From a virus (Duplodnaviria > Heunggongvirae > Uroviricota > Caudoviricetes): 31,860 nucleotides of DNA. This document shows positions 1 through 31,860 of the stretch, one piece after another. The position numbers were made by a program, and so were the translations under genes. How positions within the stretch are numbered: position 1 is the stretch's first letter; every line of letters begins with the position of its first letter. The stretch is taken from IMG/VR virus record IMGVR_UViG_2778261226_000007; one strand, 5' to 3'. Below the pieces are notes generated by a model. That model made no database searches and was not told where the DNA came from. It worked only from the letters and a program-made list of their open reading frames with translations.

Positions 1-408
1 GCGCCAGCGGCTGATCACCTCCTGCTCCGGATCGGCGTCACTGTTTCCGTTGACGAAGTTCACCGCATCCAGAAAACGGGCGTAAACCTTACGCCGGACC
101 ACCGTTCCGCCGACCAGACTCTGCAGGTCTTCCGCCATCCCGGTGACCATGCCGTGCAGATTAGAGACTTTCAGCGTTGGCCTTGCACTGGCTCCTTTGC
201 CGTTCATCTCAAATCCACTTCCCTGAATGGGATAGGCCTGATACTGCCGCCCCTGCCAGGTGACTGGTTCACCTTTTTCGTTCTGCTCATTGCAGAAAAA
301 GTAACGATCTCCGCCGACCTCTGTCAGATCAATTTCCCAGAGCACGACCAGCGCGGATTGCTCCGTTTTAGTGCACTCATTGAGTGTTTCCTGCTGTATA
401 TCCTGCAT
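1..408 (-). CDS. L: Minor tail protein L, N-terminal 136 codons; C-terminus lies beyond the left edge
   Basis: Not in the ORF track because it runs off the edge. My reverse translation from the ATG at 408 gives MQDIQQETLNECTKTEQSALVVLWEIDLTEVGGDRYFFCNEQNEKGEPVTWQGRQYQAYPIQGSGFEMNGKG..., which closely follows my memory of the lambda gpL N-terminus. The ATG overlaps the stop of the upstream gene (TGATG). Confidence 0.85.
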   Translation of the reverse strand, partial: MQDIQQETLNECTKTEQSALVVLWEIDLTEVGGDRYFFCNEQNEKGEPVTWQGRQYQAYPIQGSGFEMNGKGASARPTLKVSNLHGMVTGMAEDLQSLVGGTVVRRKVYARFLDAVNFVNGNSDADPEQEVISRWR

Positions 409-764
409 CAGTGAGTGACCTCTTCAAAGGTACAGTTAAAATCGGTATACATGGCATTATCCGAAATGCTCCACTCCCTGCAGACAACCCGGACAGTCCT
501 GTTGTGTTTTGGCGGGCGCCACAAAAAAGCACGAATCCCGGCATGACGGGATAAAAAACTGTCCAGCGCGGCACGGGAGTATTCATCTGTGACACGAAAT
601 ACCGGTTTAAACGTTTTCAGATCCGCATTCAGCCCACCAGCCCGTCGCTGTTCATATCCGTCACCAAACTTTACCGTAATAACTGATGGCTTTCGTGTCG
701 TCTCCATCCCCTCACGGGGGATCCAGTTAAAAACTTCAGGCTCAGGCACTGTATAATCCTCCAT
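408..764 (-). CDS. M: Minor tail protein, lambda M-like
   Basis: ORF 408..794. The motif VKFGDGYEQRRAGGLNADLKTF resembles lambda gpM (VRFGDGYSQRAPAGLNANLKTY). Position is between tape measure and L. The start was chosen at MEDYTV and is uncertain. Confidence 0.7.
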   Translation of the reverse strand: MEDYTVPEPEVFNWIPREGMETTRKPSVITVKFGDGYEQRRAGGLNADLKTFKPVFRVTDEYSRAALDSFLSRHAGIRAFLWRPPKHNRTVRVVCREWSISDNAMYTDFNCTFEEVTH

Positions 765-3700
765 CCCGACGCGATGACTGCATAATTGACACAACCCTGC
801 TGTCGATCAGATCCACCAGTCCCCTGGCTGAGCGCGTATCTATCTCGCCATTGCTCCCTTGATTCTGAATGCTAATGTGATACACGGGAGAATAAACAAA
901 TCCACCGCCACCATTCACATTGCCAATGGCTCTGACCCCAAGAGAGCCGTCCGCTGCCCGTGTCAGTGGCATGATAGCTTCAGGCCCGGCCTCGCCCATC
1001 AGCCCGGCACCTTTCGCAAAAGCAAAATACGTCGGTGTATCCACAATAGTGTTACTGTAAGCACTCAGATTTGCCGATGTGTAAACACCACCTTTTGCGT
1101 TTGCCACCGCCCCCGAAATCCATCCGCCGACCGTACCAAGCCACCCTCCGGCACCGGAGAGTGACTTCAGTCCGTTAACAATGGCCGCATTCATCAGAAT
1201 TTTTGAAACTTCCCGGAGAACTGAACTCCCCCAGTTCCTCCACTCCACAACATTCCCGGCCAGTGCATCGGAAATATTTGATACCAGCCCGTCCATCGTG
1301 GAAACAACAGCATCTGCCGCCTGTGAAGCATAATCGGTGGCACTGTCTGCCCAGTTGGTCAGTCCCTCCTGGAGTCCGGCATTCCAGTTATTACGTAAAG
1401 CATCGGCCTTTGCATAATAATCCTGCTGATCGCTGAGACGCTCTTCCAGATATTTTTTATTCAGTTCTTTCTCCTGTTTCCACAGGGCTTCTTCAATTTC
1501 TCCGGCCTGATACTGTCTCAGCAGCTCGTTATTTTTCTGCTCAAACTCATGCCGGATACTCCACATTTCCTGGAGTCGTTCACGCATCCGTGAGCCTTCA
1601 CCATATCCCAGCAACTGCGCGTCGTCAGATGCCCGGGCACTGGCATTACTGTCCGCCAGACTGCTTTCATACGCGGCAAGCTGCTCACGAATCTTTTTCT
1701 GGTCGATGAGTGCTGCATTCTGCAAAAGCGTTTTTTTCTGCGCTTCTGACAGGGTTGATAATTCGCCCTGACTGACCTGATATTTCATCTTAGCCAGTTC
1801 AGTATTCTGCCCTGCCAGTGCTATCTGTTCTTTTTGCTGTTTAATCAGCCGTTTATAAATATCTTCTGTTTTTTCCGCTTCGGTCTTTTTATGCGCTTTG
1901 GGTTTATTTGCCTGGTTATTTCGCCAGGCATCCAGTGAGTTATTGATATAATTCTGTCTGGCTGTCCGATACGCCTCTCCCACAAAGCCGAGATCATCCG
2001 CAGCATAGCCCAGTCGGGCACGCTCACGCGCTTCCCCCTTAAGGCGGGACAGAGCCAGTTCGCGCTTGCTGTTATTCAGTGCGGTCTGCTGTTTATCATC
2101 CAGAGTTGCCTGTGGTAGCCGTAACGGTACATTCACCAGCCCCTGTCGCTGCTGAAGTAATTCATTACCAAGCCCGAGAAGGCGATTAAACTCGGTATGC
2201 TTCCCATTCATGATCAACAGGGACTGATACGCTTTGTTTTGTTCCGCTGCCTGTTGACGGATCAACGCCACTCGTCGCTCCTCCAGCCCGGCAAGCACAT
2301 CCTGAATGGATTGCGCTTTGCCCTGCATTTGTGTGAGACGGGACTGTTCAACTGCCAGTTGATTTGTTGCTTCTGCAAGCCCTTTAAGGATGATTTCAGC
2401 ACCAGAACCACTCTGCGAACTTTCATCAAGCCAACGTTGATAATCAGCAATTTGATTTTTCAGTCCGCGAATTTTTCCTTCCTGTTCGTTAATCAGGCGA
2501 TTTTGTTCCTCCAGTGCCTGCCGCGTCTTTTCCTCATTATCTGACGCTTCAGGAAGCGACATTGCCGACGTTTTCTGACGAATTTCGTCGATTGTTGCGG
2601 CATACTGGCGTGCAGATTCTCTGGCCTGCTCCTGATTCTGATACATCGTGTACCAGGCCGTCGCCCCCAGCATGACGAGTCCCGGCACACCACCAACCAG
2701 CCCCAGCGCACCACTTAATAAACGACTCCCCACTGACGTGACAGTATTCAGCGTTGTCTGTGCTGCTGTTCTGGCCGCAATATTACGGGTAAGTGATGCC
2801 TGGGCAGCAGCCAGTTTCGCTTCTGCGGCTGCCTGTCTTTCAGTACCACGGGTAGCCGCGACCGCCTGTTGCGCACGATAAACCGCCGCACGCGCCCTGG
2901 CGGTTGCTATCTGCGTCCCCCGGAGCTGCGCTTCCGCAAGAGCTACTTCGTTTCTGGCTGCAGTAATTAATCCGGCAGTTGCAGATCCAGCAGAAGATGC
3001 CATATTGCCAAAATATCGGGCTACCCCGACGGCAACCAGAGCACCGGCAGCGGTTGCCACAGTGTCAATATTGCCTGCAATACCATTCAGCACACCGGAG
3101 AGCGTCTTCGTCACTCCGCTTGCTTCGTTCGCACCACCAACCCAGGCCATAAAGGCGTTTTCAACTTTGGTTGCAGAGGATGAAACCGTATCAGGCATTG
3201 CTGCATATTCATCACGCAACGCCCCAAGCTGACTAATCAGTGCAGGAACAACCTTATCGGCGGTCAACTTTCCGTTATCCGCCATGGCCTTCAGATCCTT
3301 ACGGGCAACACCCATTCCCGCAGCCAGCGCACGAATAACACGATCGCCGTTCTCATTCACAGAGTTAAATTCTTCACCGCGCAGCACTCCCTGCGCCAGT
3401 GCCTGACTGAACTGCGTGATCACCGAACTGGCTTCTGCTGCACTGGCACCGGATAATTTCAGGCCCGTGGAGATAGCCTCGGTGACTTTCAGTACCTCCT
3501 CAGAACTGTAGCCATACTCCCGCATGGAAGCTGCAGAGCGGGCAAAAAGGCTGGCGTTATCAGAAAACGCCGTTCCCGTTCTCTGGCTGATTGCCATTAA
3601 TTCACGTTGTGATACCTGAAAATCATCAGTGGACTGTGAGGCCTGCTTCAGACGGGCATTTACTGAATTCCACTCATCGGCGAGAGAAATAAGATGACCG

Positions 3701-3942
3701 GTAGCAAAAGCCCCGGCAAATGCCCCCGCCATATTCAGTGCCGAAGATTTAGCTGTATTTATCTGATCCGTCACTTCTGCCAGTGCACGCCGCATTTCAC
3801 GGGATGCAGCAGCGGACTGCCGGCCTCCGTTCTGCATGGTACGGTAGTAATCCTGCCCCATACGCGAAGCCCGGGAGATCTCTGACTGGAATGACCGGGA
3901 ATTTGCCGAGATTTTAATAATCAGCTCACGTAATGTCGCCAT
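742..3942 (-). CDS. Tail tape measure protein
   Basis: 1066-aa Ala/Gln-rich coiled-coil protein with central hydrophobic Gly/Ala stretches, located after the G/T chaperones as in lambda H. Confidence 0.9.
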   Translation of the reverse strand: MATLRELIIKISANSRSFQSEISRASRMGQDYYRTMQNGGRQSAAASREMRRALAEVTDQINTAKSSALNMAGAFAGAFATGHLISLADEWNSVNARLKQASQSTDDFQVSQRELMAISQRTGTAFSDNASLFARSAASMREYGYSSEEVLKVTEAISTGLKLSGASAAEASSVITQFSQALAQGVLRGEEFNSVNENGDRVIRALAAGMGVARKDLKAMADNGKLTADKVVPALISQLGALRDEYAAMPDTVSSSATKVENAFMAWVGGANEASGVTKTLSGVLNGIAGNIDTVATAAGALVAVGVARYFGNMASSAGSATAGLITAARNEVALAEAQLRGTQIATARARAAVYRAQQAVAATRGTERQAAAEAKLAAAQASLTRNIAARTAAQTTLNTVTSVGSRLLSGALGLVGGVPGLVMLGATAWYTMYQNQEQARESARQYAATIDEIRQKTSAMSLPEASDNEEKTRQALEEQNRLINEQEGKIRGLKNQIADYQRWLDESSQSGSGAEIILKGLAEATNQLAVEQSRLTQMQGKAQSIQDVLAGLEERRVALIRQQAAEQNKAYQSLLIMNGKHTEFNRLLGLGNELLQQRQGLVNVPLRLPQATLDDKQQTALNNSKRELALSRLKGEARERARLGYAADDLGFVGEAYRTARQNYINNSLDAWRNNQANKPKAHKKTEAEKTEDIYKRLIKQQKEQIALAGQNTELAKMKYQVSQGELSTLSEAQKKTLLQNAALIDQKKIREQLAAYESSLADSNASARASDDAQLLGYGEGSRMRERLQEMWSIRHEFEQKNNELLRQYQAGEIEEALWKQEKELNKKYLEERLSDQQDYYAKADALRNNWNAGLQEGLTNWADSATDYASQAADAVVSTMDGLVSNISDALAGNVVEWRNWGSSVLREVSKILMNAAIVNGLKSLSGAGGWLGTVGGWISGAVANAKGGVYTSANLSAYSNTIVDTPTYFAFAKGAGLMGEAGPEAIMPLTRAADGSLGVRAIGNVNGGGGFVYSPVYHISIQNQGSNGEIDTRSARGLVDLIDSRVVSIMQSSRRDGGLYSA

Positions 3943-3955
3943 TTACTTTACCCCA

Positions 3956-3981
3956 TAAAAAAACCGCTTCTGCGGTTTTTT
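3956..3981 (-). terminator. Intrinsic terminator, bidirectional in shape
   Basis: Stem AACCGC, loop TTCT, stem GCGGTT, flanked by an A-run and a T-run. On the minus strand the hairpin is followed by T7, directly after the lipoprotein moron. Confidence 0.6.
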
Positions 3982-3991
3982 AAGATGATAA

Positions 3992-4333
3992 TTATTGGCA
4001 AAACAACTTATATTTTTCCATACTGCTTGGATCATGATCATTAACAATTGTTACAGTCCCATGACTCTTAACTTTTCCATCCACAACTTCCAAATAAACA
4101 AAATATGGCTTTTTCCCTGTATATCCACCAAACGTGTTTTTTGAATTAACATCACCACAAACATAACCATATAAATCACCTGACTTATGAAAAAAAGAAT
4201 TAAATTTTGCACTATCAGGATCAATAAGCTTATCTTTAACTAAGTTTTCCCCTAAAGAAATAACATAATTATCTGATGGCTTACATGCACTAATAAAAAA
4301 CAAACAAGCTAATGTCACCACTGATTTTCTCAT
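3992..4333 (-). CDS. Small secreted lipoprotein (moron), function unknown
   Basis: Start at MRKSVVTLACLFFISAC with lipobox ISAC and Lys at +2. AGGAGG lies 7 nt upstream. The segment is visibly AT-rich and inserted between the T and tape measure genes, with its own terminator. Confidence 0.7.
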   Translation of the reverse strand: MRKSVVTLACLFFISACKPSDNYVISLGENLVKDKLIDPDSAKFNSFFHKSGDLYGYVCGDVNSKNTFGGYTGKKPYFVYLEVVDGKVKSHGTVTIVNDHDPSSMEKYKLFCQ

Positions 4334-4391
4334 GATTAATCCTCCTGACTTTGAGTAAAGCATTCAATTTCAAAACGATTAAAAAATTATC

Positions 4392-4682
4392 TTATAGTGA
4401 AGACATTAGAGCAACCTCTAATCCAATAAATGGATCATCGCATTTATTTTCTTCTGATTCATGCTCCCACTGAAGAAGCGCATCATTCAGTGGTACTTTG
4501 ACACCCTGCGCACCGTAAACAGCTGAAACAATCTGGGCAGCCCGGATATCAGCCCGTTCGTCCCCCAGCGGGCTGAACCTGTCAAATTCTGCCCACATCA
4601 TGATTTCTGATGCGGACATTTCCCGGCGTAACTCTGACAATGTGCGCCCCATCCTGAGTGCCAGCATCATCAGAAAACGCAT
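4392..4682 (-). CDS. Tail assembly chaperone, T-like part, probably made only as a G-T fusion by -1 frameshift
   Basis: This frame is open from 4703 downward and is the -1 frame relative to the G-like ORF. Position matches lambda T. Confidence 0.7.
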   Translation of the reverse strand: MRFLMMLALRMGRTLSELRREMSASEIMMWAEFDRFSPLGDERADIRAAQIVSAVYGAQGVKVPLNDALLQWEHESEENKCDDPFIGLEVALMSSL

Positions 4683-4693
4683 CCCCGGAAGCG

Positions 4694-5080
4694 CTACTTT
4701 TTTTTAACCTCGCCGGCATCACTGATCAGTTCCAGAGACTGCCGAAGAAGCCGCGCATGCACCGGGCCATACACGGCAATCACCTGTTCACGATCATCCT
4801 CTGAAAATACAGGTTGCAGTCCGGTATCACACAGAACATCAATGAACAGTTCAACATCTGCCTCCAGATTTCGGCGGGCGCGCTCCGCAACGGATAACGG
4901 TGTCTCATCATCTTTTGCTTTAACGATCTCCTGCCAGCGCAACCAGGCTTCTGCAGAAGGTTCCCGTAATACAACCGTTGCCCCTTCCCATTCAGGCACA
5001 TCAACAGTTTTATGGCGAAACCCCGACATCGTTGCCAGAGCCAGATTACGGATATTTTTAGTCATCACACCCATCCTCAT
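4694..5080 (-). CDS. Tail assembly chaperone, G-like
   Basis: 128-aa acidic protein between the major tail protein and the tape measure. It ends in a slippery A-run. Its ATG overlaps the stop of the tail tube gene (TAATG). Confidence 0.75.
   Translation of the reverse strand: MRMGVMTKNIRNLALATMSGFRHKTVDVPEWEGATVVLREPSAEAWLRWQEIVKAKDDETPLSVAERARRNLEADVELFIDVLCDTGLQPVFSEDDREQVIAVYGPVHARLLRQSLELISDAGEVKKK
4697..4705 (-). other. Programmed -1 ribosomal frameshift slippery run
   Basis: Minus strand reads GTT AAA AAA AAG TAG at the end of the G-like ORF. Slipping -1 on the A-run continues as K-V-A-L-P-G-M-R-F-L... into ORF 4392..4682. Confidence 0.7.
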
Positions 5081-5784
5081 TAACTGACGGTTACAGTGCA
5101 GGAAGTGGAGGTCACTTTGTTAACCGGGCTTGCTGAATCAGAAATCTCGCAGGTATATGCGCCCGCATCACCGGATACTGCCAATGCCTTACTGAACGTT
5201 GCCGCCGTCTGTCCGGAAACAGGAGAACTACCTTTCTTCCAGACATAAGAATAAGGCGGCACACCACCGGCAGCCTCAACCACCATTTCGAGTTTCGCTC
5301 CGGCAGAAACCTGCAGCGTGCTGTTTAAATCGACCTTCACTTTCAGCGGCTCTGTCGTCAGCACAGGTTTACCTTTCAGGCGCAGGGAAAACGTTGCAGC
5401 CACAACACCATTGGTTCCTGCAGACCAGGTATGCTGACGCACCTCTGCCATAAAGGTAAATCCGTTTCCTGACGGAAAAATAACTTTAAAGCCATACGTG
5501 GTGTCATTGTCATAGGCACTGCGCAACGCGTTCTGGGCAGCATTGAGGTAAAAGTTGCCTGACATGGAAATCTCTGACGCGGCACCAAGACCGTTAATAT
5601 TTTCCTGCTCAACAGAACACAGCGTGGTGACATCAATATCCTGCTTTTGTCCTGCGGTAAACTGCACCTCTTTGATTGTACAGCTCAGGCCAAGATAGCT
5701 GGCAGAATCCAGGGTTTCTGCTGTTACCGGTGCAGACGAAATCATAATTTTCGTCAGTTGCGAACGCTCAAAATTAGAGGACAT
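5080..5784 (-). CDS. Major tail (tube) protein with C-terminal Ig-like domain
   Basis: Position is equivalent to lambda V. The C-terminal ~90 aa (PPYSYVWKKGSSPVSG...GAYTCEISDSASP) has an Ig-fold-like pattern. Confidence 0.8.
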   Translation of the reverse strand: MSSNFERSQLTKIMISSAPVTAETLDSASYLGLSCTIKEVQFTAGQKQDIDVTTLCSVEQENINGLGAASEISMSGNFYLNAAQNALRSAYDNDTTYGFKVIFPSGNGFTFMAEVRQHTWSAGTNGVVAATFSLRLKGKPVLTTEPLKVKVDLNSTLQVSAGAKLEMVVEAAGGVPPYSYVWKKGSSPVSGQTAATFSKALAVSGDAGAYTCEISDSASPVNKVTSTSCTVTVS

Positions 5785-5801
5785 ACTCGTCTCCTGAAAA
5801 T

Positions 5802-5824
5802 AAAAAAACCCGCCAGCGGCGGGT
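5802..5824 (-). terminator. Intrinsic terminator upstream of the tail tube gene
   Basis: Minus strand: ACCCGCC, loop GCT, GGCGGGT, followed by T7. Confidence 0.6.
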
Positions 5825-5844
5825 GGGTAAAATCATTAACGACC

Positions 5845-6189
5845 TCAGGCTATTACCTGAAATTCAAGCGTGGCTCTGCTCAGACGGGAATCAGGATCAT
5901 AACCCTGAGTTTTAGAAATAACGGAGGGTGCAAGTTGCCTTACCGCATCAAGCGCCTGCTCACGGATATCATCTGCGTCATCAGGTACTGTTGCCCAGAC
6001 ATCGATCTGCACGGTAATTCTGGATTCAGCCTGACCATCAAGCACATCAGACGCCGTGTCAGACACCACAGAAAACACCAGCCACGGCGGAGATACCGCA
6101 GGCTTTCCCTCCGTCAGCGGGACCACATAAGGATAAACCTGTCCTCCGGCCAACTGAGACAGCAGGGAATACAGTGTGGCTTCCCTCAT
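5845..6189 (-). CDS. Tail completion / tail terminator-like protein (DUF3168-like)
   Basis: 114 aa, located between the gp10-like and tail tube genes. Family assignment is from memory of the sequence pattern. Confidence 0.55.
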   Translation of the reverse strand: MREATLYSLLSQLAGGQVYPYVVPLTEGKPAVSPPWLVFSVVSDTASDVLDGQAESRITVQIDVWATVPDDADDIREQALDAVRQLAPSVISKTQGYDPDSRLSRATLEFQVIA

Positions 6190-6635
6190 TTACTTAAGAC
6201 CTCATCAATAGCCTGATTCATTCGCTGTATGGCAACCTGCGCCACCAGCTCCTCTGTCGTATCGAAAGCCGGGCGAATGAATGGATGCGCGGGCATGTTT
6301 ATCGTTCCCAGCTCCACAAAGCGCCAGTAAAACGCATTTCGGGGATCGCTGGCTTTCATGCTGTTATCACTGTTTCCGGTTCGCAGGTTCCGTCCGCGAA
6401 TGTGGACACCCGAGATAATTTCCCCCCGACGCTTTGAACGCTGCGTGAGAACAACCACATTTTTCTTCAGTTTCCCGGTTCGCTCCGGCGCACGTTCAAC
6501 AACTGCATCCCGCATAATTTCAGCACCGGCACGGGTGGCATCGCGCAGAACCTTATTGTTTTCTGCCCTGCTGAGCGTCTCCAGATCCCGTGCAATATCC
6601 GCCAGGCCGGAAAAATCAAGACTGAAATCCATCAC
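6186..6635 (-). CDS. HK97 gp10-family head-tail joining protein
   Basis: N-terminus ...DLETLSRAENNKVLRDATRAGAEIMRDAVVERAPERTGKLKKN is typical of the family. ATGA overlaps on both sides. Confidence 0.7.
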   Translation of the reverse strand: MMDFSLDFSGLADIARDLETLSRAENNKVLRDATRAGAEIMRDAVVERAPERTGKLKKNVVVLTQRSKRRGEIISGVHIRGRNLRTGNSDNSMKASDPRNAFYWRFVELGTINMPAHPFIRPAFDTTEELVAQVAIQRMNQAIDEVLSK

Positions 6636-6970
6636 ACATTCCCCTTCAGGCTGCAGAGTATTTCAAGCCGGGTGGTGCGTGCATCCGGTATTGGTGGCCC
6701 TTCTATACCAAGAATGGCTCCTTTGAATGCACCGGTCAGCACTTTCAGACGTGAAGCTGCCGTCACATCGCGTCGGAATCTCATCCAGACTCTGACCGTA
6801 GCCTGAGCGGTTTCTGCACCTCCTGATATTCTCTCCCTCCCGCTGATACCCTTAACTTCTGCCCATACGGTAGCTCCCTCCGTCACCGTCTCCACCGGAT
6901 GCCCTGACGGAGAGCGGGCGGTGGTGACATTCAGAATAGTTACGCGATCACGTAATCTGCCCGCCTGCAT
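6632..6970 (-). CDS. Head closure / head-tail adaptor protein
   Basis: MQAGRLRDRVTI...VWAEVKGISGRE...TVRVWMRFRRDV matches the head-tail joining family pattern. Gene order supports it. Confidence 0.7.
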   Translation of the reverse strand: MQAGRLRDRVTILNVTTARSPSGHPVETVTEGATVWAEVKGISGRERISGGAETAQATVRVWMRFRRDVTAASRLKVLTGAFKGAILGIEGPPIPDARTTRLEILCSLKGNV

Positions 6971-6978
6971 GGTTCCTC

Positions 6979-7296
6979 CTACAAAGGAATAAAACGATAA
7001 GGCTCCAGCAGAGAAGAAAAACCAAACGGGACTGGTGCCTTGCTGACATCTGAGGAATTTTCCCGGTTTTCGTACCAGTGTCCGACCAGCAACATGAGCG
7101 CCAACAAAACATCATCAGCTATAAGCACCCCTTCAGGATCACCTTCCGGCACCATCTCCTCATAAAGCTTACGGTTGATAAAATTTTCTGCCTTGCGGCA
7201 GGCAGCCCGGAAATACAGCATCAGTAACTCATCATCAGTTGCATCATCTGTATCAATACGGCACTGCGCCCTGAGTTTTTCCACTATTGCTGCCAT
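6979..7296 (-). CDS. Head-tail connector (gp6-like) protein
   Basis: Start at MAAIVEKLRAQCRIDTDD... with CAGGAG 6 nt upstream. Lies immediately downstream of the capsid gene. Confidence 0.6.
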   Translation of the reverse strand: MAAIVEKLRAQCRIDTDDATDDELLMLYFRAACRKAENFINRKLYEEMVPEGDPEGVLIADDVLLALMLLVGHWYENRENSSDVSKAPVPFGFSSLLEPYRFIPL

Positions 7297-7340
7297 CAGA
7301 AACTCCTGCCCGCAACACTGTGCGGGCATAAAAAACTGCA

Positions 7341-8564
7341 TTACGCAGCGGCTTTCTGGCGGGTTGCAGCACCGATCTTCATCAGCTTAATCGCCTGAGA
7401 ATCCACCAGCATACCGCCGGTTCGTTTGGTTGTATAAAAGCCCACAAACGGTTTGTTGGTGTAAGGATCGCGCAGGATGCGGGTGCCGATACGATCAACG
7501 ATGGTATAGCCGCGTTTGAAGTTACCAAACGCAATAGCTTTTGCATCGGCAGCAATATCCGGCATCTGCTCATTCTCAACGATGCCATACCCCGCCAGTG
7601 AAGAAGGCTGACCCAGCTCAATGCCCGGACGCCACAGATAATTTCCGTCGTTATCCTTCAGCAGGCGAATGGCAAACAGGCTGCTGTTATTCATCATGAA
7701 CTTCGCGCCGCTGCGATGCGCCTTGCGCAGGGTGTAAATCAGTTTAATGATCGCATCGGCAGTCACGCCAGAAGCCGCACCGGAAGCGATGTGCTGAAGT
7801 TTGCCAAACGCACGGGTCTTGTCATCTTCATCGGTGGACTCATAAGCCAGAAAACCTTTTGGTTTTTTGCTGCCGTCGCCACTGGTAAAGGCAATTTCTT
7901 CCTGTTCGGCAAATTCCAGCGCCAGCTCACTGTTGATCCAGTCTTCCACATTGAAGAAAGCGTCATCGAGCATTTTCTGGGTGGCCTGCGGGTTGCCGTA
8001 GATTTCCCCCATAAAGGGTTCAATCAGCCCCAGTTTTGAGGTGGCGGTTTCCGGACGTGCATCCGTTTCCCCCACCCATCCGGACGTTGTGCCGCCCAGA
8101 TTCACCAGTTTTTTATAATCCGAGCCCCCGAGGGTGATCACAGTGGCTTCCTGGCGCATCACCACCTCATCTTTCAGTAGCGTCAGAATGGTGCGATCCA
8201 GTTCTTCCGGAATGGCATAACCGCCATCTTCATCATTGCCCACCTGCAGCGCCTTACGCTCCAGCTCACGCAGGCCGTCTTCACGCCCCTTGCGCATAAA
8301 TCCGATAAACGCTTCTTTGTGTTCACTGGCAACTTTATTTTGCGTGCCGCCTGCCGGACGCTTGATGTCTGCCAGCTCTTTTTCCAGGTCGCTTTTCAGG
8401 TTCTCCAGCTCGCTGATTTGCCCGTTCAGGCTTTCCACCTGTTCGGCCAGCTTGCCTTTTTCCTGTTCGATCGCGTCAATGCGCTTGTCGTTTTTTGCCT
8501 TAAAATCGTCAAACTTCTGCTGCAGCTCCTGCGCGACCTGCTCCACATCTTTAATGTCAGCCAT
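7341..8564 (-). CDS. Major capsid protein, HK97 family, with N-terminal delta/scaffold domain
   Basis: 407 aa. Has an N-terminal ~100-aa coiled coil followed by an HK97-fold-like body. Follows the prohead protease. Confidence 0.9.
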   Translation of the reverse strand: MADIKDVEQVAQELQQKFDDFKAKNDKRIDAIEQEKGKLAEQVESLNGQISELENLKSDLEKELADIKRPAGGTQNKVASEHKEAFIGFMRKGREDGLRELERKALQVGNDEDGGYAIPEELDRTILTLLKDEVVMRQEATVITLGGSDYKKLVNLGGTTSGWVGETDARPETATSKLGLIEPFMGEIYGNPQATQKMLDDAFFNVEDWINSELALEFAEQEEIAFTSGDGSKKPKGFLAYESTDEDDKTRAFGKLQHIASGAASGVTADAIIKLIYTLRKAHRSGAKFMMNNSSLFAIRLLKDNDGNYLWRPGIELGQPSSLAGYGIVENEQMPDIAADAKAIAFGNFKRGYTIVDRIGTRILRDPYTNKPFVGFYTTKRTGGMLVDSQAIKLMKIGAATRQKAAA

Positions 8565-8578
8565 TATTTTTCTCCTGG

Positions 8579-9229
8579 TTAAAATTTAAGATTTTTCAGT
8601 GCATTCAGTGCGGCATCCACATCCTCAGCATCACGCAGGGATAAAGCGCCATATCCCCCGGCCATGAATGCTTTGGCCTGGGTTCGCGAGAGTCCAACAT
8701 CGCGCAGGACTCGCTCAATAATTTTCTGATCAGGGATCTCCCCACGCGCCAGCGCATTTTTCACATCGCTGATGCGTGCCTCATCATTGGAAGGAAACGT
8801 CACCAGACTGACCTCCCACAAGTCGATCTCTTTCAGCAGGAATACCCCTTTTTCACGGTCGTACTCCCAGTCTTTCAGGATGTAGCCAATAGAAAGGCCG
8901 GTTAAAGAACCGGCCTTCATATGGGCATGTGCACGTTTTGCCAGGGGATCATCATCAACGAGTAATCGCCCCCTGACATAAAGCCCGACATCATCTTCTT
9001 TCATTTCGGTGTACACACCGATGGGCTCATCCATGCGGTGCTGCCAGAGCAACGCAGGCAGCGCCTTTTTTTCGCTCCATTTCTGGAGTGTTGTGGTAAA
9101 GGCACCGGGGACCACCACATCATCGTGGCTGTCCTTAACACCAAAAACAGAACCGTAACCTTCAAATTCCCCGGAATCACTGACGGATTTCAGGTTCAGC
9201 GGTATATCAAGACGCTGTTTTGTCTGCAT
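8579..9229 (-). CDS. Prohead maturation protease, HK97 family
   Basis: EFEGYGSVFGVKDSHDDVVVPGAF is a typical family motif. Start chosen at MQTKQ with GGAGAGTGGAG directly upstream; the ORF extends to 9259. Confidence 0.85.
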   Translation of the reverse strand: MQTKQRLDIPLNLKSVSDSGEFEGYGSVFGVKDSHDDVVVPGAFTTTLQKWSEKKALPALLWQHRMDEPIGVYTEMKEDDVGLYVRGRLLVDDDPLAKRAHAHMKAGSLTGLSIGYILKDWEYDREKGVFLLKEIDLWEVSLVTFPSNDEARISDVKNALARGEIPDQKIIERVLRDVGLSRTQAKAFMAGGYGALSLRDAEDVDAALNALKNLKF

Positions 9230-10448
9230 CTCCACTCTCCTTTTTCTTACCGTTGTCATCGCCAGCAGAGGGACTGGTGGTCATGTTCATCGGTGTCAGA
9301 TACACATCACCACCCGGTCTGGGATTCATATCTTCCAGATCACGGCAGTCATTAGGGGAATAAATCCCCCAGTTGATCCCCGTGGCATACGCTTCAAAGC
9401 GGGATTTCATGTCGCCACGCAACAATGCTCCGGCATTAAATTTGGCGTAAAACTTCCCCTGCTTGCTCTCCCTGACCAGCCCTGTATTGATCCGTTGCTC
9501 AATACGGGTCAGATACGGCACAAGGGAATAGTTAATGAAACCAAGCCCCAGCTCTTCAATATTGTTGAAGGTGGCGCGATCGGTGTTCTGCACCATATGC
9601 AGCGGCACGCGGAACAGGCGACAGATTTCTTCCAGCTGAAACTTACGGGTTTCCAGGAACTGGCTGTCCTCGGCATTCAGTGCCACCGTTTTCCAGTCCA
9701 GCCCCATTTCCAGAATCATCGGACGATGAGAATTTCCCAGCCCGACATGCCGTTCCTCAAAATCCTTTTTGATACGCGCATAAGCCTGATCAGAAAGTTG
9801 TTGATCCGTACGCAACACACCGGATGTCACTGCACCGTTGCCAAACAACCTGGCACCGTGCTCCTCGGTTGCCGCTGCCAGTGAAATGGCCTCACGCGCA
9901 TACGCAATGGGATTCAGCCCGACCAGTCCGTCCAGCGTCAGAGTACGCACATGCCAGATTTCATCCTGAGTCAGCACATCCACAGAACCATCCGGAAATG
10001 TCACCTGATAAACCGGCTGCCACTGACAGTTCAGCTTCGGCTCCACACATCCCGGATCTATAGGAAGAAGCTCCACCACTTCTCCCAGCGCCTTCACCTT
10101 GTAAGCGTAAAAATTACCCCGCAGACACAGGCAGACGATAACCAGCTCCCAGAATTCCTGCGGTGTCATGTAGCCATTGGGTTTTGCCGAAATCAGCTTA
10201 TGCAGTCGTTCATCCACTGCCCGTGTTTTAAGAGTGCCGGTGATTTTGTAGAGGCTGCAGGGCAGCATACCAACAGACTCCGCCAGCACCCTGACGCAGG
10301 AATACACCGCCGTCAGCCGCATGGCCCGCTGACTGCTGATCCGCTTTCCGGTATAGGTGTCGTATGACAACCCAAGTTCTTCCGCAAGCATCCCGGGCGT
10401 TGTGACGGGGGTATTATTTTTACGTTGAAAAAGCCCCTGGAAAAACAT
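9207..10448 (-). CDS. Portal protein, HK97 family
   Basis: 413 aa, located between terminase and protease, with family-typical sequence. Confidence 0.9.
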   Translation of the reverse strand: MFFQGLFQRKNNTPVTTPGMLAEELGLSYDTYTGKRISSQRAMRLTAVYSCVRVLAESVGMLPCSLYKITGTLKTRAVDERLHKLISAKPNGYMTPQEFWELVIVCLCLRGNFYAYKVKALGEVVELLPIDPGCVEPKLNCQWQPVYQVTFPDGSVDVLTQDEIWHVRTLTLDGLVGLNPIAYAREAISLAAATEEHGARLFGNGAVTSGVLRTDQQLSDQAYARIKKDFEERHVGLGNSHRPMILEMGLDWKTVALNAEDSQFLETRKFQLEEICRLFRVPLHMVQNTDRATFNNIEELGLGFINYSLVPYLTRIEQRINTGLVRESKQGKFYAKFNAGALLRGDMKSRFEAYATGINWGIYSPNDCRDLEDMNPRPGGDVYLTPMNMTTSPSAGDDNGKKKESGDADKTAS

Positions 10449-10630
10449 TACTCACCTCCGGAGGCGACCCGGTGACCACGATCGAGATAACGCGCAACCA
10501 GCCACGACCAGCACAGGCACAGCCCCCCGGCAACAACAAAACCTGCCGGGGGATAAATCAGCCATGTGCCATACGACAGCAAAAGCGCCCCCAGCACGCC
10601 CACCAGTGGCGTGAGAATTATCAGAAACAT
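10448..10630 (-). CDS. Small 2-TM membrane protein
   Basis: 60-aa hydrophobic ORF filling the TerL-portal gap, with an ATGA-type overlap with the portal start. Confidence 0.45.
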
Positions 10631-10641
10631 AATGACCTCGG

Positions 10642-12399
10642 TTAAAGCGAGCGGATACCAACGCTGACCAGATGCTCAGACAGATCCGGCTCCGGTTCAC
10701 CGCCATTGACCAGCATCCGGCTCATTGCTGTAAACATCGCAACAGGACCGTCGATTTTGGCTTCCAGCGTGGATTTATTCGGGAAGATATTGTCGTTTTT
10801 GTCCGGTTTTACCGTAACGTTAGACATCATCCAGTTCATGACCGGATGATTGCTGTGATGGAAACGCCCGGCATAGACCAGTGATTCCGTTTCCTTCATG
10901 GCCTCTGACAGATTGCGAACCGTCTGCGGAACCTCCACCAGCGGTATCCCTTCTTCAGCCAGTGCCAGGCTGAACTGCATCGCGCTCCACGGGTCAAATC
11001 CCAGTTCCCTGAGGTTTTCACCACCAATCCATTCCAGTAAGTCACTTTTTATCTGAGCATGATCGATAACATCACCATCCGTCAGAATCAGCTTATCCAT
11101 CTCCGCCCACTTCCGGTAAAGTTCTGCCTGCTGCCGCGAGCATCGTTCCAGCCGTCCTTCCGGAAGCCAGAATTTAAAATCGGCATGAACATGCCCGTTA
11201 TCCGTTCGCCAGAGTTTTGCCGCCGCACAGATATCAATCTTATGAGCAAGGTCAACGCCGACCCACATGGGATACGTTTTCAGCTCATGTCGTGGGGCAA
11301 TGTATTCGCACTTCTCCCACTTAATCATGTCCATCCAGGCAGACTCTGCTGTTACCCACACATTCATGTGTTTGGTAAAAAAATTCACCCGTGCAGAGAC
11401 CTGTTCTTTCGCTTTTTTCGCCAAGCGACGCAGATCATCCCAGCGTTTACAGATGCCCAGGCCGGGATTCGCTTTCTGCCAGACCGTTTCATCAAACGGA
11501 TCATCTCCCTCATCGAGGGTGTAAATAATCGCAAAGTAGGAGTCGTCTTTTACCGCGCCCTCCACGTCGCTGTTATAGCCACGCAATACCTTGATGGCGT
11601 AATCACGCTGCTCGTAACAAATCCCTTCCTTGTTAAACCCTGCCGTGGTGATACCAAATAAAAGGGACTGCAGACGAGCACCGGTTGCCGTTTCCAGAAC
11701 GTCCCACACGTCACGGGTTTTATGTGCATGCAGCTCATCAATAATGGCGCAGTGGATGTTCAGACCATCCAGGTTGTTTGCATCCGAAGAAAGCGGTTCA
11801 AATTTTGATGCGCTCTGCTCCTGGTAAATCGCCAGCTTGTTGAAATCAAACAACCGCCCGAGTGTCGACCGGGCTTTTCTGACCATATTTTTGGCGTCTT
11901 CAAACACGATTCTGGCCTGGTCACGCGTGGTTGCGGCTGAATACACCTCAGCTCCGCCTTCACCATCTGCCCCCGTCATATACAGGCCGATACCCGATGA
12001 CAGAGTTGATTTTGCGTTTTTACGGGCGACTTCGTTGTACGCCGTCCGGAACCGGCGCACCATCACCGGACGTCCGCTGCCATCGCTGCGCATGACAACT
12101 TCCCCGGTCTCTTCATTGACCAGCGGAATGACAAAACCAAAAATATTAATGAGGATAAATACATGCCAGTCCATCAACTCAATGGGCTGGCCTGCCAGCG
12201 CCCCTTTTACATGAGGCACAAATTTGTAGAAATTCAGGATGTGCTGCGCACGGGGTTCACTGAAATAAATCCCCCGCTCTTCGCCGTACTTCAGATCATC
12301 AAGAAAACGCTGGCAGGCCAGGCGGACAAATTCGCCAGCAACAATTTCTCCTGCAACAACACGTTCGGCGTAGCGGATCCCGTCAGCCACTTTTGCCAT
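10642..12399 (-). CDS. Terminase large subunit
   Basis: 585 aa with ATPase and nuclease regions. Lies directly after the P27-type small subunit. Confidence 0.92.
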
Positions 12400-12881
12400 C
12401 AGTCTCTCGCTTTTAAAAGCTCCGCCAGCGGATCAACATCATCCGGTCCGGCGATATTTACTTTAGCCCGGCTTGCCGGTGACATACCAAACTCTGCAAG
12501 CATTGCCCGGATCCGCTTCCAGGCATCCGCTTTCATTGCCGCCGCGGGGTGCGCCTTAATCAGTACATCACCGCTCTGCGTTTCCGTGCGGTAAGTATAC
12601 CCCTCAACATCGAGTGTTTCGCAGTGATGCCGATATTCGGTGTAGGCTTCCACCAGCAACTCGAGCGCACGTGCATCAAGCTGAGAAATGATCCCTTCCG
12701 CATTCAGCTCTTCCGCCATTCGCCTGAACCAGTACTTCCCCTGAGCCCCTAAATGCTGCGGAATTTTAGGAAGACCTTTTTCATCCTTTTTAGCGGTTTT
12801 TTTGTGGTCTTTAACGGGACGCTTTGAGGGGTTGCCTCGTATCAAATGCAGGCGTGGCGGGGTTTTCGGAGGTCCTGACAT
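12399..12881 (-). CDS. Terminase small subunit, P27 family
   Basis: Basic N-terminus followed by ...ARALELLVEAYTEYRHHCETL...AAAMKADAWKRIRAMLAEFGMSPASRAKV, typical of the family. Confidence 0.85.
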   Translation of the reverse strand: MSGPPKTPPRLHLIRGNPSKRPVKDHKKTAKKDEKGLPKIPQHLGAQGKYWFRRMAEELNAEGIISQLDARALELLVEAYTEYRHHCETLDVEGYTYRTETQSGDVLIKAHPAAAMKADAWKRIRAMLAEFGMSPASRAKVNIAGPDDVDPLAELLKARD

Positions 12882-13029
12882 AATCGGTCTTACCTATCAA
12901 TCGTTTGTTCACATTTCCAAAAAAAAGTTTTCGAACCTGCGGCGATGTGAGGAAGGGTCAGGCGGCGGTACTGAGCAGCCAGGGTTGCAGAGATTTGACC
13001 CGCCCCTCCCTTACAGATGAGAACGATTA

Positions 13030-13380
13030 TCAGTTGATGCGTTCACGCGCTGTTTTCTCTTTGTGGCAGGGCCAGCACAGACTCTGCAGGTTGCTGTTTG
13101 CGTCTGTTCCGCCATGCGCTTTCGGGATGATGTGGTCGACAGTTTTCGCCTCGCTCACCACACCGACACGCAGACACAACTGACACAGACCTTTATCGCG
13201 CTTCAGAATACGGGCACGAATCACCGTCCATTTTGAGCCATAGCCACGCTGGTGGCGGCTCAGTCCGCGCTGGTGCTGCACCCAGCCTTCACCGCGATGC
13301 TTATCGCAGTAACCCGAACTGTCTGTTGTTGTGCCTGCACATCCACGCTTACGACAGGCGCGGGGTATTCGTGATGGCAT
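13030..13380 (-). CDS. HNH endonuclease (packaging-associated)
   Basis: Cys-rich, with DHIIPKAHGGTD...NLQSLCWPCHKEKT. Adjacent to the terminase, as in HK97-like phages. Confidence 0.9.
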   Translation of the reverse strand: MPSRIPRACRKRGCAGTTTDSSGYCDKHRGEGWVQHQRGLSRHQRGYGSKWTVIRARILKRDKGLCQLCLRVGVVSEAKTVDHIIPKAHGGTDANSNLQSLCWPCHKEKTARERIN

Positions 13381-13441
13381 TGGAATCTCCTTAATACCGG
13401 CATTATCGCAGCCCCTCGCTGAAGGGCTGCTGTAATGCCTG

Positions 13442-13744
13442 TTACTCAGTAACGACTGCGCCTTCCGGTAATTTCATACCTGCAAATACCGGACAACCAG
13501 GATGACGAGCATCTTCTGTTGCTTCCAGCATTGACTCACCAAACCACTCCGTCGTGGCGCGACCATCAGCAGCTTTGTAGTGGAGTAAGTACTGGTTTTC
13601 GCCATCCGCATACTGCGCGCGGGCTTTAACCTCACCCCATTCATCACTGATGCGCATCTCCACCAGTTGAGACAACTCAAACTTAAACGGAACAGCAGCG
13701 GCACCAATTGCAACCGGTTTGTTTTCTGTTTTTTCCATCATCAT
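13442..13744 (-). CDS. Hypothetical protein
   Basis: 100-aa ORF in the operon orientation, preceded by a terminator. No family recognised. Confidence 0.55.
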   Translation of the reverse strand: MMMEKTENKPVAIGAAAVPFKFELSQLVEMRISDEWGEVKARAQYADGENQYLLHYKAADGRATTEWFGESMLEATEDARHPGCPVFAGMKLPEGAVVTE

Positions 13745-13754
13745 CTCCAGATAT

Positions 13755-13778
13755 AAAAAAGCCCCGCATTTGCGGGGC
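13755..13778 (-). terminator. Intrinsic terminator
   Basis: Minus strand: GCCCCGC, loop AAAT, GCGGGGC, followed by T6. Confidence 0.65.
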
Positions 13779-13800
13779 TACAAACAGGCATCACAGCCAG

Positions 13801-14016
13801 TTAGCTAAGTCCGACAGACATAAAATCATCACTACCTAAACGATGGGAACCATAACGAACTTCATACTCCCCATTCAATTCAGAGCGTTTAGACTTTGCG
13901 CCATCCTCCGTTGCATAAATGCCGACCAGATGCCAGGGTTTGTCACGTACTACAGCCCAACCAAGAACCCATCCCTGATTATCAGGATCAGCCTTCAGGT
14001 TATTTTCTACAAACAT
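13801..14016 (-). CDS. Hypothetical protein
   Basis: Start at MFVENNLK with AAGGAG upstream. 71 aa. Confidence 0.5.
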   Translation of the reverse strand: MFVENNLKADPDNQGWVLGWAVVRDKPWHLVGIYATEDGAKSKRSELNGEYEVRYGSHRLGSDDFMSVGLS

Positions 14017-14056
14017 AGTGTTCTCCTTTTGGGTACCCAGAGACATTCTATGTCAT

Positions 14057-14281
14057 TCATGAAACAGGCAACAACGTGGCCGTTACAATCCCCGCCATAT
14101 TTGCGTTCAGATCACATTCAACAGAAATTTCTTCATCCGTGGCATCCACTTCATATGTCCGGGAATAACACTCCGTGCATTTACCACTGAAGATATCCTT
14201 AACCAGAACACGTCCACGCTGCAAAACCCTGAATGGAATCGTTCCGTTAAAGGGCTTTACGGTTACCAGTAATCTCTTCAT
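14057..14281 (-). CDS. Hypothetical protein
   Basis: Start at MKRLLVTVKPF with GGAGGGG upstream. 74 aa. Confidence 0.5.
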   Translation of the reverse strand: MKRLLVTVKPFNGTIPFRVLQRGRVLVKDIFSGKCTECYSRTYEVDATDEEISVECDLNANMAGIVTATLLPVS

Positions 14282-14454
14282 ATCCCCTCCGGATAAAAAT
14301 GCCCCTTGCCGCCCGGGCTGTTGTTCAAAGTTCATCCTGATTCGGCAAGATTCAGAATGTATAAGACAAATTGGCACACACAGCAGAATTTCATGCTTTC
14401 TGGACGCTGGCGCATCCTTCATTTTTCAGCGAAATATTCTGCTCTTACGGGCGA

Positions 14455-14637
14455 TCAGCTCTGCAGACACTGTCGAACACCGTCGACAATTTCGCAGACC
14501 TGAGAAGCCGTATCGAAAAGCTGGCGCGCCTTATCCAGGCTGACGCACCCCACCAATAAAAAAGGCACCAGTATCGCTACCAGTGCCCATTTTGCCGCCG
14601 CTCGCGGCATTCTGTGTGTCCGGTGTTTTCGGCTCAT
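14455..14637 (-). CDS. Small lipoprotein
   Basis: Signal peptide KWALVAILVPFLLVGC with lipobox LVGC and Val at +2. 60 aa. Confidence 0.6.
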   Translation of the reverse strand: MSRKHRTHRMPRAAAKWALVAILVPFLLVGCVSLDKARQLFDTASQVCEIVDGVRQCLQS

Positions 14638-14638
14638 A

Positions 14639-14752
14639 TCACCACCAACGCACAGCCCAAATCAGAACAGCGACCGCCACAAGGCGAATTGCAAAGGCCG
14701 CAGCCCTTGTCAAATCAAGGCTCGCGGGAGTTTCCACTTCAATACCTTTCAT
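14639..14752 (-). CDS. 37-aa membrane peptide (not in ORF track)
   Basis: My translation is MKGIEVETPASLDLTRAAAFAIRLVAVAVLIWAVRWW. GAGG lies 9 nt upstream. The stop abuts the lipoprotein start (TGATATG). Confidence 0.35.
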   Translation of the reverse strand: MKGIEVETPASLDLTRAAAFAIRLVAVAVLIWAVRWW

Positions 14753-14836
14753 AATGGACAACCTCAAAAAGAATCTTTTATACTTTCCCACGAGGATTTT
14801 CTCCGTACTCACTACTCACAATTTCCTCTTTGACGT

Positions 14837-14873
14837 GAAAACTAAAAACCCCGGACTGTTCCAGCAGCTGGGG
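14837..14873 (-). terminator. Intrinsic terminator, bidirectional in shape
   Basis: CCCCAG...CCGGGG stem followed by TTTTTAGTTTT on the minus strand. A T-run also follows on the plus strand. Confidence 0.5.
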
Positions 14874-14884
14874 TTTTGTTTTTT

Positions 14885-15166
14885 TTATTTACTGGTATGA
14901 GTACGGCATTTAGCTATTTCATCCCGGGCTTTACTGTCTCCGCGACAGATACAACGAACCGTGTCACCCGCCAGCGTGGTGATGTAGGCTTCATCCGTTT
15001 TTTCCACCGAAATGCATGGTACATTGCCATCCCGGCAATACTCCACTTGGGCAGCAAGGTGAGTGTTGCGCGGGTAAAATTCCAGGCGATACATATTCCC
15101 CAGAACATGCACTTCTTCAACCTGACGCCCATCTTCCATTACCGTGATTTTTTTCAGTGCGTACAT
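14885..15166 (-). CDS. Hypothetical protein downstream of the endolysin
   Basis: Start at MYALKKITV with GGAGG 6 nt upstream. 93 aa, soluble-looking, with no TM segment or lipobox. Confidence 0.5.
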   Translation of the reverse strand: MYALKKITVMEDGRQVEEVHVLGNMYRLEFYPRNTHLAAQVEYCRDGNVPCISVEKTDEAYITTLAGDTVRCICRGDSKARDEIAKCRTHTSK

Positions 15167-15197
15167 ACGTACCTCCGTTCTTTCGTTTTTTGAGCAA

Positions 15198-15220
15198 TAA
15201 AAAAGCCGCTCATGGCGGCC
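15198..15220 (-). terminator. Weak intrinsic terminator
   Basis: Minus strand: GCCGC, loop CATGA, GCGGC, followed by T6. Confidence 0.45.
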
Positions 15221-15236
15221 CTGTATGTTCTGCAAG

Positions 15237-15620
15237 CTATCGTTTCAACTGAAAGTGAGGCCCATCCTTTAATGACCGCCACTCACCGCCCCATTCGATG
15301 GGGGTATTCAGCTCTTTCGCTGCCTGCTTAAATGCCTGCGCGATTTTCTCGTACAGAGGCCAGTCCCATGACACCTGGCTGCCAACCCAGGCAACAACAT
15401 CCACCGCATCACCGGTCAGGTGGCGGCTGTTCATGGTCTGGCTTTTCCCTTCCGCGACCAGCTGTTTCTGGCGTTCTTTCGTGCGCAGCCCTTCCGTAAT
15501 ACCGAAATCAACCTCCGTCAGCTCCAGCGCACGGCGAACGACAGCAACCAGCTGTGGTTTAACGCCCTCCAGATTCTTTTCGCTGCGACGACTGAATCTG
15601 AATTTACCCGACATATTCAC
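15237..15620 (-). CDS. Endolysin, peptidase M15 (L-alanyl-D-glutamate endopeptidase type)
   Basis: SRHLTGDAVD and DGPHFQL give the His/Asp/His zinc-ligand pattern. Follows the holins. Confidence 0.85.
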   Translation of the reverse strand: MNMSGKFRFSRRSEKNLEGVKPQLVAVVRRALELTEVDFGITEGLRTKERQKQLVAEGKSQTMNSRHLTGDAVDVVAWVGSQVSWDWPLYEKIAQAFKQAAKELNTPIEWGGEWRSLKDGPHFQLKR

Positions 15621-15892
15621 CTCAACAATGGAAAGATTTTTGTGACGTTCCCGCGTGCGCGTATCACCAGCACGCAGAACAGCAGGTTAAAAAACACTTC
15701 CAGCCAGCCCGTTGCTAACGGGCGACCACACAGATAGCTGAGGGGCGCAAAGGCATACAGCAGCATCAGCAACCAGGCCAGCCATGACATCAGCGGTTTA
15801 TGTCTGGAATCACGACGACGATAAAAAAAGAGCGTCAGCACGATAACCGTGCATAACGCCACATTCAGCAATCCGGGAAGGTTACTTAACAT
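15617..15892 (-). CDS. Putative 3-TM holin
   Basis: Start at MLSNLPGLLNV with GGAGGAGG upstream. Has three hydrophobic segments and a basic C-terminus. Overlaps its neighbours. Confidence 0.65.
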   Translation of the reverse strand: MLSNLPGLLNVALCTVIVLTLFFYRRRDSRHKPLMSWLAWLLMLLYAFAPLSYLCGRPLATGWLEVFFNLLFCVLVIRARGNVTKIFPLLR

Positions 15893-16274
15893 TGCCGCCT
15901 CCTCCACCCCGCAGGCGGGAGAACAGGCCGGACACCAGCGATGCAATATCCTGCTGGTGGATGAACGAGAGAATCTTCACCGACACCACGGCCACCAGCA
16001 CCGCACACAGTGCATCCGCCGATGTACCGTCATAACCTGTTTTTGATGCAATCCAGGCTGACAGCACATGCGCACCCAGCACGCCAACGATAAACGACAC
16101 CAGAAAATGCGCCGCCACACGCCAGGCTGAAAGCGCCTGCGGCATCGTTGCCACAAATAACGCCCCAGCGAACGCCCCAAACACAATCCCGAAATCCGTT
16201 CCGGTAAACAGCCCGAATACCGTCGCCCCGCCGAGCGCCGCAGCCGTACCGGAACCGGACAAGGGTTCAGACAT
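15882..16274 (-). CDS. Holin-like / holin-accessory membrane protein
   Basis: Start at MSEPLSGSG with AGGAGA upstream. Gly/Ala-rich TM segments. First gene of the lysis cassette. Confidence 0.55.
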   Translation of the reverse strand: MSEPLSGSGTAAALGGATVFGLFTGTDFGIVFGAFAGALFVATMPQALSAWRVAAHFLVSFIVGVLGAHVLSAWIASKTGYDGTSADALCAVLVAVVSVKILSFIHQQDIASLVSGLFSRLRGGGGGNVK

Positions 16275-16292
16275 ACTTTTTCTCCTGTAAAT

Positions 16293-16316
16293 AAAAAAGG
16301 GCCACTGTCGGCCCGT
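16293..16316 (-). terminator. Intrinsic terminator just upstream of the lysis cassette
   Basis: Minus strand: GGGCC, loop GACAGT, GGCCC, followed by T6. Confidence 0.6.
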
Positions 16317-16404
16317 AAAAAAACAACACCCCGTCAAAGGCACCCGCAGATACCTTTTGTGTGGTGTTATCTGATGTGATGTGCGCCGGACGTGGCGCGG
16401 ATAT

Positions 16405-16429
16405 AAAAAAGGCCCGCCGCAGCGAGCCT
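16405..16429 (-). terminator. Intrinsic terminator after the AraC-family gene
   Basis: Minus strand: AGGCTCGCTGCGGCGGGCC imperfect hairpin followed by T6. Confidence 0.5.
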
Positions 16430-16453
16430 GTTTTCAATGAGTGCAAAATTCAA

Positions 16454-17197
16454 TTATTCTTGAGTAACACTTAAACTCATCTCATTGAATGCAGCCATCC
16501 TGTAACCTGCCGGTGTAACACCAAAATAACTCCTGAATACGCTGATAAAATAAGATGTAAAATTATAGCCACACTGAGCAGCGATTCTGTTGATGGCGCA
16601 ACGAGATTGATTCAACAGCATTGCTGCCATTCTCATTCTCTCTGTAAGCAACAACTCACTGAAACAGGTGCCTTCTTCTTTCAGTCTTTTTTTTAACAAA
16701 CTTTCACTGATACATAACCGCGAAGACACATCTCTCAGAGTCCAGTTTGCTGCAATGTCCGTACGAAACAATGCACTAAGCCTGTCACTAATATTGCCAA
16801 TACACGCGGTCAGAAACGACGAAAACATTTTCTCTGATGAGAAAAACGCCAGACACGAAAAGGAAAGCATTTCCGCTAAATTGTCCGTATGAATCTTTTC
16901 CTCACAAAGATAATCAATCAGGATGCCCATCAATTCTGCCTTGGGAAAACTCACGCAAAGATATCGTGGTATTTGCCGGACTAAAACTACATCCTGTTTT
17001 TCGTCTCCACACAACAGGTAACGGATAATTGTCGATTCACTGAGACTTATTCGCCGAAAACATTCCGAAAAGGGCAATAACGATCCAGCTCCCCCCCTGA
17101 CAAGAAGTGCACTACCACTTTCCAGAGAGAGCTCTTTTCCTTCAAAGAGCACAACAAACGGGGAATGAACAAAAACAACAGAACAAGCTTCATTCAT
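16454..17197 (-). CDS. AraC/XylS-family transcriptional regulator (moron)
   Basis: C-terminal double HTH (WTLRDVSSRLCISESLLKKRLKEEG...INRIAAQCGYNFTSYFISVFRSYFGVTPAGYR). AT-rich relative to its flanks. The first ATG is M21 of the track ORF, whose own start is TTG. Confidence 0.85.
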   Translation of the reverse strand: MNEACSVVFVHSPFVVLFEGKELSLESGSALLVRGGAGSLLPFSECFRRISLSESTIIRYLLCGDEKQDVVLVRQIPRYLCVSFPKAELMGILIDYLCEEKIHTDNLAEMLSFSCLAFFSSEKMFSSFLTACIGNISDRLSALFRTDIAANWTLRDVSSRLCISESLLKKRLKEEGTCFSELLLTERMRMAAMLLNQSRCAINRIAAQCGYNFTSYFISVFRSYFGVTPAGYRMAAFNEMSLSVTQE

Positions 17198-17318
17198 ATC
17201 AATTGCCCTGACATTACTGGTCACAAGATAAGTATATATCGATTTACAAAAATACAAGCCGAAAGACCAGTATTCGCAACCACCAGCGCGTTTAACGTCC
17301 TGTACCGTTTTTCAGGCA

Positions 17319-17345
17319 TAAAAAAACCCGCTCAGTGGCGGGTTT
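17319..17345 (-). terminator. Intrinsic terminator after the ORF6N gene
   Basis: Minus strand: AAACCCGC, loop CACTGA, GCGGGTTT, followed by a T-run. Confidence 0.65.
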
Positions 17346-17420
17346 AAGCTGTTTGGCGTAGTAACCACTCTTAACAGGATATTCAACTTTTTACGATCGT
17401 AAAGCGTTCGGGGAAAATTT

Positions 17421-17909
17421 TTAAAACCGTTCCAGAGTGCATACCATCGCATCGGCGGGTAGTTTTTCCGTGAAGTCGACCTGACCGTGTTTATCGAAGT
17501 GGATCAGTAATGCGCATCCATCATTTTGGGTTGGGGTGTTTTGTGCTGCTGGTGGTTGTTTTTGGCTGAAATAACAGTCTTCCAGTTTTTCGAACACTTC
17601 CCACGCCTGATCGGTTTCCAGCATTTTGGCGTGACGGGCTGCTCCGCGTTCTGTCCAGAGGATGAGGTGCTTTGTACGCGGTGCAACTAAGTTACTTTGA
17701 GTAACCTTGTTCTTAAATTCCCGCAACTCAGCCCCTTCCAATTTGAAGTAGTGTTTCCCACAAACAAAACGCTCGGCATTGCGTGTATAGTTCACTTTGA
17801 TGTTATTAGTTTCGGTGCCATAAAGTTGTGCCAAAAGCTCGGTAGTAATGACAGGGATTTGGTTATGGGTGATCGGGGAAAGAGTTTCAACTGAGATTTG
17901 AATAGCCAT
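17421..17909 (-). CDS. ORF6N-domain (antirepressor/KilA-N-like) protein
   Basis: QIPVITTELLAQLYGT...NYTRNAERFVCGKHYFKLEG...LILWTERGAARHAK is paralogous to the N-terminal half of ORF 24402..25256. Confidence 0.8.
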   Translation of the reverse strand: MAIQISVETLSPITHNQIPVITTELLAQLYGTETNNIKVNYTRNAERFVCGKHYFKLEGAELREFKNKVTQSNLVAPRTKHLILWTERGAARHAKMLETDQAWEVFEKLEDCYFSQKQPPAAQNTPTQNDGCALLIHFDKHGQVDFTEKLPADAMVCTLERF

Positions 17910-17962
17910 AGGATGATCCTTTTTCTATGTGAATCATCACCACTGCTGACGCCAATCAGTAT

Positions 17963-18039
17963 GGTGGTGAACTGTGCAGGGTTGGCGTAACCGGGAAAAA
18001 GGAACCGGCGCGGATCGCTCCGCCCCCACACAGCCCACC
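17963..18039 (-). ncRNA. c4-like antisense RNA core, module C (77 nt)
   Basis: Closing stem GGTGG/CCACC plus CTGTG/CACAG. GNRA hairpin GCGGA-GCGA-TCCGC. A CCGG/CCGG hairpin carries b' (CCTTTTTC, 17995-18002) in its loop. a' is ACGCCAA (17982-17988). Targets: a2 TTGGCGT 17949-17955; b2 GAAAAAGGA 17918-17925 covering the SD of the ATG at 17909. Upstream copies: a1 18111-18117, b1 18096-18103. Confidence 0.7.
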
Positions 18040-18067
18040 ATTGAGATGTGACAGTGCAAACGACAAT

Positions 18068-18088
18068 AAAAAAGACGCTGGCGCGTCT
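18068..18088 (-). terminator. Hairpin plus T6 between b1 and the c4-like core (tR'-like position)
   Basis: Minus strand: AGACGC, loop GCCA, GCGTCT, followed by TTTTT. Confidence 0.6.
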
Positions 18089-18148
18089 GTTGTCGCCTTT
18101 TTCATCCGGGACGCCAATCCCGACGCCAGATTTTGCTGGCGCGTGAGG

Positions 18149-24402: not shown

Positions 24403-25256
24403 TATTTGTTCTCCTGTAAAAGATTCGCGAGCTCAGTGTTATGGGTAAACAGCCCATCCCATGTTTTCTTCATCGGTAGTTCACCGTTCAGATAATGGCG
24501 ATATAACCAGGCGGCACCTTTTTTCTTCAGGAGTGGTTTGAAAATCTCGCGCATTTCCCCGTTTTCCTGCTCAACCTGCCCAGAACGCTCAGTCAGGTAT
24601 TGGTCACGTGCATACGCTTTTACACGCCAGCGCGGATACATAGCCTCCGGACGGTCGTCATACAGCCAGTTACGCTCTTCAAGGAACGCATTAATCTGAC
24701 GAGTGTTTACACCGTTGAGTTGTTTGCAGAACTGCACAGGAGTGATGCCATCGGCGAGATGGCTTTCGAGTTTGCTGATGTAGCGAGCCTGACGCTCTGC
24801 ATACCCGAGAGCAAGGCGTTCGGATTTTTTGGCTTCAATCCACGCTTCAGCAGCAGCGATCGGATCGTCAAAGTCTGGAATAGTGTTTGAAGAAGGCGTT
24901 GCTTTACGAAAATACGCCTGCTCCATTTTTTCGAAGAACGACCAGGCCTCGTCTGTATCGACGATTTTTGACATGCGGGCAGCGCCGCGTTCTGTCCAGA
25001 GGACAAGTGATGTTGTATGTTTATTAACCGACTCGCTAAAAGATAGTCGGAAAGATTTCAGCTCATCACCGCTGATTTTGAAAAAGTGTTTACCCTCAAC
25101 GAAACGATCTTCGTTTCGAATGTAGTTCTGTTGTATACGGATTGGCGTTGTTCCATATCCCGCCGCCAACGTTTCGGTGGTAACTACACGTACTCCCTGC
25201 CACTCAATAACTGGCAAGTTTTCAGGGTTGACTAATTTTTGTTTATTGATCATCAT
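24402..25256 (-). CDS. Antirepressor-like protein, ORF6N N-terminal domain plus KilAC/ANT C-terminal domain
   Basis: The N-terminal half is paralogous to 17421..17909. The C-terminal half (AAEAWIEAKKSERLALGYAE...QFCKQLNGVNTRQINAFLEERNWLY) is KilAC-like. It is the first gene after cro. Confidence 0.8.
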   Translation of the reverse strand: MMINKQKLVNPENLPVIEWQGVRVVTTETLAAGYGTTPIRIQQNYIRNEDRFVEGKHFFKISGDELKSFRLSFSESVNKHTTSLVLWTERGAARMSKIVDTDEAWSFFEKMEQAYFRKATPSSNTIPDFDDPIAAAEAWIEAKKSERLALGYAERQARYISKLESHLADGITPVQFCKQLNGVNTRQINAFLEERNWLYDDRPEAMYPRWRVKAYARDQYLTERSGQVEQENGEMREIFKPLLKKKGAAWLYRHYLNGELPMKKTWDGLFTHNTELANLLQENK

Positions 25257-25332
25257 GAAATCCCCTTACTAATCAGAATAAGTCGGGCTGACGGAGTGCG
25301 GCCCGGCTTTTCTTTTTTCGTTCAGTAACCGT

Positions 25333-25632
25333 TCATCGCGTGGACATTTCTGATGAATCACTCTGCCCATCTTCCGTGCGCGCTAGGCTTGGATTTGAAA
25401 TTTTGCGTAACGAATCAGGAATTCCATCTTCAGGGTGAGGATAAAGATCTGGCCTTAAGCCATGTGGCGTGACCTTCCATGCAACTACTTCACATACGCG
25501 TAAAACAAAACGAGCAGGAATTGTGTTTTTTGAAAACCACTGATTCACCGCTTGCGGAGTTACACCAAGGTTTCGTGCAATGGCATTTTGCGCAATTAAT
25601 GCGCGAAGTACGTCGTAATCATTTCCTTTCAT
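25333..25632 (-). CDS. Cro-like HTH regulator
   Basis: LGVTPQAVNQWFSKNTIPARFVLRVCEV HTH. Divergent from the CI-like gene across a 133-bp control region. Confidence 0.7.
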   Translation of the reverse strand: MKGNDYDVLRALIAQNAIARNLGVTPQAVNQWFSKNTIPARFVLRVCEVVAWKVTPHGLRPDLYPHPEDGIPDSLRKISNPSLARTEDGQSDSSEMSTR

Positions 25633-25765
25633 AGCAAAACACCAATATTAACTTGATAACACAAGAATACATCAAGATTAAATTAACATGCAAGTTGCAA
25701 AAGGATCGAATACACTAAAATCAAGTAAAGATTTATCCTTGTAAAGAAACCCACAGGACCTGGTC
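25633..25765. promoter_or_regulatory. Divergent PR/PRM-type promoter-operator region
   Basis: AT-rich intergenic region with repeated CTTGAT/ATCAAG half-sites (25652-25657, 25671-25676, 25720-25725). Exact promoters not resolved. Confidence 0.55.
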
Positions 25766-26455
25766 ATGAAGAACGTCAAAAACACGGAAAATCGAATAGC
25801 CGCGATGCTGAAAGCAAAAGGATGGACTCAGGCTCAACTGGCCCGCAAGTTAGGTGTGAGTGCGCAATCAGTGCAGTACTGGACAACAGGAAAGACATTT
25901 CCACGGAGTGATAAGCTTGCGCAGTTATCAGAGATTAGCGGTTATCCACAATCCTGGTTCTTAGGTGAAGACCCCTCACCGACCTTCTCCTCGCCAGAGA
26001 AACACCAGACAAGAACAGATAGCGTCGTGTTTAATGTCCTTGATGTTGAGTTCAGTTGCGGTGATGGAACTCATGTCCGTGGTGACTTGATAGATGTAGT
26101 GCGCTCAATAGAACTTGATCCTGAATATGCCCGACGTCTTGTTGGAAATCGGGCATTCAAAAATATAGAAATAGGTAACGCCAGAGGAGACAGTATGGCT
26201 CCCACAATCTCACCTGGCGACCTTCTTTTTCTCGATAAGACAGTAACTTATTTTGATGGAGATGGCATTTATGCATTTTGTTTTGATGGAGAATGCTACG
26301 TGAAAAGACTTCAAAAAATTGGAAGCAAAATCATGGTGTTATCTGATAACCCCAATTATCAACCATGGAGCATCGAAAAAGAGGGTTTAGCTCTGCTTTA
26401 TATCCAGTCTAAAGTGATCTCATCTGTACCATTCAATATAAACAGATTTGGTTAG
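25766..26455 (+). CDS. CI-type prophage repressor (HTH plus S24/LexA-like autocleavage domain)
   Basis: N-terminal HTH WTQAQLARKLGVSAQSVQYWTTGK. C-terminal GDSMAPTISPGDLLFLD...YVKRL supplies the Ser/Lys dyad context. Confidence 0.9.
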   Translation: MKNVKNTENRIAAMLKAKGWTQAQLARKLGVSAQSVQYWTTGKTFPRSDKLAQLSEISGYPQSWFLGEDPSPTFSSPEKHQTRTDSVVFNVLDVEFSCGDGTHVRGDLIDVVRSIELDPEYARRLVGNRAFKNIEIGNARGDSMAPTISPGDLLFLDKTVTYFDGDGIYAFCFDGECYVKRLQKIGSKIMVLSDNPNYQPWSIEKEGLALLYIQSKVISSVPFNINRFG

Positions 26456-26467
26456 TCTTTGATTTTA

Positions 26468-26488
26468 ACGGGCTTTGCCCGTTTTTTT
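26468..26488 (+). terminator. Intrinsic terminator after the repressor gene
   Basis: ACGGGC, loop TTT, GCCCGT, followed by T6. Confidence 0.75.
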
Positions 26489-26518
26489 CTGCCTAAAATA
26501 CACGATATCAATTTTTTC

Positions 26519-26547
26519 TTGACAGCCTATTTCGCAAAGCATAATAT
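26519..26547 (+). promoter_or_regulatory. Near-consensus sigma70 promoter (pL equivalent)
   Basis: TTGACA, 17 nt, TAATAT. It is followed at 26554-26570 by the 17-bp near-palindrome ATCAACTATAACTTGAT, which shares half-sites with the cro/cI control region. Confidence 0.75.
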
Positions 26548-26600
26548 CGCGCCATCAACTATAACTTGATTTGATTCAATTTAAAATTGTTGGTGGGTAT

Positions 26601-27053
26601 ATGAAGACACTAAACGCAACTCCAGAAACAACTAATTTTATCAACTGCGGCTGTGTTACGCTTGAAGGCTTAGAACTTGATTCCTTTGCATTAAATATTG
26701 CAAATTTGCTAAGTGCTGTACGCACATTCCATCTTCTTGATTGTGCTCGCTCAAAGGAACTAGGCATTGAGGTAATGGAATTTATCCATGAATATGCTCT
26801 ATCTGCGGCTTCTCCTGCACGACAAAAACAATCCTTCCCTAAAAGCTGGCTGGTTAACCTTCACACCCAACGCGAAGCCTGCGGCTTAACAACCGCCGAA
26901 CTCGCCAGGCTGCTCGATCTCGATGAAGAAATCATCATCCAGTGGGAGAGCGGAGAGTATGAACCAACTATCAGTATGCTTATCCCACTGGCAAATATTC
27001 TTGGCTGCGATCCGATGTGGTTATTGACTGGTAGCAATGCTACAAAGGAGTAA
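26601..27053 (+). CDS. Two-domain protein: unknown N-terminal domain plus C-terminal XRE-type HTH
   Basis: ATG at 26601 with GGTGGG upstream. HTH is LTTAELARLLDLDEEIIIQWESGEYEPTISMLIPLANILGCDPMWLL. Confidence 0.7.
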   Translation: MKTLNATPETTNFINCGCVTLEGLELDSFALNIANLLSAVRTFHLLDCARSKELGIEVMEFIHEYALSAASPARQKQSFPKSWLVNLHTQREACGLTTAELARLLDLDEEIIIQWESGEYEPTISMLIPLANILGCDPMWLLTGSNATKE

Positions 27054-27058
27054 CAGCA

Positions 27059-27259
27059 GTGAATAGTAATATCCATGACAATTTCGAAGGTATTTGTCTG
27101 GCATCGGATTCATTTGCAATAAACATTCATAGTCTGTTGTGCGCTGCGCAAGTTTTACAGATGTCAAATAATCAGAATGCAAAAACATTAGGTGATGAAA
27201 TCCTGTCTTTTGCATGTGAATATTCGAAAGCTGCAGTCAAAAAAGAATTAGCGCAATAA
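27059..27259 (+). CDS. Stand-alone paralogue of the N-terminal domain of 26601..27053
   Basis: GTG start with AAGGAG 8 nt upstream. DSFAINIHSLLCAAQVLQM...LGDEILSFACEYSKAA aligns with DSFALNIANLLSAVRTFHLL...LGIEVMEFIHEYALSA. Confidence 0.6.
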   Translation: MNSNIHDNFEGICLASDSFAINIHSLLCAAQVLQMSNNQNAKTLGDEILSFACEYSKAAVKKELAQ

Positions 27260-27337
27260 CAATAAATATTCACTGAATGTTTATTACGGTTTTATCGCCG
27301 GGGATTGTTGCAACCTTTATTCGCAGGAGATTATGTT

Positions 27338-27451
27338 ATGACTTTCCTGAAACATAAGGCATCGTATAAAACTGCCTGCCTCATTGCACAACATGGAGAT
27401 TCTTATCTTCATATAGCCAACCTGTATTTGCGCAAAGCATATGGGAGATAA
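27338..27451 (+). CDS. 37-aa ORF (not in track)
   Basis: My translation is MTFLKHKASYKTACLIAQHGDSYLHIANLYLRKAYGR. AGGAGA lies 7 nt upstream. It ends 4 nt before the next start. Confidence 0.3.
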   Translation: MTFLKHKASYKTACLIAQHGDSYLHIANLYLRKAYGR

Positions 27452-27455
27452 ATAA

Positions 27456-27644
27456 ATGAAAGAAAAACAACAAAACATAACACATAAAAAAGTAAGAGTG
27501 TTGCTAACCATTGAAAATGGTGAAGTAATTTACTCAAAACATCTGTTGGATAATGAATTCGTTGGCTGCATGGATACATTTCTGTGGATGGCAAAAAGAG
27601 CTGGCTACACGATTATTCCACCAGCAAAGGAGCAAACATTATGA
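27456..27644 (+). CDS. Hypothetical protein
   Basis: 62 aa with GGGAGA upstream. The stop overlaps the next ATG (ATGA). Confidence 0.5.
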   Translation: MKEKQQNITHKKVRVLLTIENGEVIYSKHLLDNEFVGCMDTFLWMAKRAGYTIIPPAKEQTL

Positions 27645-28222
27645 ATCATTCAGATTTCCGACCAGAAGTTACGCCACATGGCATAAAAATTGGCAATACA
27701 ACCATTAATTTTGTTGATGCCGTACAGCGACTTAATGATGGTGAATACGACAATCCATACTGGCACGGCTTAAGAATCATGCAATGTATTGCTGAAGCCG
27801 ATGATGCAGGGTTGCTGGGACGATTTTCAGTCGATATGAAGGTTGCTCAGTGGCGATGGCTGTATGTGACTACGTTTATAAATGAAGAGAAAGACAAGAA
27901 CGGTACCGTTGATATCCCTAACGATAACGGAACTACAGATCACGCGGTTATTTACAAGGGCAAACATGGTTGCCTGAGTATCTACCCCGGACCACTTCGT
28001 ATTGCCCTGCAAAACCACGTCGAATGGGGATTTATTGAAAAATATGGCGAAGCTGAAGGCATGGGGCGAGTTCTGTTTCTCTATCAAAAAATGCTCATCG
28101 CAGATCCTGATAATGGTTTCATTATTTCTGCTATGGGGCGCGAAGGGCTTGAACTCCTTCTGGATGAAATGATGAACGACCTGAATACTCATGGTATGCC
28201 AGAAGCGCCAGTGACACATTAA
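27641..28222 (+). CDS. Hypothetical protein
   Basis: Start at MNHSDF with AAGGAG upstream. 193 aa. No family recognised. Confidence 0.6.
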   Translation: MNHSDFRPEVTPHGIKIGNTTINFVDAVQRLNDGEYDNPYWHGLRIMQCIAEADDAGLLGRFSVDMKVAQWRWLYVTTFINEEKDKNGTVDIPNDNGTTDHAVIYKGKHGCLSIYPGPLRIALQNHVEWGFIEKYGEAEGMGRVLFLYQKMLIADPDNGFIISAMGREGLELLLDEMMNDLNTHGMPEAPVTH

Positions 28223-28267
28223 ATATTAAGAAGAATATAATTCTTCCATCTTTTACCAACCGTTTAT

Positions 28268-28375
28268 ATGAAAAGCAACCGTGAATTAAACAGAGTAAAA
28301 CTGATTTTAATCCTTGCCACAGTACTGACACTAACTGAAATCATTATTCTCTTTATTGCGCTGTCAGTCGGTTAA
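28268..28375 (+). CDS. 35-aa hydrophobic peptide (not in track)
   Basis: My translation is MKSNRELNRVKLILILATVLTLTEIIILFIALSVG: a basic N-terminus followed by a single TM segment. No clear SD. Confidence 0.3.
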   Translation: MKSNRELNRVKLILILATVLTLTEIIILFIALSVG

Positions 28376-28398
28376 AAATATCGGGATACCACAGACCA

Positions 28399-28587
28399 AT
28401 GAGACTGTATTTCACAATAGTAATTTTACTGGCAATTATCGCATGCATTTACGGATTACTCGTTCCGTTCCTTATATCCATGAAGGATACGATAGCAGTT
28501 ATTTCTGGCTTTGCACTGGCGTTTCTGACCCCGCCCTGCATTTATGCCATTTACAAGGGTCTTTCTTTCACTAAGGATAAAAGATGA
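28399..28587 (+). CDS. 62-aa 2-TM membrane protein, coupled to the SPFH gene
   Basis: Two hydrophobic segments. The stop overlaps the SPFH ATG (ATGA). Confidence 0.55.
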   Translation: MRLYFTIVILLAIIACIYGLLVPFLISMKDTIAVISGFALAFLTPPCIYAIYKGLSFTKDKR

Positions 28588-29411
28588 AAAAAATTATTTT
28601 TGCTTTAGCCATTGTTCTGCCGACTATTGGCCTTGTCGGTTGCGATCGCGTTGAACCAGGTAATGTTGGCATCAAGGTAAATAAACTGGGCGACGACAAA
28701 GGCGTCGGTGAGGTGGTCGGTGTTGGTCGCTACTGGACTGGCTGGAATACTGAAGTTTATATCTTCCCCACCTTCAAACAAATGAAGACCTACGATGAAC
28801 CGTTCAGTTTCCAGATGAGTGACGGTACAACCATCGGCTATCACATTGGCGTGGCCTACAAAGTTGATCCATCCAAAGTTACCACGGTGTTTCAGACCTA
28901 CCGCAAAGGCGTGGATGACATTACCGACACTGACCTGCGCCAGAAGATCGCCGACGCACTCAACCGACTGGCCAGCAAAATGACCACTGACAAATTTATC
29001 GACGGCGGCAAGTCTGAGCTGCTGGATGAAGCTCTTAAAGACATTCAGGCAGAGATGACACCTATCGGTATTCAGGTAATGAGCCTCTCATATGTGGGTA
29101 AGCCGGAGTACCCGCCAACCGTTATCGACAGCATTAATGCCAAAGTCACGGCAAACCAGAAAACCCTGCAGCGCGAGCAGGAAGTCAAGCAACGTGAAGC
29201 GGAGGCCAACATGCTACGTGCGGAAGCTGCCGGACAGGCTGATGCCATTCGAACAAAAGCCCAGGCAGAAGCCGATGCCATTCGTTTACGCGGCGAAGCT
29301 CTACGCCAGAACCCAGGCGTCATGGAGCTGGAAGCCATCAACAAGTGGAACGGTACACTGCCGCAATACATGACCAGTGGTGCCAATACACCATTTATCC
29401 AGATTAAATAA
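28584..29411 (+). CDS. SPFH/band-7 (prohibitin/HflKC-like) domain lipoprotein
   Basis: Signal peptide MKKIIFALAIVLPTIGLVGC with a lipobox and Asp at +2. The SPFH-like core is followed by an Ala/Glu/Gln/Arg-rich coiled coil (QREAEANMLRAEAAGQADAIRTKAQAEADAIRLRGEA). AAGGA SD. Confidence 0.8.
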   Translation: MKKIIFALAIVLPTIGLVGCDRVEPGNVGIKVNKLGDDKGVGEVVGVGRYWTGWNTEVYIFPTFKQMKTYDEPFSFQMSDGTTIGYHIGVAYKVDPSKVTTVFQTYRKGVDDITDTDLRQKIADALNRLASKMTTDKFIDGGKSELLDEALKDIQAEMTPIGIQVMSLSYVGKPEYPPTVIDSINAKVTANQKTLQREQEVKQREAEANMLRAEAAGQADAIRTKAQAEADAIRLRGEALRQNPGVMELEAINKWNGTLPQYMTSGANTPFIQIK

Positions 29412-29450
29412 CTTATATGCCCGGCAGGCGCCGGGCTAAGGGAAATGCAG

Positions 29451-29822
29451 ATGAACACCCAGAATACTCAACCGCAAATAATGAACTATGACCCGAATCT
29501 GACGTCATGCGGACGCATGGCAAACCAAACCGTTCGATTAACTTTCGGACTATGGGAATACCGCGAAACATTCGAAGTTACTGTCGGCGGCAATCTGACC
29601 GGACTGGATGTTATCAGTTGCGCTATTGAAAGCCTGTACGCAACGCTGCCTTATGAAGAAGTCAAGGATGAGCGCACAGGGGAAACAGATATCATGGCCA
29701 CCATTAATATTGGCGAACTGATATGTCAGGATGAAGACCTGTCCGGAGAACTCTGGCTTGCCGGGATGCTTATCTCAGCAGAAATTATCAGTATTGAACC
29801 CGCTACAAACATACGGCTCTGA
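29451..29822 (+). CDS. Hypothetical protein
   Basis: ORF 29445..29822. The ATG at 29451 has better spacing to AAGGGA. No family recognised. Confidence 0.55.
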   Translation: MNTQNTQPQIMNYDPNLTSCGRMANQTVRLTFGLWEYRETFEVTVGGNLTGLDVISCAIESLYATLPYEEVKDERTGETDIMATINIGELICQDEDLSGELWLAGMLISAEIISIEPATNIRL

Positions 29823-29853
29823 AGTTCTCACTATTCAGAGAGCAGGAGAAAAA

Positions 29854-30096
29854 ATGTTTGCTTTGATTAATCAGGGACAACTGTATACCGACAGTGCCGG
29901 TTACCCGGTAAAAATTATTCGCTGCATAAATAACACCGTGTTGTACAGAAGAATGGATGGGCGAACACAATCGGTAAAAATGAACGATTTTAATGAATCG
30001 TTTGAACGGATCGATCACCAGGAATACCGACAAATTCTGGCAGAAACAGAGCAGGAAGCTCATCTGAAAAAATTACGAGCCATGAAAAGGAAGTAG
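29854..30096 (+). CDS. Small protein, DUF4222-like
   Basis: Start at MFALINQGQLYTDSAGYPVKII with AGGAG upstream. The pattern resembles small proteins common near xis in lambdoid prophages. Confidence 0.5.
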   Translation: MFALINQGQLYTDSAGYPVKIIRCINNTVLYRRMDGRTQSVKMNDFNESFERIDHQEYRQILAETEQEAHLKKLRAMKRK

Positions 30097-30099
30097 CGA

Positions 30100-30246
30100 A
30101 TGAATAAAGCGTTTGAGCTATGGGTACGCCAGCGTTACGGCAATCGTTATGACCTGACGCGAGATGTTGACGGTTTCTACTGCCGTGAAGTTGTGAAACG
30201 AATGTTTGAAGTGTGGTGCCACTGCCGTGGGCTGAGTGTTGTGTGA
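30100..30246 (+). CDS. 48-aa ORF (not in track)
   Basis: My translation is MNKAFELWVRQRYGNRYDLTRDVDGFYCREVVKRMFEVWCHCRGLSVV. It fills the gap between neighbouring genes, starting 4 nt after the previous stop. Confidence 0.35.
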   Translation: MNKAFELWVRQRYGNRYDLTRDVDGFYCREVVKRMFEVWCHCRGLSVV

Positions 30247-30254
30247 GGTAATAC

Positions 30255-30491
30255 ATGGGCAATGTGATTCAACTGGCTCCCAATGAATGGGTTTGTGAAA
30301 GCGTTCTTATCGCAATTACCGGGCTCAAACCTGGCACAATTCTCCGAGCCCGGAAAGAATGCTGGATGGTAGGAAGAGAGTATATTCACGTATCGCCAGA
30401 CGGTAATCCAAAACCTTCCAGTGAATGTATGTATAACAGAAAAGCAATAGATGCCTGGGTCTCTTCAATGAAAAACAAACAACCTGGGTGA
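30255..30491 (+). CDS. Excisionase-like protein
   Basis: 78 aa immediately upstream of int. EWV.E..L.AITGLKPGTI.RARKE.WM.GREY.H..PDG is the putative-excisionase (DUF1233-like) pattern as I recall it. Confidence 0.6.
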   Translation: MGNVIQLAPNEWVCESVLIAITGLKPGTILRARKECWMVGREYIHVSPDGNPKPSSECMYNRKAIDAWVSSMKNKQPG

Positions 30492-30546
30492 TTTAATACC
30501 ATGAAATATGTAAGCTCGTATCGCTCTTGGGCGTCTGGAGGTATCA

Positions 30547-31860: not shown

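What the first reader, a model, noticed from the sequence alone, without database searches (positions are those of the whole stretch)
3956..4391. Lipoprotein moron inserted between the tail chaperone and tape measure genes
A strongly AT-rich ~430-bp insert carries one gene with an AGGAGG SD and a lipobox (FISAC, Lys at +2, so likely outer-membrane sorting). It has its own terminator immediately before the tape measure start. Lipoproteins encoded in or next to tail modules of siphophages (Cor of phi80/N15, Llp of T5) block the phage's own receptor. This one is in an unusual position, inside the G/T-H block.
Basis: partly seen in the sequence, partly recalled or inferred. Interest (0 to 1): 0.5.

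Follow-up and report, generated by a model that had tools for sequence, protein, structure and literature searches.

The report
Lipoprotein moron beside the tape-measure gene
An E. coli prophage carries an extra, AT-rich gene for a small outer-membrane lipoprotein of unknown function in the classic "moron" slot just before its tail tape-measure gene; it is a real gene from a large unstudied family that may help a lysogen keep out other phages, but nothing here tests that.

Summary
A 113-aa gene (4333..3992) has an AGGAGG Shine-Dalgarno, the lipobox ISAC (Cys17, Lys at +2) and a perfect 10-bp hairpin plus U-run before the tape-measure ATG (3942). GC is 0.30 against about 0.5 in the flanks.

Of 903 complete E. 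coli genomes with this tail module, 18 carry the gene; the rest I sampled have an empty site. Mature-domain dN/dS is 0.05-0.08, so the gene is under purifying selection.

- **Position:** it is not unusual. It is the slot of HK97 gene 15, the first named moron and a superinfection-exclusion gene, and of ES18 genes 18-20.
- **Terminator:** it is not the insert's own. Empty-site relatives have the same hairpin.

The protein is not related to Cor or Llp. It belongs to a large unannotated family of exported proteins (DPxSAxF...CGxVNAKNxxGGYxG...C, a conserved Cys pair, cystatin/NTF2-like model). Of the 80 closest viral-contig relatives, at least 71 lie in siphophage tail operons and 52 next to the tape-measure gene. 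The gene does not track the receptor-binding end of J.

Most likely it is an envelope-acting moron, possibly for exclusion, with an unproven mechanism. It is a new member of a known kind.

The parts
3992..4333 (-). Lipoprotein gene, 113 aa including a 16-aa signal peptide. The mature protein starts at lipidated Cys17 and is 97 aa. RefSeq lists it as WP_071605788.1, hypothetical protein.
   Evidence: ORF and translation. RefSeq annotation. phrog_2320 at 2e-33, with no Pfam, NCBIfam or PADLOC match. dN/dS of the mature part 0.045-0.084. AF2 model with pLDDT 87.
4283..4333 (-). Signal peptide plus lipobox (MRKSVVTLACLFFISA|C). The Cys17 codon is 4285-4283 and is followed by Lys at +2.
   Evidence: Read directly from the sequence. 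Cys17 is invariant and A16 nearly so in the homologue alignment. 82 of 149 family representatives have a lipobox by pattern.
4341..4346 (-). Shine-Dalgarno AGGAGG, 7 nt upstream of the ATG.
4334..4391 (-). 58-bp leader between the T stop codon and the lipoprotein ATG. It has no consensus promoter. The only candidate is a weak TTGCTC-17-GATAAT that overlaps the end of T and runs just upstream into it.
   Evidence: The promoter scan found nothing on the minus strand here. Manual reading; the candidate is conserved in L008 but not in the Citrobacter or L009 loci.
3957..3981 (-). Intrinsic-terminator-like hairpin AAAAAACCGC-AGAA-GCGGUUUUUU plus U, 15 nt before the tape-measure start.
   Evidence: An equivalent hairpin is present in empty-site Evi and in all orthologous loci. 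HK97 has an annotated terminator at the same place.
3943..4448 (-). Full AT-rich mosaic segment that differs from empty-site relatives. It comprises the last ~19 codons of T, the leader, the lipoprotein gene, the hairpin and the tape-measure leader.
   Evidence: BLAST breakpoints against phage Evi, sequence comparison and composition.
4392..4682 (-). Tail assembly protein T reading frame (Pfam Phage_tail_T), made as a G-T fusion by a -1 frameshift at A AAA AAG near 4697-4705.
4694..5080 (-). Tail assembly chaperone G (Pfam Phage_TAC_1).
742..3942 (-). Tail tape-measure protein, 1066 aa, HK97 type.

Best explanation
This is a genuine moron: an accessory cassette in the canonical T|H slot of an HK97-type tail operon, in a lambdoid prophage integrated next to mlrA in E. 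coli.

**The product (predicted).** It encodes a small lipoprotein. After Lgt/Lsp processing at Cys17 and Lol sorting (Lys at +2), the protein should hang from the inner leaflet of the outer membrane into the periplasm. It would be a compact domain of about 95 residues (helix, four strands, helix) held by one disulfide between Cys59 and Cys112.

**How it got here (inferred from sequence comparison).** The cassette was not transposed in. It arrived by recombination with a related phage that already had the T-lipoprotein-H arrangement. One junction lies inside T at about 4449 and the other at the H start codon.

**When it is expressed (inferred).** In lytic growth it should be transcribed with the Q-antiterminated late operon. 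Whether it is also made from the repressed prophage is not shown.

**What it does (inferred by analogy).** The most likely role is an envelope-level block against incoming phages, either in the lysogen or late in infection. I favour a periplasmic step, such as the tail-tip/tape-measure conduit or the periplasmic face of an outer-membrane protein, over surface masking.

**My confidence by layer.** Real, selected moron encoding an exported lipoprotein: about 0.9. Its function is phage exclusion: about 0.4.
For: **Extra DNA in a polymorphic site.**
- 903 of 5426 complete E. coli genomes hold the G/T-H module and only 18 hold the insert.
- 11 phage records have the empty site.

**A real gene under selection.**
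- Mature-domain dN/dS is 0.045 and 0.084 against the two closest alleles.
- Orthologues at 58-86% identity sit in the same slot in Citrobacter and metagenomic prophages. They have diverged about as much as the flanking G, T and H genes, and remain at GC 0.30-0.36.

**Export.**
- The lipobox is conserved.
- The Cys59/Cys112 pair is conserved in 95-98% of 124 family representatives.
- One family member is fused to a peptidoglycan-binding SPOR domain.

**Precedents for slot and function.**
- HK97 gp15 occupies the same slot and excludes phages at the DNA-entry step (PMC3594210).
- In relatives the T|H slot holds three other unrelated lipoproteins, a gp15 homologue and a membrane/zinc-ribbon protein.
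- Lipoproteins encoded in the structural cluster of mEpimmI phages exclude phages experimentally (PMC11893012).
- Llp shows that a periplasmic outer-membrane lipoprotein can block infection (PMC9586334).

**Family position.** Of the 80 best IMG/VR loci, 32 are T|H, 5 are ES18-type GT|H, 11 are unidentified|H, 19 are K|I and 4 are H|M.
Against: - There is no functional datum for any family member. Every database name is 'hypothetical', and there is no PADLOC, Pfam or NCBIfam match.
- No consensus promoter lies upstream, so prophage expression, which is needed for classical exclusion, is unproven.
- The family signature is conserved from enterobacterial to Mycobacterium and Gordonia phages. That fits a universal envelope target or a purely structural motif better than a specific receptor.
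- The low dN/dS is not what an arms-race interface would typically show.
- Tail-operon slots may simply be permissive sites, so position alone says little about function.
Confidence: 0.45

Rival explanations
1. It is a lysogenic-conversion or host-fitness factor unrelated to phage exclusion. The periplasmic lipoprotein would protect the envelope, for example as an inhibitor or immunity protein against an exogenous or periplasmic hydrolase, colicin, lysozyme or type VI effector, or as a Bor-like resistance factor.
For: - The family is very broad, with 1986 clusters. It has members outside obvious prophages, such as the Rouxiella chromosomal locus.
- It occurs across phyla with very different envelopes and has an invariant loop motif. 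Together these suggest a common, non-phage-specific ligand.
- One member is fused to SPOR.
Against: - Among the closest 80 viral-contig relatives, at least 71 are inside tail operons, which is a strikingly phage-specific location.
- No known inhibitor motif was identified.
Confidence: 0.3
2. It is a Cor/Llp-type receptor blocker. The lipoprotein would bind the periplasmic face of the phage's own outer-membrane receptor and make it unusable. This would prevent superinfection and stop progeny being lost on cell debris.
For: - It is of the same general kind: a small outer-membrane lipoprotein with one disulfide, encoded in a siphophage tail region (Llp and Cor described in PMC9586334).
- Co-transcription with the late operon would suit lytic conversion.
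Against: - There is no homology to Cor. hhalign aligns only the signal peptide, probability 39%, and the two fall in different PHROGs.
- Cor and Llp genes lie beside the receptor-binding gene. This gene lies beside the tape-measure gene, about 5.6 kb from J.
- The mature protein differs at 3 residues between prophages whose J C-terminal 250 aa are only 57-66% identical.
- Orthologues at 58% identity sit in phages with a different tail-tip module.
- The J C-terminus type of this prophage is common in Stx and other phages that lack the gene.
Confidence: 0.15
3. It is a late-cycle helper with no role in the lysogen. It would be made only from the antiterminated late transcript and would act in the periplasm during morphogenesis or lysis, for example by modulating peptidoglycan or the timing of envelope disruption.
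For: - No recognisable promoter of its own was found.
- It sits in the late operon of a prophage that has a Q antiterminator.
- There is no terminator between T and the gene.
- One relative is fused to SPOR.
Against: - About 98% of E. coli prophages with this tail module do without it, so it is dispensable for morphogenesis and lysis.
- The lysis cassette is elsewhere and complete.
- Its AT-rich foreign composition and patchy distribution are typical of accessory genes.
Confidence: 0.1

Closest known systems
HK97 gp15 moron (YebO-like inner-membrane superinfection-exclusion protein)
   Same: It occupies exactly the same slot, between the G/G-T chaperone genes and the tape-measure gene. It is likewise followed by a hairpin terminator whose 3' side and H leader resemble those here. 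It is a small envelope protein with a strong Shine-Dalgarno, is absent from close relatives, and is the archetype of the moron concept.
   Different: The proteins are unrelated. gp15 is a 62-aa single-pass inner-membrane protein in phrog_5031. This one is a 113-aa lipoprotein predicted to go to the outer membrane, in phrog_2320. Exclusion by gp15 is shown experimentally; nothing is shown here.
ES18 gp20 ('possible moron; function unknown')
   Same: It is a distant homologue: 41% identity over residues 18-81 with the same motifs. It has a lipobox, lies immediately upstream of the tape-measure gene and is followed by an annotated terminator.
   Different: It is longer (151 aa, with an insertion after the lipobox). 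It lies in a different chaperone/tape-measure family and shares the slot with two further morons, gp18 and gp19.
Cor (phi80, N15, T1, HK022) and Llp (T5) exclusion lipoproteins
   Same: They are small phage-encoded outer-membrane lipoproteins with an internal disulfide. Llp at least acts from the periplasmic side.
   Different: There is no sequence or fold similarity. Cor and Llp are 60-80 aa and are encoded beside the receptor-binding protein gene. This gene lies beside the tape-measure gene and is not coupled to the J C-terminus.
Lpp lipoproteins of mEpimmI coliphages (Lpp021, Lpp010)
   Same: They are lipoproteins encoded inside the structural gene cluster of temperate coliphages. When expressed from a plasmid they exclude the cognate phages.
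   Different: tblastn with the protein against the phage collection returned no record from these phages at E <= 1e-3. I did not check their exact position in the cluster.
Lambda Bor and other lysogenic-conversion lipoproteins
   Same: They are prophage-encoded outer-membrane lipoproteins that benefit the host (cited in PMC3594210).
   Different: bor lies near the lysis genes rather than in the tail operon. No Pfam match of any kind was found for this protein.

Membership tests
Moron (Juhala/Hendrix sense) | Extra DNA relative to otherwise closely related phage genomes | tested here: met
   Flanks match at 97-98% in 11 phages and most of 903 E. coli prophages, but the segment is present in only 18.
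Moron (Juhala/Hendrix sense) | Base composition different from the surrounding genes | tested here: met
   GC 0.30 against 0.48-0.52. The same contrast holds in all orthologous loci.
Moron (Juhala/Hendrix sense) | Own promoter allowing expression from the repressed prophage | tested here: inconclusive
   No consensus sigma-70 site lies upstream on the coding strand. There is only a weak TTGCTC-17-GATAAT, which is not conserved in the more distant orthologous loci.
Moron (Juhala/Hendrix sense) | Own terminator | tested here: inconclusive
   A strong hairpin plus U-run follows the gene. The same element is present at empty sites, so it was not brought in by the cassette.
Bacterial lipoprotein (Lgt/Lsp/Lol substrate) | Positively charged n-region, hydrophobic h-region and lipobox [LVI][ASTVI][GAS]C | tested here: met
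   MRK / SVVTLACLFF / ISAC. Cys17 is invariant in the alignment.
Bacterial lipoprotein (Lgt/Lsp/Lol substrate) | Outer-membrane sorting, meaning no Asp at +2 | tested here: met
   Lys18 is at +2, and CKPS is conserved in the close homologues. This is rule-based only; localisation was not measured.
Bacterial lipoprotein (Lgt/Lsp/Lol substrate) | Actual lipidation and membrane localisation | not testable with these tools
   Needs globomycin or palmitate labelling and membrane fractionation.
Cor superinfection-exclusion family (phrog_1119) | Sequence homology to Cor | tested here: not met
   hhalign against N15 Cor aligns only 22 signal-peptide columns, probability 39%. Cor matches phrog_1119 and this protein matches phrog_2320.
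Cor superinfection-exclusion family (phrog_1119) | Gene located beside the receptor-binding tail-tip or fibre genes | tested here: not met
   In N15, cor follows genes 21-23. Here the gene lies between T and H, about 5.6 kb from J.
T5 Llp family | Sequence or fold similarity to Llp | tested here: not met
HK97 gp15 / YebO family | Homology to gp15 | tested here: not met
   gp15 matches phrog_5031 only and this protein matches phrog_2320. The architectures differ: a transmembrane helix versus a lipoprotein.
HK97 gp15 / YebO family | Location between the chaperone G/T genes and the tape-measure gene | tested here: met
phrog_2320 / unnamed 'DPxSAxF...CGxVNAKNxxGGYxG...C' exported-protein family | Signature motifs and the conserved Cys pair | tested here: met
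   phrog_2320 at 2e-33. Invariant columns. Across 124 representatives D38, P39, S41, F44, C59, N63, K65, N66, G69, Y71, G73 and C112 are each at least 0.94 conserved. 1986 clusters match at E <= 1e-3.
Cystatin / NTF2-like (VirB8-like) fold | A helix packed on a curved antiparallel sheet, with significant structural matches | tested here: inconclusive

The most novel reading that the evidence does not exclude
The protein is the founding example of a widespread, unrecognised class of periplasmic exclusion lipoproteins that travel with the tape-measure gene. They would act not on the receptor but on the periplasmic DNA-delivery step, meaning the conduit formed by the tape-measure protein and tail tip as it crosses peptidoglycan. 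This would make them an outer-membrane-anchored counterpart of HK97 gp15. It would explain why family members sit next to tape-measure genes in several different tail types and why the gene does not track the J receptor-binding domain.
Probability: 0.2. Interest if true: 0.7.

Novelty: new member of a known kind. Interest (0 to 1): 0.4.

Why it matters
Prophage morons in tail operons are a proven source of envelope-level anti-phage functions such as HK97 gp15, Cor, P-FimU and the mEpimmI Lpp proteins. This one belongs to a very large family: 1986 clusters at 50% identity, and more than 470 viral-contig loci. The family has no Pfam entry, no name and no experiment, yet among its closest relatives it is strongly tied to the tape-measure neighbourhood.

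A simple plasmid-expression and plating experiment could give the whole family a function. If the block proves to be at DNA entry rather than adsorption, it would provide a handle on the poorly understood periplasmic stage of siphophage genome delivery.

For this particular locus the finding is ordinary: a classic moron in the classic slot.

Tried and rejected
**Database and structure searches that found nothing useful**
- Pfam, NCBIfam and PADLOC scans of the protein and of ten distant relatives gave no family match for this domain.
- A PDB sequence search with the family profile gave only noise, E >= 0.47.
- BFVD returned only uncharacterised phage lipoproteins.
- An Rfam scan of 3800-4600 gave only sub-threshold noise. 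The isrK hit at 17.6 bits, against a gathering score of 50, lies over the terminator hairpin.

**Ideas rejected**
- Transposition. There are no flanking direct or inverted repeats.
- A structural tail role. The signal peptide and lipobox are conserved, and about 98% of E. coli prophages with the same tail module lack the gene.
- Inferring the receptor. The J C-terminus is 94% identical to that of VT1-Sakai-type Stx phages and 46% to lambda J, with no receptor assignment available.

**Other dead ends**
- Looking for the low-GC donor of the cassette. All orthologous loci recovered are in about 50% GC enterobacterial prophages, so no donor was identified.
- Three literature searches found no paper on this family.
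- The tool's terminator scan missed the hairpin. I think this is because the stem extends into the A/T runs, so I checked it by folding.

Full report
**1. What is in the sequence**

All genes in this part of the window run on the minus strand. Tail chaperone G lies at 5080..4694 (Pfam Phage_TAC_1). The T frame lies at 4682..4392 (Phage_tail_T) and is reached by a -1 frameshift at A AAA AAG. The 1066-aa HK97-type tape-measure gene lies at 3942..742.

Between T and the tape-measure gene is a 449-bp gap with GC 0.30, against 0.48-0.52 for the flanking genes. The gap holds one gene:
- Shine-Dalgarno AGGAGG at 4346-4341.
- ATG at 4333, TAA at 3994-3992, 113 aa.
- N-terminus MRKSVVTLACLFFISAC|KPSD, which is a standard lipoprotein signal peptide with lipobox ISAC, Cys17 and Lys at +2.

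A perfect 10-bp hairpin with a 4-nt loop and a 7-U tail occupies 3981-3957, 15 nt before the tape-measure ATG. It folds at -15.3 kcal/mol, and none of 200 shuffles folds as well.

**2. It is a presence/absence polymorphism and a selected gene**

The window is 100% identical to a prophage next to mlrA in E. coli E21845/O/A. That prophage is lambdoid, with a Q antiterminator and an HK97-like head and tail.
- Of 5426 complete E. coli genomes, 903 carry this G/T-H module and only 18 carry the insert. Eleven are at >=99% identity and seven at 92.8%.
- Nearly all the other records sampled, and 11 sequenced phages such as Evi and phi467, match both flanks at 97-98% across a site about 400 bp shorter.
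- Nei-Gojobori dN/dS for the mature domain is 0.045 against the 92.8% allele and 0.084 against an 86%-identical metagenomic orthologue. The reading frame is under strong purifying selection.

**3. How it got there**

Homology to the empty-site phage Evi breaks at 3942 and 4449, so 507 bp here replace 104 bp there. The foreign stretch includes the last ~19 codons of T. These still encode the conserved C-terminal motif (DPFIGLEVAL here, DPFAGLENAL in Evi) but use AT-rich codons.

There are no flanking repeats. The cassette therefore arrived by recombination with a relative that already had the order T-lipoprotein-H, not by insertion of a free element. I did not find the low-GC donor.

**4. The terminator is not the cassette's own**

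- Evi, which has no insert, carries AACCGC-TTCG-GCGGTTTTTTTT between T and H.
- The Citrobacter orthologous locus carries that same hairpin after its lipoprotein gene.
- HK97 has an annotated terminator in the same place, with a similar T-run and H leader.

The hairpin is a resident feature of the T-H junction. In a Q-antiterminated late operon it would be read through.

**5. The position is the classic one, not an unusual one**

[quoted passage not shown] ES18 has three annotated 'possible morons' (genes 18-20) in the same slot, and gp20 is a distant homologue of the present protein.

I surveyed 90 loci recovered with a T-protein profile, 10 from genomes of other Enterobacterales and 80 from viral contigs. 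A tape-measure gene could be placed in 84 of them.
- 67 of the 84 had an essentially empty T-H junction.
- Six viral contigs carried this lipoprotein.
- Three unrelated lipoproteins occupied the slot elsewhere: one in Serratia and Symbiopectobacterium, one in Kosakonia (phrog_890 'lipoprotein'), and one in Pectobacterium.
- Other occupants were a gp15 homologue (Klebsiella spallanzanii), a membrane/zinc-ribbon protein (an Enterobacter species), a small signal-peptide protein (Candidatus Symbiopectobacterium endolongispinus) and another member of the present family (Brenneria).

Where I could identify the cargo it was a membrane or exported protein. In three further loci with long gaps I identified no cargo gene.

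**6. What the protein is**

It has no Pfam, NCBIfam or PADLOC match and matches only function-unknown PHROGs (phrog_2320, 2e-33).

An exhaustive HMMER search found 1986 clusters at 50% identity with E <= 1e-3.
- Those I looked up are all named 'hypothetical'.
- None of the ten I scanned has a Pfam match for this domain.
- They are mostly 100-150 aa, and 82 of 149 have a lipobox by pattern; several of the rest start with a hydrophobic N-terminal segment.

The family signature is L36-x-D-P-x-S-A-x-F44 ... V-C59-G-x-V-N-x-K-N-x-x-G-G-Y-x-G73 ... C112. Most of these positions, including the Cys pair, are conserved in 94-98% of 124 representatives. That fits a periplasmic disulfide.

**7. Where family members sit**

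Orthologues at 58-86% identity in Citrobacter and metagenomic prophages all lie in the T|H slot. They have diverged about as much as the flanking G, T and H proteins (for example 59% against 59, 56 and 55%) and remain at GC 0.32-0.36. Some of those phages have a different tail-tip module (DUF1833 type), so the gene travels with T and H rather than with the tip.

| Slot among the 80 best IMG/VR loci | Loci |
|---|---|
| T\|H | 32 |
| ES18-type GT\|H | 5 |
| Unidentified upstream gene \| tape measure | 11 |
| K\|I (as in phage Fraca and Pseudomonas AUS531phi) | 19 |
| H\|M (as in an Enterobacter prophage) | 4 |
| Unplaced | 9 |

At least 71 of 80 are therefore in siphophage tail operons and 52 abut the tape-measure gene. 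The sample is biased towards close relatives. More distant members also sit near the attachment site of a P2-like phage (SEN5) and near one end of the Mycobacterium abscessus prophage records.

**8. Test of the Cor/Llp idea**

- hhalign against N15 Cor aligns only the signal peptide, at 39% probability. Cor is phrog_1119.
- Llp, whose complex with FhuA is in the PDB, is absent from the profile's PDB matches at E <= 10 and from the structural hit lists.
- Cor and Llp are encoded next to the receptor-binding gene. This gene is about 5.6 kb from J.
- Among four insert-bearing E. coli prophages, the mature lipoprotein is identical or differs at 3 residues. The J C-terminal 250 aa of one of them (PK8241) are only 57-66% identical to the others.
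- The J C-terminus of this prophage is 94% identical to that of many Stx and related phages, while no phage record holds a relative of the lipoprotein closer than 55% identity.

The protein is not a member of either family. Coupling to a particular receptor-binding domain is not seen.

**9. Most likely function**

- **Shown or directly read:** an accessory cassette encoding a selected gene whose product has a lipoprotein signal, with predicted outer-membrane sorting.
- **Inferred:** it acts in the periplasm, and it is co-transcribed with the late operon.
- **Not shown:** expression in the lysogen. No consensus promoter was found; there is only a weak TTGCTC-17-GATAAT at the end of T.

By analogy I rate phage exclusion at the envelope as the single most likely role, at about 0.4. 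The analogies are:
- the experimentally characterised occupant of the same slot, gp15;
- the tail-cluster lipoproteins of mEpimmI phages that exclude phages (PMC11893012);
- P-FimU, encoded between the tail tube and chaperone genes (PMC12952977).

Within that role I favour a periplasmic step over masking of the phage's own receptor. A host-fitness or immunity role unrelated to phages is a serious rival, at about 0.3. The family signature is conserved far beyond enterobacteria, some members are not obviously prophage-borne, and the low dN/dS does not look like an arms-race interface.

**10. Verdict**

This is a new member of a known kind: a tail-operon moron encoding an envelope protein. It sits in the textbook slot and its terminator belongs to the junction. 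What lifts it above routine is that the protein belongs to a very large, unnamed and untested family that clusters around tape-measure genes. A simple expression and plating experiment could assign that family a function.

Noticed in passing
window 3957-3981; L001 (phage Evi) about 3555-3580; L011 6343-6386: A hairpin plus U-run sits between T and the tape-measure gene whether or not a moron is present. The stem ACCGC/GCGGT is shared, and the Evi and Citrobacter versions are identical. It may be a conserved regulatory or mRNA-stabilising element of the tail operon and a recombination joint for cassette exchange.
   Followed up: partly
window 4392-4448: The last ~19 codons of gene T are recoded with AT-rich codons while keeping the conserved DPFxGLExAL motif. 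One mosaic junction of the cassette therefore lies inside an essential tail gene.
   Followed up: partly
L019/L020, L022, L025, L028, L021 (T|H slot of Serratia, Symbiopectobacterium, Kosakonia, Pectobacterium, Klebsiella and Enterobacter prophages): The same slot holds at least three other unrelated lipoprotein genes (phrog_4487, phrog_890, phrog_7441), an HK97 gp15 homologue and a membrane/zinc-ribbon protein (phrog_8436). Every cargo gene I could identify encodes a membrane or exported protein.
   Followed up: partly
L002 (phage Fraca) 5001-5690: In Fraca the homologue (55% identity) lies in the K|I slot. A second, unrelated lipoprotein gene follows it 6 bp later (MKKIILPIFIFLLMGC..., phrog_914), giving a two-lipoprotein cassette.
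   Followed up: no
L005 (Pseudomonas phage AUS531phi) 4001-4654: A family member with a lipobox is fused to a C-terminal SPOR (septal peptidoglycan-binding) domain, in the K|I slot of a lambda-like tail operon.
   Followed up: partly
L015 6001-8215 (Enterobacter prophage): A family member lies immediately after the tape-measure gene. It is followed by three more inserted genes before gpM: one with an FtsK_gamma domain, one unknown, and one YafO-like toxin. This is a multi-gene moron island inside the tail operon.
   Followed up: no
window, L008, L009 and L011-L013: lipoprotein gene plus its flanking gap: The cassette stays at GC 0.30-0.36 in about 50% GC prophages even between orthologues only 58% identical. 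Its composition has not drifted towards that of the host over a long period, which suggests selection for AT-richness, for example through H-NS-type regulation.
   Followed up: no
L006 7685-9247 and 30501-30986 (the second corresponds to about window 16157-16642): In the source prophage the side tail fibre gene and an ORF6N-domain gene are annotated as truncated pseudogenes. The prophage may be partly decayed even though its head, tail and lysis genes look intact.
   Followed up: no
window 4697-4705 (minus strand): The slippery run A AAA AAA AG at the end of G gives the expected -1 frameshift into T. The G/G-T arrangement is canonical and the insert does not disturb it.
   Followed up: yes

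Follow-up and report, generated by a model that had tools for sequence, protein, structure and literature searches.

Prophages carry several AraC-like proteins that regulate acid resistance and type III secretion, namely PatE, PsrA, PsrB and AppY. PatE activates gadE, gadBC and hdeAB, PsrA activates gadE and yhiF and represses type III secretion, and AppY, PatE, PsrA and PsrB have each been found to act on gadE and hdeA. AppY further shares with GadX, GadW and YdeO the regulation of gadE and of the AR2 acid-resistance system, and the gadE/hdeAB acid-fitness island is controlled by GadX, GadW, YdeO, AppY, PatE and PsrB, and by PsrA too. The window analysed here, a 31,860-nucleotide stretch of Caudoviricetes DNA (IMG/VR record IMGVR_UViG_2778261226_000007), holds a gene of this kind. 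Its initial annotation noted that prophage-borne AraC-like regulators rewire virulence and acid-resistance regulons of pathogenic E. coli, and the literature on PatE, PsrA, PsrB and AppY agrees: such regulators (PsrA/B, PatE, AppY) plug into the acid-resistance and virulence circuitry of the host.

The genomic settings of these relatives bear on how the window gene is to be read. GadX, GadW and YdeO are encoded by chromosomal core genes, AppY at the far end of prophage DLP12, and PatE (Z0321 / ECs_0287, CP-933H/Sp1) at the tail-fibre/integrase end of its prophage beside an IS fragment, rather than in the Q-to-holin interval. The gene for PsrA (ECs_1087, Sakai Sp4), on the other hand, lies downstream of a Q gene 83% identical to that of the window and upstream of the ileZ-argN-argO tRNAs, which precede the stx position, and in phiSTEC1575-Stx2k a relative of PsrA (89% identical) is situated between Q and stx2k. 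With the characterised psrA behind so similar a Q in Sakai Sp4, the placement of an AraC-type regulator between Q and the lysis genes is already known; the window gene is an additional, uncharacterised but well-conserved lineage, and there is nothing conceptually new in the arrangement itself. Unlike psrA, the window gene abuts the holin directly, has its own terminator and is accompanied by no tRNAs. The annotated relative of the window prophage shows no effector or pch genes. Two reviews place PsrA in Sakai Sp6 / EDL933 CP-933N (z1789 in OI-50), where there is no AraC-like gene; a 2026 paper gives ecs1087 (psrA) in Sp4, and this location proved correct.

The regulator and its subfamily

Every gene between 13 and 21 kb of the window is on the minus strand. 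The AraC-type coding sequence is held within a longer open reading frame (16454-17257), the likely start being the ATG at 17197-17195, and the resulting 247-aa protein is the same as that annotated by RefSeq under WP_001345622.1. The original assignment of the gene to the AraC/XylS type is borne out by two Pfam models that score above their cut-offs, HTH_18 (51.3 bits against 33.6, residues 178-253 of the long open reading frame, a C-terminal domain with two helix-turn-helix motifs) and HTH_AraC (49.6 bits against 26.6).

A BLASTP comparison with known prophage AraC-like regulators, which the initial annotation had proposed, places the protein at 39% identity to PatE, 35% to PsrA and 30% to AppY, with GadW and YdeO at 36% and 36.5%; the alignments with all five are collinear over residues 1-232, with E values of 1e-36 to 1e-50. 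PatE is the closest functionally characterised relative (E 7e-50). The alignment contains a conserved MxxxCSV N-terminus and an SESLLKKKL recognition helix, such that homology to the subfamily runs the full length of the protein, and SESLLKKRLKEEG, the first recognition helix, hardly varies across the subfamily. GadW, GadX, YdeO and AppY of K-12 have the same domain layout and recognition helices, and K169 of the window protein aligns with K170 of AppY, a DNA-binding residue (PMC10057817). PsrA and PsrB of E. coli O157:H7 resemble the window protein in being AraC-like, about 240 aa long, of the same subfamily, collinear from residue 1 and prophage-borne; PsrA is only 35% identical, however, and as such represents a separate paralogous lineage. 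Taken together, the product is an AraC/XylS protein, a probable activator, with two helix-turn-helix motifs, belonging to the GadX/GadW/YdeO/AppY/PatE/PsrA/PsrB subfamily.

The NCBIfam YdeO model matches residues 2-230 with 146.9 bits, where the equivalog cut-off is 348, and the GadX model scores 98.1 bits against an equivalog cut-off of 500. By these shortfalls the protein is a distinct paralogue, orthologous to none of the K-12 members YdeO, GadX, GadW and AppY. With identities of 30-39% to the characterised relatives and scores so far from the equivalog cut-offs, its targets could differ from theirs.

The N-terminal region (134 aa), where AraC/XylS proteins have a companion domain for dimerisation or ligand binding, aligns with the N-termini of PatE, YdeO and GadW at 26-31% identity. 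Structure prediction was built on a 9-sequence alignment and is confident for the DNA-binding domain only (pLDDT 73-96, with 31-62 in the N-terminal domain). The modelled DNA-binding domain superposes on that of GadX (3mkl) with a TM score of 0.9 and an rmsd of 1.0-1.2 A, the two domains being 45% identical in sequence, and it also superposes on MarA and on the DNA-binding domain of AraC.

In a scan of GTDB species representatives all the hits were paralogues of the YdeO/GadW/GadX/AppY type, from Escherichia, Citrobacter and Salmonella, and none was a close orthologue; the regulator is strain-specific cargo. One homologue of 39% identity lies about 1.1 kb from a gene of the HdeA family in a non-phage context. 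PHROGs classes the regulator lineage under 'unknown function', a literature search for the accession WP_001345622 found no mention of it, and none of the papers retrieved on antiterminator Q, holins and lambdoid prophages brings in the AraC family.

The late-leader interval and its cargo

The features of the region are collected in Table 1.

Table 1. Features of the Q-to-lysis region of the window (window coordinates).
Feature	Position	Strand	Basis or remark
Q antiterminator gene, 131 aa	18183..18578	-	Pfam Phage_antitermQ PF06530, 175 bits; PHROG 79
Sigma-70-like promoter, candidate late PR' (= isrK promoter)	18149..18178	-	TTGACC-18-TATATT, 10/12 matches
isrK-like short RNA, terminated leader transcript	18068..18142	-	Rfam RF01394, 79.4 bits (gathering score 50)
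C4-antisense-RNA-like element, upstream of antirepressor-like gene	17960..18045	-	Rfam RF01695, 74 bits (gathering score 45)
ORF6N-domain antirepressor-like gene, 162 aa	17421..17909	-	Pfam ORF6N, 77 bits; PHROG 2379 'anti-repressor', 263 bits
Conserved late-leader element with tR'-type intrinsic terminator	17255..17350	-	Terminator scan, fold; stem 17345-17324 + T-run
AraC-specific upstream region, weak promoter candidate, weak Shine-Dalgarno	17198..17254	-	-10-like TATACT 17236-17231
AraC/XylS-family regulator gene, GadW/YdeO/PatE/Psr subfamily	16454..17197	-	Pfam, NCBIfam, BLASTP; 247 aa
Poly-G tract (G7), regulator codons 34-36	17091..17097	-	Length varies among isolates
Cassette terminator, just downstream of regulator	16410..16429	-	8-bp stem, 6 GC pairs, T-run
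Second intrinsic terminator, ~25 nt upstream of holin start	16299..16314	-	Scan, fold; holin-proximal conserved segment
Lysis cassette	15237..16274	-	Pfam PF16931, PF05449, PF13539
Holin	15882-16274	-	PF16931
Second holin	15617-15892	-	PF05449
M15 endolysin	15237-15620	-	PF13539

The window Q, whose PHROG is described as 'anti-termination protein Q-like', is 80-86% identical to DLP12 QuuD and to the Q proteins of Sakai Sp4 and of an Stx2e prophage. The candidate PR' follows closely on the Q stop codon, its -10 hexamer ending 7 nt ahead of the first base of the Rfam match to isrK. That match spans model positions 1-77 of 77, and the RNA ends in an intrinsic terminator (stem 18088-18073, -15.1 kcal/mol, z -3.45); a match to the c4-a1b1 target element is found at 18103-18155 (52 bits). 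The isrK/C4 RNA module and the ORF6N gene intervene between Q and the AraC gene. Q, promoter, 77-nt isrK with its terminator, leader element and antirepressor-like gene follow one another in the same order as in the antQ-isrK-orf45-anrP layout of Gifsy-1 in Salmonella (PMC4825925), although this likeness pertains to the neighbouring module only and not to the AraC gene, and the window antirepressor-like gene is flagged by PGAP as truncated (the identical gene is marked partial, its C-terminus missing).

On the minus strand, Q is followed by the promoter, the terminated isrK-like RNA, further elements, the AraC gene and then the holin, an order that corresponds to that of an stx-type position. 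The holins, endolysin, HNH and terS region of the window are homologous to phiP27 (91-96% at the nucleotide level), with the lysis cassette itself 91.5% identical to L28-L30 of that phage, and in phiP27 the stx2eAB genes come immediately before that holin's homologue. In E. coli O141:H4 P13-6, the Stx2e prophage has an 86%-identical Q, the same leader terminator, cargo that includes stx2eAB, and the same holins. Both flanks of the interval (17255-17350 on the leader side, and the holin-proximal side up to 16370) are retained in phiP27, P13-6 and RM8082 around other cargo, and in the sister phages this cargo comprises stx2e, a methylase, tRNAs or TerB. The Q family, the leader terminator, the holin-holin-M15 endolysin cassette, HNH and the P27-type terS are thus shared with phiP27 and the Stx2e prophages; where the latter have a toxin, tRNAs and a methylase as cargo, the window has a transcription factor, and it also differs from them in that its Q and leader terminator are separated by the isrK/C4 and antirepressor module. 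No tRNA genes are found within the window, unlike the late regions of Stx phages.

As such, the regulator occupies the interval, from leader terminator to holin, that holds stx2eAB in sister phages, and it is a cargo gene ('moron') carried by a phiP27-like lambdoid prophage in the part of its late leader that varies. The initial annotation had placed it in the slot used for stx between PR'/Q and the lysis genes; the equivalence of the slot holds, given stx2eAB at this place in phiP27 and P13-6, whereas direct adjacency to Q and PR' does not, because the RNA module and the antirepressor-like gene lie in between.

The base composition of the gene is in keeping with that of a moron. It had been described as more AT-rich than its flanks, and indeed its GC content is 41.7%, as compared to 59.2% for the adjacent holin, 46.7% for Q and 49.1% for the window, with a GC3 of 39.5% against 48-63% in neighbouring genes. 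By GC content it falls within the lowest 9% of 744-bp windows; the most AT-rich spots lie elsewhere, near 3900 and 27000, where GC goes down to 36.7%.

The claim that intrinsic terminators bracket the gene holds. A scan of 14500-19500 gave 13 terminator-like sites, where shuffled sequences gave 5.7 +/- 2.1, and all three of the annotated stems are present where they had been placed. The stem downstream of the regulator (16429-16410, -17.8 kcal/mol, z -2.6) lies 25 nt past the stop codon in cassette-specific DNA, providing the gene with a terminator of its own. It is kept around close orthologues, and in the lineages of 82-86% protein identity it has diverged. That nearer the holin (16314-16299, -10.8 kcal/mol, z -2.6) is inside the segment, up to 16370, held in common with phiP27, where it lies downstream of stx2e. 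The upstream one (stem 17345-17324, -12.8 kcal/mol, z -2.3), however, does not belong to the AraC gene in particular: the leader element at 17255-17350 is common to 238 E. coli genomes with varied cargo. The leader segment alone has matches in 173 further E. coli genomes and in phiP27, and in those genomes it comes after Q and before other cargo, including stx2e. At four loci (L004, L006, L015 and L023) the leader element is about 80 bp past the Q stop codon.

Distribution, selection and the poly-G tract

Of 5426 complete E. coli genomes, 64 (1.2%) carry the regulator, always between Q and the lysis genes and behind at least 4 Q types. Among IMG/VR and metagenome loci, Q is upstream in 47/48 and a holin downstream in 36/43, and orthologues of 82% and 42% identity are also found directly after a Q gene. 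The same protein, identical in amino acids, is encoded behind at least three unrelated Q modules, and behind a fourth (strain C5) with two residues changed, which argues for repeated retention through recombination; the regulator moves as a module behind at least 4 Q types. The open reading frame is intact in 46 of the 48 assessable metagenomic or viral loci, so that the gene is not a degraded remnant in related genomes, an outcome that had been named as evidence against a functional regulator. Between lineages of 82-86% protein identity dN/dS is 0.28-0.33. The gene is under purifying selection and intact in nearly all copies.

Conservation extends upstream of the coding sequence. The proximal upstream block, TTTTTGTAAANCGATATATACTTATCTT, retains 94-97% nucleotide identity in orthologues of 82-86% protein identity, and third codon positions in the same orthologues are below this at 83-86%. 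A sigma-70 consensus scan of 17198-17323 returned no site that reached threshold, only weak candidates such as TATACT (17236-17231).

A tract of seven G residues early in the gene differs in length between isolates. G5 and G6 alleles, both frameshifted, occur in L108-L110 and strain C41, and a G10 allele, in frame with one additional Gly, in strain C5 and L114, with G7 in about 86/91 other sequences; by the span of the match, 37-39 of 41 complete genomes are consistent with G7, and 49/50 viral and metagenome contigs have it. The G5, G6, G7 and G10 alleles are found in genes that are otherwise at least 99.5% identical, and variation in tract length is real but infrequent. The existence of frameshifted variants argues that the gene is dispensable in at least some lineages.

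These data bear on whether the gene has an adaptive role at all. It might be a neutral hitchhiker, silenced in the lysogen by terminators, want of a promoter and H-NS, transcribed only by late read-through and without an adaptive regulon, as the terminators on both sides, the consensus scan that passed no promoter, the frameshift alleles in several isolates and the low frequency among complete genomes would have it. We consider this unlikely, given the dN/dS of about 0.3 across diverged lineages, the near-universal integrity of the open reading frame, the identical protein behind unrelated Q modules, and an upstream block conserved above the synonymous level.

Expression, targets and alternative roles

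We regard it as probable that this cargo gene of the late-leader slot encodes an AraC/XylS-type regulator of the host, with expression coupled to Q and gadE/hdeAB as its likely target. In the lysogen, the terminators on both sides would insulate the gene, and any expression would therefore have to start within the ~125 bp upstream. That only weak promoter candidates are present there suggests a dependence upon an activator or upon relief of H-NS silencing, as might be expected from other AT-rich prophage regulators. Upon induction, Q-modified RNA polymerase starting from 18178-18149 would have to pass all four terminators in order to reach the holin, and the regulator would thereby share a transcript with the late genes, in the manner of stx. 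A Q-dependent rise in regulator transcription is accordingly what the architecture, with its four terminators between promoter and holin, would predict. The protein would bind AT-rich sites in host promoters, the most likely target, by analogy with the characterised subfamily members, being the gadE/hdeAB acid-resistance island; such a target would entail changed acid resistance and, in LEE-positive hosts, changed type III secretion. It is from architecture and homology that we infer the regulon, the gene's own promoter and the boost from Q.

Should the regulator indeed modulate gadE and acid resistance, the locus would be a clean case, found in nature, of one late-operon slot that takes toxin and regulator cargo interchangeably, and would represent a further phage route for the tuning of gastric survival and colonisation in livestock-associated E. 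coli. A more elaborate version, in which the G7 tract serves as a slipped-strand ON/OFF switch and co-transcription with Q is obligatory, such that induced cells are flooded with an acid-stress activator before lysis, would link a stress programme of the host to prophage induction in a manner not described for PsrA, PatE or AppY. As G7 is found in nearly all sequences and variation of the tract is infrequent, we hold phase variation, and with it this version, to be quite improbable.

A regulator directed at the phage itself, controlling lysis timing, late genes or superinfection functions in place of host regulons, is similarly doubtful. Its place within the late operon, directly ahead of the holin, by which it would share a transcript with the lysis genes, and its habit of travelling with the PF16931 holin in most instances, are what one would anticipate of such a protein. 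Sister phages with the same leader and holins, however, carry stx2e, the methylase, tRNAs or TerB in its stead, so that the regulator is not needed for lysis. Furthermore, other genes separate it from the holin in some contexts, and the characterised subfamily members reviewed here regulate host genes.

The carriers include 23 genomes of a porcine lineage, mostly strains named ETEC, and many others come from bovine, farm or environmental sources; the gene is found chiefly in E. coli of ruminant, farm and porcine origin, porcine ETEC strains among them. A virulence regulator of the Rns/CsvR/ToxT type, governing fimbriae or toxins in ETEC/STEC hosts and possibly sensing fatty acids, would suit the porcine carriers, the resemblance in sequence and fold to Rns, CsvR and ToxT over most of the protein, and the appearance of SA31 and P393 among the strain names of a paper about LT-II-producing E. 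coli. It has little likelihood in light of the match to PatE, GadW and YdeO (E 1e-46 to 1e-50, collinear from residue 1), which is much closer than that to Rns (starting at residue 87, E 2e-17), the many bovine, farm or environmental carriers, and an N-terminal model (pLDDT 31-62) too poor for a ligand pocket. In the nearest complete genome, the prophage is integrated beside mlrA.

The AraC-type gene and its cargo interval

Every gene in the 13-21 kb portion of the window lies on the minus strand, and within this region an open reading frame (16454-17257) holds an AraC-type coding sequence whose likeliest start, the ATG at 17197-17195, gives a 247-aa protein; the same protein is annotated by RefSeq (WP_001345622.1) in the near-identical prophage of E. 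coli E21845/O/A. Both Pfam HTH_18 (51.3 bits) and HTH_AraC (49.6 bits) are above their curated cut-offs. The initial annotation had described an AraC/XylS-type gene richer in AT than its flanks, and this observation is confirmed: the coding sequence has a GC content of 41.7% (GC3 39.5%), against 49.1% for the window and 59.2% for the adjoining holin, and falls within the bottom 9% of same-size windows. The most AT-rich spots are elsewhere, near 3900 and 27000 (GC 36.7% in 744-bp windows), and may be further cargo genes.

The interpretation put forward with that observation, that the gene occupies the position between Q and holin used by Stx phages for toxin genes, is supported by comparison with actual sister phages as opposed to analogy. 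The Stx2e phage phiP27 matches the window at 91-96% identity across the lysis, HNH and terS region, and in this phage stx2eA and stx2eB lie directly 5' of L28, a holin homologous to that of the window; homology to phiP27 ends at 16370, which falls between the downstream pair of terminators. With the gene and its upstream region as query, 17255-17350 was matched in 173 E. coli genomes that do not carry the AraC gene. In E. coli O141:H4 P13-6 this leader element comes after a Q gene 86% identical to that of the window, and a small ORF, a methylase, tRNAs and stx2eAB separate it from the same pair of holins. In strain RM8082 the element precedes other cargo. The AraC gene thus sits in a variable cargo interval delimited by two conserved features, the tR'-type leader terminator and a holin-proximal segment carrying its own terminator, and the AraC-specific DNA spans only ~16371-17254. 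We consider the identity of the regulator and its slot to be very nearly certain. All three terminators proposed initially were found and do bracket the gene; the upstream one, however, is not particular to it, being part of a leader retained in genomes without it. The leader element (96 bp) comprises this terminator and ~70 nt 3' of it; its conservation extends to phiP27 and 238 complete E. coli genomes, with varying Q genes before it and varying cargo after it.

Predicted transcription of the interval

Features from RusA to the endolysin, in order of transcription
Feature	Coordinates	Strand	Remarks
RusA		minus	precedes Q
Q	18183-18578	minus	PF06530, 175 bits
Sigma-70-like promoter	18178-18149	minus	TTGACC-18-TATATT; consensus scan
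isrK family RNA	18142-18068	minus	complete Rfam match, 79 bits; terminal hairpin 18088-18073
C4-antisense-RNA-like element	18045-17960	minus	Rfam
ORF6N antirepressor-like gene	17421-17909	minus	flagged truncated by PGAP
Terminator stem and T-run	17345-17324	minus	5' of AraC gene
AraC gene	16454-17197	minus	247 aa
Terminator stem	16429-16410	minus	-17.8 kcal/mol; 3' of AraC gene
Terminator stem	16314-16299	minus	~25 nt ahead of holin start
Holin	16274-15882	minus	
Second holin		minus	
M15 endolysin		minus	

Terminator-like sites are abundant within 14500-19500 (13 observed vs 5.7 +/- 2.1 in shuffles). The Q, isrK and antirepressor portion matches the antQ-isrK-orf45-anrP locus of Gifsy-1 in Salmonella, where termination of transcripts from a promoter just 3' of the Q gene yields the 77-nt IsrK (PMC4825925). 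In the window the isrK match begins 7 nt past the -10 hexamer of the promoter that follows Q, and by position we infer this to be the late promoter and the isrK RNA its terminated leader. The isrK-like plus C4-antisense-RNA-like module is present on the minus strand in three copies (17960-18155, 23280-23468 and 23933-24121; Rfam, 58-82 bits), one after Q and two in tandem in the early region, the latter lying inside the 5'-terminal parts of two long ORFs, 22671-23534 and 23516-24196, named by PGAP as Rha-family and ash-family proteins. Their layout resembles P1 immI (c4-icd-ant) and Gifsy-1 isrK-orf45-anrP; multiple RNA-gated antirepressor modules within one prophage would be unusual.

In the uninduced state, transcripts from the putative late promoter would end at the isrK terminator, any leaking past it would end at the terminator 5' of the AraC gene, and the two downstream terminators would shield the lysis genes from transcription of the regulator. 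Since the upstream terminators would stop incoming transcripts, expression in a lysogen would have to begin within ~125 bp 5' of the gene. No site in these ~125 bp passed the consensus scan; TATACT at 17236-17231, which resembles a -10 hexamer but has a poor -35, is the best candidate. The block around it retains 94-97% identity in orthologues, more than their third codon positions do (83-86%), which suggests that the block is under constraint. Upon induction, Q-modified polymerase would need to traverse all four terminators for the holin to be expressed, and the regulator would thus be carried on the late transcript in the manner of stx.

Relationship to known regulators and probable targets

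The protein aligns collinearly with its relatives from the first residue, and comparison with known prophage AraC-like regulators, as proposed by the initial annotation, gave identities of 39% to PatE (ECs_0287), 35% to PsrA (ECs_1087) and 30% to AppY; the values for YdeO and GadW are 36.5% and 36%, and that for the DNA-binding domain of GadX is 45%. The NCBIfam YdeO model spans residues 2-230 and scores 147 bits, far under its cut-off of 348; the protein is therefore a distinct paralogue and the orthologue of none of these six proteins. Across the subfamily there is almost no variation in the first recognition helix, SESLLKKRLKEEG, and K169 aligns with AppY K170, a residue mutated to abolish DNA binding (PMC10057817). 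In an AlphaFold model built on a shallow alignment only the DNA-binding domain is predicted with confidence, and this domain superposes on GadX 3mkl at 1.0-1.2 A. In PHROGs the protein belongs to phrog_1450 (189 bits), a family filed under unknown function.

Acid resistance is increased by PatE and PsrB, which act as activators of gadE and hdeAB; type III secretion is repressed via GadE and YhiF by PsrA and PsrB; and AppY of DLP12 is a direct activator of gadE. This literature bears out the initial annotation, according to which such regulators in pathogenic E. coli rewire host virulence and acid-resistance regulons. It is reasonable to postulate that the present regulator probably activates host promoters as well. 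The likeliest target is the gadE/hdeAB island, given that the reviewed members of the subfamily with a characterised function converge upon it, and we regard the chances that it is the specific target as evenly balanced. A 39% homologue in a non-phage chromosomal context (L018, 5001-5729) lies ~1.1 kb from an HdeA-family gene (6834-7094), which we count as further support and which fits a link between the subfamily and acid stress. A role directed at the phage itself is weakened by the sister phages, which share the leader and holins but have unrelated cargo in the interval. That the protein is a virulence regulator of the Rns/ToxT type is disfavoured, as PatE, GadW and YdeO are far nearer to it than Rns.

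Comparable placements exist. In Sakai Sp4 (O157), psrA lies 3' of a Q 83% identical to that of the window and 5' of the ileZ-argN-argO tRNAs; phage phiSTEC1575-Stx2k has an 89% PsrA relative between Q and stx2k; and in Lambda-like phages, e.g. Lambda_ev203, the Q-S interval holds a 37% homologue. PatE and phage ev099 gp29, in contrast, are located at the tail-fibre/integrase end of their prophages, and P1-like phages have other homologues. As such, both the kind of cargo and its late-operon position were already known; the feature is real but ordinary, and the window gene is an uncharacterised addition. Among the P1-type records, vB_EcoM-Ro157c2YLVW (Punavirus; L106, 2577-3299, adjoining bof and darB) and P1 record OP279344 carry subfamily homologues (31-33% identity), and the family is therefore found as cargo outside lambdoid phages also. 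The annotated PsrA of Sp4 (L107, 18677-19390) has 195 aa, and the open frame supports a longer protein of 237 aa whose start, MVVVCSV, agrees with the N-terminus conserved in the subfamily. According to two reviews psrA (z1789) belongs to OI-50/CP-933N, a prophage in which no AraC-like gene was found in the Sakai or resequenced EDL933 genome.

Distribution, selection and the poly-G tract

This protein, unchanged or differing at 1-2 residues, is found between Q and lysis genes behind four Q types (PF06530, as in the window; PF03589, 273 aa; an 'antitermination protein Q' of 229 aa; and DUF1133), and homology across these contexts starts at the leader terminator (17342-17347). In a further set of 50 AraC-gene loci from IMG/VR and metagenomes, a Q gene lies 5' in 47 of the 48 with enough sequence, a PF16931 holin lies 3' in 36/43, and the ORF is intact in 46/48, the remaining two of the 50 being cut off at contig ends. 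Values of dN/dS are 0.33 and 0.30 for orthologues of 82% and 86% protein identity, and a 42% homologue is likewise directly 3' of a Q gene. A degraded remnant in relatives, which the initial annotation had named as a refuting observation, is not what is seen, and the possibility that the gene is a silent hitchhiker is weakened by this purifying selection, by the intactness of the ORF and by its retention behind unrelated Q modules. Carriage extends to 64 of 5426 complete E. coli genomes: 41 form a close lineage with recorded sources mainly in cattle, farm and sheep-meat (few human or other-animal), and 23 form a porcine lineage of mostly ETEC-named strains at ~89% nucleotide identity.

In the 'truncated' database variants, the sole lesions are length changes of a G7 tract at gene nt 101-107 (17097-17091), among genes otherwise at least 99.5% identical. 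Alleles G5 and G6 (L108-L110, strain C41) are frameshifted and G10 (strain C5, L114) is in frame with one additional Gly; G7 is present in 49/50 viral or metagenome contigs, and by match span it also fits 37-39 of 41 complete genomes. Slippage is real and infrequent. The tract may be a slipped-strand switch or a mere mutational hot spot, and phase variation through it is improbable.

The near-identical E21845/O/A prophage, with a P27-family terS and an HK97-type head, is integrated beside mlrA (yehV; L001, 32262-34270), the attachment region used by the O157:H7 Stx1 prophage. Window segments 13381-15237 (3' of the endolysin) and 21905-22457 (replication region) have no match in this otherwise 98-99% identical prophage, and are mosaic replacements.

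Follow-up and report, generated by a model that had tools for sequence, protein, structure and literature searches.

Small proteins that disarm an XRE-type regulator have been described in two systems with which the genes studied here invite comparison. In the biofilm switch of Bacillus subtilis, SinI binds SinR through surfaces conserved between both proteins, and formation of the heterodimer abolishes DNA binding (PMC3163267). In the arbitrium phages of Bacillus, AimC is an XRE/SinR-like repressor whose oligomerisation domain is bound by AimX, a small helical phage protein that blocks both oligomerisation and DNA binding (bioRxiv 10.1101/2025.11.23.689978). A literature search found no study of the two genes that concern us and returned only these analogies.

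Here, we analyse two adjacent genes, A and B, within a stretch of 31,860 nt (IMG/VR record IMGVR_UViG_2778261226_000007) that we call the window. Gene A encodes an XRE-type helix-turn-helix (HTH) protein and gene B a stand-alone relative of its N-terminal domain, which recalls the SinI/SinR arrangement of an XRE regulator with a small helical domain next to a small domain-only homologue. The homology of the small protein to the non-HTH domain of the adjacent regulator is found here too (38% identity, E=7e-9, genes 5 nt apart). There are also clear differences. The SinR domain lies C-terminal to the HTH, whereas in A the shared domain (residues 20-70) is N-terminal and the HTH (residues 89-141) C-terminal; the small gene of the prophage is downstream of the regulator gene, not upstream, and the setting is a phage pL operon. 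In addition, neither B nor residues 1-85 of A matched Pfam SinI at E<=0.1, and B-type genes are not tied to regulators with the matching module (see below). With AimX/AimC, the two genes may share the design of a small helical protein set against the association domain of an XRE regulator, but AimX is not described as a paralogue of AimC's domain (bioRxiv 10.1101/2025.11.23.689978). Moreover, the part of main lysogeny repressor falls to AimC, but A is an additional regulator of the early operon and follows a LexA-like CI; host clade and sequences differ as well.

Two further comparisons concern the position of the genes and their surroundings. The likeness to lambda N is one of map position only, namely the first gene after a CI-controlled leftward promoter: A is an XRE HTH protein and B a 66-aa helical mini-domain, neither matched the N-family in Pfam and PHROGs, and nothing points to RNA binding or antitermination. 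Anti-CRISPR (Acr-Aca) loci also combine a strong early promoter with variable small proteins that adjoin a conserved HTH or form one protein with it, and HTH-inhibitor fusions such as AcrIIA1 exist among anti-CRISPRs. In our case, by contrast, the free-standing genes are conserved and not variable, the promoter carries predicted CI-type operators and PADLOC gave no anti-defence match. The closest relatives are found in the phages themselves, since A and B are members or close relatives of phiP27 L10/L08 and of phrog_4836, phrog_4739, phrog_4587 and phrog_5451. These proteins and families are annotated only as hypothetical, 'CII-like' or HTH proteins, without experimental function. To our knowledge, the relation of the free-standing proteins to the N-terminal modules of the regulators is not recorded in these PHROG libraries, and we know of nothing on early regulation in the phiP27-like group beyond CI and Cro.

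Results

Genes A and B head the pL-like operon of a phiP27-like prophage

The window is an E. coli prophage, phiP27-like and integrated beside yecE/yecN; a queried 741-bp stretch was 99.9% identical to the chromosome of E. coli UR21/11-869, where int, DUF72 (yecE), yecN and cmoA are annotated in the flanks. Opposite cI, the minus strand carries a YdaS/Cro-like gene and an ORF6N-KilAC antirepressor-like gene. The transcript of cI ends at an intrinsic-terminator-like hairpin (coordinates of all features are given in Table 1), which recurs in 31 related loci, and behind it lies a predicted promoter flanked by operator-like palindromes. The palindromic motif, ATCAA-N7-TTGAT, has seven matches in the window against 1.7 expected, a count reached in none of 100 shuffles. 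The four sites around cI, of which two lie between cI and cro, probably serve as CI/Cro operators for this immunity type, and terminator, promoter and palindromes together read as a pL/OL arrangement. Because the cI terminator and a promoter with operator-like flanks precede them, A and B appear as the first pL genes, and the sequence-only reading, which had placed them where lambda has N, was right in this respect. No terminator was predicted between the promoter and position 27700, so that a single transcript probably spans A, B and the genes behind them.

Other genes of the same region deserve mention. Downstream of B, the window contains a conserved 37-aa ORF (MTFLKHKASYKTACLIAQHGDSYLHIANLYLRKAYGR) with a GCAGGAG Shine-Dalgarno (SD) sequence 8 nt upstream; it is also found in phiP27, in L007 and L013 of our set of loci and in the phages EKP1 and Fraca, and PhiR49_2 has an annotated 37-aa CDS at the equivalent position. 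Farther downstream, the operon encodes a lipoprotein of the SPFH/Band_7 type (Pfam 3e-31; phrog_200), weakly similar to HflK/HflC in NCBIfam, below the cut-off; lambda CII/CIII are under the control of the protease FtsH, which HflKC modulates. Two phiP27-type loci have an ORF of 80-82 aa (MRMKNCDAYHICLIGELLDC...) that overlaps the end of the regulator gene, matches none of the N-terminal module types described below and is without family assignment.

Table 1. Features of the cI-pL region and of related loci. Positions refer to the window unless a locus label precedes them.
Feature	Position	Strand	Basis or remark
ATCAA-N7-TTGAT sites, cI/cro intergenic region	25641-25657, 25720-25736		same motif as at the pL flanks
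S24-peptidase CI repressor	25766-26455	+	Peptidase_S24 and HTH_3 (Pfam)
Intrinsic-terminator-like hairpin and T-run, end of cI transcript	26467-26483	+	7-bp stem with 5 GC pairs, then TTTTTCT
Operator-like palindromes ATCAA-N7-TTGAT	26507-26523, 26554-26570	+	flank the pL-like promoter (unit 26507-26570)
pL-like promoter TTGACA-17-TAATAT	26519-26547	+	predicted, sigma-70 type
Gene A, 150 aa, ATG start	26601-27053	+	RefSeq WP_088167437.1, identical boundaries; phrog_4836
T1 module of A, residues 20-70	26658-26810	+	domain HMM E=1e-23; BLASTP against B
20-bp palindrome within A	26685-26704	+	on the codons of SFALNIAN
XRE-type HTH of A, residues 89-141	26865-27023	+	Pfam HTH_3 (PF01381), 1.3e-10
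AAGGAG ribosome-binding site of B	27045-27050	+	within the final codons of A, read from the sequence
Gene B, 66 aa, GTG start	27059-27259	+	RefSeq WP_001087593.1, identical boundaries; phrog_4587
T1 domain of B, residues 6-59	27074-27235	+	domain-only HMM; BLASTP against A
Conserved 37-aa ORF	27338-27451	+	GCAGGAG upstream
SPFH/Band_7 lipoprotein	28584-29411	+	Pfam; phrog_200
80-82-aa ORF overlapping the regulator gene end	L002 4195-4443; L007 3908-4150	+	phiP27-type loci
'ADIVI.G..VKNR' module protein	L002 4782-5147		phiP27 L08
Free T6 copies	L012 4101-4292, 4880-5074; L129 2689-2916; L130 2683-3108		E=1e-15 to 1e-19 against the N-regions of P0065/P0083/P0053

The N-terminal domain of A and the product of B belong to one domain family

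In protein A, a linker joins an alpha-hairpin module to an XRE HTH, and the protein matches phrog_4836 over its full length (E=9.9e-77). HTH_3 scored 41.6 bits, above its cut-off of 23, and residues 1-85 had no match in Pfam, in agreement with the initial description of a 150-aa product with an unrecognised N-terminal domain and an XRE-type HTH. The nearest solved relatives, the HTH domains of P22 C2 and of the 434 repressor and an MBF1-like protein, correspond by sequence to the HTH part only. A DicA-type repressor (NCBIfam NF007257) was considered for A and discarded, the match being restricted to the HTH part and scoring 36.8 bits against a cut-off of 101. With respect to the DNA that A might recognise, a search for conserved palindromes gave nothing above chance. 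A 20-bp palindrome (TTTGCATTAAATATTGCAAA) coincides with the codons of A's conserved SFALNIAN motif (within DSFALNIAN); 20-bp palindromes of this kind occur at chance level and B has no equivalent.

Gene B, which matches phrog_4587 over its full length (E=4.3e-31) and has no match in Pfam, begins 5 nt after the TAA of A (27051-27053), with 8 nt between AAGGAG and its GTG. Both the GTG start and the strong AAGGAG described in the sequence-only reading are confirmed, and RefSeq draws the boundaries of both genes in the same way. Judged from this layout, A and B are probably translationally coupled. BLASTP aligned A 20-69 with B 8-59, with 20 of 52 residues identical (38%) and 60% positives (E=7e-9 as a single pairwise comparison), and the two proteins also found each other's families in PHROG (A to phrog_4587, 3.9e-7; B to phrog_4836, 1.2e-3). 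The relationship estimated by eye, a paralogue of the N-terminal domain only with roughly one third identity, is thus borne out, and the DSFA.NI..LL.A core that had been singled out is present in both proteins and extends to K.LG.E and F..EY. A recent tandem duplication of A and B was rejected, with protein identity at 38% and B nearer to the N-module of another regulator, P0022, than to that of A.

We name the domain of about 55 aa that is common to A's N-terminus and B T1. Its consensus, taken from a local HMM that covers the domain alone (55 positions), is F.GL.L.pDSFA.NI..LL.A...L..S....K.LG.E.L.FA.EYA.AA, and an alignment of homologues of both classes shows SFA.NI..L..A, K.LG.E and F..EY as invariant. 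This HMM recognises 42 of the 120 proteins collected from two big protein libraries; the profile used for the library search had 119 positions including HTH columns, and many of its matches came through the HTH only, so that the T1 subset was defined with the domain-only HMM. T1 stands alone in proteins of 60-88 aa, forms the C-terminal part of 121-aa proteins like phiP27 L08 and precedes one, two or three HTH in others. No family was found for it in Pfam, NCBIfam or PADLOC, where A gave only generic HTH matches and B none, and no specific structural neighbour was found among solved or predicted folds.

The structure prediction of the shared domain for which the sequence-only reading called gave a confident model. 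From an alignment of 41 sequences, AF2 modelled B with pLDDT 91.8 and pTM 0.77 as a beta-hairpin (residues 8-13) and two helices (16-34 and 39-65), that is, a short beta-hairpin followed by an alpha-hairpin. As a single sequence, A was modelled with pLDDT 48, its N-domain not being resolved, and helices at about 29-45 and 52-69 were predicted with low confidence. The alpha-hairpin is a fold common in self-association and in the dimerisation of helical bundles. Helix 1 of T1 bears large hydrophobic residues on two opposite faces, as expected if more than helix 2 packs against it. On the other hand, since B is modelled confidently as a monomer, the mini-domain may be self-contained, and the conserved polar residues N22, Y55 and D/S17-18, grouped near one end of the hairpin, could form a specific site for a ligand or partner instead of a dimer interface.

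Is B a gene at all? Its shortness and its GTG start would suit a chance similarity or an ORF that is not a real gene. Against this stand the pairwise E value of 7e-9 with reciprocal PHROG matches, the strong SD, the RefSeq annotation, the confident model and the marks of purifying selection. The median dN/dS of free-standing T1 domains was 0.17 (531 pairs, 56 unique B-type domain DNAs), and that of the regulator N-modules was 0.10 (47 pairs). Such a reading is effectively refuted, and T1 is a real, folded and selected domain that has so far gone uncatalogued.

Free T1 genes accompany regulators with any N-terminal module

How the two forms of T1 are distributed was examined in a set of related loci. 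A degenerate DNA pattern built on CDPMWLLTG, a motif conserved in the HTH, gathered 113 IMG/VR stretches, which, with annotated phage loci and contigs encoding homologues, made 127 loci with one family regulator each. The regions before the first HTH, from these loci and from database homologues, comprised 117 unique sequences, which clustering divided into 19 types. The most frequent is T1 (62 of 117); T2 is the type of phiP27 L10, which has A's HTH at 95% identity but this other N-module, and the remaining types are smaller groups, all of similar length. Read from their sequences, the types other than T1 are helical in appearance. Profile-profile comparison hinted that T1 and T2 may be related (probability 65%, P=6e-5) and detected no relation between T1 and T3-T8.

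Free T1 was sought within 1.5 kb downstream of the regulator in the 83 distinct loci whose sequence continued for 900 bp or more beyond it. It was found in 80 of them, that is, beside 47 of 49 T1 regulators and 33 of 34 others, the latter carrying T2, T3, T4, T8 or no assignable module (Fisher p=1.0). As the loci were collected through CDPMWLLTG and are related by descent, the near-universal presence of free T1 could reflect synteny, not selection. Given that T1 is the commonest N-module and that free T1 is nearly always present, the pairing seen in the window is what independent assortment would lead one to expect. No free-standing copies of T2 or T3 were found beside T2 or T3 regulators.

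Sequence divergence within each class points the same way. Free T1 genes have a median identity of 70% among themselves and the T1 modules of regulators 26%. In loci with both, the B-type protein has a median identity of 38% to the module of its own partner and of 31% to those of non-partners, and the best match of B among regulator N-modules is P0022, not A. The regulator is of the T1 type in Stx2_14744 and of the T2 type in Stx1_499, yet the B genes behind the two are nearly identical and the 5-nt junction is the same. The combination of a T1 regulator with free T1 recurs in Stx2_14744, PhiR49_2 and ASU11.

Free modules also occur where the regulator is missing. A T1 consensus detected free T1 genes by tblastn in the phages EKP1, Fraca and SaltyDalty, and in these genomes tblastn with A's HTH found no family HTH at E<=1e-5. 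Directly after cI, EKP1 has the array T1, T1, T6 and Fraca the array T1, T6, with no family regulator in the locus. T6 is thus a second N-type that exists free-standing, as genes of 63-76 aa in the same operons, which adjoin T1, T2 or T3 regulators in several IMG/VR loci or belong to phages without a family regulator; they match regulator N-modules at E=1e-17 to 1e-19. The record OM284015.1 ('Elizabethkingia phage EKP1', L129 in Table 1) has an immunity/pL region strongly like those of E. coli lambdoid prophages, on account of which its host label looks doubtful; its T1 modules match Enterobacterales proteins at 1e-22 to 1e-24.

T1, T10 and HTH modules occur in several orders, and phiP27 L08 carries T1 at the C-terminus behind a 60-aa N-extension. 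A module of about 50 aa, 'F(E/K)(N/G)ITV.H...ADIVI.G..VKNR' (phiP27 L08, P0056, P0066 and P0025), is a third shuffled one: it makes up the N-extension of the 121-aa T1 proteins, serves as N-module in regulators with two HTH and, in a protein with three, lies between HTH domains. The HTH-coding DNA (window 26860-27030 compared with loci L002 to L006) retains 78-97% nucleotide identity where cI differs and the N-modules differ too. This conserved DNA may act as a recombination joint between the cI-proximal side, with its N-module and immunity genes, and the downstream pL genes.

Discussion

What might such a pair do at the head of the pL operon? The sequence-only reading proposed that an HTH protein beside a truncated paralogue is an anti-regulator pair. 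If so, B would heterodimerise specifically with A's N-domain and yield HTH-deficient complexes, a dominant-negative switch that times A. That an HTH protein lies beside a stand-alone paralogue of its N-domain has held up, and identity over the whole module with a common conserved core, adjacency with a 5-nt gap and B's SD inside A, a fold typical of helical-bundle dimerisation, the precedents of SinI/SinR (PMC3163267) and AimX/AimC (bioRxiv 10.1101/2025.11.23.689978) and the recurrence of the arrangement in three further phages would all suit it. The claim of a dedicated pair has not, because free T1 is equally frequent beside unrelated N-modules (33/34 against 47/49, p=1), B resembles its own partner no more than it does non-partners, near-identical B genes follow T1 and T2 regulators, and free T1 exists in phages without the regulator; moreover, the lack of free T2 or T3 beside T2 or T3 regulators implies that the design is not general to the regulator family. 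We regard the dedicated pair as doubtful. The arrays of two or three free modules in EKP1 and Fraca, which have no regulator of their own, would be explained if free modules (T1, T6 and possibly others) acted in trans as decoys that poison the regulators of competing resident or superinfecting prophages through HTH-deficient mixed oligomers, with the unrelated N-module types as escape variants of a phage-phage arms race. Each of these free modules is similar, at 1e-19 to 1e-24, to the regulator N-module of some other phage. Even so, we consider this idea improbable.

On another reading, the small modules would be effectors that inhibit functions of the host or of competitors, such as defence systems or proteins of other prophages, and the HTH an Aca-like damper of a strong early promoter, sometimes fused to an effector; B would then be another stand-alone effector. 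The contrast between a conserved HTH and hypervariable, replaceable N-modules (19 types; 26% identity within T1), the arrays of two or three different small modules at the operon start, with or without an HTH, and known fusions of the AcrIIA1 kind speak for such a scheme. The conservation of free T1 (70%) and its strong purifying selection are unlike typical arms-race effectors, though, and there is neither a match in PADLOC, Pfam or NCBIfam beyond generic HTH nor a candidate target, while the promoter already bears predicted CI-type operators. It therefore seems unlikely. With mosaicism alone, a short deletion that kept the reading frame would have joined T1 to an HTH gene, and A's N-module and B would since act independently on different things. 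The packing of pL genes with gaps of 0-5 nt or overlaps implies that fusion is easy, and both the varied order of T1, T10 and HTH and the presence of B whatever the N-type of the regulator agree with it. Yet 62 unique T1-HTH variants with dN/dS of 0.10 imply a function for the fused module within the regulator, the residues kept in both free and fused T1 (F.GL.L, DSFA.NI and EYA.AA) suggest a shared molecular activity, and recurrent fusion predicts a functional link. We hold mosaicism alone to be rather improbable.

The reading to which we lean, tentatively and short of an even chance, is that A and B are products of a shuffled family of association modules that heads the pL operon of phiP27-like prophages. 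T1 would be a module that exists either free, as B and its relatives, or fused before one to three XRE HTH, as in A and its relatives. In A, we infer that T1 most likely serves as the association (dimerisation) module that an XRE HTH needs for DNA binding, a role that fits the filling of the same regulator position by many unrelated helical modules of similar size. Any helical dimeriser would serve the regulator, and replacement by unrelated types and rapid drift would follow. B would be the conserved free-standing T1 gene of the operon, with the same fold and a conserved role of its own, made from A's pL transcript early after infection or induction, probably by translational coupling. It is not a dedicated partner of A, as it is kept at equal frequency whatever the N-module of the regulator.

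Nevertheless, where the regulator bears T1, B may co-assemble with it and lower its avidity for DNA, in the manner of SinI on SinR. T1, the 'ADIVI.G..VKNR' module and the HTH have been fused repeatedly and in several orders, which on Rosetta-stone reasoning argues for a common system in which they work and keeps the idea of cross-association between A and B alive.

Read from the sequence, A and B present the design of an XRE regulator with a domain-only paralogue, built on an undescribed domain and with a small gene that is not a dedicated partner. Both the family of this uncatalogued domain of about 55 aa and its shuffling are new. The pair opens the early-left operon, and the prophage group concerned counts phiP27 and several Stx1- and Stx2-converting phages of pathogenic E. 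coli among its members; the regulator family appears as a set of interchangeable N-modules on a conserved HTH, at least two of which also circulate as free genes. If the modules associate, they would add a SinI/SinR-like layer of control to lambdoid phages and might allow cross-talk among co-resident prophages, which would affect induction and the biology of Shiga-toxin phages. If they do not, the locus would be a clean case of shuffling that mimics a regulator with its truncated partner, and a caution for genome mining.

What the first reader, a model, noticed from the sequence alone, without database searches (positions are those of the whole stretch)
28399..29411. Phage-encoded SPFH lipoprotein with an inner-membrane retention signal, coupled to a 2-TM mini-protein
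The SPFH/band-7 protein carries a lipoprotein signal (LVGC). Asp at +2 is the classical Lol-avoidance signal in E. coli-type hosts. This predicts a periplasm-facing protein anchored in the inner membrane, unlike the usual N-terminal TM anchor. It is translationally coupled (ATGA) to a 62-aa 2-TM protein, recalling the NfeD-SPFH operon pairing. Host SPFH proteins HflK/HflC gate FtsH, which degrades lambda CII and CIII. A pL-operon SPFH protein could therefore tune the lysis-lysogeny decision. Alternatively, it could act as a membrane cage for superinfection exclusion or abortive infection.
Basis: partly seen in the sequence, partly recalled or inferred. Interest (0 to 1): 0.6.

Follow-up and report, generated by a model that had tools for sequence, protein, structure and literature searches.

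The report
Phage SPFH lipoprotein with two-helix partner
This prophage carries a real gene pair, a tiny two-helix membrane protein plus a lipid-anchored SPFH "cage" protein, that is widespread in lytic and temperate phages, plasmids and some bacterial chromosomes, so it is a general membrane module of unknown role, not a lysogeny switch.

Summary
A 62-aa two-helix ORF (28399-28587) overlaps by ATGA a 275-aa ORF (28584-29411). The 275-aa protein is a Band_7/SPFH protein with a lipobox (LVGC) followed by Asp.

The prophage is phiP27-like and sits at yecE. The SPFH gene is phiP27 L05, already annotated as "lipoprotein" or "SPFH domain-containing protein".

- **Partnership.** The small protein (PHROG 1130; conserved turn P-x-L-I-S) lies immediately upstream of this SPFH subfamily (PHROG 200) in about 70 of 79 genome loci from many phyla. 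About 12% of family representatives are natural fusions of the two.
- **Location.** Inner-membrane, periplasm-facing placement is plausible. Support: Asp+2, Cys-less signal-anchor variants, three-helix fusions, and a helical partner. However, Arg at +3 means the retention signal is not the strong type.
- **NfeD.** The small protein is not an NfeD protein.
- **Distribution.** 737 phage records carry a homologue, including virulent N4, rV5-like, Kayvirus and crAss-like phages. So do 673 plasmids, and so do the Dyella and Leptospira chromosomes in non-phage contexts. This argues against a role specific to lysogeny. That FtsH/CII idea is already in print.

No experimentally shown function was found.

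The parts
28399..28587 (+). 62-aa two-helix inner-membrane mini-protein (PHROG 1130 family). Predicted N-in/C-in hairpin.
   Evidence: ORF. Two hydrophobic segments and a basic C-terminal tail. phrog_1130 E 2.5e-23. Annotated as WP_001242070.1 in RefSeq. 35 homologue clusters in Enterobacterales. No Pfam family.
28465..28491 (+). Conserved turn of the mini-protein, P23-F-L-I-S27-M-K-D-T31, predicted to lie at the periplasmic face between the two helices.
   Evidence: P23, S27 and G37 are nearly invariant in 23 mini-proteins from phages and bacteria of several phyla. The same motif is present in the N-terminal extension of natural fusion proteins. Topology is inferred from the basic linker in the fusions and from the positive-inside rule.
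28573..28587 (+). Junction: Shine-Dalgarno AAGGA (28573-77), a 6-nt spacer, then the ATGA start/stop overlap (28584-87).
   Evidence: Sequence. In related loci the two genes overlap by 4 nt, or lie within about 15 nt of each other.
28584..29411 (+). 275-aa SPFH/Band 7 lipoprotein (PHROG 200; phiP27 L05 orthologue).
   Evidence: Pfam Band_7 E 3e-31. phrog_200 E 4e-114. 99.6% identical to phiP27 L05. AF2 model pLDDT 80.6. Best fold matches are HflC, prohibitin, HflK, erlin and stomatin.
28584..28646 (+). Lipoprotein signal peptide (aa 1-19), lipobox L17-V-G-C20 (28632-28643) and Asp21 at +2 (28644-46). Arg22 is at +3.
   Evidence: Sequence. The lipobox is kept in about 105 of the 120 closest homologues and in 105 of 150 family representatives. 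Cys is replaced by Y/W/F in 13 of the 120.
28647..29207 (+). SPFH domain proper (aa 22-208). It starts two residues after the acylated Cys, with no tether.
   Evidence: Pfam envelope 22-208. Model strands and helices cover 20-175.
29115..29345 (+). Long C-terminal helix (aa 178-242) plus a short helix (244-254), followed by the conserved K-W-N-G-x-L-P motif. This is the part that builds the wall and cap of SPFH cages in solved relatives.
   Evidence: Model secondary structure. W255, G257 and P260 are invariant in 125 sequences. Full-length structural alignment to cage subunits.
26467..26578 (+). Likely control region of the operon that contains the pair: the terminator after the cI-like gene (26467-83), a sigma-70-like promoter TTGACA-17-TAATAT (26519-47), and an operator-like ACTTGATTTGATTCAA (26562-78).
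   Evidence: Scan. ACTTGAT/ATCAAGT half-sites are shared with the cI-cro intergenic region at about 25650, 25672 and 25720. Function is inferred, not shown.

Best explanation
The two genes encode one membrane machine.

**The small protein.** The 62-aa protein is an inner-membrane helical hairpin. Both ends are in the cytoplasm, and a conserved short turn (P-x-L-I-S...) lies at the periplasmic surface.

**The SPFH protein.** The 275-aa protein is exported, lipid-modified at Cys20, and most likely stays on the outer face of the inner membrane. Its SPFH domain starts directly at the lipid anchor and its long helix projects into the periplasm.

**Assembly (inferred).** Its closest structural relatives are HflK/C, prohibitins, erlins and stomatin. 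By analogy it is expected to oligomerise into a ring or dome that fences off a patch of inner membrane. HflK/C supply the transmembrane palisade or anchor with their own N-terminal helices; here the hairpin supplies it in trans, at roughly 1:1. In other organisms the same parts are fused into a single three-helix SPFH protein.

**Expression (inferred).** In this prophage the pair is read with the early-left (pL-like) operon, so it is made on infection or induction.

**Shown versus inferred.** Shown: family membership, fold, lipobox, and the conserved adjacency and fusions. Inferred: processing, membrane location, oligomerisation, direct contact, and timing.

**Role.** The cage's client is unknown. 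The module is shared by virulent phages, temperate phages, phage-plasmids and some bacterial chromosomes. I therefore take its role to be generic organisation or quality control of the inner membrane during infection, for example gating or sequestering a membrane protein such as a protease. I do not take it to be a lambda-type lysogeny switch.
For: - **SPFH membership:**
- **Model and fold:** AF2 model pLDDT 80.6 with an SPFH core and a 65-residue helix. Foldseek gives full-length matches to HflC 7vhq_G (E 1.8e-14), prohibitin, HflK, erlin1/2, stomatin, flotillin and QmcA. Profile hits to QmcA, HflK and HflC in the PDB.
- **Lipobox conservation:**
- **Pair conserved in other phages:** P88, a P2-like phage, where the mini is only 20% identical but keeps the motif and the 4-nt overlap. 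Also a Cohaesibacter prophage, the N4 species, Erwinia S6, Burkholderia Maja, rV5-like SSE121 and Pseudomonas U2. N4, Cohaesibacter and U2 minis match phrog_1130.
- **Pair conserved in genomes:** of 79 genome loci with enough upstream sequence, a strict automated test found the mini in 59, and reading the rest raised this to about 70. The apparent E. coli/Shigella exception is an IS1 element inserted between the two genes.
- **Natural in-frame fusions:** about 18 of 150 family representatives, plus genome loci L137, L144, L145, L161 and L165.
- **Inner-membrane location:** Asp+2. Cys replaced by Tyr/Trp/Phe in 13 of the 120 closest homologues, and no Cys at all in some Sutterella loci, which gives an uncleaved signal anchor. 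The fusions and the helical partner point the same way.
- **Operon context:**
- **General SPFH ring/dome behaviour and periplasmic HflK/C:** PMC12624060, PMC12048511.
Against: - No experiment on this family was found in the searchable literature.
- Arg at +3 weakens the Lol-avoidance signal (PMC6469965).
- Some Enterobacterales members have Glu or Ala at +2, and most non-enterobacterial members have Ser. Under the E. coli rule these would go to the outer membrane.
- A prophage HflK/C-like protein of Pasteurella was detected in outer-membrane vesicles (PMC9872710). Its homology to this protein was not verified.
- Direct contact between the two proteins is inferred only from adjacency and fusion. 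The AF2 model of a fusion protein was of low confidence (pLDDT 67).
- In P88 the mature SPFH is nearly identical while the mini is only 20% identical. Any contact must therefore rest on few residues.
- Kayvirus and haloarchaeal virus homologues have different small neighbours.
Confidence: 0.55

Rival explanations
1. FtsH gate or lysogeny tuner. The phage SPFH cage mimics or competes with HflK/C. This changes FtsH access to CII, CIII or Xis-type substrates and shifts the lysis-lysogeny decision.
For: - The fold is closest to HflC and HflK, and the protein has the same periplasm-facing topology (PMC12048511).
- The gene lies in the early-left operon upstream of xis and int, near a CII-like regulator.
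- Other authors have suggested the same (PMC8540360, PMC10269572).
Against: - HflK/HflC equivalog models score far below their cut-offs: 25.9 against 134 and 23.1 against 159.
- The module is present in strictly virulent phages (N4, rV5-like, Bcepfunavirus, Kayvirus-type homologue, crAss-like) and in non-phage chromosomal contexts in Dyella and Leptospira.
- It also occurs in viruses of haloarchaea.
- No contact with FtsH has been shown.
Confidence: 0.15
2. Superinfection exclusion or abortive infection. The inner-membrane cage blocks DNA entry of incoming phages, or kills the infected cell.
For: - It is an early-expressed membrane module of the accessory ("moron") class.
- In an N4-species genome it lies directly after a gene annotated as superinfection exclusion, phrog_1510.
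- Lipoprotein exclusion factors are known in phages: T5 Llp (PMC9586334) and Ltp (PMC3952083).
Against: - No PADLOC model matches either protein.
- Cellular, non-phage copies exist in Dyella and Leptospira.
- Known lipoprotein exclusion factors are small receptor or tape-measure binders, not SPFH cages.
- The N4 neighbour's name is only an annotation.
Confidence: 0.15
3. Envelope or lysis-timing helper. The cage stabilises or compartmentalises the inner membrane late in infection, for example by controlling holin, endolysin or secretion factors, and so sets the time of lysis or the burst size.
For: In Kayvirus the SPFH gene mbpS and a small membrane-protein gene mbpV lie between the endolysin lysK and the secreted transglycosylase tgl. 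The authors proposed a role in Sec-dependent export (PMC7150955). The crAss-like copy lies two genes from a peptidoglycan hydrolase.
Against: In this prophage and in P88 the pair is in the early region, far from the lysis genes. In N4-like and other phages it lies among early or middle genes of unknown function. There is no experiment.
Confidence: 0.1
4. Outer-membrane or vesicle-borne lipoprotein acting on the animal host (lysogenic conversion), not an inner-membrane protein.
For: - Arg+3 weakens retention (PMC6469965).
- Glu, Ala or Ser at +2 in many relatives.
- The Pasteurella prophage HflK/C-like protein PM0222 is expressed in the lysogen, found in outer-membrane vesicles, signals through TLR1/2 and affects virulence (PMC9872710).
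Against: - The obligate partner is a helical membrane protein, which can only sit in the inner membrane.
- Three-helix fusions and Cys-less signal-anchor variants keep the SPFH domain at the inner membrane.
- Homology of PM0222 to this subfamily could not be checked.
- Presence in virulent phages and environmental bacteria does not fit a virulence role.
Confidence: 0.05

Closest known systems
E. coli HflK/HflC (the SPFH cage around FtsH)
   Same: - SPFH1-SPFH2-long helix architecture; best fold matches.
- Anchored in the inner membrane with the body in the periplasm (PMC12048511).
- Expected ring or dome assembly.
   Different: - Homo-oligomer expected, since there is a single SPFH gene.
- Lipid anchor instead of an N-terminal helix.
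- 275 aa against 334 and 419 aa.
- Only about 17% identical, and fails the HflK/HflC equivalog models.
- No evidence of FtsH binding.
- Has a dedicated two-helix partner.
SPFH-NfeD operons (QmcA-YbbJ, PDB 8z5g; YqiK-YqiJ; archaeal stomatin-STOPP)
   Same: A small membrane-protein gene lies immediately upstream of, and coupled to, an SPFH gene. The partner is presumably located at or within the membrane patch under the cage.
   Different: - The partner has no NfeD/OB-fold domain: no Pfam NfeD hit in 23 members and no match to YbbJ.
- QmcA and YqiK face the cytoplasm (from my own knowledge); this protein faces the periplasm.
phiP27 L05 / PHROG 200 "lipoprotein" with PHROG 1130 "membrane protein"; CPT annotation "HflC/HflK family inner membrane lipoprotein" (phages BcepF1, Maja)
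   Same: The same two families. The window protein is 99.6% identical to L05.
   Different: These are annotations only. No function is given, and no description of the two genes as an obligate pair was found in the literature searched.
Kayvirus MbpV-MbpS (Staphylococcus phage K group)
   Same: A phage SPFH protein (about 25% identical) preceded by a small membrane-protein gene in one transcription unit.
   Different: MbpS has a helical anchor, not a clear lipobox. MbpV has one helix plus a long charged tail and belongs to another family, phrog_3667. The host is Gram-positive and the genes are in the lysis region.
Phage lipoprotein exclusion factors (T5 Llp, Cor, TP-J34 Ltp)
   Same: Phage-encoded lipoproteins made early or from the prophage, acting in the envelope.
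   Different: They are small, non-SPFH, and bind a receptor or tape-measure protein. Llp is an outer-membrane lipoprotein (PMC9586334).

Membership tests
SPFH / Band 7 (Pfam PF01145) | Match to the family model above the gathering score | tested here: met
   E 3e-31, 109.2 bits against a cut-off of 23.6, residues 22-208.
SPFH / Band 7 | SPFH alpha/beta core followed by a long helix, as in cage-forming members | tested here: met
   AF2 model pLDDT 80.6. Full-length Foldseek matches to HflC, HflK, prohibitin, erlin, stomatin and flotillin with probability 1.00.
SPFH / Band 7 | Assembly into a membrane-attached ring or dome | not testable with these tools
   Only monomer prediction was available. 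Inferred from relatives (PMC12624060).
HflK / HflC (FtsH modulators) | Score above the NCBIfam equivalog cut-offs | tested here: not met
   TIGR01932 scored 25.9 against 134.4 and TIGR01933 scored 23.1 against 159.4.
HflK / HflC (FtsH modulators) | Hetero-oligomer of two paralogues that binds FtsH | not tested
   Only one SPFH gene lies in the locus. Binding cannot be tested here.
NfeD (partner of SPFH proteins; Pfam PF01957) | C-terminal OB-fold NfeD domain after the membrane helices | tested here: not met
   No NfeD hit at E<=1 in any of 23 mini-proteins. No hit to YbbJ or any NfeD chain in the PDB at E<=10. At 62 aa, two helices fill the protein.
Bacterial lipoprotein (Lgt/LspA substrate) | Signal peptide ending in a lipobox [LVI][ASTVI][GAS]C | tested here: met
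   MKK- + hydrophobic core + LVGC at residues 17-20. Conserved in most homologues.
Bacterial lipoprotein (Lgt/LspA substrate) | Actual acylation and cleavage | not testable with these tools
   Needs globomycin or palmitate labelling.
E. coli inner-membrane lipoprotein (Lol avoidance) | Asp at +2 | tested here: met
   C20|D21. D at +2 in about 100 of the 120 closest enterobacterial homologues.
E. coli inner-membrane lipoprotein (Lol avoidance) | Strong signal: +3 is Asp, Glu or Gln, with no basic residue next to the Asp | tested here: not met
   +3 is Arg. Criterion as stated in PMC6469965.
Known anti-phage defence systems (PADLOC-DB 2.0) | Match of either protein to a defence-system model | tested here: not met
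   No hit at E<=0.1 for either protein or for the neighbours 27584.., 29445.. and 29731...
Lambda-type early-left (pL) operon | Promoter downstream of the repressor gene, carrying repressor operators, reading through accessory genes to xis and int | tested here: inconclusive
   Layout, a promoter-like site (10 of 12 matches), shared ACTTGAT half-sites and the absence of terminators fit. There are no transcript or binding data.
PHROG 1130 + PHROG 200 pair (as defined here) | A two-helix protein with the P-x-L-I-S turn encoded immediately upstream of, or fused to, the SPFH protein | tested here: met
   Window pair. The same arrangement occurs in about 70 of 79 genome loci and in several phage genera.

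The most novel reading that the evidence does not exclude
The PHROG-1130 hairpin plus the lipid-anchored SPFH protein would be a so-far undescribed, ancient two-component SPFH system, sometimes fused. It would be a third kind of SPFH partnership beside SPFH-NfeD and HflK/C-FtsH. It would build a periplasm-facing cage on the inner membrane. Phages of every lifestyle, including N4, would have taken it from bacteria to sequester or gate a specific host inner-membrane protein during infection.
Probability: 0.3. Interest if true: 0.65.

Novelty: new variant of a known kind. Interest (0 to 1): 0.45.

Why it matters
SPFH cages (HflK/C, prohibitin, erlin, stomatin, flotillin) are now understood structurally, but their clients and logic remain debated.

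A very compact version, with a lipid anchor and a 60-aa partner, is carried by about 1.5% of sequenced phage records and by hundreds of phage-plasmids. It would be a tractable model for how such cages are nucleated and what they enclose. It would also assign a role to one of the larger phage protein families of unknown function.

For this window specifically the gene is already annotated (phiP27 L05). The lysogeny-switch reading is neither new nor favoured by the distribution.

Tried and rejected
- **NfeD homology of the mini-protein:** rejected.
- **HflK/HflC orthology:** rejected.
- **Known defence system:** no PADLOC hit.
- **Apparent absence of the mini-gene upstream of the 96%-identical E. 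coli/Shigella copies:** explained by an IS1 insertion between the genes.
- **Wide alignment (44 sequences) as query for the genome scan:** A narrower alignment worked.
- **IMG/VR scan with the single protein:** returned only near-identical phiP27-type loci, so it was uninformative for co-occurrence.
- **AF2 model of a natural fusion protein, meant to show how the hairpin sits against the SPFH domain:** confidence too low to use (pLDDT 67, linker below 50).
- **Literature searches for an experimentally shown function of a phage SPFH protein:** only speculation was found.
- **Own promoter for the pair:** not supported. There is only a weak 9-of-12 site inside the mini-gene.
- **Hairpin after the stop codon:** it has no T-run and is not called as a terminator.
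Full report
**What is there**

Window 28399-29411 holds two + strand ORFs.
- The first is a 62-aa ORF (28399..28587). The second is a 275-aa ORF (28584..29411). Its ATG overlaps the first ORF's TGA as ATGA. A Shine-Dalgarno sequence, AAGGA, lies 6 nt upstream.
- The small protein has two hydrophobic segments, a neutral loop (SMKDT) and a basic tail (YKGLSFTKDKR). This fits a hairpin with both ends in the cytoplasm.
- The large protein starts MKKIIFALAIVLPTIGLVGC|DRVEPG, a textbook lipoprotein signal. It matches Pfam Band_7 over residues 22-208 (E 3e-31).

The ATGA alone means little, because at least five other 4-nt overlaps occur in this window.

**Where it comes from**

- The region is 96.8% identical to phage phiP27 and 95% identical to a set of Stx2-converting phages. 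It is up to 99.9% identical to E. coli prophages inserted at yecE.
- The SPFH gene is phiP27 L05, first named "putative serine protease" and now "lipoprotein" or "SPFH domain-containing protein". RefSeq also annotates the 62-aa gene.
- The two proteins fall in PHROG 200 ("lipoprotein") and PHROG 1130 ("membrane protein"). Neither matches a PADLOC defence model.
- The rest of the window is a mosaic lambdoid prophage with HK97-type structural genes.

**Operon context**

- A cI-like repressor gene (25766..26455; phrog_4 with an S24-type C-terminus) is followed by a terminator (26467-83).
- Next comes a good sigma-70-like promoter, TTGACA-17-TAATAT (26519-47).
- ACTTGAT/ATCAAGT half-sites occur both in the cI-cro intergenic region and just after the -10 hexamer.
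- No + strand terminator-like site follows before int.
- The order is: CII-like HTH gene, several unknowns, the pair, DUF5406, DUF4222, xis, int.

A pL-like early-left operon is therefore a reasonable reading, but an inferred one. I found no convincing separate promoter for the pair.

**The main new result: the two genes are one conserved module**

1. *P88.* In the unrelated P2-like phage P88, and in a Salmonella prophage, the mature SPFH protein is nearly identical. The upstream 67-aa protein is only 20% identical, yet it keeps the two helices, the turn Y-x-G-L-L-P-x-(L/M)-I-S and the 4-nt overlap.
2. *Family size.* An exhaustive profile search found 3025 clusters at 50% identity with E<=1e-3, of which 229 had E<=1e-30.
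3. *Fusions.* Of the best 150 representatives, 105 have a lipobox. About 18 are 330-390 aa long because the hairpin is fused in frame to the N-terminus. The order is helix 1, P-x-L-I-S turn, helix 2, basic linker, signal-like helix 3, Cys, SPFH.
4. *Genome loci.* A scan of one genome per species returned 80 loci. They came from Enterobacterales, Dyella and other Xanthomonadales, Sutterella, Cupriavidus, Leptospira, Bacteroidota and other groups.
   - A strict automated test found the upstream hairpin in 59 of 79 loci. Reading the remaining loci raised this to about 70. The hairpin gene either overlaps the SPFH gene by 4 nt or lies within about 15 nt of it; in a few loci it is fused.
   - The apparent exception in E. 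coli and Shigella is an IS1 element inserted exactly between the two genes.
5. *Alignment.* An alignment of 23 hairpins from phages and bacteria has P23, S27 and G37 nearly invariant.

The fusions also give the topology. The basic linker must be cytoplasmic, so the conserved turn lies at the periplasmic face, next to where the SPFH domain meets the membrane.

**What the SPFH protein looks like**

- With a 125-sequence alignment, AlphaFold2 gives pLDDT 80.6. The model has a beta/alpha SPFH core (residues 20-175), one 65-residue helix (178-242), a short helix, and a conserved KWNGxLP tail.
- Foldseek against the PDB gives full-length matches at probability 1.00. In order they are HflC (7vhq_G, E 1.8e-14), prohibitin, HflK, erlin1/2, stomatin, flotillin and QmcA. 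All of these form membrane-attached rings or domes (PMC12624060).
- Sequence identity to these is about 15-18%. The HflK/HflC equivalog models are far from met.
- The SPFH domain begins two residues after the acylated Cys, with no tether. The domain must therefore lie on the membrane that holds the lipid.

**Inner or outer membrane?**

For the inner membrane:
- Asp is at +2. It occurs in about 100 of the 120 closest enterobacterial homologues, and independently in Cupriavidus, Burkholderia phage Maja and part of Dyella.
- In 13 of the 120 closest homologues the Cys is replaced by Tyr, Trp or Phe, and some Sutterella loci have no Cys. This turns the signal peptide into an uncleaved inner-membrane anchor.
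- The three-helix fusions keep the domain at the inner membrane.
- The partner is a helical membrane protein.

Against, or uncertain:
- +3 is Arg, whereas the strong E. coli signal has D/E/Q at +3 and no adjacent basic residue (PMC6469965).
- Some Enterobacterales members have Glu or Ala at +2, N4-like phages have Tyr, and most distant members have Ser.
- The +2 rule is not reliable outside Enterobacterales (PMC6469965).

I conclude that an inner-membrane, periplasm-facing location is likely. It rests more on the partner, the fusions and the Cys-less variants than on Asp+2. This topology is that of HflK/C (PMC12048511), so it is not unusual for an SPFH protein.

**NfeD?**

No. None of 23 hairpins matches the NfeD family at E<=1. 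The family profile hits no NfeD/YbbJ chain in the PDB. 62 residues leave no room for the OB-fold. The resemblance is one of gene order only.

**Distribution and what it says about function**

- *Phages.* tblastn finds a homologue in 737 of 50,697 phage records, 683 of them full-length. These include strictly virulent phages:
  - the N4 species itself (VEc25: hairpin vec25_19 plus SPFH vec25_20);
  - Erwinia S6, rV5-like SSE121, Bruynoghevirus-type Pseudomonas phages and Burkholderia Maja, where it is annotated "HflC/HflK family inner membrane lipoprotein" next to "putative membrane protein";
  - phiCbK-like, crAss-like and Lak phages, Kayvirus (mbpV-mbpS) and haloarchaeal viruses.
- *Plasmids.* 673 plasmid records carry it. 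Most are non-mobilizable replicons of about 91-112 kb in Escherichia, Yersinia, Salmonella and Klebsiella. These are probably phage-plasmids.
- *Chromosomes.* In Dyella halodurans and a Leptospira chromosome the pair lies among ordinary cellular genes: an M56 peptidase, hemerythrin and ribonucleotide reductase in one, succinate dehydrogenase and a beta-lactamase-family protein in the other.

A module shared by virulent phages, temperate phages, plasmids and cells is unlikely to exist in order to tune a lambda-type lysogeny decision. That idea has in any case been floated before for phage SPFH genes, with the same caveat (PMC8540360, PMC10269572). For Kayvirus, a role in Sec-dependent export of a lytic enzyme was suggested (PMC7150955). 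I found no experiment that establishes a function for any phage member.

One prophage-encoded HflK/C-like protein of Pasteurella is expressed in the lysogen, is found in outer-membrane vesicles and affects virulence (PMC9872710). I could not check whether it belongs to this subfamily.

**Best explanation**

The pair is a split version of a three-helix SPFH protein. A lipid-anchored, periplasm-facing subunit oligomerises into an HflK/C-like ring or dome on the inner membrane. A two-helix partner docks through its periplasmic turn and supplies the transmembrane part. In this prophage both are made with the early-left genes.
- *Shown:* family, fold, lipobox, and conserved adjacency and fusion.
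- *Inferred:* processing, location, contact, oligomer and timing.
- *Unknown:* the client.

I rank a generic membrane-organising or quality-control role during infection first. FtsH gating, exclusion of other phages and envelope or lysis timing are live but unsupported special cases.

**Novelty and score**

The gene and its lipoprotein/SPFH nature are already annotated, and the lysogeny hypothesis is already in print. In the literature I could search, I did not find a description of the obligate two-helix partner, its conserved turn, the fusions, or the Cys-less variants. I rate the finding as a new variant of a known kind (an SPFH-plus-partner operon with a non-NfeD partner) and of moderate interest.

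Noticed in passing
L089 3018-4828 (E. coli CP178302.1) and L088 (Shigella flexneri): An IS1 element (InsA/InsB ORFs on the opposite strand) is inserted exactly between the mini-gene and the SPFH gene. It alters the last residues of the mini-protein and uncouples the two genes.
   Followed up: partly
P0110-P0120 and P0049, P0050, P0055, P0056 (homologues on about 110-kb contigs): The lipobox Cys is replaced by Tyr, Trp or Phe (IIGY|DRVEPG). All are single-base changes from TGC/TGT. This predicts a switch from a lipid anchor to an uncleaved signal anchor in a whole sub-lineage, probably SSU5/pHCM2/pMT1-type phage-plasmids. Compare the 106-112 kb plasmids.
   Followed up: partly
L108 (Dyella halodurans chromosome) and L160 (Leptospira chromosome 1): The same hairpin + SPFH pair lies among ordinary cellular genes, and it is present in more than 40 Dyella species genomes. 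The module is therefore cellular as well as viral. In Dyella a BlaR1-type M56 membrane peptidase gene lies nearby on the opposite strand.
   Followed up: partly
L171 607-2031 (Escherichia phage VEc25, species Enquatrovirus N4): Phage N4 carries the pair directly downstream of a gene annotated as superinfection exclusion (phrog_1510). Its SPFH has Tyr at +2 and Asp at +3 (LTSC|YDRVEPG).
   Followed up: partly
window 28632 (codon 17 of the SPFH gene) compared with L002 (phage P88): Nucleotide similarity to P88 (90.6%) starts at the lipobox and ends near the 3' end of the gene. The mini-gene plus signal-peptide region and the mature SPFH region therefore behave as separate recombination units.
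   Followed up: no
window 28268-28375 (+): An unannotated 35-aa ORF with one hydrophobic helix (MKSNRELNRVKLILILATVLTLTEIIILFIALSVG) lies in the AT-rich spacer just upstream of the mini-gene. It has no family match and may be spurious.
   Followed up: no
window 29419-29436 (+): A GC-rich 7-bp hairpin (GCCCGGC-AGGC-GCCGGGC) lies 8 nt after the SPFH stop codon. It has no T-run and is not called as a terminator. It could be an RNA stability or processing element.
   Followed up: no
window 25640-25735 and 26553-26581: Repeated ACTTGAT/ATCAAGT half-sites occur in the cI-cro intergenic region and next to the pL-like promoter. These are candidate repressor operators of this immunity type.
   Followed up: partly
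window 29445-30096 (+): Downstream of the pair are a DUF5406 gene and a DUF4222 gene. They are of unknown function and are conserved with the pair in phiP27-type prophages. Their ORFs overlap as listed (29445..29822 and 29731..30096), but RefSeq uses a later start for the second.
   Followed up: no
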